A stretch of DNA of 35,922 bases from contig DATAQX010000132.1 in assembly GCA_036264455.1 (NCBI GenBank), positions 1 to 35,922 on the forward strand. The letters run 5' to 3'. The stretch is from Silvibacterium sp. (lineage in GTDB: Bacteria; Acidobacteriota; Terriglobia; Terriglobales; Acidobacteriaceae). Made by a program: the position numbers and the translations under genes. The notes under the pieces were generated by a model. It did not search any database. It saw only the letters and a list, made by a program, of their open reading frames with translations, and was not told where the DNA came from. This document shows, piece by piece, positions 1 through 35,922 of the stretch; position 1 is the first letter of the stretch, and the number at the start of each line of letters is the position of its first letter.

Positions 1-125
1 GAGGATCGATGTAGGCTCTAAAGAATCTCACTGCGTAACTGACGAGTGCTCTATAATTTGAGGCGTTCTGTCGTAGCACGAAAACATGATTCCGCATGTC
101 TGGAAGATCGCGAGGGCAATCGGCG

Positions 126-744
126 ATGCCAGAGGGAGAGCCCCAGCTTCGATCTGTGAGGTTCGGGAACTTCGAAGTTGACCTTCGGAGCGGAGAGTTG
201 CGCAAGGCCGGAGTGAAGCTGGAACTCAACGGCCAGCCGTTCCAGGTGCTGACCATTCCGCTGGAGCCTCCCGGTGAAGTGGTGACACGGGAGGAATTGC
301 AGAAGCGGCACTGGCCCGACACTTTCGTCGATGTCGACCACAATCTCAATACATCCATCAACAAGATTCGAGAAGCTCTGGGAGATTCGGCCGAGAGTCC
401 GCGCTATGTTGAGACACTGCCCCGGCATGGCTATCGCTTTATCGCGCCCGTGGAAGGCGGCATCGTTTCCTCCGGCCAAATCGTCGAAAAACCTCCCCCT
501 GTCAAATCACGGATGTGGCGAAGACCTGCGTATTCCTGGCTGGCCTTACCTGGTGTGGTCATAGTCAGAGTGAGCGGGCTTTTTTTGAGAAGGAAGGAGG
601 GGTCCCCGAATTCCGGGCGCGCCAAGAGTCCTGAGGTTCAAGAAGTTGACCAGTGATGGTCAAGCAAAATCCGGCCCGCTTGCTACCGACGGTTCGCGGA
701 TCTATTTCAACGAACTTCTAAAGCTGACAGAGACTGACCCATGA
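126..744 (+). pseudogene. Winged-helix (OmpR/CadC-type trans_reg_C) regulator of the wHTH-TM-TolB-propeller type; frameshifted and truncated
   Basis: wHTH motifs VRFGNFEVDLRSGEL, GEVVTREEL, INKIREALGDSAESPRYVETLPRHGYRFIAPV. The frame stops at 656, but the +1 frame from ~619 reads APRVLRFKKLTSDGQAKSGPLATDGSRIYFNE (start of a TolB-like propeller) and stops at 742-744. Likely start is the ATG at 126. Confidence 0.75.
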
Positions 745-753
745 GGGAACTCA

Positions 754-1806
754 ATGGCTCATACAATGAAGGAAGTAGCGAAACGAGCAGGGGTCTCTCC
801 TGCGACCGTGTCTCGCGTACTTAATAAAACACATTACATTTCCGCCGAGACGGAAAGGCGTGTACTTGAAGTCGTAAACGAGCTCAATTACTACAAGAAC
901 GTTCATGCCAAAAGACTGGCAACGGGACAAAGTGATTTGTTCGGTCTCGTGATCTCAGAAATTGCAAACCCCTATTTCCCCGGAATCATCCGCGGTTTTC
1001 AAGCCGCAGCGTGGGACAGGGGATTTGATGTCCTGCTTTGCAATACTGAATACAATCCGCAACGCACTCAGTCTGTGATCAGCAAGCTGATACAAAGCGA
1101 TGTTCGAGGCGTTGCCATTGTCACCTCTTCGATTGACAACAGCATGACATCTGATTTGATCAGGGCGGGGATCGGCGTTGTCTTCTGTAACATGTGTCCT
1201 CCAGGTAAGCTGGTTAGCAATATTACTATCGACTACGAGCGTGGGATATTGCAGGCGATCGAACATGTCGTGGCGCTCGGGCATTACCGTGCCGCGGTTA
1301 TTGCCGGCCCTGAGACAAACCGCACCGCGGTAAATATTAAGCGCGCATTGCTAACCGGATTAAAAAGAAAGGGAATCCGTCCCTTCCCCGTGACCAGTGC
1401 CGACTACCGGATAGACGCGGGCGCTTCAGCAGTACATACCATCCTCTCTGCCCCTGAGATACCTACCGTGATTTTTGGCGGGAGTGACCTTATCGCAATG
1501 GGAGCCATGAACGCACTTGAAGGGGCGGGCATCAAAATTCCAGAGGATATTTCCATCATCGGCATCGACGACATAGCGTTTGCCTTTCTCTCCCGTCCGC
1601 CGCTCACGACGATAAGCGTCCCTTGCGAACGCCTGGGCATCACAGCGTTTCACGCATTAGACAGGATGCTCAAACTGAAACGGCGCATAGGGGCGGACTA
1701 TCGCCTTGAAACGGCGTTAGTCATTCGCAAATCTACAGCTCTCGCAAGGCTTTCCCCTCTACGCAGCGCCAGGCACGCTTCCCGTGCGTCGTCCGGGACC
1801 ATCTAG
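754..1806 (+). CDS. LacI/GalR family transcriptional regulator
   Basis: N-terminal HTH TMKEVAKRAGVSPATVSRVLN, hinge HAKRLA, sugar-binding domain ending IPEDISIIGIDD..PPLTTI; GAGG RBS upstream. Confidence 0.95.
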   Translation: MAHTMKEVAKRAGVSPATVSRVLNKTHYISAETERRVLEVVNELNYYKNVHAKRLATGQSDLFGLVISEIANPYFPGIIRGFQAAAWDRGFDVLLCNTEYNPQRTQSVISKLIQSDVRGVAIVTSSIDNSMTSDLIRAGIGVVFCNMCPPGKLVSNITIDYERGILQAIEHVVALGHYRAAVIAGPETNRTAVNIKRALLTGLKRKGIRPFPVTSADYRIDAGASAVHTILSAPEIPTVIFGGSDLIAMGAMNALEGAGIKIPEDISIIGIDDIAFAFLSRPPLTTISVPCERLGITAFHALDRMLKLKRRIGADYRLETALVIRKSTALARLSPLRSARHASRASSGTI

Positions 1807-1816
1807 TCTAGAGCGT

Positions 1817-1855
1817 CCGCGGCCGAAACCGCGGCCCCCTAGCGAGGTCTCCTCG
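1817..1855. terminator. Hairpins between convergent lacI and TonB receptor genes (possible terminator)
   Basis: CCGCGG-CCGAAA-CCGCGG (1817-1834) and CGAGG-TCT-CCTCG (1843-1855); no clear U-tract. Confidence 0.3.
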
Positions 1856-4800
1856 TCAGAAGTACACTTTGGCGGCGAGTTGGATCACGCGGGGACCGCC
1901 GACGCCAATGTAAGTGTTCGCGTTCGTTCCCCAGTTCGCTGTCTTCGCGATGGAGATGGGAGTGGTAGGATCCGAATACTGAAATGGACCGTTCACCGTA
2001 ACGCCCGCGCCGTTGGTATTGCCGGTGGGGTAATACCTGTCGTTGAAATTAGGATGGTTGAATACGTTGAACGCCTCCAGACGCAGTTGAAGACTACGCA
2101 CTTCGTTTTTGCTCAGCGGGATGTTCTTGAAGAGGGACATATCCCAGTTCTGCATTCCCCCGCTGCGGAGAGTGTCGCGTGATCCGGCCTGCGGGAAACC
2201 AACCCTGGGAGCAACCGGGTTCTTATTCCGGTCGAGCGTGAAGTAGAAAGGAATGATGCCCCACATGTTGGAACCGTCGAAGGTCCCTGACGGGAACGCA
2301 AAGTTGTTATTCAGATCGGCGGGAACTCCGGTCATAAACTGCGTGATCCCGCTTAGCTGATAGTTATCGGTGACGTAGGAAAGCCACTTTGGACCGCCAA
2401 AGTGCTTGGTCACGCTGGGGAGATCATAGACATAGTTGGCCGCAAACACATGGGCTCGATCCCAACCTGTCGCTCGATAATCGAGCTGTGGATTTACTGG
2501 ATTTTGGTAGTCCTGATCCGTATTGGCAGTGGCTAAGGACTTCGAATAGGTATAAACCGCGCCGAAGGTCAAGCCCGCGCTGAAGCGGCGCTGCAGGGAG
2601 GCTTGCAGCGAGTTGTAATTCGAGGTGCCGTTGAACTCCAGGTATGGAATCTGTCCGTAGCCTTTGTAGGGAACCAGTGGCGCATTGGTATAGCTCGCGT
2701 GTCCCAGCGCGCACCAGCCGTTGAAATCGTATCCGGCCGCCGAATACTCAGGTTGCAGGCCCGGCTGTACGGCGGGTACTGAGCCATTGAAAAGAGAGCA
2801 GTTTGGGTCCTGTGCGGCCCGGCTGAATGCGGTGCCGTACGGAACGGCATTGATGTCATGAGCGGTAACCAGGTGTTGCGAGAGCGTGCCCACATAAGCC
2901 ACATCGAGTGTTGTGCCCCTGCCGAGCTCTCGCTGTATTCCAAGGCTGTAGCTGTAGACGGTGGGGACCCTGCCATCGCGGGCCGCGCCGATGATGTTCT
3001 TGTCGCCTTGCACTGGGATCTCGTCTGCGGACGTAGACAAGCTGGGAAGGTTGGCAATGTTGCTGCTTGAGACAGACGGGGTCTGCACGAGGGCTGGATT
3101 ATTGAAGACCGTGTTAAAAATCAAATTGCCCTGAGTGCGATCGTGCATCATTCCGAAGCCGCCACGCAGCACAGTCTTGCGGTCGTTGAAAAGCTCGTAG
3201 GCGAAACCGAATCTTGGCTCGGGCATAATGCCGCGGCTGTCCCAGCCCCCTACTGGAAGTTGACCCTTGTCCACATACCTCATGCCGTTCAACGGATCCC
3301 CTCCGTCGGCCACGATGATATTGCCTGTGCCGGGGTCGATCGTGACCGCATTGGCCGGGTTATAAGACGCAGGATCGAAGAGCGCAACCTGGTTTCTGGC
3401 GTCGTACTGGGGCGGAATCCAGGCAAAGCGCATGCCATAGTCGAGCGTCAGCCGTGCCGTGACTCTCCAGGTGTCTTGTCCGTAGAATTCAAACTGGTTG
3501 TAGCGGAATTCACCCAGCGGACGTGCGGTGGATTGATCGAAGCTGTCGAAGTCCCCGAGGAGTGCGCTCGCCAGTGGATTGCCCAGCGTGCAAGTGCCCG
3601 TCCCGCCCGGGCAGCTTCCTCCACTAGTGGGTCCCAGCCCGAAACTGAACTGGCCGTTGATGTTGCCCCAGGCAATCTGGTTCTTGCGGCTGCGTTGGTA
3701 GAAAAAGCCAGTCTTCAGGGTGTGACTGCGTCGCACCCAGGTCAGGTTCTCATTCACATTGATGGTAGTGTTGGCCTGATGCCAGGGCGTCGCGCCAAGG
3801 TAACCGCCCCCGAAATTAACGTTATTGAGGCCGTTAAAGCTCATATCCGGAATGGACTGGTCGGGAGTAACTGGAAAGAGCAGCGGCAGGGTGATACCGT
3901 TCTTCCCCCGCGAGATATTTCCGTTCGTGCCATCCGCCTCGGAAAGTGTATAGCTGGGGCCTACCGAGAACTCGTTCAGGAGGGACGGGGTGATGGTGCT
4001 CACCCAGTTGCCGGAGACGTTCCAGCCGGGGTGGTTCTGCGTGCAGCCGCCGGGAAAATTAATCGACGAGGCGCAGGCGAAAATACCGAACGGTCCGGGA
4101 AACGGGACGAAGGGTGAAGAGTCAGTCTCCGTGTTGTGAATCCAGCGCCCGTACAGGCGATTCTTGGTATTGAGCTGAAAGTCAACACGGAGAATCTCCT
4201 CGCGACGGGGAGCATTGCCAGAAAGCGCTTCCGAGAAGTTGAAATTCTGTCCGTTGACCCCGAACCCGCCCACGTTAGGCGAAGGGAACAGGTTCAGAAT
4301 CTTTTGTATCTGAGCAAAGACTGTCTGCTGTGCTGCCGGCAGCTGGCTTGGGTTGATTTTATTATTGGTGATGCCTGGTCCGGCAATCACAATTGGAAGA
4401 CCGTTGCCATCAGTTGACTGCGAAAAATCCCCCTGCCGCTCCAGGGCAGTCGGCGTGTAGAATTGCGCGGTTCCACCAATGGGAACCAATTGCCGGTAGA
4501 ATTCCTGGCTCCAGAAGAAGAACAGTCTGTCTCTCTTAACAGGCCCGCCCACCTGATACCCGAAATAGTTGTAGCGATACAGGGGCGGAGTATTTGGCAA
4601 GCCCCCCCTTAACTGATTTTGCTTGTTGAACCATTCATTTGCGTTAAGGCCCTCGTGGCGATGGAAGAAGCGGGCATCGCCATGGAACTGGTCCGTGCCG
4701 CTCTTGGTAACCAGAGCAATCTGTCCGCCCGCCGCCTTGCCGAACTCCGCCTGATAATTCGAGGTCAACACCTTCACTTCTTCAATGGCGTCGGGGTTGA

Positions 4801-5461
4801 TCGTGACATGTGTTCCACCGTTATTTCCGGTATCGACATTCGATGCGCCGTCGATGGTGTACTCGTGCTGATTGGCGCGTGTGCCGTTGATGTTGAACTG
4901 GTCTATGCCGCCCGTGCCTGAAACCGCACCATTAAATCCGCTGATCACACCTGGGATCAGCTTCATGTAATCCAGCACATTGCGGCCATTGATGGCCACG
5001 TCGTTGAGCTGTTTACCAGTGATCAGGTCCGAGCGCTCGCCCGAATTCGATTGCAACTGGAGTTGCCCGGTATCAGCAGTCACGGTCACTGACTGCGTAG
5101 TAGCGCCCACGCTGAGCACAAATTCTCCCGCATTCAGCTTGTCTGCTGCGCTGAGCACGATGCCCTCGGCTACCACTCTCTTAAATCCCGAGGCTTCGAT
5201 GTCAAGCGAATAGTTGGCGGGCGGAAGATTGGGAATTGAGAATTCACCGCCCGAGGACGTCTTCACACTTCTGGTCAAACCAATAGCTGTGCCATGGACG
5301 GTAACTCTGGCATTTGGGACGACCGCTCCGGTTGTGTCCGTGACCGTTCCAAATATCGTGCCAGACGTCACCTGCGAAAGCAGAGATGTGGACACAATAC
5401 AGAGAACGGCCACGATCGAGAAGACAGATTTTGTACTTTTCTGACGAAGAGAACAGGGCAT
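1856..5461 (-). CDS. TonB-dependent receptor, Oar-like, with N-terminal carboxypeptidase-regulatory-like domain (likely sugar uptake)
   Basis: Signal peptide, GTIFGTVTDTTGAVVPNA, plug motif INGRNVLD, DAIEEVKVLTSNYQAEFG, C-terminal LRLEAFNVFNHPNF..RVIQLAAKVYF (terminal Phe); GAGGAGG RBS. Confidence 0.93.
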   Translation of the reverse strand: MPCSLRQKSTKSVFSIVAVLCIVSTSLLSQVTSGTIFGTVTDTTGAVVPNARVTVHGTAIGLTRSVKTSSGGEFSIPNLPPANYSLDIEASGFKRVVAEGIVLSAADKLNAGEFVLSVGATTQSVTVTADTGQLQLQSNSGERSDLITGKQLNDVAINGRNVLDYMKLIPGVISGFNGAVSGTGGIDQFNINGTRANQHEYTIDGASNVDTGNNGGTHVTINPDAIEEVKVLTSNYQAEFGKAAGGQIALVTKSGTDQFHGDARFFHRHEGLNANEWFNKQNQLRGGLPNTPPLYRYNYFGYQVGGPVKRDRLFFFWSQEFYRQLVPIGGTAQFYTPTALERQGDFSQSTDGNGLPIVIAGPGITNNKINPSQLPAAQQTVFAQIQKILNLFPSPNVGGFGVNGQNFNFSEALSGNAPRREEILRVDFQLNTKNRLYGRWIHNTETDSSPFVPFPGPFGIFACASSINFPGGCTQNHPGWNVSGNWVSTITPSLLNEFSVGPSYTLSEADGTNGNISRGKNGITLPLLFPVTPDQSIPDMSFNGLNNVNFGGGYLGATPWHQANTTINVNENLTWVRRSHTLKTGFFYQRSRKNQIAWGNINGQFSFGLGPTSGGSCPGGTGTCTLGNPLASALLGDFDSFDQSTARPLGEFRYNQFEFYGQDTWRVTARLTLDYGMRFAWIPPQYDARNQVALFDPASYNPANAVTIDPGTGNIIVADGGDPLNGMRYVDKGQLPVGGWDSRGIMPEPRFGFAYELFNDRKTVLRGGFGMMHDRTQGNLIFNTVFNNPALVQTPSVSSSNIANLPSLSTSADEIPVQGDKNIIGAARDGRVPTVYSYSLGIQRELGRGTTLDVAYVGTLSQHLVTAHDINAVPYGTAFSRAAQDPNCSLFNGSVPAVQPGLQPEYSAAGYDFNGWCALGHASYTNAPLVPYKGYGQIPYLEFNGTSNYNSLQASLQRRFSAGLTFGAVYTYSKSLATANTDQDYQNPVNPQLDYRATGWDRAHVFAANYVYDLPSVTKHFGGPKWLSYVTDNYQLSGITQFMTGVPADLNNNFAFPSGTFDGSNMWGIIPFYFTLDRNKNPVAPRVGFPQAGSRDTLRSGGMQNWDMSLFKNIPLSKNEVRSLQLRLEAFNVFNHPNFNDRYYPTGNTNGAGVTVNGPFQYSDPTTPISIAKTANWGTNANTYIGVGGPRVIQLAAKVYF

Positions 5462-5650
5462 GGCTCCTCCTCACCGCAGTGAGATACCTTTTCGGTGCGG
5501 GCATGCAGATGTGCGCTGTTGATGTGCGTATGCATCAGTCCTCAACAACAACAACTGGCAGAGAACGTGCCCGGGGAATCAGCCAGTGCCCATTCTTTGC
5601 GGATGCATCATTGACCTCACTTCGGTGCAATCCTAAGAATGGGCTTGTAA

Positions 5651-5710
5651 GAAACCGATTTCCGAAACCGATTGCAGAAACTTGTAGTCTTCCCCAAATA
5701 TATTTGTCAA
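5651..5710 (-). promoter_or_regulatory. Sigma70-like promoter with two tandem LacI-type operators (TonB receptor)
   Basis: TTGACA on the minus strand at 5705-5710 and a weak -10 TACAAG at 5681-5686. Boxes GAAACCGATTTC (5651-5662) and GAAACCGATTGC (5664-5675) are CG-centred pseudo-palindromes. The same layout recurs at 11908-11967. Confidence 0.8.
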
Positions 5711-5831
5711 GCGAATTAGGGTTACTTCAGAAGAAGGATTTTTAATCACGCCAACAGAAAATCGACCTCGACTCAAATGATCCTGCTCCCGCTGATCGTC
5801 CCGGAGAATTCACACTAACAGGCCCCCTTCT

Positions 5832-7088
5832 TCAGACAGCCGTGGGAAGATCTGTCTTTGTCAAACGCAGCGTCGCATTGTTGACTAGTGGCTTCGCCCA
5901 AAAACCAACGCTGAAAATAAAACCGAAGGTCAGGTAAAGAAGAATCAGCCCATTCCTCAGTCCAAAATGATCGCCGATTCGTCCGATGACGGCCGGCATC
6001 ACTGCGCCCCCGATGATTGCGGTGCCAAGGATACCCGTAAATGAGCCGTGATACTCCGAAACAGAATTGAGCGCGAGCGAAATCAGGATGGGCCACATGA
6101 CCGAGGCGAACAAACCCACTAAAGGAAAAGCGACTACCGATATTCTGTCGGGACCGAAAAGTGCAAGAGTTAGAAAGAAAAGAGCGCCGGTTGAGGCGCC
6201 GATTAACACGCGCCGGCTATCGAATATTTTCAGCAGCAGTACTCCGGCCAGGCAGCCGAAGGTCATCAACCCCCAGAACCGCGCGACCGCACGTGCGCCG
6301 GTGGTATGAGGATCAAGGTGGTGATACTGGCTGAGGAATTGCGATATCCAGTTGACAGAGCCCTGTTCGCATCCTACATAGGCAAAGACGGCGAGAAAAT
6401 AAAGCCATACCGTGTGTTGTCGAACAAGGCTTCCGTACATCTGCAATGTGCCGGGCCGTTCTTCCGCCGTATGCTGGACGCGCGGAAACCTCGACACACA
6501 CACCACCAGAACCATCACAGCGGCAATCACGGTGAAGATCCAATACAGAGAGACCCACGGCAGCTCAGCGGGAGTGATTTTTCTCAGCCCTCTGAGCAGC
6601 GGATTGGAATTCAGATTTAAGACCAGATAGGAATAGATATGGGGGCTGATAAACGCCGCAGAACCAAAAAACAGTTGGGCCAGCACTTCGTTGAACGCAA
6701 AGTGCTCCTCTCCGCCAGAGACGCGCAACAGCGGATTAATGGCAACCTGCAGAACTGCCATTCCCGCTCCAATGACAAACAATGAAATGACGGCCACTTT
6801 ATATGCAGGAAAAAGTGCAAAACTCATGGAGCCGATCGCGGCAGCTATAAAGGCCGAAATCATCACCGGCTTTTCCGTGAAGCGTTCCACCAGGAATCCG
6901 GCGGGAATCGACATCACTCCATATGCAATGAAGAAAGAGAAGATCAGGAACCCCGCAGCAGTCAGGCTGACGTGGAAGTTGCTGATGATATCCGGCACGA
7001 TCGGCCCGAGGATATTGGTGAGCAGGGATATCACAAAGAATGTAAGCAGGACCAGATAGACCATGTATCGATTCCTAGCCATATGCAC
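5832..7088 (-). CDS. MFS sugar transporter, FucP/GluP-like
   Basis: About 12 hydrophobic segments; FSFFIAYGVMSIPAG, LQVAINP, FAYVGCEQ, AIIGGAVMP motifs; start GTG 7088 or ATG 7082. Confidence 0.9.
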   Translation of the reverse strand: MHMARNRYMVYLVLLTFFVISLLTNILGPIVPDIISNFHVSLTAAGFLIFSFFIAYGVMSIPAGFLVERFTEKPVMISAFIAAAIGSMSFALFPAYKVAVISLFVIGAGMAVLQVAINPLLRVSGGEEHFAFNEVLAQLFFGSAAFISPHIYSYLVLNLNSNPLLRGLRKITPAELPWVSLYWIFTVIAAVMVLVVCVSRFPRVQHTAEERPGTLQMYGSLVRQHTVWLYFLAVFAYVGCEQGSVNWISQFLSQYHHLDPHTTGARAVARFWGLMTFGCLAGVLLLKIFDSRRVLIGASTGALFFLTLALFGPDRISVVAFPLVGLFASVMWPILISLALNSVSEYHGSFTGILGTAIIGGAVMPAVIGRIGDHFGLRNGLILLYLTFGFIFSVGFWAKPLVNNATLRLTKTDLPTAV

Positions 7089-7115
7089 TTGACTCCTCTT
7101 ACATTCGGGGCTTCG

Positions 7116-8072
7116 CTATGCCGAAACAGTATCCGGGCAACCTATGTCTCCAAACCGATGATGCCAGGCGCGGGCTGCTCCAATAAGGTTCGCGTCCTCG
7201 CCGAGTAAAGCCAGTCTCAGATCCATTTTTTCCAGAGGAACGAATCGGCATCCCTGGCGCATAACCTCGCGGACGCCATCAAGAAAGAGGTCAGCGCTTT
7301 TCATAATGCTTCCGCTCAGAATTACCGCATCTGGAGTAAACAAGTTCATAAGGTTAGCGAGACCAATGCCCAGATAAAAGGTCTCTCTTCGAATGGCGAG
7401 CAGCGCCAGCGCGTCGCCTGCATACGCGAGCTCACAGATTCGTTTGGCTGTAAGCTCATCGCTGCCGGAATACTCCGGCTGGCTCTCCATCCAGCGGACC
7501 ATGGCAGGACCAGCAGCGAGAGATTCCCAACATCCACTCAACCCGCAGGAACATGGAGGGCCAGCCGTGTCGATCACCTGATGACCGATCTCCGGATGCG
7601 CCCGATTAACTCCCCGATACAGTTGTCCGTCCAGAATAATGCCGCCGCCGATTCCTGTTCCGATGGTGACGTGGATGAGCCGCGACTTGTTTCTTCCCGC
7701 ACCCCAGCCTGCCTCCGCCAGAGCTGCTGCATCCGCATCATTTTCAATCGCAACCGGGACGCGAAAGTTCCGCTCCAGATCGTCAACCAGACTCTCGCCG
7801 CTCCATTGGGGAAGAAAGTCCAAATCGCCAAAGCGCCCGGTAAACGGGTCGACCGGGCCGGTTGCGCCAATACCGATACCTGCGATGGCCAGACCTGTTG
7901 TCCGCGTGATCTGCCGCAACATGTCAACGATGAGGTTTACGCCATCGCCGTAGGTTTCGGCTGCCCTGGATGGAGCTTCCATTCGAGATAAGAGACGTCC
8001 GTTTTCATCTACGATTCCAACGGCTATCTTTGTCCCGCCGATATCAATGGCACCAATCGCGGTCATAGGCAA
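7116..8072 (-). CDS. ROK family sugar kinase
   Basis: IDIGGTKI ATP motif, ENDADAAALAE, GTGIGGG, EIGH and Zn motif CSCGLSGCWE; no HTH. Confidence 0.93.
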   Translation of the reverse strand: MPMTAIGAIDIGGTKIAVGIVDENGRLLSRMEAPSRAAETYGDGVNLIVDMLRQITRTTGLAIAGIGIGATGPVDPFTGRFGDLDFLPQWSGESLVDDLERNFRVPVAIENDADAAALAEAGWGAGRNKSRLIHVTIGTGIGGGIILDGQLYRGVNRAHPEIGHQVIDTAGPPCSCGLSGCWESLAAGPAMVRWMESQPEYSGSDELTAKRICELAYAGDALALLAIRRETFYLGIGLANLMNLFTPDAVILSGSIMKSADLFLDGVREVMRQGCRFVPLEKMDLRLALLGEDANLIGAARAWHHRFGDIGCPDTVSA

Positions 8073-8077
8073 TTCAA

Positions 8078-9172
8078 CTATGTTTCATTTACCTTCAATC
8101 CCGCCTGTGCCGAAGACGCAATTCCGTTGGGCACAAGGCCGTGATCATCTTCAACAATGTAGGAAGCAAAGCGGAATGAGTCGCAATCGACACCGGCAAG
8201 CTGCGCCAGGCGCTCCGCAGCAAGCTGCGCTGGAAAAATATCGGCTAGAAACTGCCACTGCAGAGGCGCTCGGGGCAGCTGAAAAACCAGGTCTGCGGCG
8301 TCTTTGGGTATATCGCGACCGGTCAGCATCACCGAAGCCCCTAAGCCCCGCAGGTCGTGCGCTATGGCCAGGTCCTGTTCGCGCATTTGCTCGTTGTCGA
8401 TCCAAATCGCGATACGGACATCCTGCATCATCACTTCTTGCGGCCCATGCCGAAAACTGCCGGTCCCCATCGCTGTTGCCGGCAATTTTGCTCCCTCTTC
8501 CCAAAGAAGGCTTGCTTCATATGCGCTCGCCAGACTGTAGCCTCGCGCCAGAAAGTAATACGGCACATCGGGCAGGAGCCAGGAAGTATTCGCCAACTGC
8601 TGCTGCCACTCCGGGATACTCTTTGCTGTTTCAGTAACAGCGCCGGAGAGCGCGGCTGCGAGATTCTCATCAAAGGAACTCACCGTGGCACAGGCTATAG
8701 CTGCGGCTGCAGCTGCCAGCGCTGTATAAGTATTCACCGAGATGCCGTGATCCGCTTTGACCGGAATGACAAGGGGGATGGCTGCTTCCTGCGCCAATGG
8801 ACCATCTTCAAAATTGGTTACACCAATCACAGTCGCACCGGCTGCGCGAGCCTTGTCCAGCAGTTTTACGATCTCTATGCTTTTCCCACTCCGCGACAGA
8901 ACCAGAATCACTGCATCCGGCGGAATTTTGCTGAATTGCAGTAGTTCTGATGCATCAAGCATATACACAGGCCGGCCTCCGGAATAAAAAATCGATCCCG
9001 CACTCAAGGCTGCATTCCAGCTGGCGCCGATCCCGGTAACGTAGACGTGGTGAGCGCCACGGATTGCACTGGCAGCAGATTCCAGCCATTTCCGCCCTGC
9101 CCCGCTGAGATGATCGATCACCCGCAGCAGTTCATCAGGCTGGCGGATTATGTCTTCGAGGAGACGGGTCAT
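8078..9172 (-). CDS. Double-SIS-domain phosphosugar isomerase/deaminase (GlmS C-terminal/AgaS/FrlB-like)
   Basis: EDIIRQPD, GIGASWNA, LSRSGKSIE, LARGYS..YEASLLWEE, FRHGP motifs. Confidence 0.85.
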   Translation of the reverse strand: MTRLLEDIIRQPDELLRVIDHLSGAGRKWLESAASAIRGAHHVYVTGIGASWNAALSAGSIFYSGGRPVYMLDASELLQFSKIPPDAVILVLSRSGKSIEIVKLLDKARAAGATVIGVTNFEDGPLAQEAAIPLVIPVKADHGISVNTYTALAAAAAAIACATVSSFDENLAAALSGAVTETAKSIPEWQQQLANTSWLLPDVPYYFLARGYSLASAYEASLLWEEGAKLPATAMGTGSFRHGPQEVMMQDVRIAIWIDNEQMREQDLAIAHDLRGLGASVMLTGRDIPKDAADLVFQLPRAPLQWQFLADIFPAQLAAERLAQLAGVDCDSFRFASYIVEDDHGLVPNGIASSAQAGLKVNET

Positions 9173-9207
9173 TCATTACCTCAACACTGCTCTCGATACG
9201 AAGGCAC

Positions 9208-10179
9208 TTACTTCGCTGGCGTAATCACAATATTGCGAAAGGCGACGTGACCCTTTTCACTGCCTTGCAGGTAGATCGGCCCAGGCAGCGCTTCGTGGCT
9301 GTCCACTGCGCCACCTGTAATACCAGGGATCTCCTGGTTGTCGATGACGGTCCTGCCATTCTGAATCACCGTGACTCTGCGCCCGATCAGAGTGATATCG
9401 AATGTTTGCCACACATCCGGAGTGCGGGGCAGTTCGGGGGATGGAGCAAGAAAGCCATAGACGCCTCCCGTATGATGACTTGGCGGTTCTGCTTCTGACT
9501 CGGTTTCAATCTGAACTTCGTAGCGGCCACGGATATAGACTCCGCTGTTGGAATCCTTGCCGCAGTTAAATTCAATGTGCAGCTTGAAGTCCTGGAACTT
9601 GGAATCGCTGACGAGCTCAGGACCGTGTCCGGGGCTCACGATGGTTCCATCCTGCACCGTCCACACAGGCGGACCCGCCGCGCTCATCTTCCAACCGGTC
9701 AGGTCTTTTCCATTGAGCAGCTGAATTGGCTTGCCCCACTTCGGCGTACCTGTTTTCTCAAGGGCAGGCGCTCTTACGCCCACCCATTGCCAGGTCTTCC
9801 CGTCTGGACCATTGACTGTACCTGTCAGCGTTTCGCCTGTCAGTTTGCCTTGAAATACCAGATCAGCCTTGCTGTCTTCCTCTTCTTTAGGTGAAACGAA
9901 TGTGAGCTGACCATCTGACACCTCAACCTTTGGCAAAGGCCGCGCATTTCCCCATCGGCCGACCATCTGCGCCTTCAGCTGATCATCTTCCTGCCGTAGC
10001 TCCAGCCATGAAGGATAATCCCGGTCCGGAGCCTTCAACGTAAGATCCCATCGCCCCAGAAAAGGTCCGGCGGAAGATGGACTCTTCGCAGAAGCTGTTG
10101 TCTGGGAATGAATCCAGGTAGCGGCGAAGATCATTGCAATGGCTGTGCCTGTGATGAAGACAACCCTCTGGAATTTCAC
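9208..10179 (-). CDS. Secreted DUF1080 (3-keto-disaccharide hydrolase-like) protein
   Basis: Signal peptide; LLNGKDLTGW, FQDFKLHIEF, NSGVYIRGRYEVQI, WQTFDITL, GPIYLQG..VAFRNI; GTG start with AGGAG RBS. Confidence 0.88.
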   Translation of the reverse strand: MKFQRVVFITGTAIAMIFAATWIHSQTTASAKSPSSAGPFLGRWDLTLKAPDRDYPSWLELRQEDDQLKAQMVGRWGNARPLPKVEVSDGQLTFVSPKEEEDSKADLVFQGKLTGETLTGTVNGPDGKTWQWVGVRAPALEKTGTPKWGKPIQLLNGKDLTGWKMSAAGPPVWTVQDGTIVSPGHGPELVSDSKFQDFKLHIEFNCGKDSNSGVYIRGRYEVQIETESEAEPPSHHTGGVYGFLAPSPELPRTPDVWQTFDITLIGRRVTVIQNGRTVIDNQEIPGITGGAVDSHEALPGPIYLQGSEKGHVAFRNIVITPAK

Positions 10180-10254
10180 GAAAATCAGAACTCCTTTGCT
10201 CCTGGCTTTATGCGCGGAAAATCAATTTTCCCGTCATCCTGACAAACTCCCCAT

Positions 10255-11613
10255 TCATCCGAGCGACTTGATCTTCTCCGACGCCGCATCCCAGTAGACC
10301 GGGCTCTTGCGGAAATAAGATTCATTCGCAAGATGACAGGCCAGGGCTGCGTTGTGGCCGAAGACCGCATCCTGCACAACCGGCTTCCGCGAGCGAACCG
10401 CTTCGAAGAACTTCCAGAGATGCGGCTTGAGGTCGTCATAGTCGTTTCCGTTAAAAGTGATCGACTCTGGAGCAGGTTCCTGTCCGGGAACGGGATCATG
10501 CTCCTCGTGCCACTGTTTAACGTATGCATTCTTCATGCGAGCTGGAAACGACGCTGAATAATAACTCGGCGAAAGATCGACTCCAGCTTGTGGAATGTAA
10601 GTAACACTGAATTCACGGAGTTCAATAGCACCCCTGGGCCCTTGAAAGCGCGTGACCTCAGTCGATTCGCATGCCAGGGTCAACCGCATGTAGACAGGAA
10701 CGTTGCCGTACTCAAAGAGTACGGGATGCACATCCGGCATGTTGCGCCCGTCCTTCCAGTGATAAATGCCTCCGAATGACGACACGCGTTTCGGCGCCTC
10801 ATTGATGCCCAGAACAAATTGCATACCGCTGATCAGATGGACCAGCAGATCTCCGGCAACACCCGTTCCGTACTCCTTCCAGCAGCGCCAGCGCGCGAAC
10901 GCAAGAGGATCAAATGGCTTTTTCGGCGCTGCTCCTTGCCATGTGTCCCAATCCAGATTCTCGAGCGACAAGTCAGGAGGAGGAGGATATTCCCAGGCGC
11001 CGTTGGGATCGTTGCGGCCGTAAGTGGCTTCCACCAGATTCAGCTCTCCGATCGCACCCTTCTCGTAGAGCTCTTTTGCTTTTGCACAAAGCACGGAGCT
11101 TGTCCGTTGCGCGCCAATCTGAACGATCCGATCCGTCTTCTTCGCAACACCGACCATTGCCAATCCATCAGCTGGATTGTGGGACATGGGTTTTTCACAA
11201 TACACATCCTTGCCTGCAGCTAAGGCATCTACCACCACCTGCTTGTGCCAATGATCGGGAACAGCCACAATGATGGCGTCGATATCTTTGGCATCGAGCA
11301 GTTCCTGATAACGGCGAGTCGTCCGGATCGGCTTGCCGACAATCTCTTTCGCCAGCTCATGGCGGCCGTCGTAAAGATCGGCAGCGGCTACGCACTCCAC
11401 TCCACGGAGCTGGATGGCAGTTGAAAGCAGCCCTGAACCTTCCATGCCAACTCCAACGATTCCAAAACGGAGCTGGTCACTTGGCGCAACCGCCTGCGAT
11501 GCAGACGGAATTGGCTCGGCACTAAGAAAGTTAGCTCCGGAAACCAGGGAAGCACCCATGGTGCCAGCAGTGGTTTGCAAAAATTCACGCCGCGAAAAGA
11601 CCCCTTTACTCAT
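10255..11613 (-). CDS. Tat-exported Gfo/Idh/MocA family NAD-dependent oxidoreductase
   Basis: SRREFL twin-arginine signal, GIVGVG, VPDHWH, DVYCEKP. The ATG at 11613 follows a GGAGGAG RBS and is preferred over the ORF-track start at 11709. Confidence 0.92.
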   Translation of the reverse strand: MSKGVFSRREFLQTTAGTMGASLVSGANFLSAEPIPSASQAVAPSDQLRFGIVGVGMEGSGLLSTAIQLRGVECVAAADLYDGRHELAKEIVGKPIRTTRRYQELLDAKDIDAIIVAVPDHWHKQVVVDALAAGKDVYCEKPMSHNPADGLAMVGVAKKTDRIVQIGAQRTSSVLCAKAKELYEKGAIGELNLVEATYGRNDPNGAWEYPPPPDLSLENLDWDTWQGAAPKKPFDPLAFARWRCWKEYGTGVAGDLLVHLISGMQFVLGINEAPKRVSSFGGIYHWKDGRNMPDVHPVLFEYGNVPVYMRLTLACESTEVTRFQGPRGAIELREFSVTYIPQAGVDLSPSYYSASFPARMKNAYVKQWHEEHDPVPGQEPAPESITFNGNDYDDLKPHLWKFFEAVRSRKPVVQDAVFGHNAALACHLANESYFRKSPVYWDAASEKIKSLG

Positions 11614-11907
11614 AGTTTCGATTCTCCTCCACGATTTTCGAGAATCTGTGAGATTTGCTGAGACAAAGTCAGATTGAACTACAAGCTTTCGTGTCTGCGA
11701 TTTTGACATTTATTAGTTGCCGGCAACTCCAAGCCATTGGTTCTTTGCACGCATGTAACCGCGGCTCGCCGTTCATCGGTACTAAAACGTAGACCTGAGA
11801 CCAAACTGGGAGACCCCTCGTATCCTCACGTGTCGCTGTCGCCTGCGCGATCACAGCGGAGCAGGGCACCCATCGGCGTAGTGCCAGCGTTTTAGAATTT
11901 CCTATAG

Positions 11908-11967
11908 GGAACCGCTTTCAGAAAGCGATTGCAGAACTTTTTTAGACTGCTGCATTCAACTTGTCAA
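11908..11967 (-). promoter_or_regulatory. Sigma70-like promoter with two tandem LacI-type operators (catabolic operon)
   Basis: TTGACA on the minus strand at 11962-11967, 17-bp spacer, TAAAAA at 11939-11944; boxes GGAACCGCTTTC (11908-11919) and GAAAGCGATTGC (11921-11932). Confidence 0.8.
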
Positions 11968-12377
11968 ATAATTTCTGCACGGAATCGCCGATTGTTTGGG
12001 AATCCCTTTCTATCTCATTGGAGGTCGTGATTGAGCACGTCCAGATACTTTGCGTACAGAAACAGGCGACCCCTTCGCTTTCCGCTGGACTCCCGAAAAA
12101 TGTCCGCTTCGGTTATTCGGGCAATAGCCCCTGAGGCAGCTGGAAAGCTGACTTTCACCTCCCACGCCGCGTTCTTAATTGAGAATTATGGCTTAGCTTG
12201 AGCGTATCGATAAATAAGCAGAGCCAAAGCCGCTCCGCGGCCGAAGTGTTCGATCTTTTCTTTATCTACTCGGAAGAAGTTTGTCGATGTTGCCAGCTGT
12301 CCGTGCGGCTTGATTTGCAGTGTCCCGGACACCCTGCAAGAAAAACAGTCGTCCAATCGCTATCAAAGCATCGATAG

Positions 12378-15300
12378 TTATCCTTTAATATCGAGCGCGT
12401 CGGCATGTCTTGTACTATGAATGCGCGACTCGCAAGCTGAAGGGAGCGACGCTGCTGGCCTGTGATTCTTCTTCCATTCCGCCGCCTTTGCTGGTTTGCC
12501 CCATGCCAGATAAAGCTCGGCAAGCCGGTCGCGTGCAAAATCGATTTGATACAAATCCGGAACGGCGATCTTCTCTTTTCGCGCTACCATTCCCTCGTAG
12601 CCTTCGAGCAGCAGCGGTTCCGCTTCGACATAGTTCTTCTGTCCAGCCAAGCTCGCGCCCAGCAGGCTCTCGGCGCGAAATCGTTGCCAGTCATCTGGCT
12701 GCTGCTTTTGATAGAAGTCCACGGATTCGCGCGCGAGGGGCTCGGCTCCGGCAAACTGCCCCTGTGATTCGTAGGCGAGCGCCAGATCGGCCGCTGAACT
12801 CATGGTATCCGGGTCCTCCGAGCCCAGCGCATGCCGCCGTCCTGCCAGGGCCTGCCCAGCATAAGTTTCTGCTTGGGCGTACTTACCCTCACGTTGGTAC
12901 ATGGACGCGAGAGCCGAAATGGCGCCAAGAAAGTCCGGATGCTCGGGCCCCAGCACTCGCCGCTCTATCTCCAGATTCTGACTATAGAGCGCCTCTGCCT
13001 CCTTGTACTTGCCCTGCGCTGCGTAGGCGGCAGCCAGATCGTTCGTGGAGGCCAAGGTGTCAGGATGCTGGGGGCCTAAGAGGCGATGTTGGATCTGGAT
13101 CGTTTCGGTATAAAGCGCCTCGGCACGCTGGAATTTGCCCTGCGCAACGTAGACGTTGGCGAGATTATTCATAGACATCAGTGTGTCGGAATTCTCCGGA
13201 CCGAAGATACGCCGAGTGATTTCCAGACTTGCGCTGTGGAGGGTCTCGGCTGCCGCATACTTGCCCTCTGAGTCATACACGTTGGCCAGATTATTCATGG
13301 ACATTAGTGTTTGAGGATGTTCGGGCCCCAGGACTCGCTGTCGGATCTCTAGCGTCTGGTTCTCGAGCCCCTCTGCCTGCCTGTACTTGCCTTGCGCGTA
13401 ATAGACGCTTGCCAGATTGTCCATGGACGCGAGTGTTTGAGGATGTTCGGGCCCCAGGACTCGCTGTCGGATCTCTAGCGTCTGGTTCTCGAGCCCCTCT
13501 GCCTGCGCATATTTGCCCCGCTCAAAGTAAACGATTGCCATGTCGTGCATGGACTTCAGGGTGTCGGGGTGCTCCGGACCCAACACGCGGCGCTGGATCG
13601 CCAGGGTTTCGTCGTAAAGCGCCTCTGCCTCGGGGTACTTGCTCTGCCGCCAGTAGACATTTGCCAGCGCGTCGATGGACGAAAGAGTGTCGGGGTGCTC
13701 AGCACCTAACACGCGGCGCTGCGTCTCCAGGGTTTGACGGAGAAGCGCCTCCGCCTCGGGATACTTGCCTTGAAGAAAGTCGATATATCCAATGTGGTTC
13801 AGAGTTTTGAGCGTCTCCGGATTTCTTGGCCCCAGCACCCGGCGCTGCAAATCCAGAGCCCCCTCGAATTGTGTGCGGGCCTCAGGGTATAACCCAAGGT
13901 CTATATATGCCTGCCCGATAGTGCCCCGAATCGCAGCTTCCACCTCGGGTTGCCGGTCGAACCGGCCCGTAATGCGGGCAGCTGCGCGATCTAATGCCGT
14001 CCGCACCTTCAGATCTGGATCGGGATTGAAGTTCGGATTCGCCTGGTTGGCCGCGCTCGCCTGTGCGAGAAGATCGTTTTGAAGAAAATCGCTGATCGCC
14101 CGTGAAATTGCCGATTCTTTACTCGCTCGCGCCGCTTCTCGCGTGCTTACGATGATTCCCGCGATCAACACGATGAAGACTGCGGCAACTCCCACGACCA
14201 GAGCTTTGTGCCGGTGCGCGAACTTTTGCAACTGATAGATCGTGCTGGCCGGTCGCGCCATGATCGGCTCGTCGTGCAGGTAACGCCGTATATCGGCAGC
14301 CAACTCCGCGGCCGATGAATAGCGCCGCGTCTTGTCTTTCTCAAGCGCTTTTCCGACGATGGTCTCGATATCTCCGCGGTATGCACGCCTGATCGTACTT
14401 AGCGCGGTGGGCTCCTCCTCTTGAATCGTTCGCGCGGCCTCTGGCAGCCTGGGGCCGATCTTGTACGGCAGCCGACGCGCCAGCATCTGATACAGCACGA
14501 CACCGAGCGAATAGACGTCGCTTCGAGTGTCCAGTTCCAGAGGATCGGCCAGGACCTGTTCCGGACTCATGTATGCGAGGGTTCCAACGATCTGTCCCAG
14601 GTCGGTCTGATGGGTGATTCGGGCGCCACTATCCGTTGCTCGCGCGATACCGAAGTCAAGAACCTTGGGCTGTCCGGTCTCATCCACGAGAATGTTGCCC
14701 GGCTTAAGGTCGCGGTGAATTATCCCGCGTTGATGCGCGTGGTGAACCGCGTCGCAGACCCTGGCAATGAGGTTCAGCCGCTGGCAAGTGTTCAGGTGAT
14801 GCGTATCGGCGTACTCGAGCAGGGGCTGACCACGGATGAACTCCATGACGAAGTACGGTTGCGGACCGAATCCATTTTCAGCAATGCCGGCTTCATAAAT
14901 TTGCGCAATACCGGGATGTTGCAACCTTCCCAGCGCAAGTAATTCCTGCTCAAAGCGCCGGACCAGCCTGGGATCATTTAGATCAGACCTGATGACTTTA
15001 AGGGCCACCGTACGACGCGGGTGTTCCTGTTCCGCCTCGTAAACAATGCCCATTCCGCCTTCGCCGAGGCGACGCACGATTCGAAAACCACCGACGGTGG
15101 ACGGCAACGCAGCCCCGCCTCCGGGAGCCGTAGAATCAACACTAAAATCCTCTGGCGCGATGTCTTTGGATGTATCTGAATCGATATCAAAATCTCCGAC
15201 CATCCGATCCCAAAGCATTCCCATCTGCGGACCCATGGCAGGATTCGATAAGTGCGCATCAGCGCAAGCAAGCAGGGATTTAATCTCCTCGAGCAGGGTA

Positions 15301-15407
15301 GCATCACCATTGCAGGCTTTCTGAAGCCACGCAGAGCGCCCGGCAGGATCGAGTTCGAGCGCTCTCTCGTAGAGCGATTCAATTACCGCCCAGCGCTGGG
15401 GCTCCAT
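12378..15407 (-). CDS. Hanks-type Ser/Thr protein kinase with TM segment and 42-aa TPR repeat array
   Basis: LGEGGMGIVY, VALKVI, HRDLKPGN, DFG, GTLAYMSPEQ, DVYSLG; TM ALVVGVAAVFIVLIAGIIVS; repeated RRVLGPEHPDTL units. Confidence 0.95.
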   Translation of the reverse strand: MEPQRWAVIESLYERALELDPAGRSAWLQKACNGDATLLEEIKSLLACADAHLSNPAMGPQMGMLWDRMVGDFDIDSDTSKDIAPEDFSVDSTAPGGGAALPSTVGGFRIVRRLGEGGMGIVYEAEQEHPRRTVALKVIRSDLNDPRLVRRFEQELLALGRLQHPGIAQIYEAGIAENGFGPQPYFVMEFIRGQPLLEYADTHHLNTCQRLNLIARVCDAVHHAHQRGIIHRDLKPGNILVDETGQPKVLDFGIARATDSGARITHQTDLGQIVGTLAYMSPEQVLADPLELDTRSDVYSLGVVLYQMLARRLPYKIGPRLPEAARTIQEEEPTALSTIRRAYRGDIETIVGKALEKDKTRRYSSAAELAADIRRYLHDEPIMARPASTIYQLQKFAHRHKALVVGVAAVFIVLIAGIIVSTREAARASKESAISRAISDFLQNDLLAQASAANQANPNFNPDPDLKVRTALDRAAARITGRFDRQPEVEAAIRGTIGQAYIDLGLYPEARTQFEGALDLQRRVLGPRNPETLKTLNHIGYIDFLQGKYPEAEALLRQTLETQRRVLGAEHPDTLSSIDALANVYWRQSKYPEAEALYDETLAIQRRVLGPEHPDTLKSMHDMAIVYFERGKYAQAEGLENQTLEIRQRVLGPEHPQTLASMDNLASVYYAQGKYRQAEGLENQTLEIRQRVLGPEHPQTLMSMNNLANVYDSEGKYAAAETLHSASLEITRRIFGPENSDTLMSMNNLANVYVAQGKFQRAEALYTETIQIQHRLLGPQHPDTLASTNDLAAAYAAQGKYKEAEALYSQNLEIERRVLGPEHPDFLGAISALASMYQREGKYAQAETYAGQALAGRRHALGSEDPDTMSSAADLALAYESQGQFAGAEPLARESVDFYQKQQPDDWQRFRAESLLGASLAGQKNYVEAEPLLLEGYEGMVARKEKIAVPDLYQIDFARDRLAELYLAWGKPAKAAEWKKNHRPAASLPSACESRIHSTRHADALDIKG
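13306..13506. repeat. Exact 75-bp direct repeat with 126-bp period in the TPR coding region
   Basis: 13306-13380 is identical to 13432-13506; both encode QAEGLENQTLEIRQRVLGPEHPQTL. Confidence 0.9.
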
Positions 15408-15981
15408 GTTCGTCCTCGCTGCTCATTTCGCGAACGAGCCATGCCTTGGCCAGGCTCCAGTCGCGGTTCACACTTTGCGGTGAAATATGAAGCACCGCTG
15501 CTATCTCCTCGGCTGTAAGACCACCGAAGTAACGCATTTCGACGACCCGGGCCTTGCGCGTGTCAAACTCGGCCAGCCGTTCGAGCGCCTCATGCAGCCG
15601 AATCACCATGGGATCCGGCTCCGAGGAGAGGATCAACGCATCGTCCAAAGTTGTTCGTCGTGCGACTCCTTCACGTTTTGCGCAGTCTCGCGCTCGAGCG
15701 TAATCGACAAGAACGCGGCGCATGATCCGAGCGCCCACAGCAAGAAAATGGGCTCGATCCTGCCACTCAATCTGGCTTATGTCAACGAGCCGAAGATAGG
15801 CCTCGTGTACAAGGGCTGTGGCTTGAACGGTGTGATCAGGACGCTCCCGGCTTAAGCATCGGCGCGCTATGTCGCGCAGCTCTGGATATACGAGCTTGAC
15901 AATTCTGGCTAGCGCGGCCTCGTCGCCGCCGCCCCAGGCACGAAGAAGCTCGGTGACTTCAGAGGAAGGCGATTGAACCAT
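15379..15981 (-). CDS. ECF RNA polymerase sigma factor, kinase-associated (TIGR02999-like)
   Basis: EVTELLRAWGGGDEAAL, HTVQATALVHEAYLRL, AHFLAVGARIMRRVLVDYAR, VVEMRYFGGL, RDWSLAKAWL. Overlaps the kinase start; ATG 15981 follows GGAAGG. Confidence 0.92.
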   Translation of the reverse strand: MVQSPSSEVTELLRAWGGGDEAALARIVKLVYPELRDIARRCLSRERPDHTVQATALVHEAYLRLVDISQIEWQDRAHFLAVGARIMRRVLVDYARARDCAKREGVARRTTLDDALILSSEPDPMVIRLHEALERLAEFDTRKARVVEMRYFGGLTAEEIAAVLHISPQSVNRDWSLAKAWLVREMSSEDEHGAPALGGN

Positions 15982-16260
15982 AGACTGGCCTTCCCTTTCA
16001 AAGTTGCCACATTTTAACGCCCGCAGAATTTCAGGCGCAAGTGAACTCGTTTCGCGACACACGGCAACTAAGCCCCCGGTGCTTAGTGCGTTTCATTCAG
16101 AGTTCGTTACTGATCGCGATCAAAAAAATTGGGCGCATTAGCAATTGCGCGAACATTTCTCGCCTATATGAGCAAGGTGGAACGCGAGGGAGTTCGCACA
16201 GGTAAGACACACCCCCAATCCAACGCGACGAGCAACGTTCAACTTGAGAGGAGATTGACT

Positions 16261-18309
16261 ATGACTACAAGAATGATCGTGAAGAAGAATCGAGCATCAA
16301 TCGCAGCGATGCTTTTGTTGCTTCTGACTGCAACACTAACTGTGGCTCAATCAACCAGCAGCGCAGGGTCATCGGGTGCTGTGCCTCAAATGGTCAAATT
16401 CGGTGGCGTCTTGAAAGATGATGTCGGCCATTTAAAGACCGGCATGGTCGGCCTCACCTTTGCTGTCTACAAGGAACAGGATGGCGGTACACCGCTCTGG
16501 CTGGAGACTCAGAATGTAGAGGCCGACAGCGAGGGCAAGTACTCAGTGTTACTGGGTTCGACCAAGACCGAGGGTTTGCCCGCTGAGCTGTTCAGCAGCA
16601 ATGAACCACGGTGGCTGGGAGTGCAACTCGAAGGACAGGCTGAACAACCGCGGATTCTGTTTGTGAGCGTGCCTTACGCTATGAGAGCGTTGGACGCTGC
16701 GACGATCGGCGGACTGCCGCCGTCCGCTTTCGTGCGCGCGCGCGTACCTGGAACGGGTGGTAAGAACAATTCGTCCACTGCATCTACGTCGAGTACGGCA
16801 GCTACGCCAGGTACGGCAGCCAGTACGACAGCCAGTACGCCGCAAATCTCCGGATCAGGAAAGACCGACTTCATACCGATCTGGACGAGCAGCTCAACGC
16901 TCGGCAATTCAACGATCTTCGAAAACGCGGGCAAGGTTGGCATTGGGACGACGACACCAGGAGCCTTTGAGCTCGCGGTGAATGCACCCAACCAGCTGGG
17001 CGAGCAGGTCGAAGGGCCCTTCGCCGGTGTGGGTGCCGGTTTCCAACTCCAGACCACCGGGACAGGCGGCAAAGGCTGGGAGCTTCTGGCCACCGGCAAC
17101 ATCTCGGCTCAAGGCCCAGGCAAGCTGAATATTCGGGATCTGTCCACGGCGAGAGACGTCTTTACCATCGCTCCTGGCGGACTCGTGGGCATCAACGACA
17201 CGAAGCCGGGAACGGTTTTGCAAGTCACAGACAACAATGTCGTTTGCTGCGCGGTGGGCACCGTGCTTGCCGCAGACGCCTTCAAAGTTGGCACAGCAGT
17301 GTTCGGAGACGTGACTGGTACTAGCGGCCTGTCGCACGGTGTTTTTGGCCAGATTTTCAGCCCAGTAACTGGATCGGCAGCCGTGGTAGGTGAAGCCCAG
17401 GGCGCCTCGGGGCAGAATTCTGGTGTTGCGGGCTTTAACGAAAGCAGCGGCAGACTCGCTGCCGGCGTTGTGGCTGCGGAAGAGGCGAGCAGCGGCTTCA
17501 CACTGGGCGTGAGTGCAGTAAGCGATAGTCCGAAGGGCACCGGGGTTCTTGGTTTAGGTCAGGGGATGAGCAATACCGGAAATGCGCTGACTGGATGCTG
17601 CGCGTTCGGCGTGTGGGGAGACACTCGGTCGAACATATTCGGAGACGCAGGCCTGATCGGCACGGCAGATGATGCTCGCGCTATCTACCTGCAGAACAAC
17701 AGCCCCAGCGGAGTGCCAACGGCATTCATGTTTCAGGGAGCGGCGAATCAGCTGGCTTTGCAGGCCGGCGGCAACGGCGGCTTTTGCACCATTGACAGCA
17801 ACGGACACGAGAACTGCCCCAATGGATTTTCTGAGACGGCCGCAGTGGCAAGCGGGACGCGCCGGGTCTCACTCTATGCCATGGAATCGCCGCAGCATTG
17901 GTTCGAGGATTTTGGAGCGGGACGGCTCGAGAATGGCACGGCCGCCGTGGCCCTCGATCCCACTTTTGCTGAGACCGTGAACGGAGCCTCGGACTATCAT
18001 GTGTTTCTTACGCCCGAGGGAGACTGCCGCGGTCTTTACGTAAGCCGCAAGACTGCCTCCGGTTTCGAAGTGCGGGAGCTCGGCGGCGGCCAGTCGACCG
18101 TGGCCTTCGACTATCGGATTGTGGCCCTGCGTCGCGGCTTTGAAAGCGTGCGTCTTGCGGATGTAACCGATCGCTGGAACAAGATGAACGAACCGCAGAT
18201 CAAGCCGGAGCCCGGACCGCCGTTCAAGGTTCCCAGTGCGCCCCCGGCGCCGTCCGTGCCCGCTCAGTCCAATGTCCCGGGAGCCATGGCGCTCGATGGA
18301 CCGAGGTAG
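16261..18309 (+). CDS. Secreted hypothetical protein with Gly-rich beta-repeat, fibre/adhesin-like architecture
   Basis: GAGAGGAG RBS, signal peptide, N-domain VKFGGVLKD..PLWLETQNV..SVPYA, S/T linker, GKVGIGTTTP motif, GVxG repeats, C-domain ESPQHWFEDFG..YHVFLTP..FDYRIVA. Confidence 0.7.
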   Translation: MTTRMIVKKNRASIAAMLLLLLTATLTVAQSTSSAGSSGAVPQMVKFGGVLKDDVGHLKTGMVGLTFAVYKEQDGGTPLWLETQNVEADSEGKYSVLLGSTKTEGLPAELFSSNEPRWLGVQLEGQAEQPRILFVSVPYAMRALDAATIGGLPPSAFVRARVPGTGGKNNSSTASTSSTAATPGTAASTTASTPQISGSGKTDFIPIWTSSSTLGNSTIFENAGKVGIGTTTPGAFELAVNAPNQLGEQVEGPFAGVGAGFQLQTTGTGGKGWELLATGNISAQGPGKLNIRDLSTARDVFTIAPGGLVGINDTKPGTVLQVTDNNVVCCAVGTVLAADAFKVGTAVFGDVTGTSGLSHGVFGQIFSPVTGSAAVVGEAQGASGQNSGVAGFNESSGRLAAGVVAAEEASSGFTLGVSAVSDSPKGTGVLGLGQGMSNTGNALTGCCAFGVWGDTRSNIFGDAGLIGTADDARAIYLQNNSPSGVPTAFMFQGAANQLALQAGGNGGFCTIDSNGHENCPNGFSETAAVASGTRRVSLYAMESPQHWFEDFGAGRLENGTAAVALDPTFAETVNGASDYHVFLTPEGDCRGLYVSRKTASGFEVRELGGGQSTVAFDYRIVALRRGFESVRLADVTDRWNKMNEPQIKPEPGPPFKVPSAPPAPSVPAQSNVPGAMALDGPR

Positions 18310-18388
18310 CCCACATGCGGCCGACCTCCGTCGTAGAGTTTGACGCGGAGGTCGGTCCTAACCTGGTGGAAAGTTGGCGGAGTTGAAT

Positions 18389-19863
18389 ATGGCGCTTATC
18401 ACTCGGAGACACGTCGTCCGGCAAATGGCGCTTGCCGCCGCACTCTGCGGATGCCCGATTAGTGCGATTGGTGAAGCGCGACGGCTTTTCGACGCGGACG
18501 AACAGAATGGCCCTCCGCTCGATCCGGCGACGATCCGCAAGCTGGCTTCCGAAATCGTCGGCCAGGTAATCACGCCGGACGGATCCGAGTACGAAGTGGC
18601 ACGCTTGACCTTCAACCGGGCATTCGATCACCGTCCGGCGGTGATTGTGCGCTGCGCTGGCTCATCGGACGTCGCGCGCGCCCTGGATTTTGCCCAGACC
18701 AAAAATTTGCCACTGGCGGTGCGCGGTGGAGGCCATAGCCGGCTCGGGTATGGGATGTGCGACGGCGGCGTGGTGATCGACGTCTCCGGAATGAAACGAG
18801 TGGAAGTCGATGCCGGCAGACGCGTGGCCCGCGCCGAGTCAGGCGCGCTCGTGCGCGATCTGGACCAAGCCACGCAGCGCTTTGGGCTTGCGACAACGTC
18901 GGGCGGGTGCCCGACGGTAGGAATTGCTGGCCTGACCCTCGGCGGGGGAGAAGGTCGCTTGATGGACAAGTACGGCGCCGCCTGCGACAACCTGCTATCG
19001 GCGCAAGTGGTGACCGTGGACGGGAAACAAGTCGAGGCCAGCCAGGAGTCCAATCCAGATCTTTTTTGGCGATTCGCGGCGGCGGCGGCAACTTCGGTGT
19101 AGTGACGGCGTTGGAGTACCAGCTTCATCCTGTAGGCGAGGTCGTTTCGGGAGCGCTGATGTATCCCGCGGGACGCATTCCAGACCTACTGCAGGCTTTC
19201 GTCAGGTTTCTTGCGGAGGCCCCGGATGAAATGGACGCGTTTGCCCAGTTGTTGCCGTCCGAACGGGGGCCAAGGCTCAAAATCGATGTCTGCTATTGCG
19301 GCGATCCAAGAATGGGGACTGACTTGCTCAGGCCGCTGCGAGCGCTCAAACCGCAGGATGACAGCGTCAGGGTCATGCCCTATCTGGAAGCTCAGGCGGC
19401 AGGTGGATTTCTTCTAGCGCCGGTTGCACACTTCCAAACGAACCTCTTTCTTCGGGAACTCAGCGGGGCCGCCATTGCGGCGATTACGGCCGCAACCAAC
19501 AATGCGCCAGCAACGTGCAAGGTGATCATCGTGCCGTTTCGCGGGGCTGTTAGCCGGGTAAGTTTGAGTGATATGGCGTTTGCTCTGCGGCAGCCTGGCT
19601 ATGAGGTAGACATGACGGGTGTCTGGAGCGCTCCTGCAGAGAAGGCCAATGCGGTGCGATGGGTCCAGGCTACGCGCGACAATTTGCAACCCTTCGCGCA
19701 TGGAGTGTATGTCAACCAGCTAGGCGATACGAGCGACCAGCTGGTGCGCTCGGCCTACGGGCCGAACTATGCTCGCCTCGTAGAGATCAAGGAAAAGTAC
19801 GACCCAAAGAACGTGCTGCGGCTCAATCAAAACATCAAGCCGGATAGTACCTCGAATAGTTAA
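18389..19863 (+). pseudogene. FAD-binding oxidoreductase (FAD_binding_4/BBE family) split by a 1-nt frameshift; pseudogene or sequencing error
   Basis: PAVIVRC..VRGGGHS, GIAGLTLGGG, PDLFW in one frame; AIRGGGGNFGVVT..YVNQ..YGPNYARLVEIKEKYDPKNV in another; one G missing at 19068-19069; Tat-like TRRHVV. Confidence 0.85.
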
Positions 19864-19962
19864 GGGACTCAGACACGCGGCGCTGGGGCCGAATCGTCAA
19901 CTATGCGGAAGTTTCGTACTAGGCATCCTCGATGAGCGCATAATCGCCAATGCACTCAGATA

Positions 19963-20799
19963 CTACCTGGCAACCGGTCGGGTGCGATCGAGGGTTCGGG
20001 CGAGAGCGAATGTCTTGGCCTGCATGACGACAGGTTTGGATGCCGTTTGCTTCACAACGGCCTGATAGCAAAACTGCACTCCCAGCGCGAACAGACAGAT
20101 GGAGAGCGCAAGGCGCAACTGGCGGTTGGGCAGGCGCGGGGCGATGAGGGAGCCGGCGAGCCCTCCTGCGATGCCTCCAAGGATGAGACGGGTGAGGAGT
20201 GCTATATCGAGGTTGCTACTGGCGAAATGCAAGCTGCTGCCGGCGAGCGCGACACAGAGTCCAAAGGCCAGGTCAGTGCCAACCACCTGCGCCGCGGTAA
20301 GCGAGGAAAGACCGAGCAAGACGAGAGTGCCGAGTGCTCCTGCGCCGGATGAGGAGAAACCCACTTCAGCGCCGATGGGGAACATGAACGCGGCGATGGC
20401 ACCGCGGCGCGCGGGCCTTTCCGCATTTGTTTTGAAGGGGCGGAAGTGCCGGTAGAAATGCCATCCCGACGACGTGATGATGATGACGCCAAGTACGGCA
20501 TATAGGACGGCGTTGTTACCGGCCGCGGCAAAATGGCGGAAGAGCAATGAGCCGAGAACAACGCCGGGTAAACCGCCGAGCAGCATGATTCCGAGGACGC
20601 GATAGGCGACCTGACGCCGCCACATTTGCAGCGGTACAACGACTGCCTTGACCGCGACAGAATATGCGAGCGAAGTCCCTACCCCGACAACGACAGGCAC
20701 GTGCAGAAACAGGATTAGCAGCGGCGCAGTGATGGTTCCAGCCCCGACGCCGGTGATGGCGATGACGAACGCGATAAGGAATCCGAGCGCCAGTTCCAT
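19963..20799 (-). CDS. TauE/SafE (TSUP) family sulfur-oxyanion permease
   Basis: TGVGAGTITAPLLIL, VGFSSSGAGALG, VVGTDLAFG, multiple TM helices; last gene of the cys operon. Confidence 0.88.
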   Translation of the reverse strand: MELALGFLIAFVIAITGVGAGTITAPLLILFLHVPVVVGVGTSLAYSVAVKAVVVPLQMWRRQVAYRVLGIMLLGGLPGVVLGSLLFRHFAAAGNNAVLYAVLGVIIITSSGWHFYRHFRPFKTNAERPARRGAIAAFMFPIGAEVGFSSSGAGALGTLVLLGLSSLTAAQVVGTDLAFGLCVALAGSSLHFASSNLDIALLTRLILGGIAGGLAGSLIAPRLPNRQLRLALSICLFALGVQFCYQAVVKQTASKPVVMQAKTFALARTLDRTRPVAR

Positions 20800-20807
20800 C
20801 GGGTGTC

Positions 20808-21527
20808 CTAACTCTGCGAGCTTTCTCCGCTTTCAACGGATTGAATGTGAATGCCGCACTCGACCTTGTGTCCGCTCCATCGGCCGGAGCGCGGGTCGTC
20901 CGCGCTGGTGGGCAGACTGGTACAAGGCTCACAGCCGATGCTGGAGTAGCCGAGATCGTAGAGCGGCAGCAGGGGAATGCCGTGGCGCTCGGCGTATTGC
21001 CAGACGTCGCGCGTGTGCCAGTCGGCGAGTGGACTGAGTTTGCGCAACTGCTTGCCACTGGGCAGGGTGAAGTTTTCCAAGGACTGGAGATTGGCGCGAG
21101 TCTTCGCCTGCTGGCGGCGCAGCCCGGTGAACCAGACGTTGTAAGGCTGGAGTGCGGCGAAGAGCGGTCCTACCTTGCGCAGGCCGCAGCAGCGGTCGGG
21201 GGCAGTCTGATTGAGAATGCCGAATTCGGCTTCCTGCTCAGCAACCGTTTGCGCTGGCAGGATATTGTGCAGGTTCAGATGCCAGTCTGCGGCGATGCGG
21301 TCGCGGTATTCGTAGGTGGCCTGGAAGTGATAGCCGGTGTCGAGGAAGAGCACGGGGATGCCGGGCGTTATTTGCCTGACCAAATGCAGAACGACTACGT
21401 CCTCGGCCTGGAAGCTGCTGGTGACGCAGGCATCGTTTGCGTAAGAGTGGAGTTGCTCGCGCACGAGTGTTGCCGCTGTCGCGATCTTCTCGTCGAGGGT
21501 TATGACTGAGACGGGAATAGTGCTCAT
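20808..21527 (-). CDS. cysH: APS/PAPS reductase (4Fe-4S APS-reductase type)
   Basis: FLDTGYHF, RCCGLRK, SIGCEPCT, RSGRW, C-terminal ECGIH. Confidence 0.95.
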   Translation of the reverse strand: MSTIPVSVITLDEKIATAATLVREQLHSYANDACVTSSFQAEDVVVLHLVRQITPGIPVLFLDTGYHFQATYEYRDRIAADWHLNLHNILPAQTVAEQEAEFGILNQTAPDRCCGLRKVGPLFAALQPYNVWFTGLRRQQAKTRANLQSLENFTLPSGKQLRKLSPLADWHTRDVWQYAERHGIPLLPLYDLGYSSIGCEPCTSLPTSADDPRSGRWSGHKVECGIHIQSVESGESSQS

Positions 21528-23137
21528 GGGTACTCCGTTGGCGGCTGGACTTCAAGATTGAGCGCGGTAATGACGGCTTCGGTCGAATCTTCTTCAAATG
21601 GCGTAAGGATGAAGTCATCCGTGACTCGTTGGAGGACGACGTCCGAGGTTTCCACGAGGACGATGACTCCTACGTGACACAGTGCGCGCCAGATATCGCG
21701 GTCCCGGACGCGTGTGCGAACAACGGGGTGGTGGAGTTCGAGCAGGCGTTGTTCAAGCGGCGCGAGCTGTTCGGCGTTGCCGAGAATAACGCGTGGGGTC
21801 TGTTCTGGATTTGTAACCGTCGTGGTGAGAATATGCCGGATCATGCCCGCGCCGATGGTGGCATTGGTAACCGGATCGATGAGGATGAAGCTGCCCATGG
21901 CGCGGCTCTGGGTGTAGAGATCGGCAAGGATGGGGCGGTCGGTTTCGACTTCAATGACGCCGATGGCGTTGAGATCGAGCGTGACCGCCGCTTGCGGATC
22001 AAGGGTTTCGATATTGATCTTGTGGCGGACAGAACGCACCCGCGCGGGCACGCTGTGGCTGGTGTGTTTGAGGAGATAGCGGCGACCGATTTCAAGCGGC
22101 TGCGCAGAGAGCCACACGACAGAGGCTTCGAAATGATTGGCAACCGTGGGCGGTGCCTCGACTGCGGCAATGAGATCTCCGCGGCTGATGTCACGTTCAT
22201 CCTCAAGCGTGACGGTGACGGAGAGGGGCGCGGTGGCGGACTCGAGTTCGCCGTCGAAGGTGACAATGCTTTGAATGCGGCTGGTGTGGCCTGAAGGCAG
22301 CGCTACGATGCGGTCTCCGCGATGGATGGTGCCGGCGGCGATTTGGCCCGCAAAGCCGCGGAAGTGCTGGTCGGGGCGGATGACTCGTTGGACGGGCAGA
22401 CGAAAAGCCAGATCAGCGTTCGCGCGCTCGAGGGGAACGGACTCGAGATATTCGAGTAGCGTGGGGCCGGTGTACCAGGGCATGTTGCCGCCGGCGTGGA
22501 CGACATTCTCACCTTCGAGCGCGCTGATGGGAATGGCCAAGAAACCGCCCAGACCTGTACGGGCGGCGAGGTTGGTGAAGTCGCGGCTCAGCCCAAGGAA
22601 GACTTCTCCGGAGTAATCGACCAAGTCCATCTTATTGATGGCGGCGATGACACGCGGAATGCCGAGCAGCGAGGCTATGTAGGCGTGACGGCGCGATTGG
22701 GTGAGGATTCCCTTGCGCGCGTCGATGAGAATGATGGCGAGATCGGCGGTAGACGCTCCTGTGGCCATGTTGCGCGTGTACTGTTCGTGGCCAGGTGTAT
22801 CGGCGATGATGAACTTGCGGCGTGCGGTCGAGAAGTAGCGGTAGGCAACGTCGATGGTGATTCCCTGCTCGCGTTCGGCGCGCAGACCGTCGGTAAGCTG
22901 GGCAAAATCGATGGCAGCTGCAGCAGTGCCGTGGCTGCGTGTGACGGCGCGGACATGGTCCTCATAGACGTTGCGCGAGTCGTAGAGCAGGCGGCCGATA
23001 AGGGTGGACTTGCCGTCGTCGACACTTCCTGCGGTCGTGAAGCGCAGGAGATCCTTGGCCTGCTCGGCTTCGAGAAAGTCTTCAATGGAAAACGCGGGAG
23101 CTTCGTCTTCCATTAATTGGGTCGCAAGGGCGCTCAT
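21524..23137 (-). CDS. cysN: Sulfate adenylyltransferase subunit 1 (GTPase)
   Basis: GSVDDGKSTLIGRLL, EREQGITIDVAYRYF, DTPGHEQYTRNM, NKMD, GSFILID..TIGAGMI; ATGA overlap with cysH. Confidence 0.96.
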   Translation of the reverse strand: MSALATQLMEDEAPAFSIEDFLEAEQAKDLLRFTTAGSVDDGKSTLIGRLLYDSRNVYEDHVRAVTRSHGTAAAAIDFAQLTDGLRAEREQGITIDVAYRYFSTARRKFIIADTPGHEQYTRNMATGASTADLAIILIDARKGILTQSRRHAYIASLLGIPRVIAAINKMDLVDYSGEVFLGLSRDFTNLAARTGLGGFLAIPISALEGENVVHAGGNMPWYTGPTLLEYLESVPLERANADLAFRLPVQRVIRPDQHFRGFAGQIAAGTIHRGDRIVALPSGHTSRIQSIVTFDGELESATAPLSVTVTLEDERDISRGDLIAAVEAPPTVANHFEASVVWLSAQPLEIGRRYLLKHTSHSVPARVRSVRHKINIETLDPQAAVTLDLNAIGVIEVETDRPILADLYTQSRAMGSFILIDPVTNATIGAGMIRHILTTTVTNPEQTPRVILGNAEQLAPLEQRLLELHHPVVRTRVRDRDIWRALCHVGVIVLVETSDVVLQRVTDDFILTPFEEDSTEAVITALNLEVQPPTEYP

Positions 23138-24108
23138 TAGAAGTACCCCTCGCGCTTCTTGATCTCCATGGAACCGTCCTGATCGTGATCGATGATGCGG
23201 TTGGCACGCTCCGAGGAACGAAACGATACGAGTTCGGCGATGATCTTCGGGAGGGTGTCGGCGTCGGAGCGGATGGCTCCGGTGCAGGGACTGCAGCCGA
23301 GGGAGCGCAGACGGCAGCGAACCAATTGCTCTTCTCCCGGCAATCCCTCGACAAAGCTCTGCTCGATAGGGATCAGGCTTTCGCCCCGCACCAGCATGCG
23401 GCGCTCCCTGGCGAAGTAGAGCGGAACGATGGGGATGTTTTCGAGATGGATGTAGTGCCAGATATCAAGCTCGGTCCAGTTGGAAAGTGGAAAGACGCGA
23501 ATGCTTTCGCCTGGACCGGTGCGGCTGTTGTAGAGGTTCCAGAGTTCGGGACGCTGGCCCTTTGGGTCCCATTGACCGGCGCGGTCACGGAAGGAAAAGA
23601 TACGCTCCTTGGCGCGCGATTTTTCTTCGTCGCGACGGGCTCCGCCGAAAGCGGCGTCGAAGCCATAGTAGCGGAGTGCGTCTAAGAGGGCTGTAGTCTT
23701 GAGAAGACCACAGCAGCGCTGAGTTCCGAGCTTTACCGGGTTTGCACCGTCGGCAAGCGCGCCTTCATTACGCCAGACGAGCAGGTTGAGGCCGAGCGAA
23801 CGTGTGTATGCGTCGCGGAATTCGAGCATCTCGCGGAACTTATAGCCGGTGTCGACATGAAGTAGCGGAAACGGAATGGGTCCGGGGTAAAAAGCCTTCT
23901 GCGCGAGACGCAGCATGACGGAGGAATCCTTGCCAATCGAATAGAGCATCACCGGCTTTTCGAATTCCGCTGCGACTTCGCGGAAGATGTGAATGCTCTC
24001 GGCCTCAAGCAGCTTGAGGTGGCTGAGACGGGGCGGGATTGTTTCCCTCGATATATCGGTTTCCGCGATCTGTGACAAAGTTGTCGATGCCATTCCGGTA
24101 GGTTCCAT
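23137..24108 (-). CDS. cysD: Sulfate adenylyltransferase subunit 2
   Basis: [62 protein letters not shown]; TAATG coupling to cysN. Confidence 0.97.
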
Positions 24109-24142
24109 GGCCGATACTGCAGGCCGTTGCCGATTGAAGCTG

Positions 24143-24185
24143 AAAAGGAAAAAGCCCAGGTGCCTTTGAAGTCAGGCGGTGGGCT
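24143..24185 (-). terminator. Intrinsic terminator (attenuator) in the cysD leader
   Basis: Minus strand AGCCCA-CC-GCCT-GACTTCAA-AGGC-ACC-TGGGCT followed by TTTTCCTTTT, between the leader ORF stop and the cysD start. Confidence 0.75.
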
Positions 24186-24223
24186 CAAGGAGCTGGATCG
24201 TCAGGGATTGTTTCGCGACTAGA

Positions 24224-24313
24224 TCAACAGAAACAGAGCTCACAGCCTTGGCGGCACGCGCAACAACAGGCGTGGCGGCGACAACAAGACGGAGCTTGAT
24301 TCGTGACCTGCAT
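24224..24313 (-). CDS. Cysteine-rich leader peptide MQVTNQAPSCCRRHACCCACRQGCELCFC (29 aa), putative attenuator uORF
   Basis: Hand-translated, below the ORF-track cutoff. 9/29 Cys, 7 of them TGT. Co-oriented and directly upstream of cysD, followed by a terminator. Confidence 0.8.
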   Translation of the reverse strand: MQVTNQAPSCCRRHACCCACRQGCELCFC

Positions 24314-24321
24314 CTGTTAAG

Positions 24322-24350
24322 AGCTTCGCGCAGGCGCGGACGATTGTCAA
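24322..24350 (-). promoter_or_regulatory. Sigma70-like promoter of the leader-cysDNH transcript
   Basis: TTGACA (24345-24350), 17-bp spacer, weak -10 GAAGCT (24322-24327), 8 nt before the leader ATG; no Shine-Dalgarno. Confidence 0.6.
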
Positions 24351-24521
24351 TTCGGGGTCACTCGCTTGACGCGGCGGAGTCTGCTCTCTATATTCGAAAT
24401 CACGATGAATCTCGCTGCCAGCATGCTTTGTACTTGTTGCTTTGGCGCAGGTGTATGGCCGGCGAGTAATCACTTCTAATTTCCAGGTTAGAGCCTTAGA
24501 AGTATCAGCGCCGGAGCCGAA

Positions 24522-24549
24522 TTGGCCCGGCTTTTTGTTCCTCTACAAC
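24522..24549 (+). promoter_or_regulatory. Candidate promoter of the leader-TonB receptor transcript
   Basis: TTGGCC (24522-24527), 16-bp spacer, TACAAC (24544-24549), 6 nt before ATG 24556. Confidence 0.4.
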
Positions 24550-24555
24550 TTGGTA

Positions 24556-24630
24556 ATGCCTCAGCGTATGGTTTCAAGCTCTTTATCCCGGCCCTCGATC
24601 GCGCGCTCTCCGCGCCGCTTCTGTTGTTGA
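24556..24630 (+). CDS. Putative leader peptide MPQRMVSSSLSRPSIARSPRRFCC (24 aa)
   Basis: Ends TTC TGT TGT TGA, like the opposite leader (TGT TTC TGT TGA); 100 nt upstream of the TonB receptor; stop codon lies inside a hairpin. Confidence 0.55.
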   Translation: MPQRMVSSSLSRPSIARSPRRFCC

Positions 24631-24730
24631 TTACCCCATAATCAACGCCTGCCGGTTGCGCCTGGCCTGACTTTCTACCCTACAAGTTCATTTTTATTTT
24701 CTTGCAGTTCCTTATAACAAGGAGGTTGTT

Positions 24731-27700
24731 GTGTTCGTCATTTCTCGTTTGACTCGAGTCTGCGCATGTGTGGTGCTGTTGAGCTTTGGCTTCGCCGGAA
24801 CGATCTGGAGCCAGGTGGTTGGAGGATCGATTGCGGGTACCGTTCGCGATGCGAGCGGAGCGGCGATTGCCGGCGCCACGGTTGAGATTCGCAATGCGGA
24901 AACGGGCTTTGCGCGCACATTAACGAGCGATGACGCGGGTCGATATGCGGCTCCTTCAGTACCGATTGGCACCTACTCGGTGAGCGCCGCCAGGGATGGA
25001 TTCGGCAGGCAGACGCAAACAGGCATCCGGTTGGTGGTGGGGCAGAGCGCGGTGATCGATTTGTCACTTGCTGTGGGCAAAGTTCATCAAGAGGTGACGG
25101 TGGCGGCGATTCCTGCGACGGTGGAAGTGTCGACTCAGCAGACGTCCGGGCTGGTGGACGAGCGGCAGGTGAAAGAGCTTCCGCTGAATGGCCGCAGCTA
25201 TGACGAGCTGATGACATTGAATCCCGCGATTGTGAACTACTCGGTCGAGCGCTCGGGCGGCATCGGTACTTCGAATTCGGCGGTAGGAAATATGTTCGCT
25301 GTCTCGGGGCATCGTCCGCAGGACAATCTCTTTCTGCTGAACGGGATTGAGTACACGGGATCGTCGGAGATCAATGTGACTCCGGGGGGAACGAGCGGGC
25401 AGTTGCTTGGCGTAGATGCAGTGCGCGAGTTCAACGTCGTCACGGACACGTATGGCGCGGAGTATGGAAAGCGCACAGGCGGGCAGGTGAGTATTGTAAC
25501 TGCATCCGGCACAAATAAGGTACACGGCTCGGTCTTCGAATTCCTGCGTAACAGCGCCTTTGATGCGCGTAACTATTTCGATCAGGCCGACATTCCGGAG
25601 TTCCAGCGGAACCAGTTTGGTGCGGCGCTGGGCGGGCCGCTCAGCAGGAACAAACTGTTTCTCTTCGGCAACTACGAGGGCTTTCGGCAGAATCTGCATC
25701 TGAGTGATGTGACGCTGGTTCCGGATAACCAGGCGCGGCTGGGGTATGTACCAAACTCGAGCGGCAAGGAGACGTATGTCGGCGTGAACAGCGCAGTGCA
25801 ACCACTGCTGGCACTGTGGCCAGTGCAGAACGGTCCAGAGCTAGGCAGTGGAATCGCGGAGGCTTTCAGCAGCCCCTTGCAACGGATTCGCGAAGACTTC
25901 GGGACGACACGGCTGGATTACAACATCTCGAACAAAGACCTGCTGTTTGGCGTGTACACAATTGATGACAGCGACGCGAATACGCCCACGGCGAATCCGC
26001 TCAGCTCGGTTGTCGAGGCGTTGCGCGAGCAAGTGGTGAGCGTGCAGCAGCAGCACGTGTTCTCTCCGGCGCTGTTGAATACCGCGCGGGTGGGATTTTC
26101 GCGGGCAGCCTATGCTTTCACGGGAACGACTCCGGTGGATGTTCCGGGATGGATTGCGGGGCGACCGATCGGGGCGCTGGTGGTTGGCGGAGGCACGGCG
26201 TTGAATGGCGCGTCGCAGATTACCGGCGCGGGCACGAATGCGGGCAGCAACCTGGCGACAGCGCGCAATCTGTATACATTCGACAACCATGTGTACTGGA
26301 CCCGCGGGATTCACCAGGTAGAGCTGGGCGGATGGCTGCAGTTGATCCAGTCGAATGACAACCTGGCTCAAGACCAGTACGGGCAGGCGTCGTTTGGCAG
26401 CCTGACCAGTTTTCTTCAGGGGACGGTCGCGACATTTACGTCGGTCCCTTCGCCTACAGAACTCGGCTGGCGGTCGCTTGAGGGCGCGGGCTTTGTTCAG
26501 GACACAATCCGGATCAGACCGACTCTGGAGTTGCGAGCAGGCTTCCGCTTTGAATCGACGAATGGCTGGAACGAGTCGCAGGACCGGGCTTCGAATTACC
26601 TGTTCGATGAGAATGGTGTGATTCAGACGAATCCGCAGGTCGGGCACTCGGCATTGAGTAAGAATCGCGCGAAGTTTTTGCCGGAGCCGCGTGTTGGGAT
26701 TGCGTGGGATCCGACGGGGCACAGTCGCACGATTGTGCATGCCGGGTTCGGTGTATATCGTGCACTGCTGGATAACCTTGATTACCGCCTGGACCAGACG
26801 GCACCGTTCAATACGACGAACACGCTAAAGAACGTGGCAGTGAGCAGCCTGAATATTGTGCCGGGTGAAGCGCCGCCATCGGGGAGCCTGGTTTCGCCGA
26901 GCGGTGTGCAGCCGGATGCTTACACGCCGACGGTGCTCTCGTGGTCATTGAGTATTGCGCAGCAGATTGCTCCCAACACCTCGCTCACGATCGGCTATGT
27001 GGGCTCGCATGGCTATCACCAGATGCTTTCGGAAGATGTGAACGAACCTGTGCCGACCATTTGCCCAGCTTCGCCATGCCCAACAACTCTGCCAGCGGGG
27101 ACGACTTATTACTCGAAGGGAGCTCCGTATGCGAATCCACAGCTGGCGAATACGACGACGTGGATTTCAGAAGGATTGAACTCATACAACGGACTGACGG
27201 TGGATGTGAATCACCGCTTCCACCATGGATTGCAGTTGCGCGGCGTGTACACCTGGTCGAAGAGTCTCGATGACGGAACAGCGTGGAATACGAGTGTGGG
27301 GGCGAACGCGCCGGCGTTTGTGGAGTTTCCGCTGGAGCCGAAGAGGGATTGGGGTCCGGCGAGTACAGATGTGCGCAATCTGGCGGTGATCAGCGGAACG
27401 TATGATCTTCCGTTCGGGCGCGGTAATGACAGCGCGCTTAGCCGAACGCTGGTTCAGGGATGGAGCTTCAGCGGGATTACGACTCTGCAGTCAGGCTTCC
27501 CTTTTACGCCTCAGCTGGGATTCAACCCGACGAACAATGGCGATAGCCGCAATCCGATCCGACCGTCGGTGAATCCGGATTTCCATGGCAAGGTGATCGA
27601 AGGGGGTCCAACGCAGTACTTCAATCCGGCGGCGTTTCTGGTGCCTGCGGCGGGCACATATGGCAATGCCTCGCGCAACTCGCTTGCAGGTCCTGGATTT

Positions 27701-27925
27701 GCGAACCTGGACGTTTCGTTCCGGAAGAATACGGCGATTGCGGAGGGACTGAATCTGCAGTTTCGCGCAGAGCTGTTCAATGTGCTGAACCACACGAACT
27801 TCGGCACTCCGAATGAGGTGGTGTATTCGGCGGCAGGGACAACTCCTTCGTCAACCGCAGGGGTGATCACGTCGACAGCTTCCACTTCGCGGCAGATTCA
27901 GTTTGGGTTAAAGCTGCTGTTCTGA
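24731..27925 (+). CDS. TonB-dependent receptor, Oar-like; probably sulfur-source uptake
   Basis: AAGGAGG RBS with GTG start, GSIAGTVRDASGA, LPLNGRSY, DAVREFNV, FRAELFNVLNHTNF, RQIQFGLKLLF. Function inferred from context. Confidence 0.93.
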   Translation: MFVISRLTRVCACVVLLSFGFAGTIWSQVVGGSIAGTVRDASGAAIAGATVEIRNAETGFARTLTSDDAGRYAAPSVPIGTYSVSAARDGFGRQTQTGIRLVVGQSAVIDLSLAVGKVHQEVTVAAIPATVEVSTQQTSGLVDERQVKELPLNGRSYDELMTLNPAIVNYSVERSGGIGTSNSAVGNMFAVSGHRPQDNLFLLNGIEYTGSSEINVTPGGTSGQLLGVDAVREFNVVTDTYGAEYGKRTGGQVSIVTASGTNKVHGSVFEFLRNSAFDARNYFDQADIPEFQRNQFGAALGGPLSRNKLFLFGNYEGFRQNLHLSDVTLVPDNQARLGYVPNSSGKETYVGVNSAVQPLLALWPVQNGPELGSGIAEAFSSPLQRIREDFGTTRLDYNISNKDLLFGVYTIDDSDANTPTANPLSSVVEALREQVVSVQQQHVFSPALLNTARVGFSRAAYAFTGTTPVDVPGWIAGRPIGALVVGGGTALNGASQITGAGTNAGSNLATARNLYTFDNHVYWTRGIHQVELGGWLQLIQSNDNLAQDQYGQASFGSLTSFLQGTVATFTSVPSPTELGWRSLEGAGFVQDTIRIRPTLELRAGFRFESTNGWNESQDRASNYLFDENGVIQTNPQVGHSALSKNRAKFLPEPRVGIAWDPTGHSRTIVHAGFGVYRALLDNLDYRLDQTAPFNTTNTLKNVAVSSLNIVPGEAPPSGSLVSPSGVQPDAYTPTVLSWSLSIAQQIAPNTSLTIGYVGSHGYHQMLSEDVNEPVPTICPASPCPTTLPAGTTYYSKGAPYANPQLANTTTWISEGLNSYNGLTVDVNHRFHHGLQLRGVYTWSKSLDDGTAWNTSVGANAPAFVEFPLEPKRDWGPASTDVRNLAVISGTYDLPFGRGNDSALSRTLVQGWSFSGITTLQSGFPFTPQLGFNPTNNGDSRNPIRPSVNPDFHGKVIEGGPTQYFNPAAFLVPAAGTYGNASRNSLAGPGFANLDVSFRKNTAIAEGLNLQFRAELFNVLNHTNFGTPNEVVYSAAGTTPSSTAGVITSTASTSRQIQFGLKLLF

Positions 27926-28071
27926 CGGAGCGATGCACATTCGGACCGATGCACTTTGACGTGCTCACGAGGCCCTGGCAAGGTCAAGGATCGCTACAGT
28001 CTCCGGTTTCTACTTCGCCGAATAAACAAGCCTAATTCTAGAATCGCTGCAGCCAGCGCTCTGCATCGCCT

Positions 28072-31000
28072 ATGATAGGTAACAGCTTGCCGGCACTACT
28101 TAAGTTGACCCCTAACAAGCCATACCTATGCAAGAGTTTTTCGCTTTTGCTCGTACTTGTCCTTGGTGCGTTTGCGGTTGACGCATTTGGCTTTTCAGCT
28201 CCGCTCCGAGATCAAGTGCTGACCACATGGACGACCCAGCAGGGCCTTCCGCAGAATTTCATCACGTCACTCGCTCAGACATCCGATGGCTTCGTCTGGG
28301 TGGGGACGATGAATGGGCTGGTGCGCTTCGATGGGCTTCATTTCCGGGGGTTCAGCCAGGACGGGCCGCCAGAGTTGCAGGGGTTTATCGGCGCGCTCGC
28401 GAGAGATAGCGGCGATGGCCTCTGGATTGTGACAGCATCGAACCTCTTCCACTACGAGCATCATCGCTTTGTGCCGATTCTCTTTGAAGGGCGGCCACGT
28501 TACCGGATTGACTCTCTGGCGCGCTCGAAGGATGGAGAGCTGTGGCTCTACTTTGAAGGTAAGTTGGAGCGCACCCAGGCGGACAGGCTGGTGGCTGCCC
28601 GCTTGCCTGATGGAGTGCATCGGGTAAGCGACATGGCGGAGGGCAGCGATGGATCGCTCTGGATCGCTGACCGCGAAAACATCTTCCGCATGCGCAAGGA
28701 TGTCGTGGTTGCGAAATACAAGCTGCCTGACTGTCGTTTTGTATATGCGGACAACTTTGGCGATCTTTGGGCAGGGGATGGCCATCACTTGTTTCATTTT
28801 GATGGAAGCGGCTTTGCGCATGTCGCGAAACCGGGTCTGGGTAACTTTGTCAGCGTGATGATCGACAGCCATCATAGGCTCTGGATGGCGAGCGGCGGAC
28901 TTCATGGACTCACACGAAAGTCTGGTGATGAGATCGAGACGCTCACCGAAGCCGACGGGCTTGCAAGCAATGACGTTCGCACGGTTCTCGAAGACCGCAA
29001 CGGCGACTTCTGGCTGGGGACGATTGCCGGCCTTCAACGCCTTCATCAAGGTGTTTTCACGAGTTATTCCGCAACTGAGAAGCGGGCGGGGCAGCATAGC
29101 GAGACGGTCTCCATCTTTGAACAGAAGGATGGCACCATCTGGACGGGGACGCTCGAAGGCGGCGTCGTTCGCTGGCGGGAGGGGCACTGGCAACGCTTTG
29201 ATAAGGCACAGGGACTATCGCCGGGGCAGGTGCGGGGCTTTTTCGAAAATGGCGCCACGCCAGCGATTGCTATTGCCGATTATGGAATCTTCGAGAAGCG
29301 TGACGGCAGGTTCACGAAGATGCCGCAGATTCCACACGGATATGTGAGCACGCCTGTCGTTGCCGGCGATGGAAGTGTCTGGTTCCACATCGAAAATCGA
29401 GGACTTTTCCGGTTGAGGAGCGGCGTGGTCACGGAGTTTGGAAGTAAGGACGGCCTTAGCGGCAAGCCGTTGTCGTCTCTTACCGTCGATGGTCATGGCG
29501 TTTTGTGGGTTGGGGATGCAGCCGGACTGGAACGCTGGAATGGCCACGGCTTTGAGCGCGTCCTTTCTACGTCCGGGCCTGTCCTTTGCGTAGAGTGGCC
29601 GAACGATGGAATCGCTGTGGGCACATTCAATGGCCTGCTGTTGCGAAGCGGAATGAACGATTCCGACCGTTTGTTGACACAGAATGAGGGATTACCCGGC
29701 AATACCGTACTCGATGTGTTGAGCGACGACGAGGATAATCTCTGGATCGTGACGGCCAGCGCTATCGCCCGCATTACGAGTAAACAATGGAGAGCGTTTG
29801 CCAGGGGTAAAAGTTCGCGAGTTGATATGGAGGTATATACCGAGGCGGATGGTCTCAAAAGCCGTTACGTTCTGCCCTTGAATGGAGTGACAGCCACACG
29901 GGCAAACGACGGGCGGCTGTGGTTCGCAACCATCAAGGGACCGGCTGTCGTCGATCCACATTTGGCCAGCACGCCGCCTGCACAGGCTGTGGTGGACGGC
30001 ATCGTTGTTGACGATCAGCATCATCTACCCGGTGATTTGACGGTGAGTCCGGGCCAGCATCGCATTACCTTTGCATACACATCGCCGGCTACGATGGCTC
30101 CTGAGCAGAACCGCTTTCGCTATCGCCTGGTGGGATGGGACCGCGACTGGGTGGATGCAGGCACTTCGCGCGAAGTTTCATACACAGGCCTTCGGCCCGG
30201 CCACTACAGATTCCAGGTGATCGCCACGAACCGTGAAGGCGGCTCGAGTGAGCTACCGGCTCAGGCGGAGATTCAGCTGCAGCCGTTCTTCTGGCAGACA
30301 AAATGGTTTCTCGTCGCCGTCATCTGCGCGGCTATAGGCATTATTGTCGAGGTCACACGGCGATTCACCCGTCGAAGAGCGGACCGGTTGAGCATGCGCT
30401 TTCAGGAGCGGGTCGCGGAGCGTGAGCGGATTGCCCACCAGATTCACGATACGGTAATTCAGGATCTGATCGGCGCAACTCTGCAGCTAGAGCTCATCGG
30501 ATTTGAGATGGCCGATCATCCTGAGAGATCGAAGACGTTGCTGGCCACACTGGCGGAACGCATGCGTGAGACAATTGCGCGGAGCCGGAACATGGTTTCG
30601 AATCTTCATTCGACGGCTGTAGCGCAATACAGTCTGGTGGAAGTTCTGCGTCACTCGGAGGCGGAGTTTCGATCAGGGCCATTGCCGGTGTTCGATCTGG
30701 TTTCTACAGGCGAGCTGCGCGAGGTGCATCCGCTGATCCGCGACGAAGTATACCGCATCTGCCGCGAGGCACTGGCAAATGCCTTTCGTCACGCAAATGC
30801 AGAATATGTAACAGTGGAAGTACGTTTTCTGCCCGATGTGCTTGAGGTTGAGATCTCCGATGACGGCAATGGCATGACCGAAGAGCTGTTACAGCATGGC
30901 CGCGCCGGACACTTCGGGTTGCGTGGAATGCACGCGCATGCGCAGCGCATCGGCGCAACGCTGGTGATCGAGAGCGAGCCGGGACAGGGAACGAACGTTA

Positions 31001-31086
31001 TACTGCGCGTAAAGACGTATAGCTCTTCGTTGTGGCGAGGCAATGGCAGAGGGAAGTTCAGAAGAAATGATGCAAACGCAAGTTGA
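28072..31086 (+). CDS. Sensor histidine kinase with periplasmic beta-propeller, Y_Y_Y domain, HisKA_3 and HATPase
   Basis: GLPQNFITSLAQTSDGFVWVGT repeats, FRYRLVGWD..YTGLRPGHYRFQV, ERERIAHQIHDTVIQ, EALANAFRHA, DDGNG, GHFGLRGM. Confidence 0.93.
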   Translation: MIGNSLPALLKLTPNKPYLCKSFSLLLVLVLGAFAVDAFGFSAPLRDQVLTTWTTQQGLPQNFITSLAQTSDGFVWVGTMNGLVRFDGLHFRGFSQDGPPELQGFIGALARDSGDGLWIVTASNLFHYEHHRFVPILFEGRPRYRIDSLARSKDGELWLYFEGKLERTQADRLVAARLPDGVHRVSDMAEGSDGSLWIADRENIFRMRKDVVVAKYKLPDCRFVYADNFGDLWAGDGHHLFHFDGSGFAHVAKPGLGNFVSVMIDSHHRLWMASGGLHGLTRKSGDEIETLTEADGLASNDVRTVLEDRNGDFWLGTIAGLQRLHQGVFTSYSATEKRAGQHSETVSIFEQKDGTIWTGTLEGGVVRWREGHWQRFDKAQGLSPGQVRGFFENGATPAIAIADYGIFEKRDGRFTKMPQIPHGYVSTPVVAGDGSVWFHIENRGLFRLRSGVVTEFGSKDGLSGKPLSSLTVDGHGVLWVGDAAGLERWNGHGFERVLSTSGPVLCVEWPNDGIAVGTFNGLLLRSGMNDSDRLLTQNEGLPGNTVLDVLSDDEDNLWIVTASAIARITSKQWRAFARGKSSRVDMEVYTEADGLKSRYVLPLNGVTATRANDGRLWFATIKGPAVVDPHLASTPPAQAVVDGIVVDDQHHLPGDLTVSPGQHRITFAYTSPATMAPEQNRFRYRLVGWDRDWVDAGTSREVSYTGLRPGHYRFQVIATNREGGSSELPAQAEIQLQPFFWQTKWFLVAVICAAIGIIVEVTRRFTRRRADRLSMRFQERVAERERIAHQIHDTVIQDLIGATLQLELIGFEMADHPERSKTLLATLAERMRETIARSRNMVSNLHSTAVAQYSLVEVLRHSEAEFRSGPLPVFDLVSTGELREVHPLIRDEVYRICREALANAFRHANAEYVTVEVRFLPDVLEVEISDDGNGMTEELLQHGRAGHFGLRGMHAHAQRIGATLVIESEPGQGTNVILRVKTYSSSLWRGNGRGKFRRNDANAS

Positions 31087-31705
31087 AGCGGCTCCAATTC
31101 AAGTGCTGATTGTCGATGATCATCCCATGGTGCGCGAAGGGCTTGCGGGTGTGCTGGAACGGCAGAATATGAAGATCGTCGGACTCGCTGCTACCGGGAA
31201 GCAGGCAGTCGAAATGTATTCGGCCTATAAGCCGGATGTTGTACTGCTCGATCTGCGCCTGCCGGACCAGAGCGGATTTGACGTTGTGCGCACAGTGCTC
31301 GGCAATGATCCGCAGGCGCGCATCATTATCCTGAGCTCGGCCCAGGGCGATGCTTCCATCTACAACGCGATCAGCCTGGGCGTGCGCGGATATCTGCTGA
31401 AAGGCATTGACGGCGCTACGCTTGCAGATCAGGTGAGGCGTGTCGCGGCAGGCGGCAGCTGCCTTTCACCTGAGACGGCGGAGAAGCTAACGCTGTACAT
31501 CTCCTCGCAAAAACTCAGCGAGCGTGAAATCGAAGTCCTCGGGCTCATCTCAAAGGGCAAGAGCAACAAAGAAATAGCCGATCTTATCTTCGTGACCGAG
31601 AACACGGTCAAGATGCACGTAAAGAAAATTCTTTTGAAGCTACAGGCCAATGACCGCACGCAGGCCGTGGTGATCGCCATTCAGCGTGGACTCCTCGACG
31701 CATGA
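31067..31705 (+). CDS. NarL/FixJ family response regulator (REC plus LuxR HTH)
   Basis: LIVDDHPMVREG, DVVLLDLRLP, GYLLKG, LSEREIEVL..GKSNKEIA..TVKMHV; overlaps the kinase stop. Confidence 0.95.
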   Translation: MMQTQVEAAPIQVLIVDDHPMVREGLAGVLERQNMKIVGLAATGKQAVEMYSAYKPDVVLLDLRLPDQSGFDVVRTVLGNDPQARIIILSSAQGDASIYNAISLGVRGYLLKGIDGATLADQVRRVAAGGSCLSPETAEKLTLYISSQKLSEREIEVLGLISKGKSNKEIADLIFVTENTVKMHVKKILLKLQANDRTQAVVIAIQRGLLDA

Positions 31706-31711
31706 CCCGCA

Positions 31712-31747
31712 TACCCTTTCGGGTAGTTTGAAAATTATCCTTCGGAT
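31712..31747. promoter_or_regulatory. Inverted repeats; candidate response-regulator binding sites upstream of the S53 protease
   Basis: TACCC-TTTC-GGGTA (31712-31725) and the related ATCC-TTC-GGAT (31737-31747). Confidence 0.4.
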
Positions 31748-31889
31748 TTCGAGCTTTGCTCACGTTAGGGTGTTAAGCTTTCGAAAATTTTTCATGTTGT
31801 ACGCCATACGGCCTACGCAGAGATGAGCAACATATGCTGCGCATGAGACCGGCATCGTCTACCCACGCATTTTTCCGGAGGTTGGTTCC

Positions 31890-34800
31890 ATGAAAGTTTA
31901 CTGTCGCCGAGCGCTGAGACTCATTATGTCGATGACTGGGATGCTGCTGATGTTTGCGCCTCTTGCATACACGCAAGTCAAACCGAAGATCACCCAGGTG
32001 ATTGATCCCACGCAGAGAAAAGTGTTGGCGGGCACGGTGCATCCGCTGGCCAGAATGGCAAGCGATCAGGGCCGGGTAGATGCTGACCTGGCGATGAAGG
32101 ACATGCTGCTCATATTGCGTCCATCGGCAGATCAACAGGCTGCTTTAAAGAAATATGTGGACGATCTCCACAACCCCAACTCCTCGAACTTTCACAAGTG
32201 GCTTGCGCCGGAGCAGTACGCGGCACAGTTCGGCGCAAGCGACGAAGATCTTCAAGTCATACGTAATTGGCTATCATCGAATGGATTCTCCGTCGAAGAG
32301 GTGTCAAACAGCAAGAGCCGGATCCGCTTTAGCGGGAATGCGTCACAAGTGGAAAATGCCTTTCAGACGGAGATCCATCAATACTCCGTGAGGGGTGTGA
32401 AGAAATATGCCAATGCCACCAACTTGTCGATCCCGGCTGCACTCGAGCCGGCGGTTACAGGTGTGGTAAGCATGAATAACTTCCTCTCAAGCCCGCAGCA
32501 TACCTCGCCGACAAAAATCGCCCGCAATGAAAGCGGAAAGCTGGTACGCGTAGCGAGCAGCAGCGCGGCAGCTACCGCATCCCCTTCGTTCACCTCAGCG
32601 GGAAGCCAGGTTGAGACCTATCTTCTGCCGGGCGATTTTTCGAAGATTTACGACACGCAGGGTGTCATCAACAGCGGTATCAACGGGTCGGGAGTTTCCA
32701 TAGCGATTGTAGGCCGCTCCGATATCAGCATGTCGGATGTGGAGGCATTTCGCACGATCTCCGGGCTTCCGTTTAACGATCCGAATGTCATCTATGCAAC
32801 GACCGATCCGGGAGTAGTAGATGGCGACAATGTGGAGGCCTCGCTCGACGTTGAGTTGGCGGGAGCAGTTGCTCCCAAGGCGAAGATCGATTACGTGATC
32901 GGCGCCAGCACGTCCACTACGGACGGAGTGGATATTGCCGCGTCTTACATCGTCGATAAGGCGCTTGCTCCCATCATGACGGTGAGCTTTGGCCTTTGCG
33001 AAGCTGATATGTCAGATTCGCAGATATCGTTCTACCACCTGCTCTGGCAGCAGGCCGCCGCCGAAGGCATTACTGTGTTTGTCTCTTCGGGCGACGCGGG
33101 TGCGAGTGGTTGCAACAACCCTGGCGCGGAGTCTACGACGTATGGTTTCGGCGTTAATGGTCTTGCCTCCACTGCTTACAACGTGGCTGTAGGCGGGACT
33201 GAATTCAATGACACGGATCTGAATACCTATTGGAAGCTGAACAATGCCAAGAACCTGTCTTCGGCGATCGGTTATATCCCTGAGGCAGTATGGAATGAAT
33301 CCTGCGCTGCTGATGTTTCCCCGAGCTTTTCGAACTGCAATTTTCCGCCGTACTATCTCTACTCCTATGCCGGCGGCGGAGGCGCAAGCTCCTGTGCAAG
33401 CCGCACCACGGACGACTCCGGTACGGAATATTGCGCAACTGGCTATGCAAAGCCATCGTGGCAGACGGGTGTTGGCGTTCCACAGGATGGTGTGCGAGAT
33501 CTTCCCGACGTTTCGCTCGCAGCGGCAGACGAACATGACGGCTACATCTTCTGCTATGAAGGCAGTTGCCAATGGACGAAGAACAGCGACGGCTCCATCA
33601 CTCTGGAACAGGCTGCGATTGTCGGCGGCACCTCCGCAGCCTCGCCTTCCATGGCTGGCATCATGGCGCTGGTTGAGCAGAAGCATGGGCAGTTCCAAGG
33701 TGTTGCAAACTATCAGCTCTATCAACTGGCGAATGCGCAGCAGAGTGGCAGTTGCAACTCGAGCCAGCTCACGGACCCGACACAGAAGAGTTCCTGCGTC
33801 TTTCACGACATCACGCTTGGATCGAACGCCGTGCCCTGCTTCAGCGGAGGCCAGGACTGCCAGGGAACCGATTCGCCAGTGCCTGTTGGCGAAAGTCTGC
33901 CCTTTGCTATCTTTCCGCCCAACAGCTTTACTGATGGCCATGCCGCAACAGCCGGTTATGATCTGGGCAGTGGACTCGGTTCCATCGATGCGGCAAACCT
34001 CATCAGCTCGTGGAACGTACGGCGGACGCTCAGTTCCACGACTACTTTGAGCCTCTCACAAACCACTTTCAAGCACGGCACACCTATTACGCTGAGTGGA
34101 AATGTGAGCGCCTCATCCGGAAAGGGCATGCCTTCTGGCGAGGTCCTCATTACGGCCAGTTCCGCGGGGTCAGTCGTCAGTACCGCGTTGACCTCGGGCG
34201 CGTACACCACTTCCACGATCAATCTGCCTGGCGGTCACTATACGCTCACGGCAGGCTATTCCGGCGACAGCACCTATAGAACCAGCACGTCGGAGCCTGT
34301 TTCTGTCGCTGTCGCGCCGGAAGACAGCTCTGTAACCGGAACGAGCTATGCATACAGCCGCTTCTACATTCTGGGTCGGAGGCCGATCGTGCAACTAAGC
34401 AGCACTTCGCTGGGAAATCCATTCTGGCTCCAGTTCCAGGTCGCCGGCCTGTCAGGATCGGCCGACGCGACCGGCTTCATCAAGCTGTCGCAAGGCGGTA
34501 AGGCAGTCGGCACGTATCCCGTCGATAAGACCGGAATCATCTATGTGCAATGCGGGCCGCAGACGCCGTGCGATTACGCGCCGGGCACTTACACCTTCAA
34601 GGCTGAGTACACGGGTGATGATAGCTTCCATGCAAGCAGCGCGACCTTGCCGTTCACCATATCGAAGGGCACGACCTACTGGCAGACCGCGGCCAGCAAC
34701 ACCACGCCGATTGCAGGCACGCGCATAACCGGCTATGTCTACTTCGAATCAGACCCGGCTGCTCCGCCTACGGGCACCGTGACGCTTGCGCGTTCGGACA

Positions 34801-35609
34801 CGGGAGCGACCCTCGGCACGGGCACGCTAGATAAAACCGGAACGGCTACTATTCCGTTTAATGCTCCAGCAGGCGACTACTACCTGGTAGCAAACTGGGC
34901 CGGCGATGAGAATTACACGAATGGCGGCTGGAAGTCAGAGCAGGAGATTGTGACGCAGAGCACGGCTGGGACGAAAGCGGTAAACATCAGCCTGAATCTC
35001 GGGACAAGGTCATTCTCACTTGGGCAGCAGACAGAGTATTCCGTCGCGGTGATGCCTGCCACGCAGGGAAGCACAGCCGTTCCGATAGGCTATGTCACCC
35101 TGTACTCAAACAACGGGCAGATCAGCGGCCAGCTCGCTCTCTCCGGCGGACGCGCAAGCGGCATCGTGGAGTGGGATACAGTCGGATCGCAGAGCGTTTA
35201 CGCAGTGTATAACGGCGACGGCAACTACGCCGGCGCCAATAGTGCACCCGTCACCGTGCACGTGGCGCAGGCTGTTCCTGAAGTCACCCTGCACGCAGAA
35301 GCGACTCGCGTCGAAGCAGGCGCCCAAACAAGCGTCACGGCTTCACTGGTCAGTCCGCTGGCATCCACCAATGCTCCAGCGCCGACCGGCACACTGCAGT
35401 TCTTTGACGCAGCAGATGGCGAACAAGCGAAACCGCTCAGTGTTCCTCAGGCAGTCGTGAGTGGCAACGGAGGAACGCTCATCGCAACGCTTCCTCTGAC
35501 GCTGCCAAAAGGAACAAACCTGATTACAGCCGTCTACTCCGGGGATGTGAATTGGAAGACCGCTGTCTCGCTGCCGGTTACGATTATCGTCACGAACAGC
35601 CGTCGTTGA
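31890..35609 (+). CDS. Secreted S53 (sedolisin/kumamolisin-like) serine protease with prodomain and C-terminal Ig-like repeats
   Basis: Prodomain (FHKWLAPEQYAAQFG), catalytic EASLD, SSGDAG, GGTSAASP, GYDLGSGLGS; several YxGDxxY Ig-like repeats; GGAGG RBS. Confidence 0.93.
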   Translation: MKVYCRRALRLIMSMTGMLLMFAPLAYTQVKPKITQVIDPTQRKVLAGTVHPLARMASDQGRVDADLAMKDMLLILRPSADQQAALKKYVDDLHNPNSSNFHKWLAPEQYAAQFGASDEDLQVIRNWLSSNGFSVEEVSNSKSRIRFSGNASQVENAFQTEIHQYSVRGVKKYANATNLSIPAALEPAVTGVVSMNNFLSSPQHTSPTKIARNESGKLVRVASSSAAATASPSFTSAGSQVETYLLPGDFSKIYDTQGVINSGINGSGVSIAIVGRSDISMSDVEAFRTISGLPFNDPNVIYATTDPGVVDGDNVEASLDVELAGAVAPKAKIDYVIGASTSTTDGVDIAASYIVDKALAPIMTVSFGLCEADMSDSQISFYHLLWQQAAAEGITVFVSSGDAGASGCNNPGAESTTYGFGVNGLASTAYNVAVGGTEFNDTDLNTYWKLNNAKNLSSAIGYIPEAVWNESCAADVSPSFSNCNFPPYYLYSYAGGGGASSCASRTTDDSGTEYCATGYAKPSWQTGVGVPQDGVRDLPDVSLAAADEHDGYIFCYEGSCQWTKNSDGSITLEQAAIVGGTSAASPSMAGIMALVEQKHGQFQGVANYQLYQLANAQQSGSCNSSQLTDPTQKSSCVFHDITLGSNAVPCFSGGQDCQGTDSPVPVGESLPFAIFPPNSFTDGHAATAGYDLGSGLGSIDAANLISSWNVRRTLSSTTTLSLSQTTFKHGTPITLSGNVSASSGKGMPSGEVLITASSAGSVVSTALTSGAYTTSTINLPGGHYTLTAGYSGDSTYRTSTSEPVSVAVAPEDSSVTGTSYAYSRFYILGRRPIVQLSSTSLGNPFWLQFQVAGLSGSADATGFIKLSQGGKAVGTYPVDKTGIIYVQCGPQTPCDYAPGTYTFKAEYTGDDSFHASSATLPFTISKGTTYWQTAASNTTPIAGTRITGYVYFESDPAAPPTGTVTLARSDTGATLGTGTLDKTGTATIPFNAPAGDYYLVANWAGDENYTNGGWKSEQEIVTQSTAGTKAVNISLNLGTRSFSLGQQTEYSVAVMPATQGSTAVPIGYVTLYSNNGQISGQLALSGGRASGIVEWDTVGSQSVYAVYNGDGNYAGANSAPVTVHVAQAVPEVTLHAEATRVEAGAQTSVTASLVSPLASTNAPAPTGTLQFFDAADGEQAKPLSVPQAVVSGNGGTLIATLPLTLPKGTNLITAVYSGDVNWKTAVSLPVTIIVTNSRR

Positions 35610-35610
35610 A

Positions 35611-35678
35611 ATTTGAGTCTGGAGATGACGGCGGCATGTCGACTCCACGACGTAGCCTAAGTCATTTCCAGACCAAAT
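35611..35678. repeat. Long imperfect inverted repeat (hairpin) just after the protease stop codon
   Basis: ATTTG-A-GTCTGGAGATGAC pairs with GTCATTTCCAGAC-CAAAT; inner stem ATGTCG/CGACGT. Confidence 0.7.
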
Positions 35679-35922
35679 GATGTATTTGAAGACTTGCCGA
35701 GCCCGGCCAATTGTGCAACATCCGGGTGATAGATGTCCGGAGAAGTCGGGCGAGTTTCTATCCCACGGAACCTTTGGCACGCTCGATATCGTGCTGTTGT
35801 CGCAGCGCACCAGTGCAACTTGCGGCGCAAGTTGGCCTGGGTCGGCGGCTGCACTTTCCTCGTTAAGCAATAAGCACGTCATACATCAGGAGCGGCCTGA
35901 CTCCACACGGTCACGGTGAGAG

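Follow-up and report, generated by a model that had tools for sequence, protein, structure and literature searches.

Among leader-peptide attenuators, those of the trp/his/leu type are the classical class. In mycobacteria, the polycysteine leaderless sORFs Ms5788A and Rv2334A are attenuators of a ‘Cys ribulon’, and the one case dissected, according to the available text of that study, proved to be translational (Canestrari et al., bioRxiv 10.1101/834739). For terminator-less Cys leaders of Actinobacteria, Rho was proposed by Seliverstov et al. (2005), who, in the portion of the paper available, rated the mycobacterial Rho inference ‘rather weak’, with polyY motifs not conserved there (PMC1262725). 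In tnaC, according to the accessible text of a review, the ribosome shields a rut site; such sites are described there as having more C than G and little structure, with an optimum of 60-90 nt, and as difficult to predict, C>G bias being a weak predictor of them (PMC12360218). A uORF controls a TonB-dependent transporter via Rho in the CruR-bfrG system of Bordetella pertussis (PMC9426467, accessible portion), and in Salmonella mgtCBR the tandem uORF attenuators mgtM and mgtP sense ATP and proline (PMC3641672, accessible portion). Neither a tandem nor an acidobacterial case appears in the available parts of 10.1101/2022.06.01.494293, PMC13236596, and PMC13096801, and the words cysteine, sulfur, and Acidobacteri- are absent from the main text of review PMC12360218. 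Literature searches, with most subscription papers outside their scope, returned no acidobacterial Cys leader and no same-signal tandem; the supplementary sORF tables of Canestrari et al. could hold tandem cases.

The window, i.e., the whole 35,922-nt stretch of Silvibacterium sp. DNA that was analyzed, carries two tandem Cys leaders on the plus strand, in the region between a minus-strand cysD-cysN-cysH-tauE operon and a plus-strand gene for an Oar-like TonB-dependent receptor. The second of them, uORF2, had been singled out in a sequence-only reading of this DNA, from which the first, uORF1, was absent. That uORF2 is a Cys-sensing leader of some kind, mechanisms taken together, is highly probable; that it is specifically a Rho-dependent attenuator sensing cysteine, with Rho action presumed, has a somewhat better than even chance of being correct. 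The features of the region, by position in the window and strand, are:

19963..24108, minus: cysD-cysN-cysH-tauE sulfate activation operon
24143..24186, minus: terminator-like hairpin and U tract after the cysD leader, identified by folding and missed by the terminator scan
24224..24313, minus: cysD leader MQVTNQAPSCCRRHACCCACRQGCELCFC, ending TGT TTC TGT TGA
24322..24350, minus: cys operon promoter TTGACA-17-GAAGCT, back-to-back with the receptor promoter and conserved in relatives
24366..24394, plus: sigma70-type promoter TTGACG-17-TATATT
24405..24479, plus: uORF1, near-leaderless Cys leader MNLAASMLCTCCFGAGVWPASNHF, beginning 10 nt after the -10 box
24459..24514, plus: predicted antiterminator, CCGGCG (24459-24464) pairing with CGCCGG (24509-24514)
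24510..24539, plus: intrinsic terminator between uORF1 and uORF2, -14.4 kcal/mol hairpin and U tract
24556..24630, plus: uORF2, 24-codon leader with a Cys-Cys-stop end, peptide MPQRMVSSSLSRPSIARSPRRFCC
24568..24716, plus: C>G-biased RNA spanning the uORF2 body and spacer, C/G 1.78, predicted Rho loading (rut) region
24622..24627, plus: putative uORF2 sensor codons TGT TGT, directly 5′ of the TGA stop
24626..24646, plus: 8-bp hairpin over the uORF2 stop codon, at a probability >0.5 in 6 of 28 leaders
24710..24733, plus: receptor RBS AAGGAGG (24719-24725) in a local hairpin, with the GTG start (24731)
24731..27925, plus: Oar-like TonB-dependent receptor (PF13620 + PF25183), sulfur-poor

uORF2 opens with an ATG at 24556 and ends at 24630 with the codons TTC TGT TGT TGA; the start that is conserved is the second ATG (24568), and the first Cys codon comes 18 codons after it. 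What the sequence-only reading had stated of the letters themselves, on uORF2, the stem over its stop, the pyrimidine-rich tract (24665-24715; 24 T, 13 C, 9 A, and 5 G in 51 nt), the receptor RBS, and the end of the cysD leader, was correct throughout. The role that it gave to the 8-bp stem is not borne out, since the hairpin passes a probability of 0.5 in just those six leaders; it is lineage-restricted and probably not essential. Nor does the supposed mirroring of the uORF2 and cysD leader endings extend to relatives, in which cysD leaders end otherwise. The statement that an intrinsic terminator is lacking stands downstream of uORF2, where none was found in any of 28 leaders, but fails upstream, where the strong terminator at 24510-24539 lies 20-45 nt away. 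Among 27,876 ATG-initiated ORFs of 10-40 aa in the genome, 63 (0.23%) end in CC, and an Rfam scan of 23900-25000 detected no riboswitch or T-box, its three chance matches falling far below the gathering scores.

Receptor homologs from 61 related genomes, which supplied 30 loci, and from the GTDB contig collection, which supplied 71, yielded a non-redundant set of 85 leaders in which the receptor 5′ end was covered. The rule for uORF2 called for Cys-Cys, at most three further codons, and a stop, with the end 20-200 nt before the receptor and an in-frame start 8-30 codons upstream. Such a uORF preceded 29 of the 30 receptors of one Acidobacteriaceae clade as opposed to 1 of the 55 other homologs; sorted by linkage, it preceded 28/29 receptors with cysD/cysN in the locus and 2/56 others. 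A narrower rule with a tail of at most two codons, which omits L055 and L050, gave 27/28, and the full rule fired in 34 of 2,800 dinucleotide shuffles (1.2%). In a FastTree phylogeny of 77 receptors, from which eight short or split rows were left out, the leader-bearing receptors all fell in one clade of 30 (support 99) that spans several genera and 61-100% receptor identity; the closest named relatives of the receptor, at 91-92% identity, are Silvibacterium and other Acidobacteriota records. Because the leader-bearing receptors form one clade with one origin, these counts are non-independent and no p-value is claimed. Conservation of a CC-stop uORF before orthologous receptors, proposed as a check on the original idea, was thus found within the clade, and, judging from sequence comparison, uORF2 is real and under selection, a conserved, unannotated regulatory element that represents a variant of cysteine-codon attenuation.

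Upstream of uORF2 lies a first gate. uORF1 is present in 27 of the 28 cys-linked leaders, the 28th (L023) being cut by the contig end, and a promoter-like -10 box stands 6-11 nt before it in 27/27 leaders with sequence available, a figure to be read with the box having been part of the uORF1 search rule. The gate-1 terminator was found in 19 of the 28 leaders and not in the other nine, in most of which uORF1 too ends in a Cys run beside the stop; its covariation score exceeds those of 500/500 shuffles, with double changes at three pairs. The two strands of the predicted antiterminator are the conserved Pro-Ala codons of uORF1 (CCGGCG) and the 5′ arm of the terminator (CGCCGG), and their complementarity is conserved, with covariation not above shuffles. 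With a ribosome modeled on the uORF1 Cys codons, the antiterminator forms in 18/19 co-transcriptional snapshots; its absence with the ribosome at the uORF1 stop is by construction, and in equilibrium folding the terminator beats it in 16/17 cases. From structure and conservation, we infer that gate 1 is a classical intrinsic leader-peptide attenuator.

The layout varies among relatives. In a subgroup comprising L016-L022 and L051, most uORF1s end in a Cys run at the stop, no intrinsic terminator was found, and a small CCGG hairpin is conserved between both uORFs; these leaders possibly have two Rho-type gates. In Edaphobacter sp. HDX4 (L050:4350-5955), the order is a Cys leader, a terminator-like hairpin, a small ORF, yeiH, a coupled Cys-Cys leader, and the receptor; uORF2 has stayed next to the receptor, and its start codon (ATG) overlaps the stop of yeiH.

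At the second gate, RNAalifold returned no consensus pairs in 14 close leaders. Measured over 105-180 nt, C/G is at least 1.25 in 28/28 leaders compared with 19/54 controls, the medians being 1.81 and 1.0, respectively, and YC density is 0.21 vs 0.14. The spacer from the uORF2 stop to the receptor RBS is 56-123 nt, and rho is encoded in the genome, with a match above the family cut-off. The lack of a terminator, a consensus structure, and an RBS switch, together with C>G bias in every leader and an encoded Rho, leads us to favor Rho-dependent attenuation; the shortness of the post-stop spacer and the strong receptor Shine-Dalgarno (SD) sequence are points against it. Of the two outputs offered in the sequence-only reading, Rho-dependent or translational attenuation, the gate being terminator-less with Rho likeliest agrees with the first, whereas an RBS switch finds no consensus structure and a mean change of 0.4 kcal/mol.

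In the favored model, for which translation of uORF2, stalling on it, and Rho action are deduced from the features above, the two gates would act in series. When cysteine is scarce, a ribosome paused at the CTCC of uORF1 would free CCGGCG to capture the 5′ arm of the terminator, and transcripts past gate 1 would then reach gate 2. When cysteine is plentiful, the ribosome would complete uORF2 and depart, leaving about 105-180 nt of C>G RNA bare, on which Rho could load and terminate transcription before or early in the receptor gene; the hairpin-held RBS and GTG start of the receptor may delay protective translation. When Cys-tRNA is scarce, the ribosome would instead stall on TGT-TGT at the stop, in a TnaC-like manner, blocking Rho. 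Because the Cys codons abut the stop, stalled and terminating ribosomes would cover nearly the same RNA, and only dwell time could be read. For an outer-membrane protein of 1,064 residues, two serial gates responding to one signal would make the response sharper and less leaky.

Alternatively, a stall on uORF2 could open a structure hiding the receptor RBS, giving translational control as for Ms5788A. That mechanism is proven for one mycobacterial poly-Cys leader, on the available text (bioRxiv 10.1101/834739), the receptor RBS sits in a local hairpin here, and a modeled stall eases RBS opening by >1 kcal/mol in 8/28 leaders. However, opening is hindered (under -1) in 3/28, this window being one of the three and thus of the wrong sign (-1.3), and the mean change of 0.4 kcal/mol, the missing consensus structure over the 14 close leaders, and the 56-123 nt between the uORF2 stop and the RBS all argue against such a switch, which is unlikely on balance. 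Pairing of the Cys codons with the receptor RBS was itself rejected, as it reaches a probability >0.2 in only 2/28 leaders and has no consensus structure.

RNase E prefers unstructured U/C-rich tracts, and an effect of the stall on mRNA stability, with the ribosome shielding the single-stranded pyrimidine/AU-rich spacer from an endonuclease, would suit a spacer that is kept unstructured and U/C-rich as a property, not as a sequence. Yet the bias is one of C over G in 28/28 leaders, a Rho signature, and some spacers are U-poor (14-17% U in L017 and L019), and this reading is improbable.

As to whether uORF2 is a reading frame, an in-frame ATG lies 12-26 codons upstream, with no stop between, in 25 of the 28 cys-linked leaders, compared with 0 and 0 in the other frames, and 34/38 ATGs in the 90 nt before the Cys codons are in the Cys frame. 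Within the 18 codons before the Cys codons, stops occur in 0/28 leaders in frame 0 and in 14 and 4 in the other two frames. The tails vary (CC, CCR, CCC, CCCR, CCRAL, and CCCSC), always with an in-frame stop, which is TGA in 26 leaders, TAG in one, and TAA in one. The peptide body is unconserved, with no codon-position bias in its substitutions (337/334/335), which is the pattern that a sensor would be expected to show. TGT encodes the first Cys in 28/28 leaders and accounts for 57/64 uORF2 Cys codons, compared with 1,417/6,356 (22%) in the long ORFs of the genome, where the tRNA-Cys genes found have the anticodon GCA; attenuators favor starvation-sensitive wobble codons. Arg is frequent 2-3 codons ahead of the Cys pair.

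Initiation at uORF2 is the weak point of the translation reading, since there is neither a usable SD in the 14 closest leaders (no duplex stronger than -2.8 kcal/mol) nor an internal promoter; the receptor SD duplex in these leaders is strong, at -5.8 to -10.7 kcal/mol. An internal promoter making uORF2 leaderless was rejected, a -10 box preceding it in only 2/28 leaders, and the predicted distance from the transcript 5′ end to the uORF2 start is about 155-165 nt. Control of uORF2 initiation by gate 1 was likewise rejected, with no consistent effect and a large one in L020 and L021 alone of 27. It could be that uORF2 is barely translated or vestigial, that gate 1 does the regulating, and that UGUUGU has been retained as an RNA or protein-binding motif, in line with the closest group having no SD or promoter of its own for uORF2 and with an extreme TGT preference that could reflect nucleotide-level selection; this is nonetheless hard to reconcile with the distribution of in-frame ATGs (25/28 vs 0 and 0), the absence of in-frame stops, the in-frame stop after every variable tail, and the coupling of the start to the yeiH stop in L050, and we give it little credence. 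That the peptide itself is a metal-binding or ligand-sensing arrest peptide of the CruR/TnaC type, controlling a metal receptor, is barely credible: CruR, a Cys-containing uORF, does control a TonB transporter via Rho (PMC9426467, accessible portion), and the frequent Arg before the Cys pair could fit, but uORF2 has no CXXC-plus-RAPP architecture, only 13-24 codons ahead of the Cys pair, and an unconserved peptide, and it neighbors cys genes and yeiH and precedes a receptor poor in sulfur.

On the opposite side of the intergenic region, which holds three Cys leaders in all (two receptor-side, one cysD-side), the -35 box of the cys operon promoter is 15 nt from that of the receptor, and a CC-containing uORF precedes cysD in 28/29 loci. 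The proposal of a bidirectional switch gives way here to two back-to-back promoters with separate leaders, which in relatives are rearranged, with as much as 1.7 kb between the two sides or with both on one strand. Across 29 loci, receptor and cys genes are back-to-back within 730 nt in 12, divergent at 1.0-1.7 kb in 7, on one strand in 9 (cysD there having its own leader), and convergent in 1. It is plausible that the receptor and cys genes are co-regulated by drawing on one tRNA pool, but not that a single physical switch serves both sides.

The receptor adjoins cys genes in 28 of the 30 clade members. Its mature form contains 3 Met and 2 Cys in 1,034 residues, and its Cys+Met content of 0.44% is the lowest of the 28 receptor ORFs in the genome; the median is 0.49% in the leader clade (n = 28) vs 1.15% in other homologs (n = 40). 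A search for its substrate via solved structures gave no PDB match, and the receptor is predicted, from its composition and setting, to be a sulfur-source importer. Other Cys leaders have similar associations. One, MQAQLQSVDSFDRACCCR (G000:C477, L102:137-193, plus strand), precedes a small hydrophobic ORF and yeiH, of a putative sulfate exporter family, and a terminal-CC leader stands before yeiH in 11/11 same-genus loci. Another, the near-leaderless MTSFFTGAPLALCCR (G000:C218, L103:593-640, plus strand), precedes a DUF1684 gene, with a terminal-CC leader there in 12 of 14 genomes and none in two distant ones, a pattern suggesting that this DUF1684 clade acts in sulfur starvation. The genome-wide scan for CC-ORFs gave 244 raw candidates, of which 20 regions were taken and 18 downstream proteins scanned in Pfam; the conservation test covered two, yeiH and DUF1684, the others being set aside with no evident sulfur link. 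By inspection, no promoter-proximal Cys leader precedes two cysK/cysM-like genes. The earlier link to sulfur supply is upheld by the cys-gene neighbors, the sulfur-poor receptor, and the yeiH and DUF1684 leaders, but not as a single switch for both sides.

One cys-linked receptor (L055, 4325-5968) has no Cys leaders and has instead a divergent Rrf2 regulator and tauE. The best equivalog match of this Rrf2 protein is CymR, below the cut-off, and it may be a CymR-like, transcription-factor alternative to Cys leaders. Rrf2 genes occur in 33/33 same-genus genomes (the unpublished G023 included), and none was found in G000 (76% complete). That the locus has no local transcription factor therefore holds for the intergenic neighborhood, while regulators in trans are possible given the distribution of Rrf2.

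Several further observations concern receptor homologs and flanking genes. Upstream of a 50-54% receptor paralog, L025, L026, L029, and G000:C161 share a ∼28-nt motif with a -35-like TTGACA start, possibly an operator, and no Cys leader is present there in L025, L026, and L029. The ORF upstream of the L027 receptor homolog resembles by eye an HTH-plus-TOBE (ModE-like) regulator, which may hint at molybdate uptake for that branch. After the receptor, 28072-31705 (plus strand) encodes a propeller/Y_Y_Y histidine kinase and a NarL-type regulator; a search of the 6-kb flanks of receptor homologs did not turn up the kinase, which is probably unrelated to the receptor. At 18374-19863 (plus strand), an FAD-linked oxidase (FAD_binding_4 + BBE) is split across two overlapping frames, reflecting a frameshift or an assembly error.

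It is tentatively proposed, with a chance somewhat short of even, that Acidobacteriaceae respond to sulfur starvation by way of a ribosome-read Cys-codon regulon (cysDNH, yeiH, DUF1684, and the receptor) that mixes mechanisms, with the receptor, a sulfur-poor importer and the costliest member, double-locked by an intrinsic gate and then a hungry-codon Rho gate with an SD-less internal uORF. If true, the arrangement would amount to an AND gate in which two mechanisms read the same signal, and it could be the first Rho attenuator to respond to tRNA charging at a terminal codon pair; it would also suggest that sulfur sources cross the outer membrane by a route not yet described. Cysteine-codon attenuation, experimentally shown in mycobacteria in the papers found, would extend into one of the major phyla of soil; the idea, put forward in 2005, that Cys attenuation can depend on Rho becomes directly testable in the cultured strains Silvibacterium bohemicum S15, Acidobacterium sp. 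S8, and Edaphobacter sp. HDX4; and the Cys leader could serve as an annotation tag, assigning one clade among the numerous uncharacterized TonB receptors of acidobacteria, along with DUF1684 homologs, to sulfur starvation.

Set against the described systems, in each case as given in the accessible parts of the cited papers, the locus resembles the Cys ribulon in that, at several loci, sulfur genes follow short ORFs containing runs of two or more Cys codons, and in the leaderless or near-leaderless character of uORF1 (by promoter spacing) and of the leaders of cysD, yeiH, and DUF1684. It differs in phylum, in its two serial leaders, and in having an outer-membrane TonB receptor as target; uORF2 is internal, not leaderless, and, unlike in Ms5788A, no duplex of uORF2 with the receptor RBS was found. 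With the Actinobacteria leaders of PMC1262725 it shares Cys runs at the stop, the lack of a terminator hairpin, and pyrimidine tracts, but here C exceeds G in 28/28 leaders and an intrinsic attenuator lies ahead of the gate. Features in common with tnaC at uORF2 are the missing terminator, C>G weakly structured RNA, and an encoded Rho, and, as in tnaC and speFL, a ribosome at the last uORF codons is predicted to shield an adjacent C>G region from Rho (PMC12360218); those systems need a conserved nascent peptide and a ligand, whereas a uORF2 stall would come from hungry Cys codons, and no conserved nascent arrest peptide was found in the 28 leaders. The CXXC and RAPP motifs of CruR, a DUF2946 copper sensor, are both absent from uORF2. 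Gate 1 is like classical attenuators such as M. tuberculosis ilvB1 (PMC13236596) in having regulatory codons, a U-tract terminator, and, within the uORF, a predicted partner strand for an antiterminator, and unlike them in the amino acid that it would sense, cysteine, and in its near-leaderless start, with gate 2 departing further in having no terminator. As in mgtCBR, two uORF attenuators occupy one leader; mgtCBR reads two signals, whereas both gates here would read cysteine, by predicted different outputs. Distinctive, then, is the same-signal tandem, an unusual design in which one amino acid would be sensed twice in succession, the second time at a terminator-less gate.
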